Source: Escherichia coli
Lineage (GTDB): Bacteria; Pseudomonadota; Gammaproteobacteria; Enterobacterales; Enterobacteriaceae
NCBI RefSeq assembly: GCF_046105845.1
Contig: NZ_CP151004.1
DNA length: 64,000 bases
Reading direction: 5' to 3' (one strand)
In this document: positions 1 through 64,000 of the stretch, piece by piece
Position numbering within the stretch: the first letter of the stretch is position 1
How the letters are laid out: every line of letters starts with the position of its first letter
Program-made: the position numbers and the translations under genes
The notes under the pieces: generated by a model
Told to the model about the DNA's origin: nothing
Database searches by the model: none
What the model saw: the letters and a program-made list of their open reading frames with translations, nothing else

Positions 1-843
1 CGCGGAACACGAGCTACAGGTAAGAGATGACGAGGCAGCCTGTCCGCCAGTTGCGTTGTGATTGCCGGGAAATTCGATAAGCCACCACCAATGACGACCA
101 GGTCAGGGTCAACAATGGTCAGGATATTTCCCAGACAAACCGCTAATAAATCCAGATAACGCTCAACGTGCGCCCTTGCCTGCTCATCACCTTGATCATA
201 AAGCGCAATAATTTCGGGAGCCTGCAACGGTTGATGATAATAGTGTTGATACAGCCACGCAAAACCGCGACCAGACAGATAATTTTCAATGCAGCCATGC
301 TGACCACAGCCGCAGCGGCGTAACGGGAAATCCAGCCCCATCATGGTTAACGCATCAACCGGCAGACGCATATGGCCAAACTCGCCGGTAATATAGCTTT
401 TACCGGTAATTGGTTTACCGTTGAAAATCAGCCCGCCGCCAACGCCGGTGCCGAGAATCAACCCCATCACCAGTGGATATTGAGTAAATTCATCATCCCA
501 GGCTTCTGAAAGGGCAAAACAGTTGGCATCGTTATCAAGGCGGACATCGCGATCAAGACGTGCGCTCAGGTCGGCACGCAGCGGTTTACCGCTGGCAGCG
601 GGGACATTGGCGGCATACAGCGTACCATCTTCTGTTTCCGGCATTCCCGGAATACCGATGCCGACAGAGCCTTTACAGCCAAAACGTTGGTCAGCTTCAG
701 CTACCAGCTCACACACTGCATCTAAAAATGCGTCATAGCTGTCACGCGGTGTCGGCACCCGCTTTTCCCACTGCAACTGCCGACCGCTATCAAACACGCC
801 AAGCGCAATTTTTGTTCCACCAATATCAAACCCGTAATACATT
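1..843 (-). CDS. nagK: N-acetyl-D-glucosamine kinase, 5' portion only (C-terminus lies beyond window start)
   Basis: Reverse-complement translation from ATG at 843-841 reads MYYGFDIGG..., the NagK N-terminus; frame stays open to position 1. ROK-family kinase. Confidence 0.85.
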
Positions 844-870
844 GCCGCTCCTTGTTTTAATGTACTGCCT

Positions 871-4128
<3,258 letters not shown>

Positions 4129-4269
4129 CTAAAGGGCCTCATTTTCTCATCGGCCTTGTAGCCTGATCTTTATCTGAAAAATAACCAAATACAGACAGAT
4201 ACGCATTACACCACGCGACTGGCCCCTCAGGATCAACAGCATGTTAAATAAAAAGAGCGTGTTGTCCTG

Positions 4270-5343
4270 ATGAAACAAAAAGAGCTATGGATTAACCAGA
4301 TCAAAGGGTTATGTATTTGTCTGGTGGTGATTTATCACTCGGTTATTACCTTTTATCCGCATCTGACCACTTTCCAGCATCCGTTATCGGAAGTCCTGAG
4401 CAAATGCTGGATCTATTTCAATCTTTACCTTGCACCCTTTCGTATGCCGGTTTTTTTCTTTATATCCGGCTATTTGATTCGCCGCTATATCGACAGCGTA
4501 CCGTGGGGAAATTGTCTCGATAAACGGATCTGGAACATCTTCTGGGTGCTGGCGCTTTGGGGCGTGGTGCAGTGGCTGGCGTTAAGTGCGCTGAACCAGT
4601 GGCTGGCACCTGAGCGCGATTTAAGCAATGCCTCCAATGCCGCTTATGCCGATTCCACCGGTGAGTTCCTGCACGGGATGATCACCGCCAGCACCAGCTT
4701 GTGGTATCTGTATGCGTTAATTGTCTATTTCGTGGTATGTAAAATTTTTAGCCGTCTGGCGCTGCCACTATTCGCCTTGTTTGTACTGCTGAGTGTGGCG
4801 GTTAATTTCGTTCCCACGCCGTGGTGGGGAATGAACAGTGTGATCCGCAATTTGCCTTATTACAGCCTTGGCGCATGGTTTGGCGCAACAATAATGACCT
4901 GTGTTAAAGAGGTGCCGTTGCGCCGCCATCTGCTGATGGCTTCTTTGCTTACCGTTCTGGCGGTCGGTGCCTGGTTGTTTACTATCTCGCTGCTGTTGTC
5001 GCTGGTATCGATTGTGGTGATCATGAAGCTGTTTTATCAATACGAGCAACGTTTCGGTATGCGCTCCACCAGCCTGCTGAATGTGATTGGTTCCAACACC
5101 ATTGCTATCTACACCACCCATCGCATTCTGGTTGAAATATTCAGCTTAACTCTGCTTGCGCAAATGAACGCAGCACGCTGGTCGCCGCAAGTCGAACTGA
5201 CACTCCTGCTGGTTTACCCCTTTGTTAGTTTGTTCATCTGTACTGTTGCGGGCTTGCTGGTAAGAAAACTTTCACAGCGCGCATTCAGCGATCTGTTGTT
5301 CTCCCCGCCTTCTCTGCCCGCTGCCGTCAGTTACTCCCGCTAA
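4270..5343 (+). CDS. ycfT: Inner membrane protein YcfT (acyltransferase-3 family)
   Basis: 357 aa hydrophobic multi-pass ORF MKQKELWINQIKGLCICLVVIYH; divergent from lolC as in K-12. Confidence 0.9.
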   Translation: MKQKELWINQIKGLCICLVVIYHSVITFYPHLTTFQHPLSEVLSKCWIYFNLYLAPFRMPVFFFISGYLIRRYIDSVPWGNCLDKRIWNIFWVLALWGVVQWLALSALNQWLAPERDLSNASNAAYADSTGEFLHGMITASTSLWYLYALIVYFVVCKIFSRLALPLFALFVLLSVAVNFVPTPWWGMNSVIRNLPYYSLGAWFGATIMTCVKEVPLRRHLLMASLLTVLAVGAWLFTISLLLSLVSIVVIMKLFYQYEQRFGMRSTSLLNVIGSNTIAIYTTHRILVEIFSLTLLAQMNAARWSPQVELTLLLVYPFVSLFICTVAGLLVRKLSQRAFSDLLFSPPSLPAAVSYSR

Positions 5344-5470
5344 GCCATCGCCCCAGCCGGGGCGATTCAATTTGCTAAACCATGTCGATTACGGATAATG
5401 AACAGCATTGCTTATCAGAGATATGCCCCCATATGTTGAGGCATATCCTAACGAGAATCTGACAACCGTT

Positions 5471-8400
5471 ATGCCTGAACAATATCGTTATACGCTGCCC
5501 GTCAAAGCGGGTGAGCAGCGTCTGCTGGGCGAGTTAACCGGCGCTGCCTGCGCGACGCTGGTAGCGGAAATTGCCGAACGTCACGCCGGTCCGGTGGTAC
5601 TCATTGCACCAGATATGCAAAATGCCCTGCGTTTGCATGATGAAATCAGCCAGTTTACCGATCAAATGGTGATGAATCTGGCGGACTGGGAAACTCTTCC
5701 CTACGACAGTTTTTCGCCTCATCAGGACATTATTTCCTCGCGCCTTTCCACCCTTTACCAGCTACCGACGATGCAGCGTGGCGTACTGATTGTTCCGGTG
5801 AATACGCTTATGCAGCGCGTTTGCCCGCACAGTTTTCTCCACGGCCATGCGCTGGTGATGAAAAAAGGTCAGCGCCTGTCACGAGATGCATTACGATCCC
5901 AACTGGACAGCGCAGGTTATCGCCATGTTGACCAGGTGATGGAGCACGGCGAATACGCCACGCGCGGCGCATTGCTGGATCTCTTCCCGATGGGGAGTGA
6001 GCTGCCTTATCGTCTTGATTTTTTTGATGATGAAATTGACAGTCTGCGGGTGTTTGACGTCGATAGCCAGCGCACGCTGGAGGAAGTAGAAGAGATCAAT
6101 CTGCTTCCCGCGCACGAATTTCCGACCGATAAAGCGGCAATTGAACTGTTCCGCAGCCAGTGGCGTGATACCTTCGAAGTGAAGCGCGATCCGGAACATA
6201 TTTATCAGCAAGTGAGTAAAGGCACATTACCTGCCGGGATCGAGTACTGGCAGCCGCTATTCTTCAGCGAACCGCTGCCGCCACTGTTCAGTTATTTCCC
6301 TGCCAATACGCTGTTGGTGAATACTGGCGATCTGGAAAACAGTGCCGAACGTTTCCAGGCTGACACGCTGGCGCGTTTTGAAAATCGCGGCGTCGATCCG
6401 ATGCGTCCACTGTTGCCACCACAATCGCTCTGGCTGCGGGTAGACGAGCTCTTTTCAGAGCTGAAAAACTGGCCGCGTGTGCAGCTAAAAACTGAACATT
6501 TACCGACAAAAGCAGCGAATGCCAATTTAGGTTTCCAGAAACTGCCAGACCTGGCCGTTCAGGCACAACAAAAAGCGCCGCTGGATGCGCTGCGTAAGTT
6601 CCTCGAGTCTTTCGACGGTCCGGTGGTGTTCTCGGTAGAAAGTGAGGGTCGCCGTGAAGCGCTGGGTGAACTGCTCGCGCGAATTAAAATTGCTCCGCAA
6701 CGCATTATGCGTCTTGATGAAGCCAGCGACCGTGGGCGTTATTTGATGATTGGCGCTGCCGAACATGGTTTTGTCGATACGGTACGTAACCTGGCGCTGA
6801 TTTGCGAAAGCGATCTGCTCGGTGAACGCGTTGCCCGTCGTCGTCAGGATTCTCGCCGCGCCATCAACCCCGATACACTGATCCGTAACCTTGCGGAGCT
6901 GCATATTGGTCAGCCGGTGGTCCATCTGGAGCACGGTGTCGGGCGCTATGCCGGAATGACCACGCTGGAAGCGGGCGGTATTACTGGCGAGTATTTGATG
7001 CTCACCTATGCCAACGACGCCAAACTGTATGTTCCGGTGTCGTCACTGCATCTGATTAGCCGTTACGCAGGTGGCGCGGAAGAAAACGCCCCGCTGCATA
7101 AACTTGGCGGCGATGCGTGGTCACGCGCGCGGCAGAAAGCGGCGGAAAAAGTGCGTGATGTGGCGGCAGAATTACTGGATATTTACGCGCAACGCGCCGC
7201 CAAAGAGGGCTTCGCGTTTAAACACGATCGCGAGCAGTATCAGTTGTTCTGCGACAGCTTCCCGTTTGAAACCACGCCGGATCAGGCGCAGGCCATTAAT
7301 GCGGTGCTTAGCGACATGTGTCAGCCGCTGGCAATGGATCGTCTGGTGTGCGGCGATGTTGGCTTTGGTAAAACAGAAGTGGCGATGCGCGCCGCTTTCC
7401 TGGCAGTAGATAACCACAAGCAGGTGGCGGTGCTGGTGCCTACCACCCTTCTCGCGCAGCAGCATTACGACAACTTCCGCGACCGTTTCGCCAACTGGCC
7501 GGTACGTATCGAAATGATCTCCCGTTTCCGCAGCGCCAAAGAGCAGACGCAAATCCTTGCGGAAGTGGCGGAAGGGAAAATCGATATTCTGATCGGTACG
7601 CACAAACTGCTGCAAAGTGACGTCAAGTTTAAAGATTTAGGCCTGCTGATTGTCGATGAAGAACACCGCTTCGGGGTACGTCATAAAGAGCGCATTAAAG
7701 CGATGCGTGCGAACGTGGATATTCTGACGCTTACCGCTACGCCGATCCCACGTACGCTGAATATGGCGATGAGCGGAATGCGCGATCTGTCGATTATCGC
7801 CACACCGCCCGCCCGTCGTCTGGCAGTTAAAACCTTTGTCCGTGAGTATGACAGTCTGGTGGTCCGGGAGGCGATCCTGCGTGAAATTTTGCGCGGGGGA
7901 CAGGTTTATTATCTCTACAATGATGTGGAAAACATCCAGAAAGCCGCCGAACGGCTGGCAGAACTGGTGCCAGAAGCGCGGATCGCCATCGGTCACGGGC
8001 AGATGCGCGAGCGCGAACTGGAACGGGTGATGAATGATTTCCATCATCAACGTTTCAACGTGCTGGTTTGTACCACCATTATCGAAACCGGGATCGACAT
8101 CCCGACAGCCAACACCATTATTATTGAACGCGCGGATCACTTCGGTCTGGCGCAGCTGCACCAGTTGCGCGGTCGCGTCGGGCGTTCGCACCACCAGGCG
8201 TATGCGTGGCTGTTAACGCCGCATCCAAAAGCGATGACTACCGATGCGCAAAAACGTCTTGAAGCGATTGCCTCACTGGAAGATCTCGGGGCAGGTTTTG
8301 CGCTGGCAACGCACGATCTGGAGATTCGCGGCGCGGGTGAACTGCTTGGCGAAGAACAAAGCGGCTCAATGGAAACCATCGGTTTCTCGCTGTATATGGA

Positions 8401-8917
8401 GTTGCTGGAAAACGCCGTCGATGCACTGAAAGCCGGACGCGAGCCGTCGCTGGAAGATCTCACCAGCCAGCAAACAGAAGTCGAGCTGCGGATGCCGTCG
8501 CTATTGCCAGATGATTTCATCCCTGACGTGAACACGCGTCTGTCGTTCTACAAACGTATTGCCAGCGCCAAAACGGAAAACGAACTGGAAGAGATCAAAG
8601 TCGAGCTTATCGATCGCTTCGGTCTGCTGCCGGATCCGGCGCGTACCCTGCTGGATATTGCCCGTCTGCGCCAGCAAGCGCAGAAACTGGGGATCAGGAA
8701 GCTGGAAGGTAATGAGAAAGGCGGCGTGATCGAATTTGCCGAGAAGAATCACGTTAATCCGGCATGGCTGATTGGTTTGCTGCAAAAACAGCCGCAGCAT
8801 TATCGCCTCGATGGCCCGACTCGCCTGAAGTTTATTCAGGATTTGAGCGAGCGGAAAACGCGTATCGAATGGGTACACCAGTTTATGCGTGAACTGGAAG
8901 AGAACGCCATCGCTTAA
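5471..8917 (+). CDS. mfd: Transcription-repair coupling factor Mfd
   Basis: ORF track 1169 aa; recognised Mfd starts MPEQYRYTLPVKAGEQ (1148 aa) at ATG 5471. Superfamily-2 helicase motifs present (GDVGFGKTEVA, DEEHRFG). Confidence 0.95.
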   Translation: MPEQYRYTLPVKAGEQRLLGELTGAACATLVAEIAERHAGPVVLIAPDMQNALRLHDEISQFTDQMVMNLADWETLPYDSFSPHQDIISSRLSTLYQLPTMQRGVLIVPVNTLMQRVCPHSFLHGHALVMKKGQRLSRDALRSQLDSAGYRHVDQVMEHGEYATRGALLDLFPMGSELPYRLDFFDDEIDSLRVFDVDSQRTLEEVEEINLLPAHEFPTDKAAIELFRSQWRDTFEVKRDPEHIYQQVSKGTLPAGIEYWQPLFFSEPLPPLFSYFPANTLLVNTGDLENSAERFQADTLARFENRGVDPMRPLLPPQSLWLRVDELFSELKNWPRVQLKTEHLPTKAANANLGFQKLPDLAVQAQQKAPLDALRKFLESFDGPVVFSVESEGRREALGELLARIKIAPQRIMRLDEASDRGRYLMIGAAEHGFVDTVRNLALICESDLLGERVARRRQDSRRAINPDTLIRNLAELHIGQPVVHLEHGVGRYAGMTTLEAGGITGEYLMLTYANDAKLYVPVSSLHLISRYAGGAEENAPLHKLGGDAWSRARQKAAEKVRDVAAELLDIYAQRAAKEGFAFKHDREQYQLFCDSFPFETTPDQAQAINAVLSDMCQPLAMDRLVCGDVGFGKTEVAMRAAFLAVDNHKQVAVLVPTTLLAQQHYDNFRDRFANWPVRIEMISRFRSAKEQTQILAEVAEGKIDILIGTHKLLQSDVKFKDLGLLIVDEEHRFGVRHKERIKAMRANVDILTLTATPIPRTLNMAMSGMRDLSIIATPPARRLAVKTFVREYDSLVVREAILREILRGGQVYYLYNDVENIQKAAERLAELVPEARIAIGHGQMRERELERVMNDFHHQRFNVLVCTTIIETGIDIPTANTIIIERADHFGLAQLHQLRGRVGRSHHQAYAWLLTPHPKAMTTDAQKRLEAIASLEDLGAGFALATHDLEIRGAGELLGEEQSGSMETIGFSLYMELLENAVDALKAGREPSLEDLTSQQTEVELRMPSLLPDDFIPDVNTRLSFYKRIASAKTENELEEIKVELIDRFGLLPDPARTLLDIARLRQQAQKLGIRKLEGNEKGGVIEFAEKNHVNPAWLIGLLQKQPQHYRLDGPTRLKFIQDLSERKTRIEWVHQFMRELEENAIA

Positions 8918-9060
8918 TGGTAAATCGGGGGCGTTTCTGCGCCCCCATCTGCAACATTTACAAATTCTTTGCACTTCCCTGCACTATCCGACACTGTCAC
9001 CATCCATAATTCAGGCTTATCTGTTTATTACAATAACCTTATATTTATTATGGATTTTTG

Positions 9061-10023
9061 GTGATGATCAAAACGCGTTTTTCTCGCTGGCTAACGTTTT
9101 TTACGTTCGCCGCTGCCGTGGTGCTGGCGCTGCCGGCAAAAGCCAACACCTGGCCGCTGCCGCCAGCGGGCAGTCGTCTGGTTGGCGAAAATAAATTTCA
9201 TGTGGTGGAAAATGACGGTGGTTCTCTGGAAGCCATCGCCAAAAAATATAACGTCGGCTTTCTCGCTCTGTTACAGGCTAACCCCGGCGTTGATCCTTAC
9301 GTACCGCGCGCGGGTAGCGTGTTAACGATCCCGTTGCAAACCCTACTTCCAGACGCGCCGCGCGAAGGCATTGTGATCAACATTGCGGAGCTGCGTCTCT
9401 ATTACTACCCGCCGGGTAAAAATTCGGTAACCGTGTATCCCATCGGCATTGGTCAGTTGGGTGGTGACACGCTGACACCGACAATGGTGACCACCGTTTC
9501 AGACAAACGTGCAAACCCAACCTGGACGCCAACGGCAAACATCCGCGCCCGTTATAAAGCACAGGGAATTGAGTTGCCTGCGGTAGTTCCGGCTGGACCG
9601 GATAACCCAATGGGCCATCATGCGATTCGTCTGGCGGCCTATGGCGGTGTTTATTTGCTTCACGGTACGAACGCCGATTTCGGCATTGGCATGCGGGTAA
9701 GTTCTGGCTGTATTCGTCTGCGTGATGACGATATCAAAACACTCTTTAGCCAGGTCACCCCTGGTACCAAAGTGAATATCATCAACACCCCGATTAAAGT
9801 CTCTGCCGAACCAAACGGTGCGCGTCTGGTTGAAGTACATCAACCGCTGTCAGAGAAGATTGATGACGATCCGCAACTGCTGCCAATTACACTGAATAGC
9901 GCAATGCAATCATTTAAAGATGCAGCACAAACTGACGCTGAAGTGATGCAACATGTGATGGATGTCCGTTCCGGGATGCCGGTGGATGTCCGCCGTCATC
10001 AAGTGAGCCCACAAACTCTGTAA
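9061..10023 (+). CDS. ldtC: L,D-transpeptidase LdtC (YcfS)
   Basis: Signal peptide followed by YkuD-type domain (HGT...SSGCIRL catalytic Cys motif). Start placed at GTG 9061 to give MMIKTRFSRW; ORF track starts one codon earlier at TTG. Confidence 0.88.
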   Translation: MMIKTRFSRWLTFFTFAAAVVLALPAKANTWPLPPAGSRLVGENKFHVVENDGGSLEAIAKKYNVGFLALLQANPGVDPYVPRAGSVLTIPLQTLLPDAPREGIVINIAELRLYYYPPGKNSVTVYPIGIGQLGGDTLTPTMVTTVSDKRANPTWTPTANIRARYKAQGIELPAVVPAGPDNPMGHHAIRLAAYGGVYLLHGTNADFGIGMRVSSGCIRLRDDDIKTLFSQVTPGTKVNIINTPIKVSAEPNGARLVEVHQPLSEKIDDDPQLLPITLNSAMQSFKDAAQTDAEVMQHVMDVRSGMPVDVRRHQVSPQTL

Positions 10024-10029
10024 ATCCTG

Positions 10030-10073
10030 GATAAAAAAATCCCCGCGACACGGCATGTCGCGGGGAAAAAAAT
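10030..10073. terminator. Bidirectional intrinsic terminator between convergent ldtC and bhsA
   Basis: Hairpin ccccgcgacacggcatgtcgcgggg flanked by A-run upstream and A-run downstream (T-run on the opposite strand). Confidence 0.75.
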
Positions 10074-10105
10074 CAGCAGTAGCAGGCATTAATGAGGGTT
10101 AATGC

Positions 10106-10363
10106 TTATTTATAAATTACTGCTGTTCCATGGAGGGTATTCGGACCGGTTACAGAAGTAATACGGAAAGATTTTGCGCCCATCTCATCCGCTTTTTGCG
10201 CCAGCTGCTCTTCCAGCGATCCCAGATTTGTCCCCGCGTTAGCACTGATAGTACCGACTTTTTGTTGGCCTTCTGGCGTTGACTGAACTTCGACAGCCGC
10301 AAAGCTGGCAAATGACATTGAGCTTAAAATCGCCGCAGCGATGAGGGTTTTTACGTTTTTCAT
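10106..10363 (-). CDS. bhsA: Multiple stress resistance / biofilm protein BhsA (YcfR), YhcN family
   Basis: 85 aa secreted small protein MKNVKTLIAAAILSSMSFASFA...; divergent from comR. Confidence 0.93.
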   Translation of the reverse strand: MKNVKTLIAAAILSSMSFASFAAVEVQSTPEGQQKVGTISANAGTNLGSLEEQLAQKADEMGAKSFRITSVTGPNTLHGTAVIYK

Positions 10364-10603
10364 AATAGTGGCCTTATGCAGATGAATGACGTCGCAAGCA
10401 ATTACTTAACGATCGATAACTAAATGATAGATGTGATCTGGATCACATACAAGATATTTTTTATAACAATCATTAATTAATTTAAAAATCTTTAAATTTC
10501 AGTTAAATAGAAAGCAATTATTTTTATGGTTTGTGGACTGGTGAACGGAGGTGATTATTTTTATAATAACCTTTCATTCACAGTCACCAGGTACAACGGC
10601 ATC

Positions 10604-11236
10604 ATGGCAACTGACTCAACACAATGTGTAAAAAAAAGCCGTGGCCGCCCAAAAGTGTTCGACAGGGATGCCGCGCTTGATAAGGCCATGAAATTGTTCT
10701 GGCAGCACGGTTATGAAGCGACTTCTCTTGCGGACCTCGTCGAAGCGACCGGAGCCAAAGCGCCCACGCTATACGCGGAATTTACCAACAAAGAGGGGTT
10801 ATTTCGCGCCGTACTCGACCGCTATATCGATCGTTTTGCCGCTAAGCATGAAGCACAGCTGTTTTGTGAAGAGAAAAGCGTGGAGTCTGCGCTGGCTGAC
10901 TATTTTGCTGCCATCGCCAACTGCTTTACCAGCAAAGACACCCCGGCAGGCTGCTTCATGATCAACAACTGCACCACCCTCTCCCCGGATTCCGGAGATA
11001 TCGGCAATACGCTGAAATCACGCCATGCGATGCAAGAGCGCACTTTGCAGCAGTTTTTATGTCAACGACAAGCGCGCGGGGAAATCCCGACCCACTGTGA
11101 CGTGACGCATCTGGCAGAATTCCTTAATTGTATTATTCAGGGGATGTCGATCAGCGCACGCGAAGGTGCATCGCTGGAAAAACTGATGCAGATTGCCCGA
11201 ACGACTTTGCGTTTATGGCCCGAACTGGTGAAATAA
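10604..11236 (+). CDS. comR: TetR-family transcriptional repressor ComR (YcfQ)
   Basis: ORF track 236 aa; recognised ComR begins MATDSTQCVKKSRGRPKVFDRD (210 aa) at ATG 10604; TetR-type N-terminal helix-turn-helix. Confidence 0.9.
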   Translation: MATDSTQCVKKSRGRPKVFDRDAALDKAMKLFWQHGYEATSLADLVEATGAKAPTLYAEFTNKEGLFRAVLDRYIDRFAAKHEAQLFCEEKSVESALADYFAAIANCFTSKDTPAGCFMINNCTTLSPDSGDIGNTLKSRHAMQERTLQQFLCQRQARGEIPTHCDVTHLAEFLNCIIQGMSISAREGASLEKLMQIARTTLRLWPELVK

Positions 11237-11240
11237 GGCG

Positions 11241-11280
11241 CAAAAAAAAGCCCCTCAGCCTGAGCGAATGAGGGGCTAAA
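11241..11280. terminator. Bidirectional intrinsic terminator between convergent comR and ycfJ
   Basis: Hairpin gcccctcagcctgagcgaatgaggggc preceded by aaaaaaaa. Confidence 0.7.
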
Positions 11281-11298
11281 TTGCAGAGTACAGCCTTG

Positions 11299-11838
11299 TT
11301 ATACTTTGTTATTCAAAATCAGTTGCCCGTTGCCATCTAACGGGATCTGCGTACCCGGATCGCGGTCCATGCGGATTTTGCCCTGCTGATCGCCAATCTT
11401 ATAGGTCACATCATAACCGAGCATTTTTTCTGATTTGTCATACACCGTTTTACAACGCTGTTGCGTAGTCGTGTAAGTATCGCTTTCCTGGAGAGAGCCC
11501 TGGATCTGGTTACCGGCATAGCCACCTCCCAGCGCCCCCACAACAGTGGCGACATCTTTACCGCGACCACCGCCAAACTGATGCCCTATCACGCCGCCAG
11601 CAACAGCGCCGAGCACCGACCCGGTAATGCGATTTTCATCCTGCACCGGTCGACGATGGGTCACTGTGACGTTGCGACACTCCTGACGCGGTGTTTTAAC
11701 CGTTTCCTTGATTGGGGTTGCAGAAACAACCTGAGCGTATTGCGGGCCACGTTCAAACACGTTCAGACTGGCCACTGCCGCTACGCCCAACGCAGCTGCG
11801 ACACCAATCCCGATACCCGCCAACATTGATTTATTCAC
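11299..11838 (-). CDS. ycfJ: Uncharacterised membrane protein YcfJ (glycine-zipper Rick_17kDa-like)
   Basis: Gly-rich glycine-zipper region (GAVAGGVIGHQFGGGRGK); start placed at GTG 11838 (MNKSMLAG, 179 aa), preceded by GGAGG Shine-Dalgarno. Confidence 0.85.
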   Translation of the reverse strand: MNKSMLAGIGIGVAAALGVAAVASLNVFERGPQYAQVVSATPIKETVKTPRQECRNVTVTHRRPVQDENRITGSVLGAVAGGVIGHQFGGGRGKDVATVVGALGGGYAGNQIQGSLQESDTYTTTQQRCKTVYDKSEKMLGYDVTYKIGDQQGKIRMDRDPGTQIPLDGNGQLILNNKV

Positions 11839-11965
11839 GGGAACACCTCCTTCTTTGCTGTTATGCCAATCATGCAAGTGAAGGAGAAAAGCAGCTATCA
11901 GACAGAAGATGAAAAGCGCGGGAATGGCTGGAAATACTTAGGGATTCGGAGGAGTCTGAAGGAAT

Positions 11966-12054
<89 letters not shown>

Positions 12055-12064
12055 TACAAGCCGA

Positions 12065-13369
12065 TTAATGCAACTTCAAACGTGGACGGATAACGCGGTT
12101 AATACTCCCCACCAGCATCATTAATCCGGTTTTAAAGTAACCATGCAGCGCAATCTGATGCATTCTGTATAGCGAGATGTATACAAAGCGCGCAATTCGT
12201 CCTTCAATCATCATTGAGCCGCGCGTCAGGTTACCCATCAGGCTACCGACGGTGGAGAAGTTCGACAGCGATACCAGCGAACCGTGATCTTTATACTGAT
12301 AATTTTTCAGCGGCTTACCGTTCATCTGCGCCAGAATGTTGTTCATTGCGCAAGTTGCCATCTGGTGTGCAGCCTGAGCGCGCGGCGGAACAAAGCCCCC
12401 TTCCGGACGCGGGCATGACGCGCAATCGCCAATAGCGTAAATGTCTGGATCGCGAGTGGTTTGCAGCGTCGGTTCCACCACCAGCTGGTTGATACGGTTG
12501 GTTTCAAGACCACCGATATCTTTCAGGAAGTCTGGCGCTTTGATCCCGGCTGCCCACACCATCAGATCAGCCTCAATATATTCGCCATCTTTAGTATGCA
12601 GGCCGCCTTCATCAGCACTGGTGACCATGGTTTGCGTCAGCACGCGAACGCCAAGTTTCGTTAACTCATTATGGGCCGCAGCAGAGATACGTGGCGGTAA
12701 TGCAGGCAAAATACGTTCGCCCGCTTCTACCAGCGTTACGTTCAGGGCTTCGTTGGTCAGACCTTTATAGCCGTAGCTGTGCAGTTGCTTGACCGCGTTG
12801 TGCAATTCAGCGGAGAGTTCTACACCCGTCGCGCCGCCACCGACAATCGCAATGTTCACTTTGCCATTCGCGCCCAGGTTGGCGGAGTATTTCAGGAACA
12901 GATTCAGCATCTCCTGGTGGAAGCGACGCGCCTGGTGCGGGTTATCGAGGAAAATGCAGTTCTCTTTGACACCTGGTGTATTGAAATCGTTAGAGGTGCT
13001 ACCCAGCGCCATTACCAGAGTGTCATAGGCGATTTTACGTTCCGGAACCAGCAGTTCACCTTTCTCGTCGCGCAGTTCTGCAATAGTGATTGTTTTCGCT
13101 TCACGATCAATATCAATGACGGAACCCAGCTGGAACTGGAAACCATGATTGCGCGCATGGGCCAGATAGCTCAACGCATCGACGCCTTCATCAAGCGAGC
13201 CAGTCGCTACTTCGTGCAGCAGCGGTTTCCACAGGTGGCTGTGGTTACGATCGACCAGCGTAATTTTGGCTTTTTTCTTGCGTCCCAGCTTATGCCCCAG
13301 CTGTGTTGCCATTTCCAGCCCACCAGCACCGCCGCCGACAATCACAATTTTTTTCAATGGCGTAGTCAA
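12065..13369 (-). CDS. ndh: Type II NADH:quinone oxidoreductase (NDH-2)
   Basis: FAD/NAD Rossmann motifs ([20 protein letters not shown]); recognised Ndh N-terminus [14 protein letters not shown], 434 aa, requires TTG start at 13369; ORF track is 9 codons longer. Confidence 0.93.
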
Positions 13370-13643
13370 CGTGACCCCCTTAAATTTATTAACCAATTGT
13401 TAATTAATGGTTATTAACATAGCTCTTAATTAACAACAGGTTACAGCAATGAAAATGTTCTTCGCTAATGAGAATAACATGAATGGTGCATTGGTCATAC
13501 CAAAATTGATGTTAATCAAGTTTTGTTGCTGAAAAGATAGGCGACTTTACCGGGTGAGATCAAAAAACAGAGTTTGTTGTTTATTATTTGAGCTGATTTG
13601 TGAGAATGATATAGAGTGAGGTGTGTATGGAGGGCGTTCGGTA

Positions 13644-13761
<118 letters not shown>

Positions 13762-13768
13762 AGGGCAT

Positions 13769-14311
13769 TTACCCGAGGGTTTTGAACGCTTTAATGCGCT
13801 GCAAATGCGGGGAGATATTCTTGAATTTGTGCGACTGCTCTTCGTCCCAGACAATCTCGTAATAATGATGCAGCTCTTCAGATGTTCGCTGGCTGTTAAG
13901 CGCTTCATCATTACGCGACAAAATCACCAGGCAACGATCGCGATTCTTTTCGCGGAAGTTGGTCACACACTTAGTGGCAATATCGGCATACTCTTCCGGG
14001 CGATCAATCTTGCCTTCCATGTTCTCATAAGGGAACAAATTAGGGTTGAAGATCACCTGGCGGATGTCGCAAAGAAAACCAATCCGTTCCGCCCAGTATC
14101 CGCCCAGACCAACGCCGCAAATTAGCGGACGCTCGTCAACGTTCAGTTGCAACATTTTGTCCACTTCTTTAAGCAGATGCTGCATATCATGTTTCGGATG
14201 CCGCGTACTGTAGCTTATCAAGCGTACATCCGGGTCAATAAACTGCAATTGTAAGACTTTCTCGTGGTTACCCGGACTGTTAGAGTCAAAACCGTGTAAA
14301 TAGATAATCAT
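13769..14311 (-). CDS. ycfP: UPF0227 esterase-like protein YcfP
   Basis: ORF track 199 aa; recognised YcfP begins [18 protein letters not shown] (180 aa) at 14311. Confidence 0.9.
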
Positions 14312-14333
14312 CGCTTCCTCACATAAGCCAGGG

Positions 14334-16174
<1,841 letters not shown>

Positions 16175-16194
<20 letters not shown>

Positions 16195-16816
16195 CTTTAC
16201 CTGACCAGATAATTTCACCCGTCTGCACCAGCATCAGCTGCATTTGTAGGGTCGGAGCGTTAACGTTGCCAGAGGCGCTGGAGTACAGCACGTAATGAGC
16301 GCCGACATTGCGGGCAATGCCTATGGCTTTACTACGGGTGCCTAAACTGTCCTGCGGCGACAAACCTAACTGTTGCTTAGCCATCGACAGCTGCTGGGCG
16401 GAAACCAGGGTAAATTTCCCATTATTAGCCAGCGCATTTCGCAGCGTTTCGGTCGCTTCTGCGGCATTCAGCGAACCGTTAGTACGGTTGTTAACGCTAT
16501 CAACCAGCAGGACGCTACCCGCAGTCACGCCGTCAGCCCCAAGCATCTTACTGACCATCGGCTGCATTGCGCCATTCCAGTCATAATGGCGAATATGCGG
16601 CGCAGGCGGTGCAGTTTGATCTTCGTGCTCAATTGGGCCTGGCTGCTGCGGGATTGTCGGCACCGATGGCACTGTGGGGACAGGCTGTTGCGGCTCGGCT
16701 GGTTGTTCCGGCGCTGGTTTCACTTCTTCTACCGGCGCAGGTTCACGTTGCCCCACACACCCGGCGAGAAACATCGCCAGCGCGGTAATCAAGGCGTAGC
16801 GACTCATTTTTGTCAT
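16175..16816 (-). CDS. lpoB: Penicillin-binding protein activator lipoprotein LpoB (YcfM)
   Basis: [20 protein letters not shown] lipobox followed by Pro-rich linker; 213 aa. Confidence 0.93.
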
Positions 16817-16829
16817 CAAGATTCACCCC

Positions 16830-17207
16830 TTACAAATATAGATAAAGTCTGACTTTGTGCGCCCCCAGAAAATTGGCGCTGCCGTACAGCGTTACCGCCG
16901 AATGTGCGGGAATGGTAACGCTGCGTGGCCTTTCCAGAGGATGCATCTCCAGCCCTCTGGCGTCATACCAGTAAAAACGATAATGAACGGTAACGGGTTC
17001 TTGCCTTTCGTTATAAAGCGTTGAGGATGCTGAAGGTTGAATATCAGACGTCGAAAGGACGGGCTTTTCTGCACTGATGCCCGCAGCCAATAAAGATGAC
17101 TCCATCACCAGCGATTGCTCATCATTCACCGGAATTTCCGGATGTGAACGACAGCCCACCAGCACTAACAACGCCAGAGACACCAGCCCAAAGCATCCTT
17201 TTCTCAT
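16830..17207 (-). CDS. ycfL: Lipoprotein YcfL
   Basis: 125 aa, MRKGCFGLVSLALLVLVGC lipobox signal. Confidence 0.9.
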   Translation of the reverse strand: MRKGCFGLVSLALLVLVGCRSHPEIPVNDEQSLVMESSLLAAGISAEKPVLSTSDIQPSASSTLYNERQEPVTVHYRFYWYDARGLEMHPLERPRSVTIPAHSAVTLYGSANFLGAHKVRLYLYL

Positions 17208-17209
17208 CG

Positions 17210-17569
17210 TTACAGACCTTTATGCGCTAGCATTGGTCCCAGCGGACGGCCACCCAACAAGTGCATATGGATGTGGTAAACCTCTTGTCCGCCGTGGCGG
17301 TTGGTGTTCATGATCAGACGATAGCCATCTTCGGCAATACCTTCTTGCTCAGCAATTTTTGCCGCTACGGTGATCATGCGTCCCAGCGCCTGCTCATGCT
17401 CAGCAGACACGTCGTTCACAGTCGGAATGAGGATATTCGGAATGATCAGAATATGCGTTGGCGCTTGCGGCGAAATATCGCGAAACGCCGTTACCAGATC
17501 ATCCTGGTAGACGATATCGGAGGGGATCTCACGACGAATAATTTTGCTGAATATAGTTTCTTCTGCCAC
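17210..17569 (-). CDS. hinT: HIT-family purine nucleoside phosphoramidase HinT (YcfF)
   Basis: HIT motif HIHMHLLGG; recognised N-terminus [16 protein letters not shown] needs GTG start at 17569 (119 aa). Confidence 0.92.
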
Positions 17570-17777
17570 GACATTTTCCTTTTTCAAATAGCCATGCGTT
17601 GCGCCATGCTACGCCGCGCCACACTGCGAGTATAGAGTATGGTCGAGTTAAACCTGCTCTTTCAACCTTAACTCACGATTTCTTAAGCAAAAAATCGTTT
17701 TGCTGCCGTATATATCGCCATTAATCCCATTTCTGCCTGCGAATGCGCTGAAAAGACATTCTCTGTTTGGTTTACAC

Positions 17778-17812
17778 GATAAATATGAATGCGTATATTT
17801 CTCATTTGCATT
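17778..17812 (+). promoter_or_regulatory. Putative Fur box(es) in fhuE promoter
   Basis: AT-rich hexamer-repeat-like sequence gataaatatgaatgcgtatatttctcatttgcatt ~90 nt upstream of fhuE ATG; partial match to Fur consensus GATAATGATAATCATTATC. Placement approximate. Confidence 0.4.
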
Positions 17813-17902
17813 TACATGCAAAATTATTCGCACACTAAATATAACCGCTCATCATCCTCCTCCGGCATGAGCCTGACGACAACATAAACCAAGAGATTTC
17901 AA

Positions 17903-20092
17903 ATGCTTTCAACACAATTTAACAGGGATAATCAACATCAAACCACCTCCAAGCCGTCACTGCTTGCCGCCTGCATAGTACTGGCACTCTTACCTTCCGC
18001 CGCTTTTGCTGCACCAGCCACTGAAGAAACGGTGATTGTTGAGGGTTCAGCCACTACTCCAGTTGATGACGAAAATGATTACAGCGTAACGTCTACCTCT
18101 GCGGGTACCAAAATGCAGATGACTCAACGTGATATTCCTCAGTCGGTCACTATTGTTAGCCAGCAGCGGATGGAAGATCAGCAGTTACAAACGCTGGGCG
18201 AAGTGATGGAAAACACGCTGGGGATCAGCAAAAGTCAGGCGGATTCCGATCGTGCTCTTTATTATTCCCGCGGATTCCAGATTGATAACTATATGGTTGA
18301 TGGTATCCCCACCTATTTTGAATCGCGCTGGAATCTGGGCGACGCACTTTCTGATATGGCACTGTTTGAACGCGTAGAAGTAGTGCGTGGCGCGACAGGA
18401 CTCATGACCGGGACGGGTAATCCATCTGCGGCAATTAATATGGTTCGAAAACACGCGACCAGTCGTGAATTTAAAGGCGATGTCTCGGCGGAATACGGTA
18501 GCTGGAACAAAGAACGGTATGTGGCGGATTTACAAAGTCCACTCACCGAAGATGGTAAAATCCGCGCGCGAATTGTCGGCGGCTACCAGAATAACGACTC
18601 ATGGCTGGACCGCTACAACAGTAAAAAGACCTTCTTCTCCGGCATTGTTGATGCTGATTTAGGCGATCTTACGACGCTTTCAGCCGGTTACGAATATCAG
18701 CGCATTGATGTTAATAGCCCAACGTGGGGCGGTTTACCGCGCTGGAATACTGATGGCAGCAGCAACAGTTACGATCGCGCACGCAGTACCGCACCTGACT
18801 GGGCGTACAACGATAAAGAGATCAACAAGGTCTTTATGACCCTGAAGCAGCGGTTTGCTGATACCTGGCAAGCGACACTGAATGCCACCCACTCCGAAGT
18901 CGAATTTGACAGCAAAATGATGTATGTCGATGCCTATGTAAACAAAGCGGATGGTATGCTGGTTGGGCCATACAGTAATTATGGACCTGGTTTTGATTAT
19001 GTCGGCGGCACCGGTTGGAACAGCGGCAAACGTAAAGTTGATGCGCTGGATTTGTTCGCTGACGGTAGTTATGAATTGTTTGGTCGTCAGCACAATCTAA
19101 TGTTTGGTGGCAGTTACAGCAAACAAAACAATCGTTACTTCAGTTCATGGGCCAACATCTTCCCGGATGAAATTGGCAGTTTCTACAACTTTAATGGCAA
19201 TTTCCCACAAACCGACTGGTCACCACAGAGTCTGGCGCAGGACGATACCACACATATGAAATCGTTATATGCTGCCACTCGAGTCACCCTTGCCGATCCG
19301 CTGCATCTGATCCTCGGCGCACGTTATACCAACTGGCGGGTTGATACGCTGACTTACAGCATGGAGAAAAACCACACCACGCCTTATGCTGGTTTGGTAT
19401 TTGACATCAATGACAACTGGTCGACCTACGCCAGCTATACCTCTATTTTCCAGCCGCAAAATGATCGTGACAGTTCAGGCAAATATCTGGCTCCAATCAC
19501 CGGTAACAACTACGAGCTGGGTCTGAAATCGGACTGGATGAATAGCCGTCTGACCACCACGTTAGCCATCTTCCGTATTGAGCAGGATAATGTCGCTCAG
19601 TCCACCGGTACACCTATCCCCGGCAGCAACGGCGAAACCGCCTATAAAGCGGTGGATGGGACAGTCAGTAAAGGTGTGGAATTTGAACTCAACGGCGCAA
19701 TTACCGACAACTGGCAGCTGACGTTTGGCGCAACGCGCTATATTGCAGAAGATAACGAAGGAAACGCCGTTAATCCTAATCTGCCACGCACCACGGTTAA
19801 AATGTTCACCAGCTATCGGTTGCCTGTCATGCCAGAGTTGACGGTCGGCGGTGGTGTTAACTGGCAAAATCGCGTGTTTACCGACACCGTGACACCGTAT
19901 GGCACCTTCCGCGCCGAGCAAGGTAGCTACGCGCTGGTGGATCTCTTCACCCGCTACCAGGTGACGAAAAACTTCTCGTTACAGGGGAACGTCAATAACC
20001 TGTTCGACAAAACCTATGATACCAACGTGGAAGGTTCTATCGTCTACGGCGCACCGCGTAATTTCAGCATTACCGGCACGTATCAATTCTGA
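17903..20092 (+). CDS. fhuE: TonB-dependent outer-membrane receptor FhuE (ferric coprogen/rhodotorulic acid)
   Basis: 729 aa, long signal peptide, TonB box ETVIVEG, C-terminal aromatic residue (YQF). Confidence 0.95.
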   Translation: MLSTQFNRDNQHQTTSKPSLLAACIVLALLPSAAFAAPATEETVIVEGSATTPVDDENDYSVTSTSAGTKMQMTQRDIPQSVTIVSQQRMEDQQLQTLGEVMENTLGISKSQADSDRALYYSRGFQIDNYMVDGIPTYFESRWNLGDALSDMALFERVEVVRGATGLMTGTGNPSAAINMVRKHATSREFKGDVSAEYGSWNKERYVADLQSPLTEDGKIRARIVGGYQNNDSWLDRYNSKKTFFSGIVDADLGDLTTLSAGYEYQRIDVNSPTWGGLPRWNTDGSSNSYDRARSTAPDWAYNDKEINKVFMTLKQRFADTWQATLNATHSEVEFDSKMMYVDAYVNKADGMLVGPYSNYGPGFDYVGGTGWNSGKRKVDALDLFADGSYELFGRQHNLMFGGSYSKQNNRYFSSWANIFPDEIGSFYNFNGNFPQTDWSPQSLAQDDTTHMKSLYAATRVTLADPLHLILGARYTNWRVDTLTYSMEKNHTTPYAGLVFDINDNWSTYASYTSIFQPQNDRDSSGKYLAPITGNNYELGLKSDWMNSRLTTTLAIFRIEQDNVAQSTGTPIPGSNGETAYKAVDGTVSKGVEFELNGAITDNWQLTFGATRYIAEDNEGNAVNPNLPRTTVKMFTSYRLPVMPELTVGGGVNWQNRVFTDTVTPYGTFRAEQGSYALVDLFTRYQVTKNFSLQGNVNNLFDKTYDTNVEGSIVYGAPRNFSITGTYQF

Positions 20093-20101
20093 ATAACACC
20101 T

Positions 20102-20130
20102 GTAAAAAAGGCAGCCATCTGGCTGCCTTA
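20102..20130. terminator. Bidirectional terminator between convergent fhuE and ptsG
   Basis: Hairpin aaggcagccatctggctgcctt preceded by aaaaa. Confidence 0.7.
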
Positions 20131-20151
20131 GTCTCCCCAACGTCTTACGGA

Positions 20152-21585
20152 TTAGTGGTTACGGATGTACTCATCCATCTCGGTTTTCAGGTTATCGGAT
20201 TTAGTACCGAAAATCGCCTGAACACCAGAACCAGCAACCACTACGCCCGCTGCGCCCAGTTTCTTCAGGCCAGCCTGATCCACTTTAGACACATCAGCAA
20301 CGCTGACGCGCAGACGGGTAATACATGCGTCGAGGTTAGTGATGTTTTCTTTACCACCAAACGCAGCAACCAGAGCCGGTGCCATTTCGCTGGTACCTGT
20401 CGCTTTTGCATCATCAGTCGCGTCTTCACGACCCGGCGTTTTCAGATCCAGTGCTTTAATCAGCACGCGGAAGATGGTGTAGTAAACAATTGCATAACCG
20501 ATACCGACGATCGGGAACAGCCACAGTTTGCTGCTGTTACCAGACAGAACGATGAAGTCGATCAGACCGTGCGAGAACGACGTACCGTCACGCATCCCCA
20601 GAAGAATACAGATTGGGAATGCCAGGCCTGCCAGAATCGCGTGGATGATGTACAGGATCGGCGCAACGAACATGAAGGAGAACTCGATCGGCTCGGTGAT
20701 ACCGGTCAGGAACGAGGTCAGCGCCGCGGAGATCATAATACCGCCCACTTTCGCGCGGTTTTCTGGTTTAGCAGAGTGCCAGATAGCAATTGCGGCAGCT
20801 GGCAGACCGTACATTTTGAACAGGAAGCCGCCAGACAGTTTACCCGCAGTCGGGTCACCCGCCATATAACGCGGAATGTCGCCGTGGAAAACCTGACCTG
20901 CTGCGTTGGTGTATTCACCAATCTGCATCTGGAAAGGTACGTTCCAGATGTGGTGCAGACCAAACGGTACCAGGCAACGTTCGATGAAACCGTAAATGCC
21001 AAACGCAACTACCGGGTTCTGGTAAGCAGCCCACTGAGAGAAGGTCTGGATTGCAGAACCAATCGGCGGCCAAATGAAGGACAGCACAACGCCAGTAAAG
21101 ATGGCAGCCAGGCCAGAAATGATCGGCACAAAGCGTTTACCGGCAAAGAAGCCAAGATACTCAGGCAGCTTAATACGGTAGAAACGGTTAAACATGTACG
21201 CTGCGATCGCACCGGAGATAATCCCTCCGAGTACGCCAGTATCCGCCAGGTGTTTAGAGGCGATTTCTTCAGCAGGTAAATGCAGTACCAGTGGCGCAAC
21301 CACGGCCATGGTTTTAACCATGATGCCATAGGCAACAACTGCGGCCAGCGCGGATACGCCATCGTTATTGGTAAAGCCGAGGGCGACACCGATCGCAAAA
21401 ATCAGTGGCATGTTTGCAAAGACGGAACCGCCTGCTTCTGCCATAACATGCGATACAACGGCGGGCAGCCAGCTGAAATTCGCGGAACCGACGCCCAGCA
21501 GAATACCTGCGATAGGCAGTACGGATACCGGCAGCATCAGCGATTTACCGACCTTTTGCAGGTTAGCAAATGCATTCTTAAACAT
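20152..21585 (-). CDS. ptsG: PTS glucose-specific EIICB component PtsG
   Basis: 477 aa, [27 protein letters not shown]; C-terminal EIIB domain with active-site Cys ([10 protein letters not shown]). Confidence 0.96.
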
Positions 21586-21615
21586 AATTGAGAGTGCTCC
21601 TGAGTATGGGTGCTT
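21586..21615 (-). promoter_or_regulatory. ptsG 5' UTR ribosome-binding region (SgrS sRNA target site)
   Basis: Minus-strand sequence AAGCACCCATACTCAGGAGCACTCTCAATT immediately 5' of the ptsG ATG; SgrS is known to pair across this region in K-12. Confidence 0.55.
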
Positions 21616-21679
21616 TTTTACGTTCTCACGCGTGGCAAGGGGGGAGAGCCTCGCCGTGTACAGGGCATCTAAGCGCCCT

Positions 21680-21704
21680 TTATTTATTACACAGAGTAAA
21701 ATAA
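21680..21704 (-). promoter_or_regulatory. Mlc operator in ptsG promoter region
   Basis: Palindromic TTATTTATTACACAGAGTAAAATAA ~100 nt upstream of ptsG start, matching the AT-rich Mlc box architecture known for ptsG. Confidence 0.5.
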
Positions 21705-21878
21705 TTCAGTGTCGATTTGTTTGACGGCTATCACGTTTCAACTTCAGATCATTGGAGAAGTTGCACATTTTGACAAAACATATGTCACAATATTTCAAAC
21801 GTGGTTATTCACCGCCCAATTTTCGGCGGTGAACTTTACTCGTTTTAGCCATTAATTACGAGCTTTAAAAAAACTCAT

Positions 21879-22676
21879 TCAACGGATGGATTGAAGGCGG
21901 GAAGCGTCGATGTGAAACAGACGGGCGAAGTTATCGGTGGTTACCTGCGCCAGTTCTTCAACGGCAACACCTTTCAACACAGCCATGTATTCTGCAACGT
22001 CACGAACCATCGCAGGTTGATTCTCTTTTCCTCGATGCGGAACCGGTGCAAGGTAAGGTGAGTCAGTTTCTACCAGTAACCGATCCAGGGGGACATAACG
22101 CGCGGCATCGCGCAGTTGCTCCGCATTACGGAAGGTCACAATGCCGGAAAAGGAGATGTAAAATCCGAGATCCAGTAATTTTCCCGCCGTTTCTCTGTCC
22201 TCTGTAAAACAGTGTAGTACGCCACCGCAATCCGTCACTTTTTCTTCGCGCAGAATTGCCAGCGTATCGGCGCGGGCGTCACGGGTGTGGACGATAACCG
22301 GCTTGTTCAGTTCACGACCAATCTGGATATGATGGATGAAGGACTCTTGCTGACGTACTTTAGTTTCCGGCGTGTAATAATAATCCAGCCCGGTTTCACC
22401 CAGCGCTACAACGCCCTCTTCTGCCGCCAGACGACGTAAATCTTCTACATCGTAGGGATCATTCTGGTTGAGTGGATGCACGCCACAAGAAAATACGACG
22501 TTGTCACGTTCGCCTACCAGATCCCGCATGTGTAAATAACCCGGTAATGTTGTGGCGACTGCCAGACAAAATTTCACATCGCGTGCGGCGGCTTTCGCCA
22601 GAACGTCATCCACGTCCTTATGCAAAGATTCATAATCCAGACCATCGAGATGGCAGTGTGAGTCGACTAAAAACAT
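21879..22676 (-). CDS. ycfH: TatD-family metal-dependent deoxyribonuclease YcfH
   Basis: Recognised N-terminus [11 protein letters not shown] (265 aa) at 22676; ORF track over-extended by 20 codons. Confidence 0.92.
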
Positions 22677-22686
22677 GATGTCTCTC

Positions 22687-23691
22687 TTAAAGATGAGGAA
22701 CCGGTAGCACAACGCCCGGTTGCAGGTAATGCTCAATACGCAGTAAAAGATCGGTGATGAGAAGCTCGCGGTTGATGCCTGTGACAGACATTAACTGTTC
22801 ACGAATGTGGCAAACATCCCCCAGTATAGCCTGCAGGCGCGAGGGAGAAAGATGGTTTGCCAGTTCGACGACCAGGCCCGGCACATCAACATTGGTCACC
22901 TGCGCAGCGCCATGATGGCGTTTTAGCGCATCCATCAGCAACGTTGCCAGCCAGTGTAAACGCGCCGGAGCTTGTTCATGATTAAGGGCCGCTAGCAGCG
23001 AATACCAGTCGCCCGATTGCACGCTATATGCCAGCGCCTGACACAATGTTTCACGAGCCTGCCAGTTATCTCCCTGAAACAACGCCAGTGCCGCCCCAGG
23101 CGAACCGGCGCTTAAGCGCAATGCGGCAAGTAGTGCATCCTGTGACATTGTCACTTCGCGTGAAAGCCAGGTCACGGCGTACTGTTCCGGCGGCGGCGCA
23201 AGGTAATGTAACCGACAACGACTACGTAATGTTGCCAGTAAACGTTCAGGCTCGCGGGTAGCCAGGAAAAACCAGGTTTCTGCTGGTGGCTCTTCAAGCG
23301 TTTTCAGCAATGCGTTAGCCGCGGCGTCAGTCAGTAAGGCAGCATCGGTTACCCAGACAACTTTCGCACCACCTAAGCGTGCGTGCTCATTTAACTTTTC
23401 GGTGACTTCACGTACCGCATCAATGCCCAGCGCATTTTTCCCTTTTTCGGGAGCCAGGGTGTAATAATCGGGATGCGTGCCAGCCTGCATCAACTGACAT
23501 CCACGACAGTGACCGCAACTTTTGTGGCCCTGTGGTTGTTGGCAGAGTAAATAACGGCTCAGGGCGTAGATTAAAGCATCATCGCCCATGCCCGGTAACG
23601 CCTGAATGAGCAGCGCATGGTGACCTCTTCCGGCCTGATAGCTGGCTACCAGTTTTTCGAAATCAGGTCGTAACCATGGATACCATCTCAT
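22687..23691 (-). CDS. holB: DNA polymerase III subunit delta prime
   Basis: 334 aa, [30 protein letters not shown]; Zn-module CGHCRGC. Confidence 0.95.
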
Positions 23692-24329
23692 GCGTCCAAC
23701 TCCTTCACCCAGTGGGTCACGGTAGTGCGGATTGCACCCATCACGGCCTCCAGCGGCTGGGTGGCATCAATGGTATGAATGCTTTTATCTTGTGCTGCCA
23801 ATTCCAGATAGCGGGCGCGGGTGCGATTAAAGAAATCGAAAGACTCTTGCTCAATACGATCCAGCTCGCCGCGCGCACGCGCGCGTTTTAAGCCAACTTC
23901 CGGGGTAACATCGAGATAGAGCGTTAAGTCGGGGCGAAAATCCCCGAGAACAGCATCACGCAGTGTTGCCAGCATATGTTGATCAATACCACGTCCGCCG
24001 CCCTGATACGCCTGAGTGGAGAGATCGTGGCGATCGCCAATCACCCAGGTACCGTTAGCCAGCGCAGGTTTGATGACCGTTTCTACCAGTTGAACACGCG
24101 CGGCATAAAACATCAGAACTTCGGCTTTATCGGTAATGACTTCATCGCCTACCGATTTGATATCCAGCACCAGGCTTCTTAACTTTTCGGCAAGTTGCGT
24201 ACCGCCAGGTTCCCGAGTGAAAACCATGTCGCGGATACCCAGTTGCTCGAGCGTCTCAACCACCACGTTACGCGCGGTAGTTTTGCCTGCGCCTTCCAGC
24301 CCCTCAATGACGATATACTTACTGCGCAT
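23688..24329 (-). CDS. tmk: Thymidylate kinase
   Basis: 213 aa, [19 protein letters not shown]-loop; 4-bp overlap with holB start. Confidence 0.96.
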
Positions 24330-25341
24330 TTTTTTCCTTAAGCACTTTCAGATAATCCTGCACAGACTTGTTATGACTGGCAAGATTGGTATTAAACGTG
24401 TGACCACCTTTACCATCGGCCACAAAATAGAGATACGGCGTTTTTGCCGGATGCGCAGCAGCCTTCAGCGAATCCGCCCCCGGCGTCGCTATCGCACCTG
24501 GCGGCAAACCGGTAATGGTATAGGTGTTATACGCTGTCGGCGTTTCCAGGTCTGCACGAGAAAGTTTGCCATTATAACGCTCTCCCATCCCGTAAATCAC
24601 GGTTGGGTCAGTCTGCAGGCGCATACCAATGCGTAACCGGTTGATAAATACCGAGGCAACCTGATCGCGTTCACTGGCAACGGCGGTTTCTTTTTCGATA
24701 ATTGATGCCATCGTCACCAGCTGGTTTTTATCTTTATAGGGCAGACCGTCAGCACGCCCTTCCCAGGCGCTATCGACCGCTTTCACCATTTTCTTGTGCG
24801 CTCGCTTGAGTAACGCGACATCGGTGGTATTGGCGGTATACATCCAGGTGTCTGGCCAGAACCAACCTTCAATCCACTCTGGGTTTTCCAGTTCAAGTGC
24901 CTGCGCTACGGTGGCGTACTTATCGTCGCTCAGCGTATGCTTGATATACGGGGCCTCACGCAATTGCTTGAGGTAATCGCTCAGACGCATCCCTTCTACC
25001 AGTCGCAGAGGGAACTGTGCTTCTTTACCGCTTTCCAGCAATTTCAGCATCTCGCGCACGGTCATCTGCGGTGTAAAGCGGTAAGTCCCGGCTTTAAAGT
25101 GAGAAAGATCCGGTTCGATACGCAGCAGCCATTGGAAAACCCGTGGGCGATTGATGATCTTATCGGCATAAAGCTGTTCACCGAGCGCCAGACGTCCGGT
25201 CCCTGGCTTCAGGGTAAATATCGTCTCTTCTTTGATAAGCAATTTGCTGTCGGCAAGATGGCGAACCTTCCAGACGCCCACACCAGCGGCGATACCCAGT
25301 ACCACCAGCAATAACAAGATAATCAATAACACTTTTTTCAT
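24319..25341 (-). CDS. mltG: Endolytic murein transglycosylase MltG (YceG)
   Basis: 340 aa, N-terminal transmembrane helix then YceG-like domain; recognised full-length sequence. Confidence 0.94.
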
Positions 25342-25343
25342 GA

Positions 25344-26153
25344 CTAATTCGGGCGCTCACAAAGTGGGGCTAAATATTCATATAACGTTGCTGACGAAAA
25401 GGAGACATCGCCACAGGCACGTACGGGCATCACTGGCATTAACGCATTACAAATAACCATCTCATCTGCATGCAACGCCTCTTCCAGAGAGGCTTGCACT
25501 TCGACAAGCTGATAAGAGGATTGTGCCAGTAAACGGATACAGAATTGTCGCATAATGCCGTTAACACCTGCCTGATCCAGTCGCGGCGTATAAACTACAT
25601 TGCCCTTCCGCCAGAACAAATTAGCCGCACAGCATTCCGTAACCCACCCTTCGCTGTCAAGGACCAGCGCCTCATCAGCGTTTGTCTGCTCAAGATGAGA
25701 GCGGATCAATACTTGCTCAAGCCGATTAAGATGTTTAATACCTGCAAGATGAGGATTGCGCCCCAGCCGCACCGGGCTTAGCGCCAACGTCATCCCCTCG
25801 TTACGCAAACGGTCGTAATGTGCGGGATAAACCGTAACGGAGAGAATCCGCGTTGCCGGTCCGCTGTTCAATGTGCTGTATCCTCGCCCGCCACTACCGC
25901 GACTGATCACCACTTTCAGCACACCATTTTGCTGTTCTGCTGCCAGCGTTTTCATCTCTAGTTCAAGCTGAGGCCAGAAGTCACAGGAAATCATCAACCG
26001 CTGACAAGCATCCTGTAGTCGCTGGATATGCGCCGATAACAAACTGACTTTACCGTCGATAACTCTGGCGGTGGTAAAACAACCATCACCAAACTGCGTT
26101 GCCCGATCGCTTACTGCCAGCGATTCCTGCTTATGACCGTTAATTAAGAACAT
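25344..26153 (-). CDS. pabC: Aminodeoxychorismate lyase PabC
   Basis: 269 aa, [24 protein letters not shown]; PLP fold-type IV enzyme. Confidence 0.94.
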
Positions 26154-26272
26154 ACCGGCTCCTTATCAGAGAATTGTTAGTGTGGCAGCATGTTCACTAC
26201 GGAACAAGTCGGAATAAAAGCTAAGAAAAAAGGCCCGCAAGCGGACCTTTTATAAGGGTGGGAAATGACAAC

Positions 26273-27544
<1,272 letters not shown>

Positions 27545-27601
27545 CTAGTGGGACAAAAAGATAAAACTCAGGCGGTCGAACGACCGCCTGGAGATGTTCA
27601 C

Positions 27602-27838
27602 TTACGCCTGGTGGCCGTTGATGTAATCAATGGCAGCCTGAACGGTGGTGATTTTCTCAGCTTCTTCGTCCGGAATCTCAGTATCAAACTCTTCTTCCAG
27701 AGCCATTACCAGCTCAACGGTGTCAAGAGAATCCGCGCCCAGGTCTTCAACGAAAGAAGCATTGTTGGTAACTTCTTCCTGCTTAACGCCCAGCTGTTCG
27801 CCGATAATTTTCTTAACGCGTTCTTCGATAGTGCTCAT
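27602..27838 (-). CDS. acpP: Acyl carrier protein
   Basis: 78 aa, [18 protein letters not shown]...[19 protein letters not shown] (phosphopantetheine-attachment serine in DSLD). Confidence 0.98.
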
Positions 27839-28048
27839 ACTCTTAAATTTCCTATCAAAACTCGCTTTCGCGATGGTTTTCGTAGTGTATAAAATGTTGA
27901 AAAATTTGCAACTAAATCCCGGCAGGTCTTACCACGATTTTACGTTATTTTGAGGCCTTACCCCCCAATAACGCAAATCATTTTGCACTAATTATTACTC
28001 ATAACCACGCAGACTGCGCGCAACATGAGCATTTTGTGCAAATCGCGG

Positions 28049-28783
28049 TCAGACCATGTACATCCCGCCGTTCACATGCAAAGTTTCACCCGTGATGTAA
28101 GCTGCTTCGTCGGATGCCAGGAATGCAACCGCGTTGGCGATTTCCTGTGCGCCGCCGAGGCGACCCGCAGGAACCTGCGCCAGGATACCCGCACGCTGGT
28201 CATCGCTCAGCGCACGTGTCATGTCCGTTTCAATAAAGCCCGGAGCAACAACGTTTACAGTAATACCGCGTGACGCAACTTCGCGCGCCAGTGATTTACT
28301 GAAGCCGATCAAGCCCGCTTTCGCCGCAGCGTAGTTGGCCTGACCGCCATTTCCCATGGTACCAACCACAGAACCGATAGTGATAATACGACCATGACGC
28401 TTTTTCATCATAGCGCGCATTACCGCTTTTGACAGACGGAAAACAGATGAAAGGTTGGTTTCGATAATATCGTTCCACTCTTCATCTTTCATTCGCATTA
28501 ACAGGTTATCACGAGTGATACCGGCATTATTGACCAGGATATCCACTTCACCAAATTCTGCGCGAATTTTTTCCAGAACAGATTCGATAGATGCCGGGTC
28601 GGTCACATTCAACATCAGACCTTTGCCGTTGGCACCTAAATAATCACTGATCGCCTGAGCGCCATTTTCACTGGTCGCAGTGCCAATAACTTTCGCGCCA
28701 CGGGCTGCGAGCGTTTCAGCAATTGCGCGGCCAATTCCGCGGCTTGCACCGGTTACCAGTGCGATTTTTCCTTCAAAATTCAT
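28049..28783 (-). CDS. fabG: 3-oxoacyl-ACP reductase
   Basis: 244 aa SDR, GASRGIGRAIA NADP-binding motif. Confidence 0.97.
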   Translation of the reverse strand: MNFEGKIALVTGASRGIGRAIAETLAARGAKVIGTATSENGAQAISDYLGANGKGLMLNVTDPASIESVLEKIRAEFGEVDILVNNAGITRDNLLMRMKDEEWNDIIETNLSSVFRLSKAVMRAMMKKRHGRIITIGSVVGTMGNGGQANYAAAKAGLIGFSKSLAREVASRGITVNVVAPGFIETDMTRALSDDQRAGILAQVPAGRLGGAQEIANAVAFLASDEAAYITGETLHVNGGMYMV

Positions 28784-28795
28784 GATTTTCCTCTT

Positions 28796-41140: not shown

Positions 41141-42082
41141 TCAGAACAGATTATCAATGTTCATGCTGTAGGTTTTGCTCACCTTGTCGCTTATCGATTT
41201 CATCTGCTGAATCATGCTGGTGAGTTTGCGGGCATAGTGAGGATCGGTGGCATAGCCCGCGTCCTGTAGGGCCTGCGCCCCCTGCTCCGCACTCGCGGCG
41301 GTCGTCACGGCGGCGTAGCGCGGGTTACGCGTTAACAGCCCAACGTAATCCGACAATGCTTCCAGATACGAGCTGTAGACCCGAAACTTCGCTTTTACTT
41401 TCTTCGCTTCGCCATTTTCATATTCAGTCGTGGTGATTTCAGTGACTGGCCCTTTCCAGTTGCCAGAGGCTTTGACGCCAAACAGGTTATAGCTCGGCTC
41501 GCCGTTTTCACGGCGGATTTGCCGTTGTCCCCAGCCAGATTCCAGCGCCGCCTGAGCGAGGATCAAATGATGTGGCACACCGCTTTGCTGGCTTGCCAGT
41601 TGGGCGGGCAACGAGAGTTGCGCGAGGAATGCTTTACTGTCACCCGGCAGCGAATCATCGTAGTTACGTGGTACGGCCTTTTGCACCAGCTGCGAAAGCG
41701 TCTGATTTTGATAACGCACCACGGTTTCGAGCGGGAATTTCATCGGTGCTGCTGGCGTGGACTCCTCTGGCAATGGTTGTTCTGGCGTCATCTGTTTAAC
41801 CATCATCTCTGCCAGCCCCAGACCTTTGCCCGCCGTTATCTGTTGGGCAATCTGCTGGTCATACATACTGGTATACAGGCGAGTGTGCTCGCTGCTGAAC
41901 AGGCCATCTTTTGGTAAAGCGTCGCGCATGCTTTTCAACATCATCTGCACGAACATCCCTTCCACCTGGCGGGCCACCGGACGGATATTTGCCGCCGGAT
42001 CTTCGCCCGCTTTCGCCTTAAGTTCGTTGAGCGATTGTGCATCCCAGGCCGCACTTGCCAGTAGTTTGCTGTCGCTGATCAT
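41141..42082 (-). CDS. flgJ: Flagellar rod assembly protein / peptidoglycan hydrolase FlgJ
   Basis: Recognised FlgJ begins [22 protein letters not shown] (313 aa) at 42082; ORF track over-extended 10 codons. Start overlaps flgI stop (TGATG). Confidence 0.93.
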   Translation of the reverse strand: MISDSKLLASAAWDAQSLNELKAKAGEDPAANIRPVARQVEGMFVQMMLKSMRDALPKDGLFSSEHTRLYTSMYDQQIAQQITAGKGLGLAEMMVKQMTPEQPLPEESTPAAPMKFPLETVVRYQNQTLSQLVQKAVPRNYDDSLPGDSKAFLAQLSLPAQLASQQSGVPHHLILAQAALESGWGQRQIRRENGEPSYNLFGVKASGNWKGPVTEITTTEYENGEAKKVKAKFRVYSSYLEALSDYVGLLTRNPRYAAVTTAASAEQGAQALQDAGYATDPHYARKLTSMIQQMKSISDKVSKTYSMNIDNLF

Positions 42083-43179
42083 CAGATGATTTCCAGTTTT
42101 GCCCGCAGACATCCCGCACTTTGCATTGATTGCAGTATGGACATCAGATCCATCGGCGTAGCGCCCAGCGCATTGAGCGCACGCACCACGTTATTGAGGC
42201 TGGCGCTGGAACGTACGCTTTGCAGCGAACCGCCGCTCTGGCGTAAATCGATCTGCGTTTGTGGCGTTACCACGGTCTGCCCACCACCAAACGGTGTATC
42301 TGGCTGGCTGACATTGGCCTGGCGATTAACTGTTACTGAGAGATTCCCCTGCGCTACCGCGCAGCTGTCGAGGGTCACTTCGCGATTCATCACCACCGAA
42401 CCAGTGCGCGAGTTAATCACTACTTTAGCGTCCTGCGGGGTAACATTAACCTGCATATTCTGGATATCGGCAAGGAAACGGACCTGGGAACTGTTGCCAC
42501 TCGGTACGCGCACCTGAATAGTCCGCGCATCTAACGCGGTGGCGCTGCCATATCCACGCACACGGTTGATGGTGTCAGCGATTTGCTGCGCCATACTGAA
42601 ATCTTCGTCGTTAAGTTGCAAATTAAGGGTATTCCCGACGCCAAACTGGCTGGGCAATTCACGTTCAATAACCGCACCATTGGTGATCCGTCCACCGTTC
42701 AGTTGGTTCACCTGAACACTGCTACCGCCAGCGGAGGCCCCTGCGCCGCCAACCAGAATATTGCCCTGCGCCAGCGCATACACCTGACTGTCAACGCCCT
42801 TAAGCGGTGTCATCAATAACGTACCGCCACGCAGACTTTTGGCATTTCCCATGGAAGAAACTACCACGTCAATGGTTTGCCCCTGACGTCCAAACGGTGG
42901 AAGTGACGCTGTCACCATAACCGCAGCGACGTTTTTTAGCTGCATATTAGTGCCCGTCGGAACGGTAATTCCCAGCTGTGAGAGCATGTTATTAAGCGTT
43001 TGTGTGGTAAACGGCGTCTGAGTTGTCTGGTCACCTGTACCATCAAGCCCCACCACCAGGCCATAGCCAATCAGTGAGTTTTGCCTTACCCCCTGAACAC
43101 TGGTGAGATCGCGAATACGCTCAGCCTGAGCCGCCGTGGTAACCAGTAAAAGAATTAATGCAGAGAGAAATTTAATCAC
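42082..43179 (-). CDS. flgI: Flagellar P-ring protein FlgI
   Basis: [19 protein letters not shown] signal peptide; start placed at second GTG (365 aa). Confidence 0.94.
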
Positions 43180-43190
43180 CACAGCCTCAC

Positions 43191-43889
43191 TTACATTGGA
43201 GACAGGTTAAGAAAGAAACGCTGCAACCAGCCCATATTTTGCGCTTCGTTAATGTAGCCATTGCCTACGTATTCAATGCGCGCATCCGCCACCTGAGTAG
43301 ACGGTACGGTATTGCTGCCGCTGATAGTGCGTGGATTAACTACACCAGAGAAGCGAATAAATTCGGTACCCTGATTAATGGCGATCTGTTTTTCACCCAC
43401 CACATGCAGGTTGCCGTTGACCAGTACCTGGTCAACCGTCACCGTCAACGTGCCGCTAAAGGTATTGCTGGCATTGGCCCCGCCTTTTCCGTTGAACGTG
43501 TTACCACCGGAGGCTTCGACATCGGCACGAGCGTTACCAAACAGCCCCTGCAAATAGCGCGGCACAGTATCAAAGCCAAAATTAGTTTTACCGTCACGAC
43601 TGGCATTCGCAGAGGAGCTTTTGCTGGCGCTGACGTTCTCCTGCAACACGATGGTCAGCGTATCGCCAATATTGCGTGGTCGACGATCTTCAAACAGCGG
43701 TTGATAACCATAGTTAATCGGCTGAGCAGACTGGAAAATAGAACCGTTGGCGACGGGCGTCGGACCGGGAACCGGTTGTGCACTGGTCGCCCCCTGTACC
43801 AGCGGCGTGGAGGGTATCCAGGCGCAGCTGGTTAGTGAAAGCACCAACAAGCTGGAAATGGCATAAGTATGCGCAGCGTTTTTTTGCAT
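43191..43889 (-). CDS. flgH: Flagellar L-ring lipoprotein FlgH
   Basis: Recognised N-terminus [22 protein letters not shown] (lipobox), 232 aa. Confidence 0.94.
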
Positions 43890-43941
43890 GGCTATCATCT
43901 TCAAAAATCAGTAAACCGGTGAATCTGCCACCGGTTATGCC

Positions 43942-44787
<846 letters not shown>

Positions 44788-44860
44788 TCACCCTAACCTC
44801 TCCCAAAATGGGCGAGAGAATAGTCCGCGCGCTTTTATTGCAATGTCATCAATCGTTTAA

Positions 44861-45616
44861 TTAACTCATCGACAGCAGTTGGTTGGCACGGCCTGCGTTA
44901 TCATCGACGCTGCTGATCACCTTCATCTGCATTTCAAAACGCCGCGCGCTGGCAATCATGTCGCTCATTGCCGCAACGGCATTGACGTTACTGCCTTCCA
45001 GAACTCCCGACATCACACGCAAGGTTGGATCTGCCTGCAGTACCGGCCCACGCGTGGCCTGGCTTTCCGCGCTTAAACGAAAAATGCCGTCGTCACCGCG
45101 CTGCACTTCGCTGCCCGTGGCTTTCACCAGTTTCAGACGCCCCACTGGCGCAACCGTATTTGCCGGATCGCCCGGATTCAGCGCCGAGATTGTGCCATCG
45201 GCAGCAATAGTGATTTCCGCCCCTTCCGGCACAGCAATTGGCCCCGCCTCGCCTATCACCGGATGCCCCTGAATTGTCAGTTGCCCGGTGGGATCAACCT
45301 GAATGCTGCCATTACGCGTATACCCTTCGCTGCCGTCAGCGGTCTGCACGGCCAGCCAGCCATCCTGCTGCAACGCAACGTCCATCGGGCGCGAGGTGTA
45401 ATCCATCTTGCCGGGCGTCATGTCTGCACCCGGCGTTGACGCCGTTACCAGCGTGCGCGTGGGCAGTGAAAGCCCTTCCACCGGCACTGCGCGCAAGGCG
45501 TTTAACTGCGCGCGAAAACCGGGCGTAGAGGCATTGGCCAGATTACTGGCGGTTACCGCCTGTTGATTCAGCGTCTGGCTGGCTGCTCCCATCGCAGTAT
45601 AAATTGCGTGATCCAT
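44861..45616 (-). CDS. flgF: Flagellar proximal rod protein FlgF
   Basis: 251 aa, MDHAIYTAMGAASQTLNQQAVTASNLANAST. Confidence 0.95.
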   Translation of the reverse strand: MDHAIYTAMGAASQTLNQQAVTASNLANASTPGFRAQLNALRAVPVEGLSLPTRTLVTASTPGADMTPGKMDYTSRPMDVALQQDGWLAVQTADGSEGYTRNGSIQVDPTGQLTIQGHPVIGEAGPIAVPEGAEITIAADGTISALNPGDPANTVAPVGRLKLVKATGSEVQRGDDGIFRLSAESQATRGPVLQADPTLRVMSGVLEGSNVNAVAAMSDMIASARRFEMQMKVISSVDDNAGRANQLLSMS

Positions 45617-45635
45617 TGAGCTATCCCGTCAGCGA

Positions 45636-46841
45636 TTAGCGTAAGTTAACCAGCGTGTTGAGGATCTGGTCCTGGGTTTTGATGGTCTGGGCGTTAGACT
45701 GATAGTTACGCTGGGCAACGATCATATTGACCAGTTCTTTACTGAGATCGACGTTGGACGCTTCCAGCGCACCGTTGGTCAGGGTGCCAAAGTTGCCCGT
45801 CCCTGCTGTCCCCAACAGCGCCACGCCAGAAGATTGCGTCGCAGACCAGACGTTGTCGCCTTCGGATGCCAGACCTTCGTTGTTGGCAAAGTTCGCCAGT
45901 ACAATCTGCCCCAGCAGTTGGGTTTGTTCGTTGGAATAGTTGCCGACAACCGTACCGTCATCATTGATTTGATAACTCACCAGATCGCCCGGTTTGTAGC
46001 CGTTCTGGGTGGTTGCCACAATGTTGTTAGCACCGGTATTTTGCTGCATGGAGTTGAGGAAACTCAGGCTAAACGTGGCGGGATCTGCGCCGTTAATTGC
46101 GCCAGTGGAAATATTCGCTGTTGGATCTGAGGTCAGAACGCCATTGGCATTAAACACCAGTGTTGTCGCTGTCTTCGCAATGCTGTTTGGATCACTACTA
46201 TCCTGGGTGTAGACCTGCCAGTTATTATCCCCGGTCTTCACAAAGTAGACGCTCATGTCATGAGCATTACCCTGACTATCGAAAACAGTCACCGAACCTT
46301 TTTTGTTATAGCTATCCGCATTGCTGGCATCAAATGCGTTAACAGAGGGAAGCGGATCACTGGAATTCAGGTTGATCTGCATCGACGCCGTGGTGGTAGT
46401 TTTCGCTGCCATCAGGGTATTCGGGATCGAAATATTGGTCGGATTCGCCCCTTGCTGAATAGTCGGCGGCGTACCGGTTGCCGGGTAACCCGTCAGCTGT
46501 AAACCTTGCATATTCACCAGGTTACGGTTTTCATCCAGCTTAAATTGTCCGTTACGGCTGTAGAACACCGAACCGTTGCTGTCTACCATACGGAAAAAAC
46601 CGTTCTGGCTGATAGCAACGTCCAGACCACGCCCGGTGTTGGTGGTCGTGCCATCGGTAAAGTCCTGAGTGATACCGGCAACTTTTACCCCCAGTCCCAC
46701 TTTCGAACCGGCAAACATATCGGCAAAAGAGGCCGTGCCTGATTTAAAGCCGTAGGTGGCGGAGTTGGCGATATTGTTGCCAATAACATCGAGGTTGGTG
46801 GCGGCAGCGTTTAATCCGCTAACCGCTTGAGAAAAGGCCAT
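45636..46841 (-). CDS. flgE: Flagellar hook protein FlgE
   Basis: 401 aa, MAFSQAVSGLNAAATNLDVIGNNIANSATYGFK. Confidence 0.95.
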   Translation of the reverse strand: MAFSQAVSGLNAAATNLDVIGNNIANSATYGFKSGTASFADMFAGSKVGLGVKVAGITQDFTDGTTTNTGRGLDVAISQNGFFRMVDSNGSVFYSRNGQFKLDENRNLVNMQGLQLTGYPATGTPPTIQQGANPTNISIPNTLMAAKTTTTASMQINLNSSDPLPSVNAFDASNADSYNKKGSVTVFDSQGNAHDMSVYFVKTGDNNWQVYTQDSSDPNSIAKTATTLVFNANGVLTSDPTANISTGAINGADPATFSLSFLNSMQQNTGANNIVATTQNGYKPGDLVSYQINDDGTVVGNYSNEQTQLLGQIVLANFANNEGLASEGDNVWSATQSSGVALLGTAGTGNFGTLTNGALEASNVDLSKELVNMIVAQRNYQSNAQTIKTQDQILNTLVNLR

Positions 46842-46865
46842 GACTGACTCCTGAAATGTGAAGGC

Positions 46866-47561
46866 TTAAATTATCTGCCGTACTTCGTCGAGGGTGGTGG
46901 TGCCGTAAGTGCCGAGATCCAGCGTATTACCGTTGTTGCCGCGGATCACACCCTGCACCAGAGCAAACTGCAGCGGCTGGGCAACCAGTTGTGTACCACC
47001 GTTACTGGCGCTAATCGCTACATTGTAAGAACCGTTCGGCGCAGTGCTGCCGTCAGTCAACGTACCGTCCCAGGTGAAACTGTGGACTCCGGCGGTCAGT
47101 TCATCAATATCAATGGTGCGCACAACCGCGCCATTTTTATCGGTGATGGTGGCCGTAACTTTGTCTGCCGCCTGTTGCAGCTCAACACCAAACGGCGTGG
47201 TCGTGGTCACAGCCCCTTCTTCACTGCCGGTTCCCGCAAGAACAGTGGTGCCGGGGATCATCACGCCGTGACCGATCAGGTTACTGGCCTGTAACGACTG
47301 GCTGTTATCAATCTGTCCGGAAATAGATCCGAGCGTGGTATTGAGTTTTTCAATCCCACTGACCGTGCTGATTTGAGCCAATTGCGACGTCAGCTCGTTG
47401 TTTTCCATTGGATTGGTCGGGTCCTGGTTTTTCAGCTGCGCCACCAGCAAAGTCAGAAAACTGCTTTGTAAATCTGCGGCGTTGCTGCCCGTGAGCGAAC
47501 TACTACTGGTGGTGCTGACGCCGGTATTTGTCGGATCGGTGGTGGTTACCGCAATGGACAT
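46866..47561 (-). CDS. flgD: Flagellar hook capping/assembly protein FlgD
   Basis: 231 aa, MSIAVTTTDPTNTGVSTTSSSS. Confidence 0.94.
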   Translation of the reverse strand: MSIAVTTTDPTNTGVSTTSSSSLTGSNAADLQSSFLTLLVAQLKNQDPTNPMENNELTSQLAQISTVSGIEKLNTTLGSISGQIDNSQSLQASNLIGHGVMIPGTTVLAGTGSEEGAVTTTTPFGVELQQAADKVTATITDKNGAVVRTIDIDELTAGVHSFTWDGTLTDGSTAPNGSYNVAISASNGGTQLVAQPLQFALVQGVIRGNNGNTLDLGTYGTTTLDEVRQII

Positions 47562-47572
47562 AGTTTTCTCCT

Positions 47573-47977
47573 TTATTGACCGAGCGTAAGGGTTTTCAGC
47601 ATCATGCTTTTCACCGTGTTGAGCACTTCAACATTGGCCTGATAGCTGCGTGACGCCGACATGGTGTTAACCATCTCTCCGACGACATCGACGTTTGGCA
47701 TTTTCACGTAGCCCTTTGCATCCGCCAGCGGATTACCCGGTTCATAAACCAGTTTGTCCGGGGCCTGACTTTCTATAACATCGGCAACCTTTACGCCGCC
47801 TGTCGCAGCACCTGGTGCAGCGTTAACCTGGAATACCACCTGTTTTGCCCGATATGGCTGTCCATCGGGACCGGTCACGCTATCAGCATTCGCCAGATTA
47901 CTGGCCGCCACGTTCAGGCGCTGGGACTGGGCAGTTAACGCCGACCCGGCGATATCAAAAATATTCAGCAGTGCCAT
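47573..47977 (-). CDS. flgC: Flagellar proximal rod protein FlgC
   Basis: 134 aa, [33 protein letters not shown]. Confidence 0.95.
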
Positions 47978-47980
47978 CCG

Positions 47981-48397
47981 TTAATTTCCGCTCTGTAAAA
48001 CGTTCATCATGCCTTTGATTTGCCCGCTCAACGCGCTAAGGCTCATCTGGTATTGCAGGCTGTTATCGGCAAACTGGGTGCGTTCGCGATCCATATCGAC
48101 GGTATTACCGTCAAGCGAAGGCTGGTCCGGAATACGGTATTGCAGTTCTGCGGTAGGAGGCGTCAGCGCCTGCGCCGGAATGTGTTGCGTTGAGGTCATC
48201 GTCAGTGCAACCACGCTTGTTGCATCCCGTCCACGTTGCATGACTTTTTTAAGTTCACTGGCAAAATCGATATCGCGCGCCTGATAACCAGGGGTATCGG
48301 CATTGGCGATGTTTGCTGCCAGCACTTCCTGACGCTGGGCGCGCAGATTGAGCGCCTCTTGTTGAAAACGTAAGGCGGCGTCGAGCTTATCGAGCAT
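47981..48397 (-). CDS. flgB: Flagellar proximal rod protein FlgB
   Basis: Recognised N-terminus [36 protein letters not shown] (138 aa); ORF track begins 3 codons earlier. Confidence 0.93.
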
Positions 48398-48560
48398 ATC
48401 GAGCATATCTCCTCCGCAGGTATCAAAATTCTGCCATCAGCTTAAATGCCTTTACGCGCGCGTTATCGGCGGAATAAACGCAAAATGGGTCGCTATTTAT
48501 GCCGTTGATGGTCATTGCGGACAGGTACAATTCACGTTGTAGAAATGGCAGGGGGCGAAA
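48398..48560. promoter_or_regulatory. Divergent flgB / flgA class 2 flagellar promoter region (FlhD4C2-dependent)
   Basis: 163-bp gap between divergent flgB and flgA starts; by established knowledge this holds the FlhDC-activated promoters. Individual FlhDC boxes not resolved by eye. Confidence 0.6.
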
Positions 48561-49220
48561 ATGCTGGCAATAAAACGTAGCGTGGCGATCATCGCGATAC
48601 TGTTCAGTCCGTTAAGTGCGGCGAGCAATCTCACATCGCAATTGCACACCTTTTTTAGCGCCCAGCTCGCGGGGGTAAGTGATGAGGTTCGTGTTTATAT
48701 TCGTACAGCGCCCAATCTACTACCGCCGTGCGAGCAGCCATTGCTTTCGATGAGCAATAATTCCCGCCTGTGGGGCAATGTGAATGTGTTGGCACGCTGC
48801 GGTAACGACAAACGATATTTACAGGTTAATGTGCAGGCCACAGGAAATTATGTGGTTGCCGCAATGCCCATTGTGCGGGGAGGAAAGCTGGAAGCTGGCA
48901 ATGTCAAACTGAAACGCGGACGGCTGGACACCTTGCCACCGCGTACGGTGCTGGATATCAATCAACTTGTTGATGCCGTTAGCCTGCGCGATCTATCACC
49001 CGAGCAACCTATCCAGTTAACCCAGTTTCGCCAGGCATGGCGGGTAAAAGCGGGACAACGCGTCAACGTGATCGCCAGCGGTGATGGGTTTAGCGCCAAC
49101 GCAGAAGGTCAGGCGCTAAACAATGCTGCCGTCGCACAGAATGCGCGGGTGCGCATGGTATCGGGACAGGTGGTCAGCGGCGTTGTTGATGCAGATGGGA
49201 ATATTCTTATAAACCTGTAA
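48561..49220 (+). CDS. flgA: Flagellar P-ring assembly chaperone FlgA
   Basis: 219 aa with signal peptide MLAIKRSVAIIAILFSPLSAASN. Confidence 0.94.
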   Translation: MLAIKRSVAIIAILFSPLSAASNLTSQLHTFFSAQLAGVSDEVRVYIRTAPNLLPPCEQPLLSMSNNSRLWGNVNVLARCGNDKRYLQVNVQATGNYVVAAMPIVRGGKLEAGNVKLKRGRLDTLPPRTVLDINQLVDAVSLRDLSPEQPIQLTQFRQAWRVKAGQRVNVIASGDGFSANAEGQALNNAAVAQNARVRMVSGQVVSGVVDADGNILINL

Positions 49221-49225
49221 GCTGT

Positions 49226-49252
49226 TAAAGATTACCCGTCCCTTGCCGATAA
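49226..49252 (+). promoter_or_regulatory. Sigma-28 (FliA) class 3 promoter for flgMN
   Basis: Exact consensus TAAA(49226-49229)-N15-GCCGATAA(49245-49252), ~45 nt upstream of flgM ATG. Confidence 0.8.
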
Positions 49253-49295
49253 ATAAGCAACACATGATAAAAGCGCCCTCAATGAGGAATAAACC

Positions 49296-49589
49296 ATGAG
49301 TATTGATCGCACTTCGCCTCTGAAGCCCGTAAGCACCGTTCAACCGCGCGAAACCATTGACGCGCCGGTAACGAACACCCGGGCGGCAAAAACAACCGCC
49401 TCCACCAGCACCAGTGTGACGTTAAGCGACGCGCAAGCAAAACTGATGCAACCCGGCAGCAGTGATATCAATCTTGAACGTGTCGAAGCGTTAAAACTGG
49501 CGATTCGTAACGGTGAACTAAAAATGGACACCGGCAAAATTGCCGATGCGCTGATCAACGAAGCGCAGCAAGACTTGCAGAGTAACTGA
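49296..49589 (+). CDS. flgM: Anti-sigma-28 factor FlgM
   Basis: 97 aa, [19 protein letters not shown]...; recognised full-length sequence. Confidence 0.96.
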
Positions 49590-49593
49590 TCGT

Positions 49594-50010
49594 ATGACGC
49601 GTCTTGCAGAGATCCTCGACCAGATGTCCGCTGTGCTTAACGATCTCAAAACGGTAATGGATCAAGAGCAGCAACATCTCTCTATGGGGCAGATCAACGG
49701 CAGCCAGTTGCAATGGATTACAGAACAAAAAAGCTCTCTGCTGGCGACGCTGGATTACCTCGAACAGTTACGCAGGAAAGAACCCAATTCAGCAAATAGC
49801 GTTGATATTAGTCAACGCTGGCAGGAAATTACTGTGAAAACGCAGCAACTACGCCAAATGAATCAACATAACGGCTGGTTACTGGAAGGACAGATTGAGC
49901 GCAATCAACAGGCGCTGGAAATGTTGAAACCGCATCAGGAACCGATGCTATATGGAGCGAACGGTCAGACCTCAACAAATCATCGCGGCAGTAAAAAGAT
50001 TTCGATCTGA
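49594..50010 (+). CDS. flgN: Flagellar export chaperone FlgN (for FlgK/FlgL)
   Basis: 138 aa, MTRLAEILDQMSAVLNDLKTVMDQEQQHL. Confidence 0.95.
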   Translation: MTRLAEILDQMSAVLNDLKTVMDQEQQHLSMGQINGSQLQWITEQKSSLLATLDYLEQLRRKEPNSANSVDISQRWQEITVKTQQLRQMNQHNGWLLEGQIERNQQALEMLKPHQEPMLYGANGQTSTNHRGSKKISI

Positions 50011-50020
50011 AGATTATCTC

Positions 50021-50041
50021 CGGCCTGCACTGCAGGCCGGA
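50021..50041. terminator. Palindromic hairpin between convergent flgN and murJ
   Basis: Near-perfect palindrome ccggcctgcactgcaggccgg in the 39-bp gap between convergent stops; no strong T-run, so terminator function uncertain. Confidence 0.45.
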
Positions 50042-50049
50042 ATGCCTTG

Positions 50050-51672
<1,623 letters not shown>

Positions 51673-51694
51673 CTACCGCCAGATGTTACAGGGT

Positions 51695-52618
51695 TTATTC
51701 ACTCATCGCATCGCGCCAGATCTTGTCAACGATACGTTGCGCCAGCACTGCCTGTTCGCCGGCGGTTTGCGGAACTGTCTGATTTTGCACGCATTCAATG
51801 AAGTGCCGCGCACAGCCGACAAATCCACGTTGCTCAAGCGTACTCTGCCAACCAGGAATCGGTTTATGCACTACGCCCTGCCCACGCTCCTCACGCCATT
51901 CGCGCATATCTGTAATGTCGATGAGCGCACCGTCAGTCACGGCCTGCACGGTTTCACGCTGACTTCCGGCACGGCGATGCATACAGGTGGTGATCTGCAA
52001 AGGACCGGCCGAAAAATGGTGCTCGGCAAACAGCATTTCGCCAGCGTCATTAGTCAGTAGCGTACCGCCATCCAGAGAGGCTTTACCGCCCGACAACCAC
52101 AGCGCGGTATCCACCACATGCAGATAATCATCCAGCAACGTGAAATAAAGATCGTGTGGCCCGACGCTATTGCTACGATGTTTATCCATTCTTAGCGAGG
52201 CTGCGGTGGCGAGTTGCGTTTTTAACTCACCGTAGAGTGGTGCGAAACGACGGTTAAAACCGACCATCAACGTCAGTTTTTTCCGTGCCGCAAGTTCCAC
52301 CAGCCGTTCAGCATCGCGCAGATTTTCTGCCAGCGGTTTATCGACACAGACATGTACCCCCGCATTGAGTAACGTACTGACCACGTCAAAGTGGCTGGCG
52401 GTGCTGGAATGCACAAAAACCGCATCGCAACTGGCGGCAAGGCTGGATAACGAATCGGCATAAGGAATGCGCCAGCTGTCACAAATTGGCAAGGCTTTCG
52501 CGCGCGTAGGCGACCACGCACCTTGTAACGTCCAGTCAGACGCTGCCGCCAGCACCGGTAACCACGCCTTTTGCGCGATGCCGCCTAACCCCACTACGCC
52601 GATACGTAATTTTTTCAC
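51695..52618 (-). CDS. yceM: Gfo/Idh/MocA-family oxidoreductase YceM (MviM)
   Basis: Recognised N-terminus MKKLRIGVVGLGGIAQKAW (Rossmann motif) needs GTG start at 52618, 307 aa. Confidence 0.9.
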   Translation of the reverse strand: MKKLRIGVVGLGGIAQKAWLPVLAAASDWTLQGAWSPTRAKALPICDSWRIPYADSLSSLAASCDAVFVHSSTASHFDVVSTLLNAGVHVCVDKPLAENLRDAERLVELAARKKLTLMVGFNRRFAPLYGELKTQLATAASLRMDKHRSNSVGPHDLYFTLLDDYLHVVDTALWLSGGKASLDGGTLLTNDAGEMLFAEHHFSAGPLQITTCMHRRAGSQRETVQAVTDGALIDITDMREWREERGQGVVHKPIPGWQSTLEQRGFVGCARHFIECVQNQTVPQTAGEQAVLAQRIVDKIWRDAMSE

Positions 52619-52619
52619 T

Positions 52620-53862
<1,243 letters not shown>

Positions 53863-54097
53863 TCTATACCTACTCCTTCCCGTAACGTCTTTAATACGCT
53901 GTAAGTATTACTATACCTGCGCAACCAGACCCTGTGAAAAGTCCAGAATGCCATTTTCTGCATTATTCACATATTTGATAAAAACTCTCTATCAAAGCGA
54001 CGTTTTGATAAAAAAATATTGTCCCCGAAGTGATGGGAAAAGTCTTAGCGGCAATGCAGAATAGAAAGTGCTCATCTTTTATTTCCCGGGAGGGGAA

Positions 54098-55306
54098 ATG
54101 TCCCGCGTGTCGCAGGCGAGGAACCTGGGTAAATATTTCCTGCTCATCGATAATATGCTGGTCGTGCTGGGTTTCTTTGTTGTCTTCCCGCTGATCTCTA
54201 TCCGCTTCGTTGATCAAATGGGCTGGGCCGCCGTCATGGTCGGTATTGCCCTCGGCCTACGCCAGTTTATTCAGCAAGGTCTGGGTATTTTCGGCGGAGC
54301 AATTGCCGACCGCTTTGGTGCCAAACCGATGATTGTTACCGGTATGCTGATGCGTGCCGCCGGATTCGCCACAATGGGTATCGCCCACGAACCGTGGCTA
54401 CTGTGGTTTTCATGCCTGCTCTCGGGACTCGGCGGCACGTTGTTTGATCCGCCGCGTTCGGCGCTGGTGGTGAAACTAATCCGTCCACAACAGCGTGGTC
54501 GTTTTTTCTCGCTGTTGATGATGCAGGACAGTGCCGGTGCGGTCATTGGCGCATTGTTGGGTAGCTGGCTGTTGCAATACGACTTTCGCCTGGTCTGCGC
54601 CACAGGGGCAGTTTTGTTTGTGCTGTGTGCAGCGTTCAATGCGTGGTTGTTACCGGCATGGAAACTCTCCACCGTACGCACGCCCGTTCGCGAAGGCATG
54701 ACCCGCGTGATGCGCGACAAGCGTTTTGTCACCTATGTCCTGACACTGGCGGGTTACTACATGCTGGCTGTACAAGTGATGCTGATGCTGCCAATTATGG
54801 TCAACGACGTGGCGGGCGCGCCCTCTGCCGTTAAATGGATGTATGCCATTGAAGCGTGTCTGTCGTTAACGTTGCTCTATCCTATCGCCCGCTTGAGTGA
54901 AAAGTATTTTCGTCTGGAACACCGGTTGATGGCTGGGCTGTTGATAATGTCATTAAGCATGATGCCGGTGGGCATGGTCAGCGGCCTGCAACAACTTTTC
55001 ACCCTGATTTGTCTGTTTTATATCGGGTCGATCATTACCGAGCCTGCGCGTGAAACCTTAAGTGCTTCGCTGGCGGACGCAAGAGCTCGCGGCAGCTATA
55101 TGGGGTTTAGCCGTCTGGGTCTGGCGATTGGCGGCGCTATTGGTTATATCGGTGGCGGCTGGCTGTTTGACCTGGGCAAATCGGCGCACCAGCCAGAGCT
55201 TCCGTGGATGATGCTGGGCATTATTGGCATCTTCACTTTCCTTGCGATGGGTTGGCAGTTTAGTCAGAAACGCGCCGCGCGTCGTTTGCTGGAACGCGAC
55301 GCCTGA
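54098..55306 (+). CDS. mdtH: MFS multidrug efflux transporter MdtH (YceL)
   Basis: Recognised N-terminus [27 protein letters not shown] (402 aa) at 54098; ORF track over-extended 10 codons. Confidence 0.93.
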
Positions 55307-55369
55307 TTTGATACTCCCCCCTGACTCCTCCATACTGAAAGTGAACTGACAGCCAAATGGAGGAGTCAC

Positions 55370-56017
55370 GTGAAGCTATACATTTACGATCACTGCCCTT
55401 ACTGCCTCAAAGCCCGCATGATTTTCGGCCTGAAAAATATCCCCGTCGAATTACATGTTCTGCTCAACGACGACGCAGAAACACCCACCCGGATGGTCGG
55501 TCAAAAACAGGTTCCCATTCTGCAAAAAGATGACAGCCGCTATATGCCAGAAAGCATGGACATCGTTCACTATGTCGATAAACTCGACGGCAAACCGTTA
55601 CTGACCGGCAAACGTTCCCCTGCCATTGAAGAGTGGCTGCGCAAGGTCAATGGCTACGCCAACAAACTGCTGTTGCCGCGTTTTGCCAAATCAGCATTTG
55701 ATGAGTTTTCTACTCCTGCCGCGCGCAAATATTTCGTCGACAAGAAAGAGGCCAGCGCGGGTAATTTTGCCGACCTGCTGGCCCACTCTGACGGTCTGAT
55801 TAAGAATATCAGCGATGATTTACGTGCGCTGGACAAACTGATCGTCAAACCGAACGCCGTGAATGGCGAACTTTCGGAAGATGATATTCAGCTATTTCCG
55901 CTCCTGCGTAATCTGACGCTGGTAGCCGGAATCAACTGGCCAAGCCGCGTTGCTGATTACCGCGATAATATGGCGAAACAGACACAAATCAATTTGTTAT
56001 CATCAATGGCGATTTAA
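55370..56017 (+). CDS. grxB: Glutaredoxin 2
   Basis: 215 aa, MKLYIYDHCPYCLKARMIFGL (CPYC active site). Confidence 0.96.
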   Translation: MKLYIYDHCPYCLKARMIFGLKNIPVELHVLLNDDAETPTRMVGQKQVPILQKDDSRYMPESMDIVHYVDKLDGKPLLTGKRSPAIEEWLRKVNGYANKLLLPRFAKSAFDEFSTPAARKYFVDKKEASAGNFADLLAHSDGLIKNISDDLRALDKLIVKPNAVNGELSEDDIQLFPLLRNLTLVAGINWPSRVADYRDNMAKQTQINLLSSMAI

Positions 56018-56150
56018 TCCTGACCCGCCGCGGCAGCCTGTATTCGCGGGTTGCCGCCGTTTTCAGTTTTTTCTGCTGGCGCGTTTATCGCTGGTGACAC
56101 ATGCTGCGTTGTGTCAGGATATTGACGCAGATTTCATGTCGAGGACTACC

Positions 56151-56711
56151 ATGAACAAGTTTTTATTTGCCGCTGCATTGATCGTCAGTGGCCTGCTCGT
56201 TGGCTGTAATCAACTCACCCAATACACCATCACCGAACAAGAAATTAACCAGTCGCTTGCGAAACATAATAATTTCTCAAAAGATATCGGTTTACCCGGC
56301 GTGGCTGACGCCCATATTGTTCTGACAAACCTGACCAGCCAAATTGGTCGCGAAGAGCCGAATAAGGTTACCCTAACCGGAGACGCCAATCTGGACATGA
56401 ACTCCCTGTTCGGTAGCCAGAAAGCGACCATGAAACTGAAGCTGAAAGCGCTGCCCGTGTTTGATAAAGAAAAAGGCGCGATCTTCCTGAAAGAGATGGA
56501 AGTGGTCGATGCGACGGTACAACCGGAAAAAATGCAAACGGTGATGCAAACGTTGCTTCCCTATTTGAACCAGGCATTACGCAATTACTTTAACCAGCAA
56601 CCTGCTTACGTCCTGCGCGAAGATGGCAGCCAGGGCGAAGCAATGGCGAAGAAACTGGCGAAAGGCATTGAAGTGAAGCCAGGCGAAATTGTCATTCCGT
56701 TTACTGATTAA
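56151..56711 (+). CDS. yceB: DUF1439 lipoprotein YceB
   Basis: ORF track over-extended (253 aa); recognised start MNKFLFAAALIVSGLLVGC (lipobox) at ATG 56151, 186 aa. Confidence 0.92.
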   Translation: MNKFLFAAALIVSGLLVGCNQLTQYTITEQEINQSLAKHNNFSKDIGLPGVADAHIVLTNLTSQIGREEPNKVTLTGDANLDMNSLFGSQKATMKLKLKALPVFDKEKGAIFLKEMEVVDATVQPEKMQTVMQTLLPYLNQALRNYFNQQPAYVLREDGSQGEAMAKKLAKGIEVKPGEIVIPFTD

Positions 56712-56715
56712 TCAC

Positions 56716-56742
56716 GAGGGCGCATTCGCGCCCTTTATTTTT
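56716..56742 (+). terminator. Intrinsic terminator after yceB
   Basis: Hairpin gagggcgcattcgcgccctt followed by T-run tattttt directly after yceB stop. Confidence 0.75.
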
Positions 56743-56750
56743 CGTGCAAA

Positions 56751-56765
56751 GGAAAACGTTTCCGC
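56751..56765 (+). promoter_or_regulatory. PurR operator (PUR box) in pyrC promoter
   Basis: Palindrome GGAAAACGTTTCCGC with the AAACGTTT core typical of PurR boxes, ~55 nt upstream of pyrC ATG. Confidence 0.65.
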
Positions 56766-56816
56766 TTATCCTTTGTGTCCGGCAAAAACATCCCTTCAGC
56801 CGGAGCATAGAGATTA

Positions 56817-57863
56817 ATGACTGCACCATCCCAGGTATTAAAGATCCGCCGCCCAGACGACTGGCACCTTCACCTCCGCGATGGCGACATGTTAAAAACT
56901 GTCGTGCCGTATACCAGCGAAATTTATGGACGGGCTATCGTAATGCCCAATCTGGCTCCGCCCGTGACCAGCGTTGGGGCCGCCGTGGCGTATCGCCAGC
57001 GTATTCTTGACGCCGTACCTGCCGGGCACGATTTCACCCCGCTGATGACCTGTTATTTGACAGATTCACTAGACCCTAATGAGCTGGAGCGCGGATTTAA
57101 CGAAGGCGTGTTCACCGCTGCAAAACTTTACCCGGCAAACGCAACTACTAACTCCAGTCACGGCGTGACGTCAGTTGACGCAATCATGCCGGTACTTGAG
57201 CGCATGGAAAAAATCGGTATGCCGTTACTGGTGCATGGTGAAGTGACACATGCAGATATCGACATTTTTGATCGTGAAGCGCGCTTTATAGAAAGCGTGA
57301 TGGAACCGCTGCGCCAGCGCCTGACCGCGCTGAAAGTCGTTTTTGAGCACATCACCACCAAAGACGCTGCCGACTATGTCCGTGACGGAAATGAACGGCT
57401 GGCTGCCACCATCACTCCGCAGCATCTGATGTTTAACCGCAACCATATGCTGGTTGGTGGCGTGCGTCCACACCTGTATTGTCTACCCATCCTCAAACGC
57501 AATATTCACCAACAGGCACTGCGTGAACTGGTCGCCAGCGGTTTTAATCGCGTATTCCTCGGTACGGATTCTGCGCCGCATGCACGTCATCGCAAAGAGA
57601 GCAGCTGCGGCTGCGCGGGCTGCTTCAACGCCCCAACCGCGCTGGGCAGTTACGCTACCGTCTTTGAAGAGATGAATGCTCTGCAGCACTTTGAAGCATT
57701 CTGTTCTGTAAACGGCCCGCAGTTCTATGGCTTGCCGGTCAACGACACATTCATCGAACTGGTCCGCGAAGAACAACAGGTTGCTGCAAGCATCGCACTG
57801 ACTGATGACACACTGGTGCCATTCCTCGCCGGGGAAACGGTACGCTGGTCCGTTAAACAATAA
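56817..57863 (+). CDS. pyrC: Dihydroorotase
   Basis: 348 aa, [27 protein letters not shown] (metal-binding HLH motif). Confidence 0.97.
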
Positions 57864-57898
57864 AAATCGTAGCTTCCTGTTGTCATTAGGTCATTTTA

Positions 57899-57918
57899 AC
57901 TGTATAAACAACCAGTAT
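57899..57918 (+). promoter_or_regulatory. LexA (SOS) box upstream of dinI
   Basis: ACTGTATAAACAACCAGTAT: CTGT-N8-CCAG close to LexA consensus CTGT-N8-ACAG, ~20 nt upstream of dinI ATG. Confidence 0.65.
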
Positions 57919-57936
57919 ATTCAACAGGGGGCTATT

Positions 57937-58182
57937 ATGCGAATTGAAGTCACCATAGCGAAAACTTCTCCATTGCCAGCTGGGGCTATTGACGCCCTGG
58001 CTGGCGAACTTTCCCGCCGTATTCAGTATGCGTTTCCTGATAATGAAGGCCACGTATCGGTACGTTATGCCGCAGCGAATAATTTATCGGTTATTGGCGC
58101 GACAAAAGAAGATAAACAGCGCATTAGCGAAATTCTCCAGGAAACGTGGGAAAGCGCCGATGACTGGTTTGTCAGCGAATAA
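57937..58182 (+). CDS. dinI: DNA damage-inducible protein I
   Basis: Recognised 81 aa MRIEVTIAKTSPLPAGAIDALAGELSRRIQYAF...; ORF track entry 57805..58182 is over-extended upstream. Confidence 0.95.
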   Translation: MRIEVTIAKTSPLPAGAIDALAGELSRRIQYAFPDNEGHVSVRYAAANNLSVIGATKEDKQRISEILQETWESADDWFVSE

Positions 58183-58203
58183 TATGCAGTGATTTTTGTT
58201 TTT

Positions 58204-58226
58204 GCCGGGTCGCCCCGGCTTTTTTA
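58204..58226 (+). terminator. Intrinsic terminator after dinI
   Basis: Hairpin gccgggtcgccccggc followed by tttttt. Confidence 0.8.
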
Positions 58227-58471
58227 TTTTACTTACGAATTTCGAGTACAAAATTTCTACACTTCCTCAAAATAATTGCACAATATGCTAAAAAAATATG
58301 AATGACATGCTGTTTTATTGTTCATATAAATCTTAAAAGCAAAAATTTATCTGTTCCCCCCTTTAAAAATTCGGTGAATACCCTTACTTATTGGTATACT
58401 GAAGTTGCTTCAGATAAAAACGCATTGAACCTCGAATAACGTTGTCTAGTAACACGAATTAGGGGGCCATG

Positions 58472-58726
58472 ATGGAAAAAAATAATGAAGTCATTCAGAC
58501 TCATCCGCTCGTAGGGTGGGACATCAGCACCGTTGATAGCTATGATGCGCTGATGTTGCGTTTGCACTACCAGACCCCAAATAAGTCCGAGCAGGAAGGG
58601 ACTGAAGTTGGTCAGACGCTCTGGTTAACCACTGATGTTGCCAGACAATTTATTTCGATATTAGAAGCAGGAATCGCCAAAATTGAATCCGGTGATTTCC
58701 CGGTAAACGAGTATCGGCGTCATTAA
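58472..58726 (+). CDS. bssS: Biofilm regulator BssS (YceP)
   Basis: MEKNNEVIQTHPLVGWDISTVDSYDALMLRLHYQ, 84 aa from second ATG (the ORF track starts one Met earlier at 58469). Confidence 0.93.
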   Translation: MEKNNEVIQTHPLVGWDISTVDSYDALMLRLHYQTPNKSEQEGTEVGQTLWLTTDVARQFISILEAGIAKIESGDFPVNEYRRH

Positions 58727-58840
58727 CATGACATGACCATCCACCCAAAAGGCACCTCACCGGTGCCTTTACCATTTCTGGGTTGTATATCTGCATTCAG
58801 TTAATTACTCTGCTTAAACCATGAGAGCAGAGAGAAAAAA

Positions 58841-59959
58841 ATGAAATACGATCTCATCATTATTGGCAGCGGTTCCGTAGGCGCTGCCGCCGGGTATTAT
58901 GCAACCCGTGCCGGTTTAAACGTGCTAATGACCGACGCCCATATGCCACCACATCAACACGGCAGCCACCACGGCGATACGCGATTAATTCGCCATGCTT
59001 ATGGTGAAGGCGAAAAGTATGTCCCGCTGGTTCTCCGCGCGCAAACGCTGTGGGATGAACTCTCCCGCCACAACGAAGAAGATCCCATTTTTGTACGCTC
59101 TGGCGTCATTAACCTTGGCCCGGCTGATTCCACATTTCTCGCCAACGTCGCCCACAGCGCCGAACAATGGCAACTCAACGTTGAAAAGCTCGATGCGCAA
59201 GGGATTATGGCCCGCTGGCCAGAAATACGCGTCCCGGACAACTACATCGGCTTATTTGAGACTGATTCCGGTTTTTTGCGCAGCGAACTGGCGATTAAAA
59301 CCTGGATCCAACTGGCGAAGGAAGCGGGCTGTGCGCAGCTGTTCAACTGCCCGGTCACCGCAATTCGTCATGACGATGATGGCGTAACTATTGAAACGGC
59401 TGACGGTGATTATCAGGCGAAAAAAGCGATTGTCTGCGCGGGAACATGGGTAAAAGACCTGCTCCCGGAGTTGCCTGTCCAGCCCGTACGCAAAGTATTT
59501 GCCTGGTATCAGGCCGATGGGCGCTATAGCGTGAAGAATAAATTCCCGGCGTTTACCGGTGAACTTCCCAATGGCGATCAATATTATGGTTTTCCGGCAG
59601 AAAACGACGCGTTGAAGATTGGCAAACATAACGGAGGCCAGGTTATCCATTCAGCGGATGAACGTGTTCCGTTTGCGGAAGTGGTCAGCGATGGTTCGGA
59701 AGCCTTCCCGTTCTTGCGCAATGTATTGCCGGGTATCGGTTGCTGCCTGTACGGCGCTGCCTGCACCTATGATAATTCGCCTGACGAAGATTTTATTATC
59801 GATACCCTACCCGGCCACGATAATACACTGCTCATTACCGGCCTGAGTGGGCACGGTTTTAAATTTGCGTCAGTTTTAGGGGAAATAGCTGCCGATTTTG
59901 CGCAAGACAAAAAAAGCGATTTTGATTTGACGCCATTCAGGCTTTCCCGCTTCCAATAA
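58841..59959 (+). CDS. solA: N-methyl-L-tryptophan oxidase
   Basis: 372 aa, [25 protein letters not shown] (FAD Rossmann GxGxxG). Confidence 0.96.
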
Positions 59960-59968
59960 TCATCATTA

Positions 59969-59993
59969 CGGCCTCCAGAATGAGGCCGTTTTT
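59969..59993 (+). terminator. Intrinsic terminator after solA
   Basis: Stem cggcctc / gaggccg with 6-nt loop followed by ttttt. Confidence 0.8.
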
Positions 59994-60006
59994 ACAGGAG
60001 TATTTA

Positions 60007-60120
60007 ATGCGTCGGCTGTTGCACTATCTCATCAATAATATTCGCGAGCATCTGATGCTTTATCTTTTTCTCTGGGGATTGTTGGCAATTATGGATCTGA
60101 TCTATGTGTTTTATTTTTAG
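60007..60120 (+). CDS. yceO: Small hydrophobic protein YceO
   Basis: ATG 60007 preceded by AGGAG Shine-Dalgarno (59996-60000); translates [37 protein letters not shown] (37 aa). An in-frame ATG at 59980 would give 46 aa but lies inside the solA terminator stem. Confidence 0.7.
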
Positions 60121-60381
60121 TTTTTCCACACTGACATAAACTGACAAATATTTAATCTCCCTTTCATTTAGCGTGAAAAATTGAATGAGATTATTCCTGC
60201 TTCAACAGCACTCACCAGACATCTCTGATGCTGAACCCACTAAACTTATGAAGATTCTTTCATTATTAATTCAAAATTATTGAAATAAAAATAAATATCA
60301 TTCAATTTGTTATTTTTGTGTTGCAATTCATTCTCCGACACGCCATTTTCTTTCTCTCGCAAATTCGTTTTGGATGCACTT

Positions 60382-60948
60382 ATGTCATTCACAAATACCC
60401 CTGAACGCTATGGTGTTATATCTGCGGCCTTCCATTGGCTAAGCGCAATTATTGTCTACGGCATGTTTGCTTTAGGTCTGTGGATGGTCACGCTCAGTTA
60501 TTACGATGGCTGGTATCACAAAGCACCCGAACTGCATAAAAGCATCGGTATTTTGTTAATGATGGGGCTGGTTATTCGCGTTCTGTGGCGCGTCATATCT
60601 CCACCGCCGGGTCCGCTGCAAAGTTATTCGCCCATGACTCGTCTTGGCGCAAAGGCTGGACATCTCGCATTGTACTTATTGCTGTTTGCCATCGGCATCA
60701 GCGGCTATCTGATCTCAACTGCCGATGGTAAACCGATCAGCGTTTTTGGCTGGTTTGACGTCCCCGCGACCCTCGCCGACGCTGGCGCACAGGCTGACTT
60801 TGCCGGTGCCCTGCATTTTTGGCTCGCGTGGAGCGTCGTAGTACTGTCCGTTATGCACGGATTTATGGCCCTGAAGCATCATTTCATCGATAAAGACGAC
60901 ACTCTGAAGCGCATGCTGGGAAAGTCGTCATCTGACTATGGAGTATAA
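60382..60948 (+). CDS. yceJ: Cytochrome b561 homolog YceJ
   Basis: ORF track over-extended; recognised start MSFTNTPERYGVISAAFHWLSAIIVYGMFALG (188 aa) at 60382; His-containing transmembrane helices. Confidence 0.93.
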   Translation: MSFTNTPERYGVISAAFHWLSAIIVYGMFALGLWMVTLSYYDGWYHKAPELHKSIGILLMMGLVIRVLWRVISPPPGPLQSYSPMTRLGAKAGHLALYLLLFAIGISGYLISTADGKPISVFGWFDVPATLADAGAQADFAGALHFWLAWSVVVLSVMHGFMALKHHFIDKDDTLKRMLGKSSSDYGV

Positions 60949-60951
60949 AAA

Positions 60952-61527
60952 ATGAAAAAAAGCCTGCTTGGTTTAACCTTCGCTTCCCTGATGTTCTCTG
61001 CCGGTTCAGCGGTTGCCGCCGATTACAAAATTGACAAAGAAGGTCAGCACGCCTTTGTTAACTTCCGCATACAGCACCTTGGCTATAGCTGGTTATACGG
61101 CACCTTTAAAGATTTCGACGGTACTTTTACCTTTGATGAAAAAAATCCGGCTGCCGATAAAGTGAATGTGACAATTAACACCACCAGCGTCGATACTAAT
61201 CACGCCGAACGCGATAAACATCTTCGCAGTGCAGATTTCCTCAATACTGCAAAATATCCACAGGCAACATTCACCTCCACCAGCGTGAAGAAAGACGGTG
61301 ACGACCTGGATATTACCGGCGATCTGACGCTGAATGGCGTAACCAAACCCGTCACGCTGGAAGCGAAATTAATTGGTCAAGGCGACGACCCGTGGGGTGG
61401 TAAACGTGCAGGCTTCGAGGCCGAAGGCAAAATTAAGCTCAAGGACTTCAATATCAAAACAGATTTAGGTCCAGCTTCTCAGGAAGTGGATCTGATTATT
61501 TCAGTGGAAGGCGTACAGCAGAAGTAA
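60952..61527 (+). CDS. yceI: Periplasmic polyisoprenoid-binding protein YceI
   Basis: 191 aa with signal peptide [22 protein letters not shown]. Confidence 0.95.
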
Positions 61528-61568
61528 GAGTGAAATGTTGCCGGATGGCACGCATCCGGCAATGATAT

Positions 61569-62621
61569 TTATTCTGTTGGATCAGGAATGCCCAGTGTTG
61601 TATTCAGACGTCCACGAGACTTATTAAAGATCTTATTGCCATTTTCACGTCCTGCCCGACGGCGTCGCTGTTCTTCTGGCGGTAACGCGCTTTCTTCGCA
61701 GCAAATCTCACTACAACAACCTTTGTATTTTTCCGCACATACTGGACACTGAATAAACAGCAGGTGGCAGCCATCATTTTTGCAGTTGGTATGGCTGTCG
61801 CACGACGCACCGCACTGGTGGCAATGCGCGATAATCTCATCAGAGATACGTTCGCCCATCCGCTCGTCAAAAACAAAATTTTTGCCAATAAAACGTACCG
61901 GTAAACCCTGCTCGCGCGCCTTGCGGGCGTATTCAATAATTCCACCCTCGATATGCCAGACTTTATTGAATCCGTTATGTTTCATCCAGGCACTGGCTTT
62001 TTCACAACGAATGCCACCGGTGCAGTACATGACGATTTTTTTATCTTTATGTGCCTGCATCATCTCAACTGCTTTTGGCAACTGCTCACGGAAGGTATCT
62101 GCCGGAATTTCCAGCGCGTTTTCAAAGTGCCCCACTTCATACTCATAGTGGTTACGCATGTCGATAAACAGTGCATCGGGATCGTCAAGCATGGCGTTCA
62201 CTTCCGCCGCTTGCAAATACTCACCCACATTACTGGCATCGAAGTGAGGATCATCAATACCGTCGGCAACAATGCGATCGCGTACCTTCATGCGCAGTAC
62301 CCAGAAGGATTTCCCGTCATCATCCAACGCGATATTCAGGCGTATGCCCTCTAAAGCCGGGTCGAAGGCATAGAGCTGCGCGCGAAATGTTTCAACATTG
62401 CTCGCAGGTACGCTGATTTGCGCGTTAATGCCCTCATGCGCCAGATACACTCGCCCAAAAACATTCAGCGCGGTAAACAGCTGATATAAAGCGTCACGGG
62501 TCGCCTTAGGATCGGCGATGTGGAAATACTTATAAAACGAAATGGTGGTTCGCGGTTCGCTCTCAGCCAACATTTTGGCTTTTAACGCGTCGTTGGAAAT
62601 GCGGTTGTGTAACACTGGCAT
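61569..62621 (-). CDS. trhO: tRNA uridine(34) hydroxylase TrhO (YceA), rhodanese-domain protein
   Basis: Recognised N-terminus [33 protein letters not shown] (350 aa) at 62621; rhodanese active-site [10 protein letters not shown]; Cys-rich C-terminus. Confidence 0.93.
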
Positions 62622-62845
62622 GGTGTACGGTTCCTGCGAGATGGGAAAGTAAAAATCCGCGGCATGATATAGCAATTATCGATAATTAACATCCACACAT
62701 TTTACGCTACATTTGCGCATTAAAAATTATTTGTTATTTACAAGCGCGGCAATTTCGCCCAGTCTTCAGTCACAAATTTTGGTTGCGGACGAAAAAATGC
62801 GACAATACATACAATTGCCCGTATAGGTTGAAAAACAGGATTGAT

Positions 62846-63766
62846 ATGACGAATCTACCCAAGTTCTCCACCGCACTACTTCATCCGCGTTATTGGTTAA
62901 CCTGGTTGGGTATTGGCGTACTTTGGTTAGTCGTGCAATTGCCCTACCCGGTTATCTACCGCCTCGGTTGTGGATTAGGAAAACTTGCGTTACGTTTTAT
63001 GAAACGACGCGCAAAAATTGTGCATCGCAACCTGGAACTGTGCTTCCCGGAAATGAGCGAACAAGAACGCCGTAAAATGGTGGTGAAGAATTTCGAATCC
63101 GTTGGCATGGGACTGATGGAAACTGGCATGGCGTGGTTCTGGCCGGACCGCAGAATCGCCCGATGGACGGAAGTGATCGGCATGGAACACATTCGTGACG
63201 TGCAGGCGCAAAAACGCGGCATCCTGTTAGTTGGCATCCATTTTCTGACCCTGGAGCTGGGTGCGCGGCAGTTTGGTATACAGGAGCCGGGCATTGGCGT
63301 TTACCGCCCGAACGATAATCCACTGATTGACTGGCTACAAACCTGGGGCCGTTTGCGCTCAAATAAATCGATGCTCGACCGCAAAGATTTAAAAGGCATG
63401 ATTAAAGCCCTGAAAAAAGGCGAAGTGGTCTGGTACGCACCGGATCATGATTACGGCCCGCGCTCAAGCGTTTTCGTCCCGTTGTTTGCCGTTGAGCAGG
63501 CTGCGACCACAACCGGAACCTGGATGCTGGCACGGATGTCCGGCGCATGTCTGGTGCCCTTCGTTCCACGCCGTAAGCCAGATGGCAAAGGGTATCAGTT
63601 GATTATGCTGCCGCCAGAGTGTTCTCCGCCGCTGGATGATGCCGAAACCACCGCCGCGTGGATGAACAAAGTGGTCGAAAAATGCATCATGATGGCACCA
63701 GAGCAGTATATGTGGTTACACCGTCGCTTTAAAACACGTCCGGAAGGCGTTCCTTCACGCTATTAA
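62846..63766 (+). CDS. lpxL: Lipid A biosynthesis lauroyltransferase LpxL (HtrB)
   Basis: Recognised N-terminus [28 protein letters not shown] (306 aa) at 62846; ORF track over-extended 21 codons. Confidence 0.95.
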
Positions 63767-63787
63767 ATCTCCCAAGCCGGATGCTTC

Positions 63788-64000
63788 TGAACTGTACCCC
63801 AAATGTTGGACATAATCTGACATCTGAAGGTGCAGTTTATGAAACATTCATTTGAAGTAAAACTTGCCGCTGTAAATCATTACCTGGCTGGTCATGCAGG
63901 CATCATTTCTACGGCAAAACTCTTTCAACTTTCTCACACCAGCCTCTCACACTGGATTAATCTTTTTCTTCTTCACGGTCCTCGGGCACTGGATTGCAGA
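63788..64000 (+). mobile_element. Left end of an IS3-family (IS150-like) insertion sequence, truncated by window end
   Basis: Begins TGAACTGTACCCCAAATGTTGGAC (TG-initiated terminal repeat-like end) 22 bp after lpxL stop; contains start of a transposase OrfA-like ORF. Confidence 0.55.
63839..64000 (+). CDS. IS3-family transposase OrfA (helix-turn-helix), N-terminal fragment; continues beyond window
   Basis: ATG 63839 translates MKHSFEVKLAAVNHYLAGHAGIISTAKLFQLSHTSLSHWINLFLLHGPRAL..., which aligns by eye with IS150 OrfA (…FEKRLEVVNHY…RIISARFGV…TQVRTWVALYEKHGEKGL). Not the MdtG N-terminus expected here in K-12. Confidence 0.55.
   Translation, partial: MKHSFEVKLAAVNHYLAGHAGIISTAKLFQLSHTSLSHWINLFLLHGPRALDCR

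Follow-up and report, generated by a model that had tools for sequence, protein, structure and literature searches.

A base-level map of the divergent bhsA-comR control region of Escherichia coli and a candidate operator for the ComR repressor

The closest described system is the ComR-ComC/BhsA pair itself, in which a copper-released repressor and its target are encoded divergently (Mermod et al. 2012, Biometals 25:33). As that work is summarized in PMC10141476, the site at which purified ComR binds in the bhsA (comC) promoter is some 60 bp upstream of the gene, and copper releases the repressor. The locus analysed here has the same genes, the same gap and the same layout, and measured against the accessible part of that literature it is the same in kind; the addition is a base-level candidate operator. 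Few E. coli genes are induced by stress as strongly and as broadly as bhsA, which responds to copper, chlorine, mercury, hypothiocyanite and biofilm conditions and is a member of seven iModulons, whereas ComR is poorly characterised. A wider circle of relatives is formed by the TetR type I systems CifR-morB/cif, QacR-qacA and AcrR-acrAB, which share with this locus the divergent regulator and target and a palindrome over the target promoter and start; this likeness is one of layout. Two features set ComR apart from them: its reported effector is copper rather than an organic ligand, and what it controls is neither a pump nor an enzyme but a small DUF1471 outer-membrane protein. The closest solved structure to ComR is that of Pseudomonas aeruginosa CifR (E = 3e-32), and CifR has been reported to use two binding sites. 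Finally, the bhsA promoter is a model for primer-dependent (nanoRNA, UpA) initiation, to which the present locus is alike in having an identical promoter sequence and start.

The window, that is, the whole stretch of DNA that was analysed, comprises 64,000 nucleotides. A first-pass annotation made from its letters alone had described a strongly AT-rich gap of 240 bp with short A/T tracts between divergent bhsA and comR. The ends of the open reading frames and the E. coli annotation place this gap at exactly 10364-10603, and its GC content is 30.8% compared with 51.6% across the window. It contains four homopolymer runs of at least 5 nt (A or T tracts of 5-6 nt at 10457-62, 10484-88, 10521-25 and 10558-62), and 0.26% of the 240-nt windows are as AT-rich, at four places near 10.3, 13.4, 58.2 and 60.1 kb. 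The other spots with a 240-nt GC content of 32% or less are at about 13370-13620, just upstream of an ndh-like ORF ending at 13396, 58170-58500 and 60050-60390. The features of the gap and its flanking genes are collected in Table 1. The interval is the shared control region of bhsA and comR, ordinary and already characterised; beyond a single operator, it comprises a mapped sigma-70 promoter, a CRP site, an A-tract and the promoter of comR.

Table 1. Features of the bhsA-comR intergenic region and of the genes that flank it (positions in the window)
Feature	Position	Strand	Remarks
bhsA (ycfR/comC) CDS	10106-10363	-	85 aa; DUF1471/YdgH_BhsA-like outer-membrane stress protein; ORF list and E. 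coli annotation
Putative bhsA Shine-Dalgarno AAGG	10372-10375	-	9 nt upstream of the ATG
bhsA 5′ UTR block AUUCAUCUGC (mRNA)	10378-10387	-	Near-invariant in 74 regions; just upstream of the Shine-Dalgarno
O1 TTAACGATCGATAA	10406-10419		Candidate primary ComR operator; -2 to +12 of the bhsA promoter
bhsA transcription start (A)	10417	-	T at -1 (10418); published 5′ RNA-seq
bhsA -10 TATCAT	10424-10429	-	Placed relative to the mapped start
CRP site TGTGATCTGGATCACA	10432-10447		Exact consensus; full palindrome 10431-10448
bhsA -35 TTGTAT	10447-10452	-	17-bp spacing to the -10; alignment of 74 regions
A-tract TAAAAAATA	10455-10463	-	At -38 to -46; resembles the proximal UP-element subsite
O2 ATAACAATCATTAA	10463-10476		Weaker copy, 11/14; -46 to -59, centre -52.5; 57 bp from O1
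AT-only palindrome AATTTAAA-N4-TTTAAATT	10479-10498		Partly conserved, patchy
Putative weak -35-like comR element	10538-10544	+	Near-invariant CTGG; TGGTGA 17 bp before the -10; assigned by spacing
comR proximal promoter	10554-10567	+	T-rich tract and perfect -10 TATAAT at 10562-10567, 37 nt before the ATG
comR leader CAGGTACAACGGCAT	10589-10603	+	Directly before the start codon; mostly conserved across genera
comR (ycfQ)	10604-11236	+	210 aa; ATG at 10604; TetR-family repressor; PF00440 and PF16925

The locus belongs to the core of the species. A 1.3-kb query around the gap had a match, covering ldtC, bhsA, comR and ycfJ, in all but one of the 5426 complete E. coli genomes, and annotated bhsA and comR were found in the same proportion (5425/5426). 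Identity to the 10000-11300 segment reached at least 99% in 177 of the 5425 genomes, most others lying at 95-99%; the small number of such close matches points either to a less common E. coli lineage or to an unusually polymorphic locus. Between the convergent ldtC and bhsA, a GC-rich hairpin with a 12-bp stem and T-runs on both sides (10040-10066) looks like a bidirectional intrinsic terminator.

Beyond the species, a scan with ComR that took one genome per species gave 80 loci with 68-97% protein identity. Divergent bhsA was present in 73 of them, and in all 73 the intergenic length was 238-250 bp. When these 73 regions were aligned together with that of the window (74 regions in total), conservation appeared in discrete near-invariant blocks that coincide with the mapped promoter and protein sites. 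Could the AT-richness then be generic intergenic composition, or the mark of H-NS silencing of a horizontally acquired segment? A genomic SELEX table flags the region as H-NS-associated, as well as bound by the RpoD holoenzyme, and the GC content of the gap agrees with such a reading. However, the locus is core in E. coli and syntenic across Enterobacteriaceae with a gap of nearly constant length, and its conservation is confined to blocks at mapped sites. The H-NS flag is compatible with the AT-richness and leaves the block conservation unexplained, so that we regard this explanation as very improbable. In Kosakonia sacchari and K. arachidis the complete comR-bhsA pair is present twice, on different contigs or at different positions (L061/L077 and L062/L079, respectively), and O1, the CRP site and the TATAAT block are retained at both copies in either species.

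The bhsA promoter was first inferred from conservation and then compared with published 5′ RNA-seq, which gives its sequence from -40 to +4 as atatcttgtatgtgatccagatcacatctatcatttagttAtcg and its start 54 nt upstream of the gene (PMC4488433 supplement). This sequence is identical to the minus strand of the window and 10417 minus 10363 equals 54; in consequence, the bhsA start is experimentally fixed at 10417, which corresponds to the MG1655 start 1169019. As expected of a sigma-70 promoter, TTGTAT-17-TATCAT lies about 7 nt upstream of the mapped start, and TTGAC[G/C]-17/18-TAT[C/G/T]AT is found in most of the 74 orthologous regions. The -10 is mostly TAT[C/G/T]AT with few variants, and the -35 of most other genera is TTGACG or TTGACC, located one base further upstream; it is weaker in Escherichia. 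A generic sigma-70 scan missed this promoter because the E. coli -35 matches the consensus at three of six positions only. That scan gave two weak hits, plus-strand TTCACA-17-CATCAT and minus-strand TTCACC-17-AATAAT, which were at chance level and neither of which fits the mapped start; the latter is the sequence-only bhsA promoter prediction of Shimada 2014. TATAAA on the minus strand (10465-10460) was also rejected as a -10, as it gives no T-A start and conflicts with the 5′ RNA-seq.

Two further elements accompany this promoter. The core of the A-tract, TTTTTTATAA (10457-10466), is near-invariant in the 74 regions and positions 10455-10456 are poorly conserved. The proximal subsite of UP elements has the consensus AAAAAARNR, which TAAAAAATA matches at 8 of 9 positions; a role as UP element is thereby predicted from the sequence. 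The second element is the start itself, a known site of UpA primer-dependent initiation (PMC4488433). The work on primer-dependent initiation at bhsA concerns the chemistry at -1/+1 and not operators, and the overlap between O1 and the primer-binding positions is not discussed in its accessible parts.

The first-pass annotation had found no clear palindrome in the gap by eye. This does not hold, since there is a perfect 8+2+8 inverted repeat at 10431-10448 and a 13/14 palindrome at 10406-10419. The former, ATGTGATC-TG-GATCACAT, is the sharpest inverted repeat of the gap and its only perfect one, and includes an exact match to TGTGA-N6-TCACA that is unique in the 64 kb (0.06 expected). ChIP-seq in ETEC H10407 identified this same 16-mer as the CRP target ycfQ/bhsA (PMC4287617), and the accessible part of PMC5521740 cites Zhang et al. 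2007 for a CRP gel shift (EMSA) with the region upstream of ycfR. Across the 74 regions the half-sites TGTGATC and TCAC are conserved and the spacer varies freely; fixed half-sites with a variable spacer are the CRP pattern. The most obvious palindrome is the CRP site and not the ComR operator.

The CRP 16-mer extends from -15 to -30, wholly inside the spacer between the bhsA -35 and -10. Its centre at -22.5 is an unusual position, to be compared with the activating positions -41.5 or -61.5. The site resembles the CRP repressor sites of core promoters in its TGTGA-N6-TCACA sequence, its in-vivo occupancy and the classification of CRP as a repressor at bhsA. Indeed, a network study based on EcoCyc/RegulonDB lists CRP as a repressor of bhsA within a feed-forward-loop class (PMC6121374). 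The position at -22.5 would fit repression by promoter occlusion, the repressor label coming from that database-derived classification. Class I or class II activation by CRP (from starts at 10378 or 10398) was rejected, as no usable -10 is available and the mapped start excludes it. The site was found in the sampled Enterobacteriaceae only, the Yersiniaceae and Erwiniaceae versions of the promoter being without it.

Three GATC (Dam) sites fall within 34 bp (10411-10444) and form the tightest such triple in the window; the O1 core has one of them and the CRP site the other two. O2 carries a GATC in most other genera, which is lost in E. coli (AATC). Dam methylation could affect protein binding at these positions.

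Where, then, would ComR bind? The first-pass annotation had proposed motif discovery across orthologous bhsA-comR gaps, and this uncovers a conserved inverted repeat, TTAACGATCG[A/T]TAA, with a second copy (O1 and O2 in Table 1). O1 departs from the perfect palindrome TTAACGATCGTTAA at a single one of the 14 positions, its dyad being centred on CGATCG (10410-10415), and is embedded in an extended imperfect dyad at 10399-10426. It is the sole match with one mismatch in the 64 kb; with three mismatches there are 10 matches in the window, 3 of them inside the gap, compared with 2.6 expected for the whole window. O1 is placed upstream of bhsA at 43-56 bp from the ATG (36-63 bp when the extended dyad is taken), in agreement with the reported "at 60 bp upstream" (Mermod 2012 via PMC10141476), a figure that is second-hand and imprecise. 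As in TetR operators, the inverted repeat overlaps the start of the adjacent divergent target gene. Among the 74 regions, O1 scores 11-13/14 against TTAACGATCGTTAA in all and 12-13/14 in 72. O2 scores 9-13/14 in 59, the script having been unable to place it in the other 15. With at most two mismatches allowed, TTAACGATCGTTAA has 100 matches in the intergenic regions, compared with 0 in the 381 kb that flank them. The O1/O2 motif co-occurs with a ComR of conserved DNA-binding domain and is missing from the flanks, which is likewise expected of a TetR operator. In other genera O2 is of the ATAACGATCGTTAA type and its central GATC is gone from the E. coli copy, which also overlaps a plus-strand TATAAC (10462-10467). 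O2 is thus degenerate in E. coli and may be non-functional in this genome.

Eight more distant loci, from Rahnella, Rouxiella, Chimaeribacter, two Serratia, Erwinia, Pantoea and Paramixta, were reached through a search with representative proteins and look-ups of contigs by exact sequence. Their ComR homologues are about 45-55% identical to that of the window. These homologues hardly differ in the DNA-binding domain (residues 11-69, including T49-F60), and therefore the operator should be the same. All eight loci present the complete arrangement of O2 with A-tract, -35, spacer, -10, T-A start and O1, with 55-57 bp between O1 and O2, and the perfect palindrome TTAACGATCGTTAA itself is present in Pantoea. 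TGTGA...TCACA was found in the promoter spacer of none of the eight. Tandem bhsA paralogues that have an upstream region of their own (in Rahnella, Rouxiella, Chimaeribacter and Serratia proteamaculans) also have one O1/O2 pair each, located about 50-80 and 105-140 nt from the ATG. The TTAACGATCGTTAA-type pair, as judged by sequence, travels with comR and bhsA across three enterobacterial families, and the CRP site is an addition in the sampled Enterobacteriaceae.

Several side observations were made at these loci. Outside Enterobacteriaceae, comR adjoins a tandem array of 2-4 BhsA-like genes (L081, L083, L084, L086-L088 and L090). A gene with an MPAB_Lcp_cat domain is located just downstream of comR in Rahnella (L081), Rouxiella (L083), Chimaeribacter (L084) and Serratia (L089). 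In an assembly from a sequencing run (L082, 2200-2500), a homologue 48% identical to ComR faces a divergent small gene of the AraC/MarA type in place of bhsA, and the intergenic region contains the related dyads TTAGTTAACGTTCATTAA and TTATTAACAATGATTAATAA.

Since O1 and O2 are kept in 73 + 8 loci, the ComR DNA-binding domain is near-invariant and the distant promoter spacers are without a CRP site, O1/O2 is the best candidate for the ComR operator. We consider it probable that O1, with O2, plays this role. Together with the published ComR binding, a conserved inverted repeat in the gap bears out the expectation of the first-pass annotation that the operator through which ComR represses bhsA lies here.

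Two other assignments have to be weighed. According to the first, the perfect palindrome at 10431-10448 would be the ComR operator, alone or shared with CRP, and CGATCG would be conserved for another reason. It is the only perfect inverted repeat of the interval, is conserved in 74 of 74 Enterobacteriaceae regions and lies inside the core promoter, a frequent binding place of TetR-type repressors. However, its sequence is an exact CRP consensus, CRP occupies it in vivo according to published work and its conservation follows the CRP pattern, and at 69-84 bp upstream of the ATG it is further away than the second-hand figure of about 60 bp. It is missing from the promoter spacer of 8/8 distant loci despite the near-invariant ComR DNA-binding domain, and we find this assignment improbable.

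According to the second, O1 and O2 would be bound by a regulator other than ComR or be kept for promoter mechanics, with the ComR site elsewhere in the AT-rich region. The membership of bhsA in seven iModulons and its response to many stresses imply several regulators, the start is used for UpA-primed initiation and the T-tract beside O2 resembles an UP element. In this sense, part of the conservation of O1 could derive from the demands of primer-dependent initiation or of the initial transcribed sequence, and another factor could bind O1. Primer-dependent initiation nevertheless requires a few bases around the start and not a 14-bp dyad, and the same dyad recurs at -52.5, where there is no initiation. 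The confinement of the motif to these intergenic regions, its co-occurrence with a ComR homologue of near-invariant recognition helix and the location of O1 over the start, a classical position for a repressor operator, speak against it as well. We hold this second assignment to be unlikely, and retain O1/O2 as the candidate ComR operator.

What remains at the locus when bhsA is lost? Four species without bhsA, namely Enterobacter sp. ENT03, Enterobacter sp. Bisph1, Pseudescherichia vulneris and Escherichia sp. ESNIH1 (L058, L064, L072 and L073, at about 2400-2500), have lost O1 and the CRP site and keep the comR TATAAT block. The persistence of TATAAT next to comR assigns it to the comR promoter, and the two sites that were lost, O1 and the CRP site, belong to bhsA. 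In all four, comR directly follows ldtC, and the comR promoter reads TATAATGAT[C/T]GTTCAA, nearer to the operator consensus than in E. coli; this sequence suggests that comR may be autoregulated in these species.

Reports on comR autoregulation in E. coli are in conflict. The accessible part of Mermod 2012 reports no autoregulation of comR, whereas promoter-fusion and tunable-TF assays (PPTP-seq, PMC10505187) detected negative autoregulation. Under copper, comR rises two-fold compared with 11-14-fold for bhsA. The comR TATAAT is invariant in 74/74 regions, and comR would be transcribed rightward from it, with a possible distal start at the TATAAC inside O2. In the short intergenic regions of Yersiniaceae (174-216 bp) the O2/A-tract element reads TTTTTATAATGATCGTTAA on the comR strand, a TATAAT followed at once by the operator, and autoregulation is therefore predicted there. 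In Enterobacteriaceae there are two copies of the O2/A-tract element at a distance of about 100 bp. The operator half is retained in the one nearer to bhsA (10457-10476); the one nearer to comR (10554-10570) retains TATAAT, and its operator half scores mostly 8-9/14 (8/14 in the window). The comR promoter may thus be a duplicated O2/TATAA module with a decayed operator half. Such decay at the comR TATAAT could reconcile the conflicting reports, a distal comR start at the TATAAC in O2 would explain the weak autoregulation reported, and the modest two-fold rise under copper would fit the duplicated-module model.

From these comparisons a broader proposition can be drawn, for and against which we see the balance as about even. 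The two-operator ComR module, with O1 over the start and O2 at -52.5, 55-57 bp apart, would be the ancestral signature of comR-adjacent bhsA-family promoters in the sampled Enterobacterales. Enterobacteriaceae would later have inserted the CRP site and duplicated O2/TATAA, giving comR a largely ComR-independent promoter. This reading, too, would explain the conflict between the autoregulation reports.

With respect to the repressor itself, C117 is present in all and C176 in nearly all of the aligned ComR homologues, and we speculate that these cysteines take part in sensing copper or thiol-reactive stress. An in-frame upstream ATG at 10526, which would give a ComR of 236 aa, was rejected as the start, the added stretch being poorly conserved and interrupted by indels. 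A large protein cluster (P0002, 2930 members) uses this upstream ATG; the extension is probably a gene-calling artefact. The comR leader CAGGTACAACGGCAT has no good Shine-Dalgarno at the usual distance.

At the post-transcriptional level, the bhsA Shine-Dalgarno is partly conserved, with a per-base identity to the window of about 0.6, 0.9, 0.6 and 0.8 in 74 sequences, and the near-invariant block AUUCAUCUGC of the 5′ UTR might be an sRNA-pairing or translational element. Folding of the bhsA leader gave no significant secondary structure compared with shuffled sequence (z = 0.31), and Rfam returned no family match inside 10364-10603 even at E up to 1. The sub-threshold Rfam hits lie on flanking terminators only, several sRNA hits falling on the 10040-10066 hairpin. 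An RNA element is unlikely, given the unstructured leader and the lack of an Rfam match.

A model of the control of bhsA can be proposed. bhsA is read leftward from the sigma-70 promoter, starting at 10417 with a leader of 54 nt. When bound to the spacer site, cAMP-CRP would exclude RNA polymerase and repress bhsA. The O1 palindrome covers the start, with the weaker O2 just upstream of the A-tract, and ComR dimers on O1, aided by O2, would block initiation. Copper or other thiol-reactive stress would release ComR.

ComR repression, CRP binding and the bhsA start had already been published, and what our analysis adds, by sequence comparison, is a base-level map and a candidate operator; in the accessible part of the ComR/bhsA literature we did not find a base-level assignment of O1/O2 stated. 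The known picture is unchanged and the result is mainly a tidy confirmation. A concrete operator sequence is a handle for testing what ComR senses, for settling whether comR is autoregulated and for finding further ComR targets, and the map of how operator, CRP site and primer-dependent start overlap adds to it.

Follow-up and report, generated by a model that had tools for sequence, protein, structure and literature searches.

The divergent hinT–fhuE locus

The window, as we call the whole 64,000-nucleotide stretch of DNA that was analysed, is a piece of the Escherichia coli chromosome: a 1.2-kb query around the site studied here found matches in 5425 of the 5426 complete E. coli genomes, and every match carries the annotation ycfL-hinT / fhuE. 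NCBIfam equivalog models identified hinT, fhuE and also ptsG in the window (the features discussed are collected in Table 1), and the divergent hinT-fhuE pair of the original prediction was borne out by these models and by the uniform annotation of the genomes. The product of fhuE is the TonB-dependent ferric-coprogen/rhodotorulic acid receptor, and fhuE, a textbook Fur-regulon gene, is the one regulated from the operator described below.

Although the longest hinT reading frame begins at a TTG (17587), both the K-12 annotation and the NCBIfam model favour the GTG at 17569, which corresponds to the start of the 119-residue K-12 protein at 1161885. With hinT starting there, the two genes, hinT on the minus and fhuE on the plus strand, diverge across 17570-17902 (333 bp) and not 17588-17902, so that of the AT-rich 315-bp gap claimed earlier the composition stood (GC content of 41.1% against 51.6% for the whole window, and 31.7% for 17750-17850), while the length had to be corrected. 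The K-12 gap between the same two genes is equally long and differs from that of the window by seven substitutions and no indels. All seven lie outside the 33 bp occupied by Fur, and two of them fall in the spacer of the fhuE promoter (17777, C in the window and T in K-12; 17780, T in the window and C in K-12), which consequently reads GATAAA here and GACAAA in K-12.

Table 1 Features of the hinT–fhuE region (window coordinates).
Feature	Position	Strand	Basis or remark
hinT	17210-17569	-	NCBIfam NF007965, aligned from residue 7 of the longer reading frame; K-12 annotation
Probable hinT promoter, TTGAAA-18-CATACT	17665-17636	-	sigma-70-like; promoter scan and conservation
fhuE -35 hexamer, TTTACA	17771-17776	+	promoter scan
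fhuE Fur operator, AAATATGAATGCGTATATTTCTCATTTGCATTT	17781-17813	+	mapped MG1655 ChIP-exo footprint
Highest-scoring 19-bp Fur PWM match within the gap, GCGTATATTTCTCATTTGC	17791-17809	+	7.28 bits, 15-site PWM
fhuE -10 hexamer, TATATT	17794-17799	+	promoter scan; within the Fur-bound stretch and the nearly invariant block ATGCGTATATTTC
W3110 Fur ChIP-exo peak (13 bp), TTTCTCATTTGCA	17798-17810	+	W3110 record read directly, mapping exact
Decamer ATTTGCATTT	17804-17813	+	common to the Fur-bound regions of tonB and fepA-fes
fhuE	17903-20092	+	ATG 17903; NCBIfam NF007447 equivalog, 1537 bits (cut-off 666)

On the strand of fhuE a single good sigma-70-like promoter was found, TTTACA-17-TATATT (17771-17799), which matches 10 of the 12 consensus positions and has a 17-bp spacer. 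Transcription is predicted to start at 17805-17808, about 17806; a literature search turned up no mapped start for fhuE. The exact 46-mer 17771-17816 is carried by just 3 of the 5426 complete E. coli genomes, and a megablast comparison of operator and flank with 46-mers was uninformative, being confounded by the rare spacer variants of the window and by the 28-base word requirement. A second promoter at 17840-17845, where the window has TATAAC and K-12 a perfect TATAAT, was considered and rejected: no usable -35 hexamer was seen upstream by eye, the promoter scan called nothing there in the window, and the alignment of fhuE upstream regions showed no cross-species conservation of this hexamer. 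An Rfam scan of 17300-18100 at E ≤ 1 returned no RNA family. The predicted 5' untranslated region of fhuE (17806-17920) folds with a small hairpin at 17847-17872 (GCUCAU...AUGAGC), and the fold was insignificant when compared with shuffled sequences (z = -1.21).

Fur motif scores in the gap

The original prediction placed Fur-box-like hexamer repeats, imperfectly matching the consensus, over the fhuE promoter, and proposed a scan with a Fur position weight matrix (PWM) as one way to check it. The imperfection was evident, as the best match in the gap to the Fur consensus GATAATGATAATCATTATC was 11 of 19 positions, a value equalled or exceeded at 314 positions of the window. We trained a symmetric 19-bp PWM on 15 K-12 Fur-controlled intergenic regions from which fhuE was excluded (fepA-fes, fepD-entS, fepB-entC, fhuA, cirA, fecA, fecI, fiu, exbB, fur, tonB, ryhB, sufA, fhuF and feoA); the matrix reproduced the textbook Fur consensus. 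The best site in the gap overlaps the -10 hexamer of the fhuE promoter and scored 7.28 bits, whereas the training sites, scored with leave-one-out, spanned 11-23 bits, the weakest of them reaching 11.05 bits. Thirty positions of the window scored at least as high as the fhuE site, and the maximum score in the gap was not significant against dinucleotide shuffles (P = 0.36). Weaker positive sites phased 6 bp off start at 17785 and 17797 (3.88 and 1.74 bits, respectively), and the three sites taken together as a 6-bp-phased cluster were likewise not significant (shuffle P = 0.14). With three retrained multi-site matrices the fhuE site reached 7.8-8.3 bits, and 29-56 positions of the window scored equally or higher.

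NATWAT hexamers were not enriched, at 6.0 per kb in the gap and 4.7 per kb in the window; the gap holds two exact copies, which overlap each other at 17822-17828. The hexamer repeats are therefore no more than expected by chance, and the PWM scan, with its best gap score below that of the weakest training site, went against the prediction. Scores of this kind depend on the model used. The 24-site information-theory model of Chen et al. 2007 (PMC2189734) gives a 12.4-bit fhuE Fur site at 1160880 in old K-12 coordinates, which falls at about 17796 of the window, and the weakest site of the initial 11-site model of those authors has 11.1 bits (PMC2189734). Since the genuine fhuE operator scores at chance level, a PWM threshold is a poor test for Fur sites, and it was the wrong refutation test for this operator, which is an intrinsically poor consensus match.

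Elsewhere in the window, overlapping Fur PWM hits that outscore the fhuE operator were seen at 60281-60305, about 80-100 bp upstream of yceJ, with 11.1 bits in the 15-site matrix and 13-14 bits in the retrained matrices. Fur ChIP-exo peaks at yceI-yceJ have been reported in E. coli W, KO11 and CFT073, and none in MG1655 (PMC10164565).

Fur occupancy and fhuE repression

Published data obtained with other strains on the identical sequence show Fur occupancy of the fhuE promoter, its iron dependence and Fur-dependent repression. In MG1655, the intergenic ChIP-exo peak P31 (1160863-1160895 in U00096.2) is assigned to fhuE, is bound solely under iron-replete conditions and has a counterpart in the data of Seo et al. 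(as tabulated in Gao et al. 2023, PMC10164565). A shift of +778, obtained by matching the fepD-entS, fiu and fepB-entC peaks to their PWM sites, takes P31 to 17781-17813, a mapping good to about 10 bp. Over these 33 bp the window is 100% identical to K-12, and the exact 33-mer was found in 4370 of the 5426 complete E. coli genomes. The W3110 peak P41 (1163221-1163233, PMC10164565) is narrower; it lies directly 3' of the -10 hexamer and spans the predicted transcription start. The -10 hexamer itself sits within both the PWM site and the MG1655 footprint. Published Fur ChIP data, another check that had been suggested, thus speak for the original prediction: the MG1655 and W3110 peaks, on K-12-identical sequence, place a Fur operator overlapping the -10 hexamer of fhuE within the predicted interval 17750-17900.

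Each of the eight strains with fhuE in Gao et al. 2023 (PMC10164565) showed an intergenic Fur peak assigned to this gene, in seven of them under iron-replete conditions only and in Sakai under both conditions. Deletion of fur raised fhuE expression by a log2 value of 3.0-8.4 across the eight strains, i.e. 8- to 330-fold (PMC10164565). A PfhuE-lacZ fusion was repressed by Fur (PMC4676285), and Fur is the sole regulator listed for fhuE (PMC4145685).

Within 97 kb of K-12 loci (L001-L013), the decamer ATTTGCATTT at the downstream end of the footprint was confined to the control regions of fhuE, tonB and fepA-fes. In the tonB and fepA-fes operators, it is flanked by other sequence and stands at a different distance from the remainder of the site than at fhuE. 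Its recurrence hints, from sequence comparison, that the decamer may be a recurrent non-canonical half-site. The window holds two copies where 0.38 would be expected, the second lying at 29708-29717 on the minus strand.

Conservation, alternatives and the mode of control

A scan for FhuE with one genome per species gave 54 loci in Enterobacterales that range from Escherichia to Rahnella and Pantoea; the identity of FhuE was 55-98%. An alignment was made of 52 distinct upstream regions from more than 15 genera. Nearly all of the upstream sequence has diverged save two blocks. The first is the fhuE promoter-operator, which reads TGTTTACA, a conserved 17-bp spacing and then AATGCGTATATTTC(T/G)CATTTGCATTT; most of its columns are at least 95% identical, and the TTTAC of the -35 hexamer is at least 95% invariant. 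Promoter geometry and conservation are shown by the present analysis. This block was kept in all 13 aligned loci without an adjacent hinT (Kluyvera, Mangrovibacter, Pantoea, Rahnella and an Enterobacteriaceae isolate), and it therefore belongs to fhuE. Where the block changes, it shifts towards the Fur consensus: the orthologous site of Buttiauxella scores 9.9-12.4 bits, and Mangrovibacter has a strong canonical Fur box, ACTAATAGTTATTATTCTC, of 17.0 bits at the same position. The second block lies on the hinT side at about 17625-17690, AAGAGTATGAGCGAGTTA...CTCTTTCAACCTTAAC, and is kept across the genera in which hinT adjoins; TTGAAA-18-CATACT is probably the hinT promoter, judging by the promoter scan and this conservation.

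Two further elements were seen in the aligned regions. In several genera the 5' leader of fhuE carries an additional and stronger canonical Fur box, situated between about -30 and -82 relative to the ATG, e.g. CTTAATATTAATAATTATC (12.4 bits) or AAAAATAATTCTCATTTGA (15.0 bits); it occurs in Citrobacter (L019, L023-L026, L062), in Kluyvera and relatives (L031, L034-L036) and in L067, and is absent from the Escherichia leaders compared. Citrobacter, Kluyvera, Enterobacter, Leclercia, Lelliottia and others (L018-L027, L029, L031, L034-L036, L042-L051, L060, L062, L065) have a 15-bp inverted repeat, TGAAA-N5-TTTCA, e.g. TGAAACAATATTTCA, which lies 5' of the -35 hexamer and precedes the promoter core by about 45-60 bp. 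Its Escherichia version is degenerate (TGAAAAGACATTCTC, 17749-17763 of the window).

From these results, we consider 17781-17813 to be the Fur operator acting on the fhuE promoter, weak-looking and yet deeply conserved, with a probability of roughly 0.93. The scores at chance level and the unenriched NATWAT hexamers would equally be expected if the Fur-like pattern were an accident of AT-rich promoter DNA, with Fur not binding directly and iron acting on fhuE by an indirect route, such as a different factor under Fur control. Such an accident is very improbable, however, given that high-resolution ChIP-exo of eight strains puts Fur at this place, for the most part under iron-replete conditions only, that the independent model of Chen et al. 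marks the same position, and that 10-17 bits are reached at the orthologous position of Mangrovibacter and Buttiauxella. A different question is what the 25-bp block AATGCGTATATTTCTCATTTGCATTT is conserved for. The GCG in ATGCGTAT and other non-consensus bases are kept without change from Escherichia through to Pantoea and Rahnella, which a degenerate Fur motif alone would not require, and the better Fur boxes at about -30 in several genera suggest that in those genera the block is perhaps not the sole Fur control of fhuE. Much of the invariance could stem from core-promoter constraint and not from Fur contacts. The block may thus be kept mainly for a non-Fur role, either as core promoter (-10 hexamer, discriminator and initial transcribed sequence) or for a putative second regulator, with Fur binding superimposed. 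We regard this as rather unlikely, because no regulator other than Fur is listed for fhuE in PMC4145685, the ChIP-exo signal is centred on the block, and the changes in Mangrovibacter and Buttiauxella go towards the Fur consensus; such a role would in any case be compatible with a Fur operator at this position and not opposed to it. As the conservation is stricter than a degenerate Fur motif and a -10 hexamer together require, AATGCGTATATTTCTCATTTGCATTT may encode an extra function, i.e. that of a putative second regulator or of a distinct Fur-binding mode marked by ATTTGCATTT, although we think this quite unlikely.

The divergent arrangement of the two genes, together with a second 'Fur-associated' ChIP-exo peak of MG1655, P32, which is labelled hinT (PMC10164565), might suggest that one Fur site governs both hinT and fhuE. 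Such a bidirectional operator is extremely improbable. The log2 fold change of hinT upon fur deletion is -0.17 in MG1655 (not significant), -0.23 in W and -0.47 in W3110, i.e. expression is nearly constant without Fur, compared with +5 to +6 for fhuE (PMC10164565). P32 falls inside the hinT coding sequence (17478-17511), occurs under both iron conditions and is flagged as missing from the earlier data of Seo et al.; inspection by eye revealed no Fur-like sequence at 17478-17511, and the 25 top PWM hits of the window all lie elsewhere. In addition, the promoter-like element of hinT is about 115 bp away from the operator, and the operator accompanies fhuE at loci without hinT.

Assuming a Fur operator at 17781-17813, a mode of control may be proposed in which the number of Fur dimers, the occlusion mechanism and the exact transcription start are what we infer. 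When iron is sufficient, Fe(II)-Fur would bind 17781-17813, probably as at least two dimers on overlapping sites phased 6 bp, and the bound protein would cover the -10 hexamer and the predicted start, so that RNA polymerase would be excluded and fhuE kept off. When iron is scarce, Fur would dissociate and the TTTACA-17-TATATT promoter would fire, and expression of fhuE would yield the outer-membrane receptor for fungal hydroxamate siderophores. Control would be one-directional, hinT having its own promoter, about 150 bp away, with little or no dependence on Fur.

The fhuE Fur operator is already known, having been predicted earlier and mapped by ChIP-exo, and it belongs to the Fur-box class as a functional site. 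Like the Fur boxes of fhuF, fepB-entC, ryhB and fepD-entS, it lies over the -10 hexamer and the start, shows iron-dependent occupancy and acts as a repressor site; unlike them, it is a much poorer match to the consensus (7.3 bits against 11-23 bits). Sequence scoring alone would miss this genuine, strongly repressing operator, which is outscored by non-target positions within the same 64 kb, whereas phylogenetic footprinting picks out the fhuE element unambiguously.

Follow-up and report, generated by a model that had tools for sequence, protein, structure and literature searches.

The glucose transporter gene ptsG of Escherichia coli sets the rate of glucose entry, and its control by Mlc, CRP and SgrS serves as a model for the sequestration of a repressor at the membrane and for silencing by a small RNA. 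In strain K-12, the promoters P1 and P2, two Mlc operators and a CRP site were reportedly described by Plumbridge (1998) and by Kimata et al. (1998), and pairing of SgrS with ptsG mRNA is said to have been established by Vanderpool and Gottesman (2004) and Kawamoto et al. (2006). The K-12 literature on the small RNA describes Hfq-dependent repression by SgrS under sugar-phosphate stress (PMC3089445, PMC1807950). Nucleotides A82-G89 of the ptsG leader are protected together with C174-U181 of SgrS, and compensatory genetics tie G176 and G178 of SgrS to C87 and C85 of ptsG (PMC3089445). The SgrS-ptsG pairing follows a 5-8-4 pattern (PMC2760817). At the level of DNA, ptsG is a confirmed CRP target whose expression drops in a crp mutant (PMC3105977), Fis and ArcA sites have also been placed in the spacer upstream of the gene (PMC8846999), and, according to work cited in the latter source, Mlc binding and derepression in an mlc mutant have been published for a K-12 sequence identical to the one analyzed here.

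We examined the corresponding region in a 64,000-nucleotide stretch of an E. coli genome, hereafter the window, whose orientation is the reverse of the K-12 map. ptsG (20152-21585, minus strand) encodes a product of 477 amino acids with PTS EIIC and EIIB domains, as identified from the list of open reading frames, the RefSeq annotation and Pfam (PTS_EIIC, 1.4e-85; PTS_EIIB, 3.8e-15). It lies between the upstream neighbor ycfH (21879-22736, minus strand) and fhuE (17903-20092, plus strand), and the gene order ycfH-ptsG-fhuE is common to the window and K-12. The interval 21586-21878 is exactly the 293-bp spacer bounded by ycfH and ptsG; the K-12 spacer is 294 bp. A 451-nt query across the spacer matched 5,424 of 5,426 complete E. 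coli genomes at 95-99.8% identity, with ycfH and ptsG annotated on its sides, and the closest of the 5,424 was a single SNP away (99.8%). That SNP is an A at 21712 (gene strand), approximately -25 relative to P1, and is the sole difference from this genome within 21500-21950. Alignment of the spacer to that of MG1655 revealed three differences: two SNPs, located at 21714 and 21712, and an A-tract shorter by one A. All three fall outside the Mlc operators, the CRP core and the SgrS duplex described below, indicating that the ptsG allele of this strain retains all known control sites intact. Taken together with the evidence presented below, we consider it close to certain, by analogy with K-12, that this spacer holds the ptsG control region already known from E. 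coli, with its two layers. Since all of its elements belong to published biology, this finding is already known, and the elements confirmed here add nothing new to the model of ptsG control.

We began with the transcriptional layer. Published Mlc sites are 23-bp quasi-palindromes with invariant TT at -6,-5 and AA at +5,+6 (TT-N9-AA); they are AT-rich from +/-7 to +/-11 and carry A/T at +/-11, where high-affinity NagC sites have C/G (PMC4288165, PMC1874608). The TT-N9-AA core occurs at 327 positions in the 64-kb window, and three of these have A/T at all ten flanking positions and A/T at +/-11. Two of the three fall inside the 293-bp spacer. The first, operator 1 (21682-21704, minus strand), reads TTATTTTACTCTGTGTAATAAAT on the gene strand and the second, operator 2 (21851-21873, minus strand), reads TTTTTTTAAAGCTCGTAATTAAT; both combine the TT-N9-AA core with 10/10 A/T at +/-7 to 11 and A/T at +/-11 on both ends. 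The initial annotation had described one AT-rich palindrome of Mlc type upstream of ptsG. A palindrome of this type is indeed present and stands above chance, but the description of a single site did not hold, as there are two operators approximately 169 bp apart. To score the sites independently of ptsG, we built a symmetrised matrix from the best K-12 candidates upstream of ptsH, manX, malT and mlc, four putative sites assigned by motif criteria rather than by footprints; no ptsG sequence was included. Both spacer sites were top-ranked among the ~64,000 positions of the window: 21851-21873 ranked first and 21683-21705 tied for second and third. Shuffled versions of the spacer reached the score of operator 2 in 1 of 2000 cases and that of operator 1 in 67.

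Logos of Mlc and its paralog NagC are nearly indistinguishable, and either protein, when overproduced, represses the targets of the other (PMC4288165), so we considered whether the two palindromes could be operators of NagC or of another ROK-family protein instead of Mlc. This reading seems to us very improbable. Both ptsG sites have A/T at +/-11, which is the published discriminator of Mlc sites (PMC4288165), and ptsG-lacZ is the standard Mlc reporter and is unrepressed by native NagC. Assignment of the two sites to Mlc is the reading we retain. In one study, neither Mlc nor Fis was enriched by ChIP at MG1655 ptsG under the conditions used (PMC8846999). Elsewhere in the window, between mdtH and grxB, a TT-N9-AA palindrome at 55418-55440 (ATGATTTTCGGCCTGAAAAATAT) is symmetric at 16 of 22 positions and has a matrix score equal to that of ptsG operator 1. 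It may be an unrecognized site of the Mlc/NagC type or a product of chance.

The position of these sites was then set against the promoters. The +1 of P1 was fixed in K-12 (1157766) from the identity of A82-G89 with AUACUCAG (PMC3089445) and from the -103 boundary of a published fusion (PMC1807950), and was carried over by alignment across the one-nucleotide difference in the A-tract. This procedure places the predicted P1 start at 21687 (minus strand) and gives a leader of 102 nt, compared to 103 nt in K-12. Relative to this start, operator 1 spans -17 to +6 with its center at -6 and covers both the -10 region and the start, while operator 2 is centered at -175. Between the two operators lies a probable CRP site (AAACGTGATAGCCGTCAAACAA; 21717-21738, minus strand), identified by its core match, its conservation and its position. 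It is centered 40.5 bp upstream of the predicted P1 start, a position that suits activation. The core matches at 8 of 10 positions, and the pattern alone is not above chance, with 19 occurrences in the window against 27.7 expected; accordingly, support for the site comes from its position, from the published dependence of ptsG on CRP (PMC3105977) and from its conservation, which is 0.9-1.0 for the block across 80 Enterobacterales loci. A perfect CRP core palindrome (TGTGATCTGGATCACA) is present at 10432-10447 and is the sole match in the window with zero mismatches.

A simple promoter scan of the region detected neither P1 nor P2. Its sole match, a sigma-70-like TTGTCA-17-AATGAT at 21776-21748, was set aside: conservation in the spacer is lowest there, and the match fits no known start. 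P2 reportedly starts near 21827 (EcoCyc; Plumbridge 1998), which would put operator 2 at this minor promoter. The same position lies inside an inverted repeat (TTCACCGCC-N8-GGCGGTGAA; 21808-21833, minus strand) that emerged from an inverted-repeat search and coincides with an alignment block. Among relatives the stem of this repeat hardly changes, unlike its loop, and in E. coli there is no T-run downstream of it. Possible roles are a 3' hairpin of ycfH, a segment of the P2 leader and a site for a protein.

We scanned one genome per species and obtained 80 ptsG loci from the Enterobacterales. The strongly conserved upstream blocks in this set were operator 2, the CRP block, operator 1 with the transcription start, parts of the leader and the region of the ribosome site. 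Conservation was 0.8-1.0 over both operator blocks and 0.9-1.0 over that of operator 1. In 69 of the 73 loci in which operator 1 could be located, a site resembling operator 2 is present upstream of it at a center-to-center distance of 167-170 bp; in E. coli the distance is 169 bp. Unlike this fixed operator spacing, the stretch separating operator 1 from the ATG is between 95 and 232 bp long among relatives. As 168 bp corresponds to 16 turns of 10.5 bp, both operators lie on one face of the helix. The conserved spacing suggests that one Mlc oligomer could bridge both sites, by cooperative binding or looping.

We next turned to the translational layer. The ptsG Shine-Dalgarno sequence is AGGAG (21597-21601, minus strand), lies 11 nt before the ATG and is nearly invariant across the 80 Enterobacterales loci. 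Neither sgrS nor mlc lies within the window, and both are assumed to be present in this genome; of 5,426 E. coli genomes, 5,399 carry sgrS. We used the K-12 SgrS sequence. A duplex prediction run on leader and SgrS at full length yielded an uninterpretable pairing of 120 nt and was replaced by local windows, in which every 22-nt window of the leader and the first 30 nt of coding sequence was paired with every 22-nt window of SgrS and the opening energies were added. Across leader and SgrS in full, the lowest-energy local hybrid joined 21613-21594 to SgrS nucleotides 168-187 at -27.8 kcal/mol, in runs of 5, 8 and 4 pairs. We therefore assign the SgrS pairing region, with its 5-8-4 pattern, to 21594-21613 (minus strand). 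Its 8-bp core, AUACUCAG, is 21607-21600, and the duplex includes the AGGAG at 21601-21597, as had been claimed from the sequence around the ribosome site. Residues C21604 and C21602 are C85 and C87 in K-12 numbering and pair with G178 and G176 of SgrS. Because the A-tract upstream of the site is one nucleotide shorter here, leader numbering shifts by one and the core becomes A81-G88.

The hybrid energy alone was modestly unusual (z = -2.9; shuffles had a mean of -21.7 and a standard deviation of 2.1, and 1 in 100 reached the observed value). When the opening costs of both RNAs were included, pairing at the ribosome site had a predicted total of -18.6 to -19.0 kcal/mol, and the leader's centroid fold leaves the target single-stranded. 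By this measure ptsG ranked first among the start regions of the 63 open reading frames of at least 150 aa in the window; the next was at -11.4, and the mean and standard deviation were -2.7 and 3.6. These data bear on the possibility that chance, in a promoter region rich in A/T and a ribosome site rich in purines, produced the palindrome and the SgrS complementarity. The shuffles that attain the hybrid energy alone or, in 67 of 2000 cases, the matrix score of the P1 operator speak for such a reading. However, a 293-bp spacer contains two of the three strict Mlc motifs of 64 kb, its sites take first and second-to-third place with an independent matrix, both operators are kept at fixed spacing across the Enterobacterales, the accessible SgrS energy is first of 63 with a gap of 7 kcal/mol, and the sequence is identical to sites mapped experimentally in K-12 (PMC3089445). 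We attach practically no weight to chance and regard the palindromes and the complementarity as genuine control sites.

Two sgrS alleles circulate in E. coli: one has at least 99% identity to that of K-12 and is found in 3,230 genomes, and the other, found in 2,157, has 80-90%. They diverge sharply on either side of the pairing region and are identical over nucleotides 162-187. A candidate second contact between SgrS and the ptsG leader, a 9-nt perfect complement of the SgrS 5' end (GCAAGGGGG) with leader hairpin 2 (CCCCCUUGC), had a hybrid energy of -25.3 and a total of -1.2 kcal/mol and was rejected because both partners are buried in stems; the G-run of this rejected contact is altered in the second sgrS allele. 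The second-best predicted SgrS pairing in the window is at approximately 62756-62775, upstream of the lpxL open reading frame (62783-63766, plus strand), with a hybrid energy of -22.2, a total of -11.4 kcal/mol and SgrS region 168-188. This site lies upstream of the first possible start of the frame, which differs from the annotated start. To our knowledge, lpxL is not among the known SgrS targets.

A second small RNA is described at the same ribosome-site sequence in another species. In Salmonella, AdiZ, which derives from the 3' UTR of adiA, pairs with this ptsG site and represses translation (PMC12746102). It uses the same critical C (C-19, equivalent to C21604 here) and acts on translation without mRNA decay (PMC12746102). 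That AdiZ does the same in this organism is improbable in our view, since its seed is reported not to be conserved in Escherichia (PMC12746102), and we retain SgrS as the small RNA of this site.

The leader upstream of the SgrS site is predicted to contain two hairpins. Hairpin 1 (21662-21679, minus strand) has a GGGCGC/GCCC stem, and hairpin 2 (21634-21655, minus strand) has a GGCGAGG/CCUUGCC stem and a C-rich loop, CUCUCCCC. Both were identified from single-sequence folds and from covariation among 56 distinct leaders, in which 11 of 11 consensus pairs had compensatory changes (5/5 in hairpin 1, with 93% of its cells paired, and 6/6 in hairpin 2). Overall, 86.5% of the hairpin cells were paired compared to 68% in shuffled alignments, and the covariation score of 0.538, against 0.233 for shuffles, was reached by none of 500. 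When the partner was slid by 1-3 columns as a control, the score was at most 0.18. The loop of hairpin 2 contains CTCC in 64 of 72 leaders (CUCC or CCUCC in the RNA) and is complementary to the GGAG of ptsG's own Shine-Dalgarno sequence. Rfam 15 covariance models gave no match up to E = 1 over 21300-22100, and we found no description of these hairpins in the publications we searched, which are one part of a much larger ptsG literature. Hairpin 2 is the one part of the region that we could not connect with published findings. Conceivably, although on balance we think it unlikely, it is a so far undescribed cis-acting element with a role in adjusting ptsG translation, for instance through contact between the loop and the Shine-Dalgarno sequence, or else a place where a protein or a G-rich RNA docks. 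It may also be no more than a stabilizing hairpin at the 5' end, or have been described elsewhere. An apparent terminator on the plus strand at 21662-21679 is spurious, as it is the complement of hairpin 1.

Alignments place the A-tract (21614-21619, minus strand; GTAAAAAAGC) directly 5' of the SgrS site. It has 6 A in this strain and 7 A in K-12, and the 6-A form is found in two other E. coli, indicating that the tract is polymorphic. In Citrobacter, Pseudocitrobacter and one Enterobacter, an ERIC/MITE-like element of 80-125 bp with TACACA...TGTGTA ends lies within the tract. These insertions (loci L006-L008, L018, L020 and L030 of our set) are located approximately 20-150 nt before the ptsG ATG, and the SgrS site is retained directly downstream of the inserted element.

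Finally, we examined the 374-aa open reading frame that runs antisense to ptsG (20155-21279, plus strand, GTG start), which the initial annotation had judged very probably an artefact. Our data agree: the frame is codon-aligned with ptsG, is a product of codon usage, is not conserved and matches no family. It opens immediately after the ptsG stop codon's complement, and each of its codons is a ptsG codon in reverse complement. Consequently, the only stops it can meet are TTA, CTA and TCA codons in ptsG. The antisense frame ends opposite codon 103, the sole TTA of ptsG, and neither CTA nor TCA occurs among the gene's 44 leucine and 28 serine codons. The frame thus exists because these three codons are used just once in ptsG. 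In ptsG of the 80 relatives, their number ranges from 1 to 17, and the longest antisense stop-free stretch, 76-463 codons, tracks that count. Could the frame nonetheless be a real overlapping gene? It is long and has a GTG start, and in 15 relatives 374-375 codons are likewise free of stops. Set against this, one of the 72 leucine and serine codons of ptsG could give an antisense stop, the stretch is shorter than 300 codons in 49 of 80 relatives and is cut to 321 codons in another E. coli, and the antisense product had no Pfam family match. We give the idea of an overlapping gene hardly any credence, and read the frame as a by-product of ptsG codon choice and no gene. The further step taken in the initial annotation, that regulation happens in the upstream region on account of the artefact, does not follow from it. 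Control of ptsG also involves the first membrane-spanning segment of the coding sequence, which is required for SgrS action, the SgrT peptide and capture of Mlc by the transporter.

Glucose transport leaves the transporter dephosphorylated; in this form it captures Mlc at the membrane, which opens the promoters. Binding and regulation in this strain would be carried over from K-12 by analogy, as follows. P1, with its start at 21687, would be activated by cAMP-CRP bound at 21738-21717 and repressed by Mlc on the 23-bp quasi-palindrome at 21682-21704, over the start and the -10 region. The other Mlc operator (21851-21873) would act at the minor promoter P2, 169 bp or approximately 16 helical turns upstream. 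Under sugar-phosphate stress, SgrS would pair, with Hfq, through nucleotides 168-187 with the leader at 21613-21594 and cover the Shine-Dalgarno sequence; ribosome binding would be blocked and RNase E-dependent decay would follow. Mlc control operates on DNA, through its operator, and SgrS control on mRNA, through a site approximately 80 bp away; the two share one spacer and constitute separate layers of control.

Beyond these elements, the 16-turn spacing of the operators, the covarying hairpins and the variable A-tract with its insertions are modest leads that could refine a heavily used model system. Compared with K-12, the operators, the CRP core and the -10 region of the ptsG promoter are identical in sequence, and the SNPs at 21714 and 21712 lie between the CRP site and operator 1, at approximately -27 and -25 of P1. 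The 20-nt target of the K-12 SgrS-ptsG pairing (PMC3089445) is likewise identical and forms the same 5-8-4 duplex with SgrS 168-187, overlapping the Shine-Dalgarno sequence; directly upstream of it, the two strains differ by the one A of the A-tract. The ptsG operators also resemble the other native Mlc operators, those of ptsH P0, manX, malT and mlc, in being 23-bp quasi-palindromes with a TT-N9-AA core, AT-rich arms and A/T at +/-11, and operator 2 (ATTAATTACGAGCTTTAAAAAAA) is close to the malT candidate (ATTAATTACGAAGCGCAAAAAAA). What distinguishes ptsG from these other native Mlc targets is its pair of operators, held at a conserved spacing of 16 helical turns.

Follow-up and report, generated by a model that had tools for sequence, protein, structure and literature searches.

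The short segment in front of pyrC, the gene for dihydroorotase, raises the question of which control elements it holds, and whether these act on transcription, on translation, or on both. The segment was analysed as part of a 64,000-nucleotide (64-kb) stretch of Escherichia coli DNA, referred to here as the window. We are highly confident that it comprises the E. coli pyrC promoter and leader with two independent controls, one linked to purines and acting on transcription, the other linked to pyrimidines and acting on translation. The element is already known: it is covered by a curated Rfam family, it is a documented PurR target and its mechanism is textbook knowledge.

The yceB-pyrC intergenic region and the pyrC promoter

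The list of open reading frames gives the gene order around the feature as mdtH-grxB-yceB-pyrC, a segment of the E. coli chromosome. The yceB reading frame (55950-56711, plus strand), annotated as yceB in E. coli genomes and in K-12, ends with the stop codon TAA at 56709-56711. The coding sequence of pyrC (348 amino acids; 56817-57863, plus strand) starts with the ATG at 56817 and is annotated as pyrC in 5425 E. coli genomes and in K-12. The two genes are separated by 105 bp (56712-56816). Positions 56700-56830 are 100% identical to the yceB-pyrC intergenic region of E. coli K-12 MG1655, so that published work on K-12 applies directly. A 301-bp query was matched in 5425 of 5426 complete E. coli genomes, where the matched features carry the names yceB and pyrC. 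Among 5424 genomes, 5359 show at least 99% identity over the 87-bp control region, which is more uniform than the 301-bp span including flanking coding sequence, for which this level is reached in 3828 genomes. Five of the 5428 matches to the region in this genome collection fall on records labelled plasmid.

Directly behind the yceB stop codon, a terminator scan identifies a strong intrinsic terminator at 56716-56745 (plus strand), consisting of a stem-loop (56716-56735) followed by a run of T residues. The stem has eight pairs, six of which are G-C, and a 4-nt loop, and is followed by the tail TATTTTTCGT; the predicted folding energy is -16.1 kcal/mol (z = -4.23). A G+C-rich stem-loop and a T-run just past the yceB stop are the hallmarks of a Rho-independent terminator, and the original prediction correctly placed the two regulatory layers of pyrC directly after it.

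The -10 hexamer of the pyrC promoter is TATCCT (56767-56772, plus strand), which reads TATnnT in relatives; a mapped transcription start lies 9 nt downstream of it, and the Rfam model of the leader begins here. The inferred -35 element GTGCAA (56744-56749, plus strand), at 17 bp from the -10 hexamer, matches the consensus at three of six positions. It was placed from the spacing and from the conserved motif (G/A)TGCA(A/T), which occurs at equal distance in 21 aligned Enterobacterales promoters. A sigma-70 consensus scan of positions 56500-57000 called no promoter. The pyrC promoter is weak by consensus, and its placement rests on the start-site data and on conservation.

The -10 hexamer is separated by the bases TTGTG from a cluster of potential start sites, T6-C7-C8-G9-G10 (56778-56782, plus strand), in which C7, C8 and G9 correspond to positions 56779, 56780 and 56781. 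The C7/G9 numbering is the one that we take to be used in the abstract of Liu & Turnbough 1994. The genome-wide 5' RACE study of Kim et al. 2012 lists the pyrC start at position 1121866 on the minus strand of NC_000913.2, with 321 reads, a 36-nt 5' untranslated region and an upstream sequence ending in ...GTGTCCG (PMC3415461). By our own coordinate conversion this position corresponds to G56781 of the window, i.e. to G9, and the published K-12 start thus falls inside the 5' arm of the leader hairpin described below. The cells had been grown in M9 glucose without pyrimidines, and the data set retained just the strongest 5' end per 10-bp window, so that a C7 start could not appear in it (PMC3415461). 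In the searched files of a Cappable-seq data set, which may be incomplete, these coordinates gave no match. The layout of a start-site switch is present at this promoter, with both C and G starts located within the 5' arm, 7-9 nt past the -10 hexamer. A literature search for an involvement of Fur at pyrC found none.

The PurR operator in the promoter spacer

The original prediction included a PurR-type palindrome upstream of pyrC, given as GGAAAACGTTTCCGC at 56751-56765. A PurR operator (PUR box) is indeed present at this place, and its matrix score is the highest of the window, but it is 16 bp long, AGGAAAACGTTTCCGC, begins one base earlier (56750-56765) and is only partly palindromic. Its 8-bp core AAACGTTT forms a perfect palindrome, and the arms GGAAA and TTTCC are centred symmetrically on base 56757, offset by half a base pair from the CpG axis of PurR. 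The position upstream of pyrC was also correctly predicted, except that the box belongs to the promoter and not to the transcribed leader: it lies in the spacer that separates the inferred -35 element from the -10 hexamer, and takes up 16 of its 17 bases. PurR sits between the -35 and -10 elements at 44% of the PurR-regulated promoters (PMC3159470).

For scoring, a matrix was built from the 28 ChIP-chip motifs of Cho et al. 2011 (PMC3159470), among which pyrC is not included, and was applied to all 16-mers on both strands of the 64-kb window. With 17.0 bits, the pyrC box is the top-ranking site; 0.2 sites of at least this quality are expected per shuffled window, and the score of the box lies within the range of genuine PurR sites (11.9-25.1 bits). 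With a length of 16 bp, a central CpG, the matrix match and the location between -35 and -10, the site has the features of a PUR box. A search of the 64-kb window with the idealised palindrome ACGCAAACGTTTGCGT, allowing up to three mismatches, returned no match, because the pyrC box deviates from this sequence at four positions.

The operators of the pur regulon (motif ACGNAAACGTTTGCNT) share with the pyrC box the length of 16 bp, the central CpG, the AAACGTTT core and the placement relative to the -35 and -10 elements. In contrast to these operators, the pyrC box carries C at position 13, where G is found in 27 of the 28 ChIP sites, is associated with weaker reported repression and was not seen by ChIP-chip. 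The C at position 13 fits a weak operator. Direct repression of pyrC by PurR has been reported from in vitro binding and in vivo mutation (PMC3159470, PMC6245113), and Cho et al. count pyrC among 15 sites already characterised in these two ways (PMC3159470). In their own ChIP-chip experiments, performed with and without adenine, PurR was undetected at pyrC and at glnB (PMC3159470). Charlier et al. describe repression of pyrC as much lower than that of the purine biosynthetic genes (PMC6245113). The pyrD promoter also carries a PurR box, CGGAAAACGTTTGCGT, which, unlike that of pyrC, was detected by ChIP-chip (PMC3159470).

The runner-up matches to the PurR matrix in the window are ACGAAAACGCTTGAGC (63462-63477, minus strand; 15.0 bits), located inside a 327-amino-acid open reading frame (62783-63766), and ACGTAATCGTTCGCGC (35720-35735, plus strand; 13.9 bits). 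Neither is in the listed ChIP-chip regions, and both are probably chance matches. In addition, an inverted repeat with 90% complementarity, CAAAGGAAAA/TTATCCTTTG (56747-56756 and 56766-56775), flanks the PurR core and shares bases with the -10 hexamer. It was considered as a second operator and rejected, as it is not conserved in other genera; it is probably incidental.

The leader hairpin and start-site choice

The inverted repeat of the type ccgg...ccgg that had been predicted at about 56779-56803, overlapping the GGAG, was recovered at these positions. In its longest form it pairs TCCGGC (56778-56783) with GCCGGA (56799-56804), with 15 nt between the arms. Repeat search, folding and Rfam agree on a 5' arm CCGGC (56779-56783), and folding and Rfam on a 15-nt loop AAAAACAUCCCUUCA (56784-56798); the 3' arm GCCGG (56799-56803) overlaps the first two bases of the Shine-Dalgarno sequence GGAG (56802-56805), which was read from the sequence and lies 11 nt before the ATG (all on the plus strand).

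The folding of transcripts from alternative 5' ends, which had been proposed as a check, was carried out. The predicted hairpin depends strongly on the 5' end: its energy is -9.7 kcal/mol for a start at T6, -8.1 at C7, -5.0 at C8 and -3.0 at G9, and no hairpin is predicted for transcripts starting at G10. Transcripts starting at G9 thus retain a predicted residual stem of 3 bp. The mean unpaired probability of the GGAG, calculated for transcripts that run on for 20 nt beyond the ATG, failed to distinguish the C7 start from the G9 start because of weak alternative pairings with the coding sequence; it was replaced by hairpin-only energies and by the expected number of pairs that the 5' end forms with the Shine-Dalgarno region. 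Compared to shuffled sequences the z value is -1.73 when the 41-nt C7 leader is folded alone and -0.39 when coding sequence is appended, and comparable perfect GC-rich 5-bp repeats over the Shine-Dalgarno region occur at 3 of 56 long open reading frames in the window (about 5%). By thermodynamics alone the predicted structure would be only marginally more than chance.

The hairpin becomes convincing through the Rfam match, its conservation in relatives and the published genetics. The Rfam family RF02372 (PyrC_leader) matches positions 56767-56816 (plus strand) with 68.7 bits, compared to a gathering score of 50, over model positions 1-50 of 50, and the match ends directly before the pyrC ATG. 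The only structure in this model is the 5-bp stem CCGGC/GCCGG, of which the 3' arm overlaps the Shine-Dalgarno sequence. The pyrC leader of E. coli and Salmonella described by RF02372 is the same element, with equal stem, Shine-Dalgarno overlap and start positions, and nothing in the window differs from it. The claim of a start-site-dependent hairpin over the Shine-Dalgarno sequence, as known for pyrC, is in this way borne out by the K-12 identity, the folding series, the mapped G9 start and the Rfam match. The window contains two further Rfam matches at gathering level, the RNase E 5' UTR element (RF00040; 34725-35061, plus strand; 260 bits) and the SraB small RNA (RF00077; 32696-32864, minus strand; 210 bits).

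Together with published work on pyrC, these elements suggest the following mode of control; the sensitivity to nucleotide pools, the actual block of translation and the occupancy by PurR are features that we adopt from the literature or infer. PurR, with hypoxanthine or guanine, would occupy the operator at 56750-56765, and since this site takes up the -35/-10 spacer of the promoter, the bound repressor would modestly lower transcription initiation. Repression of pyrC by PurR is roughly two-fold. RNA polymerase would be able to start at C7, C8 (56779, 56780) or G9 (56781). At a high ratio of CTP to GTP, transcription would start at C7, yielding an RNA that begins with CCGGC and can pair with GCCGG at 56799-56803; the resulting hairpin would cover the first half of the GGAG and block ribosome binding. 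With low CTP and high GTP, the G9 start would be used, leaving three pairs and an unstable hairpin, so that pyrC could be translated. According to PMC6524683, the two extra 5' C residues allow a structure that sequesters the ribosome-binding site, a low CTP/GTP ratio leads to the G-started, translatable transcript, and reduced translation also alters the decay of the longer pyrC mRNA. The mechanism is backed by mutational work as cited in PMC6524683, which refers to Wilson et al. 1992, Liu & Turnbough 1994 and Sorensen et al. 1993 on pyrC; experiments with compensatory stem mutants are reported in the cited J Bacteriol papers. The promoter-leader of pyrD in E. coli and Salmonella likewise shows CTP/GTP-sensitive start choice with a 5' hairpin (PMC6524683).

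A longer helix is predicted for RNA that enters the region from upstream. In such RNA, the normally untranscribed bases between the -10 hexamer and the start site, CUUUGUG (56771-56777), are complementary, with G-U pairs, to CAUAGAG (56806-56812), located between the Shine-Dalgarno sequence and the ATG. The predicted helix has 13 pairs and an energy of -17.8 kcal/mol, with z about -3.7. Such a helix might keep yceB read-through RNA untranslated, and might thereby insulate pyrC from upstream transcription. Position 6 is able to pair with the last Shine-Dalgarno base in 21 of 21 aligned sequences, and the further extension pairs hold in just 9-15 of the 21, none of them outside the Enterobacteriaceae; a GUGC/GCAC form of the extended helix is present in many Enterobacteriaceae and is not order-wide. 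The distance from GGAG to ATG is 11 nt in E. coli and E. albertii (CATAGAGATTA, 56806-56816) and 6-10 nt in relatives, with 7 nt in Citrobacter (CATATTG; loci L015, L053 and L118 were compared). The four extra bases in E. coli provide part of the extended complementarity.

Conservation in Enterobacterales and rival explanations

To place the two controls in a wider context, pyrC loci were retrieved by scanning a collection of species-level genomes with a degenerate pattern of one coding motif, which is blind to the leader. The scan yielded 120 loci, 26 of the Enterobacterales type and 94 others, and 22 leaders were parsed, including that of the window. The shared layout consists of (G/A)TGCA(A/T), a 17-bp spacer, TATnnT, a run of C residues, G9 and a complement of the GCCGGAG type at the Shine-Dalgarno sequence. 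All 22 leaders have G at position 9, and the register of C7, C8 and G9 relative to the -10 hexamer is constant. The invariant -10, C7, C8, G9 and GGAG columns of the alignment are partly a product of the selection filter, which in the case of the GGAG (21 of 21 aligned leaders) demanded its presence near the start codon; the register at position 9 is a real result, because the filter permitted other spacings. A strict form of the signature is found at 17 of the 26 Enterobacterales-type loci and at none of the 94 others. In about 17 of the 22 leaders, pairing between the 5' end and the Shine-Dalgarno region is predicted for C6 or C7 starts and has collapsed no later than at G10, and little such pairing is predicted in Yersinia aldovae, Acerihabitans and Rahnella. 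Serratia silvae (L108) and a Pantoea symbiont (L020) have no recognisable -10/CCGG start region upstream of pyrC; in the symbiont, this upstream region is very AT-rich and also without GGAG.

The stem itself shows minimal covariation. In two Yersinia (CCGC/GCGG), one pair has switched from G-C to C-G, probably as a single event, and the same pair is broken in three relatives. None of the other four pairs has a compensatory change: two are invariant, one deviates solely through non-pairing, and the only deviation in the remaining one is a G-U pair derived from the alignment, in Photorhabdus. In the two Photorhabdus loci (L018, L043), the GCCGG arm is located just after the Shine-Dalgarno sequence (GGAGCCGG), and the predicted hairpin covers the spacer to the ATG; the flanking genes of these loci also differ, with tRNA arrays and a cspA thermoregulator nearby. 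The loop varies from 15 nt to about 80 nt among relatives. RF02372 reaches its gathering score at the window and at three Citrobacter loci only, all of which have short loops, and stays below threshold at the 20 remaining loci of the Enterobacterales type that were scanned; the majority of these retain the -10/C7C8G9/GCCGGAG layout with longer loops. The signature of -10 hexamer, C7-C8-G9 and Shine-Dalgarno complement extends far beyond the reach of this model, to Yersinia, Erwinia, Pantoea, Edwardsiella and Photorhabdus. Five long-loop leaders (L040, L052, L098, L100 and L112), from Enterobacter, Pseudescherichia, an Enterobacteriaceae metagenome-assembled genome (MAG) and Mangrovibacter, share the loop motif (A/G/T)TGACTGA(T/C)TT. 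This motif resembles the pyrC start ATGACTG and is missing from the short loops of E. coli and Citrobacter, which, judged from the sequences, look like deletion derivatives.

The PurR box has a narrower distribution. All Enterobacteriaceae-type loci scored carry it with 14.6-17.2 bits, at a constant offset except in Enterobacter sp. Ag1 (L040); the genera with the same offset are Citrobacter, Enterobacter, Superficieibacter, Pseudescherichia and Mangrovibacter, and E. albertii has it as well. Pantoea stewartii (L091) has a PurR-like box, GTGCAAACGGTTGCCT, of 16.75 bits, located 6 bp further upstream, on the -35 element. In other Erwiniaceae the box is weak or absent (8.8 bits in Ca. Pantoea persica and none in Erwinia psidii; L071, L116), and it is absent in Yersiniaceae, Pectobacteriaceae, Photorhabdus and Edwardsiella, where the -35 and -10 elements are conserved. 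The PurR box appears to be a family-level layer, added later and specific to the Enterobacteriaceae, and the start-site switch may be ancestral to the Enterobacterales. Taken jointly, an ancestral order-wide switch with a later PurR addition, plus the insulation of pyrC from read-through, make up a tentative proposal that we consider doubtful as a whole.

Several other explanations for the elements were weighed. The CCGGC/GCCGG repeat might be incidental, or serve as a mere mRNA-stabilising 5' stem, and involve no translational control that depends on the start site. This would agree with the insignificant stability compared to shuffled sequences, the similar repeats at 3 of the 56 long open reading frames, the near absence of covariation, and the little pairing predicted in Acerihabitans, Rahnella and Yersinia aldovae. 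Chance would not readily account, however, for a match to RF02372 above threshold, for a mapped start inside the 5' arm, for a C7, C8 and G9 register that is fixed in all 22 leaders despite a permissive filter, or for a signature that is missing from the 94 non-Enterobacterales loci; as cited in PMC6524683, the published mechanism moreover has mutational support. An incidental or purely stabilising stem is therefore very improbable. Start-site switching also has to be distinguished from an attenuator of the pyrBI or pyrE type and from UTP-sensitive reiterative transcription. Attenuation and reiterative transcription are used by other E. coli pyrimidine genes, which lends such models some general plausibility. 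Reiterative transcription is also mentioned beside pyrC in PMC6524683. The stretch from the start sites to the pyrC ATG, however, contains no terminator-like structure, and the sole plus-strand terminator is that of yceB, upstream of the promoter; the 36-38 nt of the leader hold no leader peptide reading frame, and the start site reads TCCGG, with no T-run. Attenuation and reiterative transcription are excluded on these grounds, and we give this alternative practically no credence.

For the PurR box, the alternative is that the site does not work in vivo, being decayed or very weak and conserved for reasons of promoter spacing. Its absence from the ChIP-chip data with and without adenine (PMC3159470), the C in place of the nearly invariant G at position 13 and a reported repression far below that of the purine biosynthetic genes (PMC6245113) could all be read in this way. 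Against a decayed site stand the top matrix score of the window, within the 11.9-25.1 bits of genuine sites, and the standing of pyrC among the 15 sites with in vitro binding and in vivo mutation (PMC3159470). Furthermore, the offset of the box is constant across several Enterobacteriaceae genera, whereas the spacers of other families are unrelated. Since these spacers differ where the box is absent although the -35 and -10 elements are kept, there is no constraint on the spacer from the promoter itself, and this speaks for a box retained for the sake of PurR. A non-working box is unlikely, if somewhat less so than an incidental stem, and the reading of the region as a promoter with a working, weak PurR operator and a start-site-controlled leader is preferred.

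The pyrC region itself yields no new biology. The comparative by-products, i.e., the order-wide layout, the limited reach of RF02372 and the restriction of the PurR layer to one family, offer a small practical benefit for annotation. The pyrC gene represents the classic case of nucleotide-sensitive start-site choice, in which a difference of two bases at the 5' end decides whether the message is translated.

Follow-up and report, generated by a model that had tools for sequence, protein, structure and literature searches.

A very probable LexA operator overlapping the dinI promoter of an Escherichia coli-type chromosome, and an inverted repeat in the pyrC-dinI interval

Within a 64,000-nucleotide stretch of Escherichia coli DNA (hereafter the window), the site at 57898-57917 is, with very high probability, the LexA operator (SOS box) belonging to dinI on the chromosome of an E. 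coli-type genome. An earlier note on the same DNA had proposed a functional SOS operator here, a proposal now supported by the matrix score, the position relative to the promoter, conservation at 80 of 80 loci and the published induction of K-12 dinI. Sequence, matrix score, promoter-relative position, conservation and gene identity come from the present analysis; for the start site, damage induction, lexA dependence and LexA occupancy we rely on published work in K-12, Salmonella and Klebsiella. The dinI LexA operator is already known as a textbook SOS site and adds nothing new to biology. It was reportedly identified by Lewis et al. in 1994 and Yasuda et al. in 1996, and LexA ChIP-chip in E. 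coli is said to have been performed by Wade et al. in 2005.

Position and sequence of the LexA box

According to the earlier note, a CTGT-N8-CCAG palindrome sits directly upstream of dinI, with a second half-site deviating by one base from the consensus ACAG. The palindrome is indeed found there, with 19 nt between the end of the box and the dinI ATG, and the right half-site of the box reads CCAG. The span originally given, 57899-57918 (sequence ACTGTATAAACAACCAGTAT), contains the motif and lies one base off the canonical box, a trivial shift; the conventional 20-mer register for a LexA box is TACTGTATATATATACAGTA, and the wider sequence around the box is ...ttgtcattaggtcattttaaCTGTATAAACAACCAGtatattcaacagggggctattATG. 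Both halves of the CTG-N10-CAG core by which LexA boxes are recognized are intact, the single departure being C for A. Moreover, the 20-mer has an A/T-rich spacer and a score inside the range of validated sites. Of the 17 other K-12 boxes that have been published, 6 have the same C, so the CCAG half-site of the dinI box is a normal, tolerated variant.

Table 1. Coordinates of the dinI operator, promoter, gene and flanking inverted repeat in the window
Feature	Position	Strand	Sequence	Basis or remark
Left arm of inverted repeat	57869-57882	+	GTAGCTTCCTGTTG (RNA GUAGCUUCCUGUUG)	Just upstream of the dinI -35 element, 5' of the transcription start
dinI promoter -35	57880-57885	+	TTGTCA	5/6 match to TTGACA; 17-nt spacer to the -10 element
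LexA (SOS) box, 20-mer	57898-57917	.	AACTGTATAAACAACCAGTA	Sequence, matrix score, heterology index, conservation
16-mer core, CTGT-N8-CCAG	57900-57915		CTGTATAAACAACCAG	Sequence
dinI promoter -10	57903-57908	+	TATAAA	Within the box's left half; 7 nt from its end to the transcription start
dinI transcription start	57915	+	G	G of the right half-site CAG; transferred from K-12 by conserved alignment
Right arm of inverted repeat	57922-57935	+	CAACAGGGGGCTAT (RNA CAACAGGGGGCUAU)	Covers the dinI Shine-Dalgarno sequence
dinI Shine-Dalgarno	57927-57931	+	GGGGG	5 nt before the ATG
dinI coding sequence	57937-58182	+		81 aa plus stop; Pfam, K-12 identity, annotation
dinI intrinsic terminator	58204-58229	+	GCCGGG-TCGC-CCCGGC + T-run	Terminator scan

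Statistical support for the operator

The bare eight-letter motif was considered as evidence for an operator and rejected, since it occurs at chance frequency and a full matrix is needed. In the 64-kb window, CTGT-N8-CCAG alone gave three matches against 1.26 expected, with at least three found in 15 of 100 shuffles, and CTGT-N8-ACAG with at most one mismatch gave 20 matches against 19.2 expected. The discriminating information sits in the whole 20-mer, not in the eight-letter motif.

A log-odds matrix was therefore derived from the 18 K-12 LexA boxes listed in PMC3009722 Table 4, from which dinI was removed to leave a small set of only 17 sites. Scoring with a LexA position weight matrix was one of the checks that had been suggested, and it came out clearly in favor of the site. 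On the dinI-free matrix, the window box scored 25.8 bits, far above random: among 200 random 64-kb sequences the maximum averaged 12.5 bits, the largest was 21.6, and none reached 25.8. The 17 training boxes themselves scored 17.3-30.6 bits, 12 of them below the window box, and the K-12 dinI box scored 23.2 bits. The Berg-von Hippel heterology index (HI) computed from the same 17 sites was 3.26 for the window box versus 4.95 for the K-12 dinI box, for which a value of 4.8 has been published (PMC11228462 Table 1). Over the whole 64 kb and both strands, the runner-up LexA-like site reached 12.3 bits, 13.5 below the dinI box, which is the sole credible candidate LexA box in the window. That second-best site (TACCGATTTGATATCCAGCA) lies at 24150-24169, and its score is at chance level.

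The dinI promoter, gene and locus

The hexamers TTGTCA and TATAAA with their 17-nt spacer read as a near-consensus sigma-70 promoter. In the consensus promoter scan, the sixth and last position of the -10 element has to be T, for which reason no dinI promoter was returned, and the promoter was placed by hand. This placement agrees with the published K-12 start, and the spacing of the two hexamers fits the mapped position. In K-12, the primary dinI start determined by dRNA-seq is NC_000913.3 1121509(-) (PMC12987492 Table 1); in that sequence, base 1121509 is the G in aaccaGtata and precedes the dinI ATG (1121487) by 22 nt. The start assigned to G57915 is thus one mapped in K-12, not in the window strain. 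Numbered on the dinI promoter, the LexA box extends from about -17 to +3; both the -10 element and the transferred start lie within it, the classical layout for an operator whose bound LexA would occlude RNA polymerase.

In the most likely mechanism, a LexA dimer would bind the imperfect palindrome CTGT-N8-CCAG at 57900-57915 and keep RNA polymerase off the dinI promoter. Upon DNA damage, RecA filaments would trigger LexA to cleave itself, and the dinI operator would be vacated. Derepression would then yield a short monocistronic dinI mRNA composed of a 22-nt leader, an 81-codon open reading frame (ORF) and the terminator at 58204-58229, and the DinI produced would in turn modulate RecA filaments.

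The DinI ORF matched Pfam PF06183 over profile positions 1-63 of 63 (E = 2.1e-29; 102.1 bits, cut-off 24.2), and the 81-aa protein is identical to K-12 DinI. Among the neighboring ORFs, Pfam matches were Amidohydro_1 upstream of dinI and BssS and DAO downstream. The locus order is pyrC-dinI-bssS-solA, with the name solA coming from a 24-kb comparison, over which the window diverges from the closest complete genomes by about 0.5-1.2%. The genes pyrC, dinI and bssS are annotated over the matching 801 bp in 5,425 of 5,426 complete E. coli genomes. By its sequence, the window is an E. coli-type chromosome. Given the terminator that follows the gene, dinI is predicted to be a short single-gene unit.

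Between this terminator and bssS lies a very A/T-rich non-coding stretch of about 240 nt (58230-58468). Elsewhere in the window, three Rfam elements scored above the gathering score, all expected for this E. coli region: the PyrC leader (56767-56816, +), the RNase E 5' UTR element (34725-35061, +) and the SraB sRNA (32696-32864, -).

Conservation across Enterobacteriaceae

One genome per species was taken to assemble 80 dinI loci of other Enterobacteriaceae from roughly 25 genera, including Escherichia, Citrobacter, Salmonella, Enterobacter, Lelliottia, Trabulsiella, Kosakonia, Kluyvera, Buttiauxella, Atlantibacter, Leclercia, Cedecea and Phytobacter. In all 80, pyrC lies immediately upstream of dinI on the same strand, and a LexA box is present at every one of these syntenic loci (two found by eye). 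At 78 of the 80 loci, a search of the 150 nt before the ATG found a box scoring 21.5 bits or more, and at 76 of them the box lies 18-21 nt from the ATG. At the Buttiauxella loci L065 and L083, the box (…TATAAATATCCAGTA) has been pushed beyond the 150-nt range by an insertion of about 125 nt. In an alignment of 77 sequences, CTGTATA, the -10 element, CAG, the TTG of the -35 element and the Gs of the Shine-Dalgarno sequence are invariant or nearly so, and the flanks vary.

Several loci carry rearrangements of their own. The Buttiauxella insertion, a structured element, separates the LexA box from dinI at about 20-150 nt upstream of the ATG and may resemble an ERIC/IRU repeat. In Trabulsiella (L036 and L037), an insertion of about 42 nt, located about 1-45 nt upstream of the dinI ATG, brings a new Shine-Dalgarno sequence, and the old GGGGG stays beside the LexA box. 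Six loci of the Citrobacter freundii-complex type (L008, L010, L011, L014, L015 and L018) share a 12-nt deletion (columns 27-38 of alignment A2), which removes the usual CTGTTGTCA -35 region and leaves TAGCCA 17 nt from the -10 element.

Comparison with known LexA-regulated systems

Published work describes the induction of dinI by DNA damage in K-12. dinI is listed among the LexA-regulated genes with a known SOS box (PMC6590174); it showed 49-fold induction by AZT with a 39-fold dependence on LexA cleavage (lexA3) (PMC11228462), has in UV one of its most prominent inducing agents (PMC3009722) and reached a log2 value of 3.7 under ciprofloxacin (PMC11002266). The K-12 dinI box, ACCTGTATAAATAACCAGTA (PMC3009722 Table 4), shares with the window box the pyrC-dinI locus, the 19-nt distance to the ATG, the CCAG half-site and the overlap with the -10 element and start site, and the DinI proteins are identical. 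The same CCAG half-site occurs in the K-12 boxes of recN, uvrB, uvrD, ruvA, cho and dinB, which differ from the dinI box in gene, spacer and position relative to the promoter.

In Salmonella, dinI was induced 22.8-fold by nalidixic acid, and its box lies 19 nt from the ATG (PMC8072944). The Salmonella enterica box has a low HI of 4.00 and the same ATG distance as the window box (PMC8072944 Table 1); however, its right half is the consensus ACAG (AACTGTATATATATACAGTA, S. arizonae L027), in contrast to CCAG in the window. A second Salmonella dinI box, 42 nt from the ATG, is very weak (HI 17.6) (PMC8072944). A similar second operator was considered for the window and rejected, as the corresponding position is the -35 region and has no LexA-site score. 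In Klebsiella pneumoniae, the LexA box and the start site of dinI overlap, and LexA occupancy in ChIP drops after mitomycin C (PMC10907235). The dinI-DinR arrangement of this organism includes an insert in the 3' UTR, specific to the genus, from which the sRNA DinR derives (PMC10907235), whereas only about 20 nt separate the dinI stop from the terminator stem in the window, which therefore has no DinR-type insert.

A strain-specific allele of the promoter and operator

Compared with K-12, the window carries three substitutions in this region: T>C at 57892 in the promoter spacer, C>A at 57899 (box position 2) and T>C at 57909 (box position 12). Strain M8 also has the change at 57899, by which the consensus A is restored. 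Among complete E. coli genomes, 5,241 gave a match and none of these had the exact box allele, and over the 75-bp promoter no complete E. coli genome exceeded 97.3% identity. About 5,270 other E. coli sequences were compared in the promoter, and neither of the two T>C changes at 57892 and 57909 appeared in any of them. Metagenome contigs gave no exact match to the box allele, and a degenerate control found 29 contigs bearing the locus; none of these 29 had C at 57909 or 57892, and all carried the K-12 allele. The closest genome differs at five positions over 801 bp, three of which (57892, 57899 and 57909) fall within 18 bp. A phage donor of these clustered substitutions, such as a prophage dinI promoter, was sought and gave no phage match. 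A plasmid donor was likewise rejected, as the 'plasmid' matches were chromosome-sized or chromosome-derived and carried the ordinary allele.

Position 12 is a weakly informative spacer column in the 17 known boxes (six A, four C and seven T), and C also occurs there in the Citrobacter werkmanii and Kosakonia orthologs. For both reasons the changes are predicted to have little effect on LexA binding, and we infer that the window allele should bind LexA as well as the K-12 box does. It is unlikely that the operator is present and the changes at 57909, 57892 and 57899 measurably alter regulation, making it leakier or tighter than in K-12. Such an effect would fit the packing of three differences from the dominant E. 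coli allele into 18 bp, two of them absent from all matched complete genomes and from the 29 metagenome contigs, and the matrix predicts a slightly better site (25.8 versus 23.2 bits for K-12), mainly through the A at position 2. However, the low information at position 12 and the C found there in other genera speak against it, as do the unchanged CTG/CAG contact positions and -10 bases. The promoter and operator allele of the window could provide a natural experiment on the tuning of LexA repression by spacer positions.

It is highly improbable that the site owes its likeness to a LexA box to a conserved AT-rich -10 region and is not bound by LexA: the left half does overlap the -10 hexamer, which is conserved in any case, and the short motif occurs at chance frequency, but neither the right CAG nor the flanking TA is part of the -10 element, and both are invariant or nearly so across genera, the 20-mer scores far beyond random sequence, the K-12 ortholog is 39-fold lexA-dependent (PMC11228462), and the Klebsiella ortholog is occupied by LexA in ChIP (PMC10907235).

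An inverted repeat between pyrC and dinI

Besides the LexA operator, the interval contains an inverted repeat that pairs a segment preceding the -35 element with the dinI Shine-Dalgarno sequence (Table 1). RNA folding of 57850-57940 gave a 14-bp stem (-21.3 kcal/mol, z = -3.31) that encloses the dinI promoter and buries the Shine-Dalgarno sequence, and none of 200 shuffles was as stable. In a sliding-window control, 20 of 253 GC-matched windows (about six loci) folded as stably; for its GC content the fold is strong, though others match it. Since the stem includes U·G pairs, it would work only as plus-strand RNA, and as its left arm lies upstream of the dinI transcription start, it could form only in pyrC read-through RNA. 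In partition-function calculations, the probability that the Shine-Dalgarno sequence is unpaired was 0.00 in read-through RNAs starting at 57800-57860 and about 0.30 in the transcript from G57915.

The pairing recurs across about 25 genera, and the variable outer arms covary modestly. The core CCCCCTGT (the form in most genera; RNA CCCCCUGU) paired with ACAGGGGG in the minimum-energy fold of almost every genus, and at the nine core positions (alignment columns 33-41) about 81-99% of the sequences have standard pairs. Changes in the left side of the core are mostly C>U, which preserves G·U pairs; other constraints, too, act on each of the two core arms. The outer arms paired at -17.56 kcal/mol in cognate combinations versus -16.76 ± 0.14 kcal/mol in non-cognate ones, and none of 20,000 permutations reached the cognate value, in a test that is inflated by relatedness. 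From the 77-sequence alignment, RNAalifold gave no consensus with the long-range stem; the support for the stem is drawn from per-sequence folds, counts of named structures and the comparison of cognate with non-cognate arms. At the distant locus L055, the Shine-Dalgarno sequence GGAGG pairs with a different upstream segment, GCCUCUG.

One possible role, which we advance tentatively and with more doubt than confidence, is that the hairpin may stop DinI translation from pyrC read-through RNA, so that DinI synthesis would come strictly from the LexA-controlled promoter. If real, this would be a simple means of protecting a tightly repressed gene against read-through when the gene upstream is metabolically regulated, and would amount to a design principle for tandem genes, small but general. 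Alternatively, the hairpin could be a 3' stabiliser or terminator of the pyrC mRNA. A terminator scan from the pyrC stop to dinI found no terminator-like site. In Trabulsiella, the hairpin persists though an insertion separates GGGGG from the ATG, which fits a function at the pyrC 3' end as well as insulation of dinI. A search of the searchable literature returned no description of a pyrC-dinI stem, and the inverted repeat may be new.

Two further observations concern structured segments. In the six Citrobacter loci with the 12-nt deletion, the hairpin is reduced to the outer stem GTAGCC/GGCTAC. In the window, the sliding-window control also showed low-GC segments with unusually stable folds on one or both strands at 21770-21880, 34580-34670, 38260-38380 and 10510-10600, and these are probably terminators or repeat elements.

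Follow-up and report, generated by a model that had tools for sequence, protein, structure and literature searches.

Results

Organisation of the solA-yceO region

The window analysed here, meaning the whole 64,000-nucleotide stretch of an Escherichia coli chromosome (contig NZ_CP151004.1 of RefSeq assembly GCF_046105845.1), carries the genes bssS-solA-yceO-yceJ-yceI in this order on the plus strand, according to the RefSeq annotation of E. coli. The solA coding sequence, encoding N-methyl-L-tryptophan oxidase, occupies 58841-59959 in both the open reading frame (ORF) prediction and RefSeq, and ends in the TAA codon at 59957-59959. A GC-rich hairpin on the same strand (59968-59989), a candidate leaky intrinsic terminator of solA, follows 9 nt after this stop. 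Its 8-bp stem is formed by the 5' arm ACGGCCTC (59968-59975) and the 3' arm GAGGCCGT (59982-59989), which enclose the 6-nt loop CAGAAT (59976-59981), and it is succeeded by a short T-run at 59990-59993 (TTTT, or five Ts if T59989 is counted). An earlier reading of this DNA, made from the sequence alone, had started the hairpin at 59969, one base too late.

Two in-frame ATG codons, ATG1 (59980-59982) and ATG2 (60007-60009), precede a common TAG stop codon at 60118-60120, such that yceO could encode either 46 or 37 amino acids, exactly as the sequence-only reading had described. On the K-12 chromosome, position 59980 corresponds to 1119447, and position 60007 to 1119420. The short form (60007-60120, plus strand) is identical to the RefSeq coding sequence WP_001253418.1; its start lies 17 nt from the hairpin, and is preceded by the Shine-Dalgarno (SD) motif AGGAG (59996-60000) with a 6-nt spacer. 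The long form adds the nine-codon extension MRPFLQEYL (59980-60006), which spans the end of the loop, the 3' arm, the T-run, the SD motif and the spacer, and is judged to be non-coding. The solA stop is 20 nt from ATG1, which the sequence-only reading had placed inside the terminator stem. The overlap with the hairpin is real, but the codon is not fully within the stem: its A and T are the last two, unpaired, bases of the loop, and only its G, which opens the 3' arm, is paired (with C59975). Upstream of the yceO start, the reading frame is open for 27 codons, with a stop at codon -28. The number of in-frame ATG codons expected by chance over this distance is approximately 0.42 (27/64), corresponding to a probability of approximately 35% for at least one, and the presence of such a codon is unremarkable in itself.

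Several other features of the surrounding sequence were observed. On the minus strand, an ORF of 47 amino acids initiated by TTG (60004-60147) lies antisense to the whole of yceO; it is without support, and the conservation of the sense frame probably accounts for its existence. The longest ORF of the downstream cytochrome b561 gene, yceJ, begins at TTG 60307 (60307-60948, 213 amino acids), and RefSeq starts this gene at ATG 60382 (188 amino acids). Within yceO itself, positions 60065-60076 contain a run of five Ts and the homopolymer GGGG. Four YceO proteins in the databases (P0085, P0091, P0097 and P0098) have frameshifted C-termini following LYLF or LWG, which fits gains or losses of one base in these runs, and these entries may represent either true variants or sequencing errors.

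Initiation signals at the two start codons

The best duplex between the 3' end of 16S rRNA and the region upstream of the start had a free energy of -6.9 kcal/mol at ATG2, a value matched by only 2.7% of random positions in the window, against -1.7 kcal/mol at ATG1. These values agree with the sequence-only reading that ATG1 lacks an SD motif. The same reading had described a near-perfect AGGAG at optimal spacing before ATG2; the motif and its spacing stand, but "near-perfect" was an understatement, given that AGGAG is a perfect match to the 5-nt anti-SD core. Using a structure test modelled on the start-codon test of bioRxiv 10.1101/2021.07.02.450978, the segment from -25 to +15 had a minimum free energy (MFE) of -5.7 kcal/mol around ATG2, against -14.5 kcal/mol around ATG1. 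Among the 44 starts of long ORFs in the window (mean -5.15 kcal/mol), 34% were as structured as ATG2, and 4.5% were as structured as ATG1. ATG 60007 combines anti-SD pairing at a 6-nt spacer (within the canonical 5-9 nt), low structure and a conserved start codon, the attributes of SD-led initiation, and each of pairing, low structure and conservation is missing from ATG 59980.

The same pattern emerged across the family. The median SD duplex was -4.8 kcal/mol for the core start, -2.1 kcal/mol for upstream in-frame candidates, and -2.3 kcal/mol for random positions, and the corresponding median MFE values were -5.2, -13.9 and -6.9 kcal/mol; the P values for these comparisons are descriptive only, because the loci are phylogenetically related. 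When longer contexts were folded, the yceO SD motif and start codon (59996-60015) paired with 60052-60071 (codons 16-22) at probabilities of 0.5-1.0, with the SD motif itself pairing with 60067-60071. This pairing was rejected as a conserved feature: other Escherichia lose six of the pairs and show no compensatory ones, and the stability of the region is unremarkable (z = -1.39).

Conservation of the start codon and the extension

When a single genome was scanned for each species, 80 loci from approximately 25 enterobacterial genera emerged, giving 81 with the window included. In every one of the 81, solA was directly upstream of yceO on the same strand, and the gap between them was 40-78 nt in 79. 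The codon equivalent to ATG2 was ATG in 74 of the 81 loci, GTG in five, and another codon in two. By contrast with this consistency, the extension was frequently impossible: 33 of 81 loci had an in-frame stop within the gap, and 44 of the 74 loci outside Escherichia had no in-frame ATG, GTG or TTG in the gap at least three codons upstream. An exhaustive protein search found that relatives of YceO nearly all start MRR[LI], and that the N-terminal extensions added to homologues by gene callers were unrelated to MRPFLQEYL.

Within Escherichia, ATG1 was kept by E. coli, by E. albertii and by an additional lineage, and three others had TTG in its place (L005, L007 and L008, comprising E. whittamii and two more). 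The hairpin arms and T-run were invariant in this genus, and the loop, which supplies the first two bases of ATG1, was the most variable segment. The extension residues RPFL correspond to AGG CCG TTT TTA, which is the 3' arm and the T-run in translation, and codons 6-9 correspond to the SD motif and spacer, with codon 8 varying between Y, I and L in closely related sequences. When pairwise comparisons were summed, extension codons 2-9 had a pN/pS of 0.34 and the 37 core codons one of 0.06, a contrast that holds although several of the extension codons are constrained as RNA. The core is thus under strong purifying selection, which is approximately five times weaker on the nine-codon extension. 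Of 5411 E. coli genomes, 5190 (96%) carried the 51-nt stretch that includes ATG1 without any change, and the two variants inspected kept ATG1, so that this codon shows no decay in E. coli. Hence the loss of ATG1 within the species is uninformative as a test.

Two exceptional gene structures were noted during this comparison. In Salmonella enterica subsp. arizonae (L058), the yceO frame, beginning at position 1501 of the locus, ends after 22 codons, and may be a lineage-specific pseudogene; that of subsp. diarizonae (L049) is intact at 37 codons. In some genomes, gene callers have fused the C-terminus of solA to YceO (proteins P0109 and P0115), which suggests a loss of the solA stop codon or frame errors in the assemblies concerned.

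The YceO family and its annotation

The Pfam model DUF2770 (PF10968) matched the 37-residue form from end to end, with residues 1-36 aligned to positions 1-36 of the 36-position profile (E = 1.3e-22; 79.9 bits, relative to a cutoff of 25), and its match to the 46-residue form started exactly at Met10. There was no NCBIfam model matching either form. In an alignment of 16 sequences, N10, N11, R13, E14, H15 and W23 were invariant. The N-terminal part of the 37-residue form is basic and leads into a hydrophobic stretch, and AlphaFold2 predicted this form to be one continuous helix across residues 2-36 (mean pLDDT 95.5), as the sequence-only reading of a single-helix peptide had anticipated. The gene yceO is real and conserved, and encodes a 37-residue single-helix peptide, putatively of the membrane.

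Comparison with existing annotation, which the sequence-only reading had proposed as a check, gave a divided answer. In the ordinary E. coli genomes examined, RefSeq annotates the 37-residue "YceO family protein" WP_001253418.1 with its start at window position 60007, and the equivalent short start is used in the two variant genomes inspected. Among the records examined, only that of K-12 MG1655 keeps the form of 46 amino acids (141 nt). Public protein sets contain both lengths.

The hairpin between solA and yceO

The hairpin stem contains six G-C pairs among its 8 bp and conforms to the stem and loop expected of an intrinsic terminator (at least 5 bp, with a loop of 3-8 nt, soon after a stop codon). 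The hairpin alone folds at -14.0 kcal/mol, and its 61-nt context at -16.3 kcal/mol (z = -2.49; three of 200 shuffles were as stable). The stem is followed by TTTTA, which contains four Ts, or five if the closing A-T pair is opened. A consensus terminator scan did not call the hairpin, with the threshold of at least five Ts in 8 nt missed by a single T. The sequence-only reading of this element as the solA terminator is consequently plausible but borderline: a hairpin followed by UUUU is present, but falls outside the consensus. Leaky intrinsic (Rho-independent) terminators occur between genes of one transcription unit, and the solA hairpin resembles them in its GC-rich 8-bp stem, its short U-run and its position 9 nt after a stop, just as yceO resembles the genes downstream of them in its very low expression and in having no promoter that could be found. 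It differs in that its U-tract is short (4-5 U), was missed by the scan, and is often absent in other genera. The E. coli hairpin is therefore a plausible, albeit borderline, candidate for a weak intrinsic terminator of solA. Among the entries listed in the PMC7815308 supplements, there were no mapped 3' ends near K-12 positions 1119290-1119449, solA being weakly expressed, and the only site listed for the gene was internal, at 1120419.

A hairpin was present in 80 of the 81 orthologous gaps; the sequence of its stem differed widely between loci, and its free energy had a median of -15.3 kcal/mol. The MFE of the gap had a median z of -2.93 relative to shuffles, and the distance from the end of the hairpin to the yceO start had a median of 21 nt across genera, being mostly 15-30 nt. 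Conservation was judged by presence, stability and these shuffle z-scores, as the stems are too divergent for positional homology to be sure. The number of Ts in the 8 nt after the stem varied from zero to seven, with three or fewer in 33 of the 80 loci scored, and almost none in Klebsiella, Raoultella and several Enterobacter. Hence the conserved hairpin may not be a classical terminator in every genus. No known RNA family in Rfam matched the region 59600-60450.

The only locus of the 81 without a hairpin was that of Buttiauxella sp. A111 (L077). Here, at approximately 1480-1503 of the locus, only 7 nt separate the solA stop codon TGA from the ATG of yceO, and the motif AGGTGA overlaps this stop. 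Read from its sequence, this arrangement points to co-transcription of solA and yceO, and possibly to translational coupling.

Transcription of yceO

The plus strand contained no sigma-70-like promoter between 59600 and 60500. The CAGAAT loop was considered as a -10 element, which it matches by eye at four of six positions, but was rejected as it has no usable -35. Nor was an embedded conserved element visible in the last 50 codons of solA, where third-position entropy was 1.15-1.46, relative to a gene median of 1.21, and synonymous diversity was not reduced. The yceO mRNA most likely originates from solA transcription reading through the hairpin, because the distance between the hairpin and the yceO start (17 nt in the window, with a median of 21 nt) is too short to accommodate a promoter, and no sigma-70 site was found nearby.

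Published data on the YceO protein

Chromosomally-encoded YceO-SPA is detectable, but according to the estimate in PMC12529367, induction from a plasmid gives at least 10,000 times as much protein; the SPA-tagged yceO strain is reported to derive from Hemm 2008. PMC12529367 reports an 11-residue peptide covering the upstream Met, and a 10-residue peptide, only from a pBAD24 construct carrying the 46-residue ORF, and not from the wild type. As this is an artificial construct with a vector ribosome-binding site, the peptide is silent on the native start. The same article (MCP 2025) lists the detection of YceO by top-down mass spectrometry, without the proteoform being given in its main text. In the other papers examined, yceO is described only as an acid-stress small protein.

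Discussion

The functional start of yceO is very probably ATG 60007, giving a product of 37 amino acids, as judged from sequence evidence: the SD motif, folding, conservation, pN/pS, the Pfam model and the RefSeq annotation all agree with the preference for the shorter peptide expressed in the sequence-only reading. Under this explanation, transcripts of solA would pass a leaky hairpin to form the yceO mRNA, and AGGAG at 59996-60000, in an otherwise weakly-structured region, would recruit the 30S subunit to initiate at AUG 60007. The hairpin would form on these read-through transcripts, sequestering AUG1 and leaving the SD motif and AUG2 outside. AUG 59980 would then be an accident of the solA-proximal hairpin, assembled from the final two bases of the loop together with the base that opens the 3' arm; the following four "codons", AGG CCG UUU UUA, are the 3' arm and the U-run, and those remaining are the SD motif and spacer. 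Leaky termination at the hairpin would also fit the very low native level of YceO. The 46-residue YceO of K-12 is most simply explained as an over-extended ORF call.

It is highly improbable that the 46-residue form, initiated at AUG 59980, is instead the true main product. The K-12 reference annotation lists this length, and ATG1 is retained by E. coli, by E. albertii and by one more lineage, within a stretch that does not vary among 96% of E. coli genomes. However, three Escherichia lineages have TTG at this codon, and in most other genera the extension either cannot exist or is unrelated in sequence. Neither the initiation signals, with an SD duplex of -1.7 kcal/mol and a start region buried in a structure of -14.5 kcal/mol, nor the pattern of selection, with a pN/pS in the extension approximately five times the core value, nor the Pfam profile, which begins at Met10, is as would be expected of a genuine N-terminus. 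While the 11-residue peptide covering the upstream Met is detectable from the 46-residue ORF in pBAD24, it comes from an artificial construct, with none detected in the wild type according to PMC12529367. A milder proposal, which we nevertheless regard as quite unlikely, is that E. coli makes both forms, with the 37-residue protein being the major product and the 46-residue protein a minor product made when the hairpin is open, either through co-transcriptional translation or through re-initiation after the solA stop 20 nt upstream. The A and U of AUG1 are unpaired in the loop, making weak initiation possible, and the solA stop is close by; yet the hairpin is 9 nt past this stop, and a ribosome positioned there should not unwind it, given the size of the ribosome footprint. 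The extension is also without conservation at the protein level. Alternative in-frame starts are documented in E. coli (bioRxiv 10.1101/520783; bioRxiv 10.1101/2021.07.02.450978), but none of this positive evidence is specific to yceO.

A different question is whether the hairpin, rather than being a terminator, is mainly a conserved RNA element between the two cistrons of a solA-yceO operon, which would leave the choice of start codon unaffected. Such an element might stabilise the 3' end of the solA segment, protect a processed yceO mRNA as a stem at its 5' end, or serve as a regulated attenuator. The recurrence of the hairpin in 80 of 81 loci, within a narrow range of distances from the start of yceO, argues for this possibility, as do the few Ts after the stem in many genera (three or fewer in 33 of 80) and the lack of a nearby 3' end among the entries listed in PMC7815308. 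However, the missing 3' end says little for a gene as weakly expressed as solA, the E. coli stem is followed by 4-5 U in a manner compatible with a weak intrinsic terminator, and no RNA family matches. We consider this role for the hairpin somewhat unlikely. Its most elaborate extension, in which a regulated attenuator ties YceO synthesis to solA transcription and read-through of the hairpin, with a 46-residue proteoform produced conditionally when the hairpin is open, seems improbable. The explanation preferred here remains initiation at ATG 60007 on transcripts reading through from solA.

This explanation places yceO among familiar systems. As a member of the YceO/DUF2770 small membrane proteins of Enterobacteriaceae, the 37-residue form is typical in its profile length, its position downstream of solA and its short helix, and shows no difference from the family; it is the K-12 annotation that departs from it, through nine extra residues outside the profile. 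The locus also resembles the over-extended early start calls and in-frame "isoform" starts identified by retapamulin or Onc112 profiling, in having two starts and one stop, with the annotated start being the upstream one. A total of 437 such "isoform" ORFs, some of which are possibly mis-annotations, have been described in E. coli (bioRxiv 10.1101/2021.07.02.450978). In contrast to these mapped starts, the case for yceO is comparative and thermodynamic only.

In substance, the short start is already known, being both applied by RefSeq automatic annotation and matched by the Pfam model. The start of yceO is therefore an ordinary annotation correction, with a small and practical consequence. If native YceO starts at Met10, the 11-residue peptide that has been targeted would be absent in vivo, and assays for YceO would be better aimed at a 16-residue or 10-residue peptide. 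Likewise, complementation or tagging constructs built from the 46-residue ORF would carry nine non-native residues. The case of yceO also illustrates that the arm of a hairpin and its adjoining T-run can take on the appearance of coding sequence, read in this instance as "RPFL".

Follow-up and report, generated by a model that had tools for sequence, protein, structure and literature searches.

The window analysed here, a stretch of 64,000 nucleotides from Escherichia coli (NZ_CP151004.1), ends 213 bp inside an insertion sequence (IS) lying downstream of lpxL (Table 1). The stop codon of lpxL (TAA, 63764–63766) is followed by a spacer of 21 bp (atctcccaagccggatgcttc, 63767–63787), and directly 3' of this spacer stands the sequence TGAACTGTACCCCAAATGTTGGAC (63788–63811), which starts with TGAACTG and is a TG-type terminus. 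The original prediction had placed the end of the element 22 bp after the lpxL stop. The junction itself is real, but the spacer is one base shorter, the earlier figure being either one off or counting position 63788 itself. The terminal 16-mer of the IS occurs once in the window, compared with 0.05 occurrences expected by chance. A scan of the full 64 kb found no second end of this element. It had been correctly flagged as the sole visible mobile DNA at this edge of the window.

Between the left terminal inverted repeat (IRL) and the first ORF of the element, the motif GAAGGTG at 63827–63833 (AGG core 63829–63831) looks like a ribosome-binding site for orfA. A consensus scan detected no sigma-70 promoter on the plus strand of this leader, and likewise no consensus promoter or terminator on the plus strand at the lpxL–IS junction. 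The ORF starts with ATG at 63839 (translation MKHSFEVKLAAVNHYLAGHAGIISTAKLFQLSHTSLSHWINLFLLHGPRALDCR) and stays open to position 64000, so that it is cut by the window edge, as previously noted.

Table 1. Features at the end of the window (plus strand throughout)
Feature	Position	Strand	Remark
lpxL (Kdo2-lipid IVA lauroyltransferase)	62846–63766	+	intact; 306-aa product, PF03279; annotated lpxL in matching genomes
Hairpin 5' arm, GCCGGATGC	63776–63784	+	partner arm GCATCCGGC predicted beyond the IS, outside the window
TTC, first three hairpin loop bases	63785–63787	+	would be the left copy of a predicted 3-bp target-site duplication; GF43 insertion at the same point
IS1397 IRL, TGAACTGTACCCCAAATGTTGGAC	63788–63811	+	differs from the IRL of the other copies only at base 8
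Private substitution in IRL, T for C at IS position 8	63795	+	C in all 25 other copies read
IS1397 leader, IRL to orfA	63812–63838	+	read directly from the sequence
orfA, first 54 codons; N-terminal helix-turn-helix (HTH) of OrfA/OrfAB	63839–64000	+	full orfA would end at window-equivalent 64360
Visible 213 bp of the 1,432-bp IS1397 copy	63788–64000	+	remainder would be window-equivalent 64001–65219

In K-12, whose lpxL–mdtG region had been proposed for comparison, the spacer between both genes measures 171 bp and contains an intact hairpin without any insertion. The MdtG start (MSPCEND) lies 171 bp past lpxL in that genome, and the ORF of the window differs from MdtG, as had been claimed. Because the K-12 spacer holds nothing comparable, the window-end fragment is inserted DNA and not a native regulator. 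When the 213 bp were compared with 5,426 complete E. coli genomes, 5,456 matching places were found in 1,719 of them, with identities of up to 99.5% (E = 4e-105) and no match at 100%. These places are annotated as "IS3-like element IS1397 family transposase", which bears out the predicted IS3-family end; carrier genomes possess a median of two copies, nearly all of them chromosomal.

IS1397 is an element of 1,432 bp that belongs to the IS3 family and is a relative of IS150. A native HTH regulator, which had been named as a refuting alternative, or IS150 itself could also be considered for this fragment, since its N-terminus is an HTH and its IRL resembles that of IS150 at 19 of 24 positions. 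However, the lpxL–mdtG spacer carries no such gene, neither in K-12 nor in over 5,400 further genomes, and the IS150 proteins share only 27% (OrfA) and 51% (OrfB) identity with those of the element, whereas IS1397 copies match it at 98.4–99.8% on the DNA level. Both possibilities were rejected and we assign them no weight. The earlier assignment to an IS150-type OrfA was thus right at the subgroup level, both OrfA proteins having the same length of 173 aa, while the more exact identity is IS1397. The element in the window is a copy of a known IS with published behaviour and not a new one, and its orientation agrees with that of lpxL and mdtG.

The sequence beyond the window edge was obtained by looking up the exact TrhO allele encoded just upstream, which is rare (8 contigs). 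The reverse complement of contig DBAMWG010000009.1 (GCA_044249515.1; 202,309 bp) is 100% identical to window positions 55569–64000 and continues for another 1,199 bp, reaching nucleotide 1412 of the IS, 20 bp short of its expected end. The same lpxL–IS junction is present in a Logan contig of SRR12605517. In comparison with ten annotated IS1397 copies, the extended copy is collinear and without indels, carrying 3–22 substitutions over the 1,412 bp recovered (98.4–99.8% identity), and its nearest relative is the pepN/ssuB copy of strain 118UI. Every contig recovered for the window lineage stops either within the IS or at the hairpin. No exact match was obtained for the left-junction 38-mer in species-representative genomes, for the left-junction 30-mer in the JGI metagenomes, or for the predicted right junction in the collection scanned.

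On contig DBAMWG010000009.1, orfA encodes 173 aa (IS nt 52–573; window-equivalent 63839–64360), a slippery A AAA AAG sequence (A7G) is located at IS nt 524–531, and orfB is open in the −1 frame up to IS nt 1397, giving an OrfAB fusion of 449 aa. An OrfB with a DDE core reached by −1 frameshifting, which had been suggested as a check on the IS assignment, is therefore present on a contig identical to the window. OrfAB scores 388 bits on the NCBIfam model NF033516 "IS3 family transposase" (cutoff 160), and its Pfam domains comprise HTH_28 twice, HTH_21, rve (E = 5e-21), rve_2 and rve_3, with HTH_28 spanning OrfA residues 8–57. Exactly this 449-aa protein recurs at other places in about 80 blocks from complete genomes, and RefSeq annotates a "programmed frameshift" in sister IS1397 copies. 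Terminal repeats of the TG...CA type (the right repeat, IRR, being read from other copies), an orfB in the −1 frame with A7G and a DDE transposase domain together place the element in the IS3 family. The window lineage shares with the IS1397 reference the terminal repeat, the orfA / A7G / orfB layout, the 449-aa OrfAB and a GCCGGATGC-type hairpin loop as target. It differs from other IS1397 copies by the private T at IRL position 8. In complete IS1397 copies, where the IRR ends with ...CAGTTCA, IRL and IRR match at 15 of the 16 outer positions, and position 8 (C in IRL, A in IRR) is the sole mismatch. Since both repeats already differ there, the C-to-T change at 63795 is probably tolerated.

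The A-run at about IS nt 524 varies between IS1397 copies, A7 being the usual form. One copy with A8 (CP063492.1) has orfA and orfB in a single frame and directly encodes OrfAB, while A6 was found in nine copies from recent assemblies (CP165150.1, CP164815.1, CP164897.1, JBBLVJ01, JBBLUL01). Because A6 recurs across all copies of several of these genomes, it may reflect homopolymer sequencing errors rather than biology. Strains M8 and Nissle 1917 carry IS1397 copies of 1,427 bp that bear the annotation of frameshifted pseudogenes, and in strain N3 the copy lacks one base of a G-run near IS nt 1350. Decay is thus common among copies of the element, alongside others that are intact.

The 12 bp preceding the IS (63776–63787) consist of GCCGGATGC plus TTC and represent one half of a hairpin. 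The hairpin resembles a palindromic unit (PU), the known specific target of IS1397, and had escaped the original prediction. At the empty site, as found in K-12, TUM14771 and others, the sequence reads GCCGGATGC-ttcaga(a/t)gg-GCATCCGGC, with the loop ttcagaagg in K-12. As RNA, the empty hairpin has a folding energy of −21.8 kcal/mol (z = −4.7 against shuffled sequences). REPs or PUs are recognized by a GCC(G/T)GATGCG head, an imperfect palindrome and a (C)TTATC(C/A)GGCCTAC tail, repeated genome-wide. The hairpin behind lpxL possesses the head GCCGGATGC, and its 3' arm GCATCCGGC is the perfect complement of this head, with neither a TTATC bulge nor a CTAC tail. Unlike a classical Y or Z PU, it is a short hairpin with perfectly complementary arms, in which the canonical inner stem and TTATC tail present at the 13 other sites described below are missing; the RefSeq record of K-12 annotates no REP feature at this position. 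IS1397 nevertheless uses this PU-like hairpin repeatedly, and in the window it has entered the central loop, the position known from PUs, with the IS abutting GCCGGATGC plus TTC and the empty allele forming a hairpin.

This hairpin is polymorphic. The triplet before the 5' arm reads caT in most strains and caA in the window (63773–63775), where one extending base pair is lost, and the loop occurs with aagg or aatg and the 3' arm as GCATCCGGC or GTATCCGGC. An arm variant "gtatccggc", present in all three occupied alleles of complete genomes, was considered as insertion-linked and rejected, because it is also found at the empty site of genome L021. Elsewhere in the window, further PU/REP-type hairpins are situated at 33451–33520, about 11966–12000, 13645–13670 and 61540–61560. 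All are unoccupied and are potential IS1397 targets. One of them includes GCCGGATGCGGTTACTTCGCATCCGGC at 33451–33477 with additional head and tail motifs nearby, resembling a BIME.

According to two reports (PMC1525189; PMC3184786), IS1397 inserts specifically into REPs/PUs, and its target specificity is set by the transposase. Its first description came from natural isolates of E. coli, and PMC1525189 cites Clement et al. 1999 and Wilde et al. 2001 and 2003 for its specific insertion into the PUs of BIMEs. From other genomes, we collected complete IS1397 copies together with their left and right junctions, which yielded 13 distinct loci. At 13 of 13, the element occupies the centre of a classical PU (GCCKGATGCG...CTTATCMGGCCTAC), flanked by duplications of 3–4 bp, two of them imperfect, and in both orientations. 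Seven of these loci have named neighbours (yhjE/yhjD, ruvB/znuB, ybaL/gsk, pepN/ssuB, yaeF/nlpE, zinT/msrQ and mutT/yacG); one further copy lies beside pgm, one between a DEAD-box helicase and a LysR-type regulator, and four at places without gene names. This survey reproduces the published targeting. Combined, the identity of the element, its extension and its position make it nearly certain that window positions 63788–64000 represent the left part of an IS1397 copy that is full-length and apparently functional and is inserted in the hairpin loop of the 171-bp lpxL–mdtG spacer.

Occupation of this particular hairpin is rare. The empty site is found in more than 5,400 genomes, and IS1397 is present in the hairpin in only 3 of the 5,426 complete genomes, strains GF43, N3 and BEC1-S17-ESBL-09 (BEC1; Table 2). 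The configuration of the window, with the IS at the TTC position and its IRL toward lpxL, occurs in none of the 5,426. In strain GF43, the junctions read gcTTC-IS-TTCagaagg. Because GF43 carries IS1397 at the same point with its own TTC duplication, integration does take place at the TTC junction of the window. When the hairpin is folded, TTC and AGG mirror each other about the centre of the loop.

Table 2. Occupied alleles of the lpxL–mdtG hairpin
Lineage or strain	Insertion point	IS orientation relative to lpxL	Target-site duplication
Window lineage	after TTC (loop start)	same	TTC, predicted
GF43	after TTC (loop start)	opposite	TTC on both sides
N3	after ...ttcagaAGG (loop end)	same	AGG
BEC1-S17-ESBL-09	after ...ttcagaAGG (loop end)	same	AGG

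The occupied alleles also differ in sequence. The IS copies of N3 and BEC1 differ at 21 sites and their flanks by about 1.5%, while N3 and GF43 have a 100% identical left flank and yet carry different insertions. This suggests about four independent IS1397 hits on a single hairpin, each of them rare in the population. On the left side of the hairpin, the sequences of the two latter strains, N3 and GF43, agree completely along 2.4 kb (100% identity), but on the right side they diverge by 1.3% along 1.2 kb, and a recombination breakpoint between them appears to coincide with the hairpin or the IS. An inversion between the hairpin arms that would turn an N3-type into a GF43-type allele was rejected, since CCT flanks are expected in that case and TTC was observed.

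Alternatively, the window allele could descend from the ancestral insertion of N3 and BEC1 and have later lost the 6 bp "agaagg" next to the IRL. IS orientation and hairpin are indeed shared with these two strains, and the junctions differ by exactly 6 bp. Against such a deletion stands, besides the GF43 allele that validates the TTC position with a duplication of its own, the divergence of the sequences involved: the IS of the window lineage differs from the BEC1 copy by 20 substitutions, its flanks differ from those of N3 and BEC1 by 1.0–1.25%, and 21 sites separate the IS subtypes of N3 and BEC1 from each other. Moreover, with more than 5,400 genomes having the empty site, shared ancestry would need massive loss of the element. 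We regard this history as extremely improbable and the window insertion as an event specific to its lineage that arose independently of those in the other three occupied alleles.

Both histories predict different right junctions. A deletion would leave CAGTTCA-AGGG(C/T)ATCC, while a simple insertion should give CAGTTCA-TTCAGAAGG, in which TTC is duplicated and the loop is otherwise intact. Based on GF43, we predict the right junction of the window lineage to read ...CAGTTCA-TTC-AGAAGGG(C/T)ATCCGGC. For a simple insertion, the IS end GGTTTTGGGGTTCAGTTCA should thus be followed by TTC, AGAAGGG(C/T)ATCCGGCATT and mdtG, so that the DNA past the IS would be TTCAGAAGGG(C/T)ATCCGGCATT, and the expected order is IRR, TTC, agaagggcatccggc and mdtG. 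The TTC duplication and the adjacency of mdtG are both predictions of this kind.

The adjacency of mdtG also bears on whether a rearrangement has taken place at the IS or a larger accessory segment begins there, for instance through inversion or deletion between IS1397 copies or as part of a composite element, in which case mdtG would not be next. The extended contig does end inside the IS, and this break implies that the genome contains further copies of IS1397, between which recombination could occur. On the other hand, a contig break inside a multicopy IS is normal for short-read assembly, mdtG follows immediately in all three complete genomes with IS1397 in the hairpin, and all complete copies inspected are simple insertions whose duplications match or nearly match. 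A rearrangement is therefore very unlikely in our view, and the simple insertion is preferred. For the same reason, the earlier statement that the element "breaks K-12 synteny" was only partly right: the inserted DNA is real, but the wording is overstated, because in these three genomes gene order resumes with mdtG directly behind the IS.

The repeated hits at mirror-image positions are consistent with recognition of the hairpin arms alone. It is conceivable, although we consider it rather doubtful, that the lpxL–mdtG hairpin is a natural minimal target of IS1397, i.e., a REP-like palindrome that lacks annotation, possesses no more than the GCCGGATGC/GCATCCGGC arms and has been hit about four independent times, at TTC and AGG and in both orientations. 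If this is true, the transposase would need only the arms and would measure its cut from either one, target choice could be dissected on a substrate of 27 bp, and IS1397 could occupy more hairpins than the REP catalogues list. Apart from this possibility, the insertion adds one more natural case of PU-loop targeting, with little beyond annotation.

The window represents a sparsely sampled, mosaic and rare E. coli lineage. The nearest of the 5,426 complete genomes is only 99.1% identical over window positions 54000–64000. Genome L021, which shares the TrhO allele of the window, has 98.5% identical DNA and an empty site. The IS1397 insertion marks this rare lineage and explains why its draft assemblies break after lpxL. 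A lookup of the exact LpxL allele returned IS-rich genomes of about 4.8 Mb with an empty hairpin. These genomes (L004–L009, e.g. CP104423.1, CP019689.1 and CP022672.1) are IS1-rich and Shigella-like, and they encode the exact LpxL protein of the window next to an intact hairpin. About 170–1300 bp past lpxL, their mdtG is a stub of 65 aa, followed by other IS3-type (rve) genes. As the stub precedes these IS3-type genes, mdtG is disrupted by a different insertion in this group.

The general model for IS3-family elements, developed from IS911, IS2, IS3 and IS150, involves a frameshift-derived OrfAB and copy-out-paste-in transposition. Following this model, a −1 ribosomal frameshift at A AAA AAG would join OrfA, responsible for DNA binding, to OrfB with its DDE catalytic core. 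The resulting OrfAB would cut a single strand and transfer it between the two ends to produce a figure-eight, which would be resolved to a circular intermediate with abutted ends. The circle would then integrate through a staggered cut of 3–4 bp, and the transposase itself would steer this integration to PU hairpins, according to work cited in PMC1525189. In the window lineage, the insertion has likely removed the hairpin 3' of lpxL and extended the distance between lpxL and mdtG by 1.4 kb, upstream of the mdtG promoter region. Effects of the lost hairpin and the added spacing on the host are speculative.

Among known systems, one close comparison is IS150 of K-12 (insJ/insK, NC_000913.3 3720633–3722075). 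Like IS1397, it has an OrfA of 173 aa, an orfB in the −1 frame and a DDE core, and the similarity extends to its IRL (TGTACTGCACCC...TTGGAC). The two Pfam HTH motifs are a feature of IS1397 OrfA, and the low identity of the proteins given above makes IS150 a relative of the element and not a copy of it. To our knowledge, no PU-specific targeting has been described for IS150. ISKpn1 of Klebsiella pneumoniae (IS3 family) and IS621 (IS110 family) also target REP/PU hairpins, according to PMC1525189 and PMC3184786. ISKpn1 is distinguished from IS1397 by its preference for Klebsiella-type PUs. IS621, in turn, uses an unrelated IS110-family recombinase and, as described in PMC3184786, inserts beside the palindrome and not in its loop, the place occupied by IS1397 in the hairpin behind lpxL.
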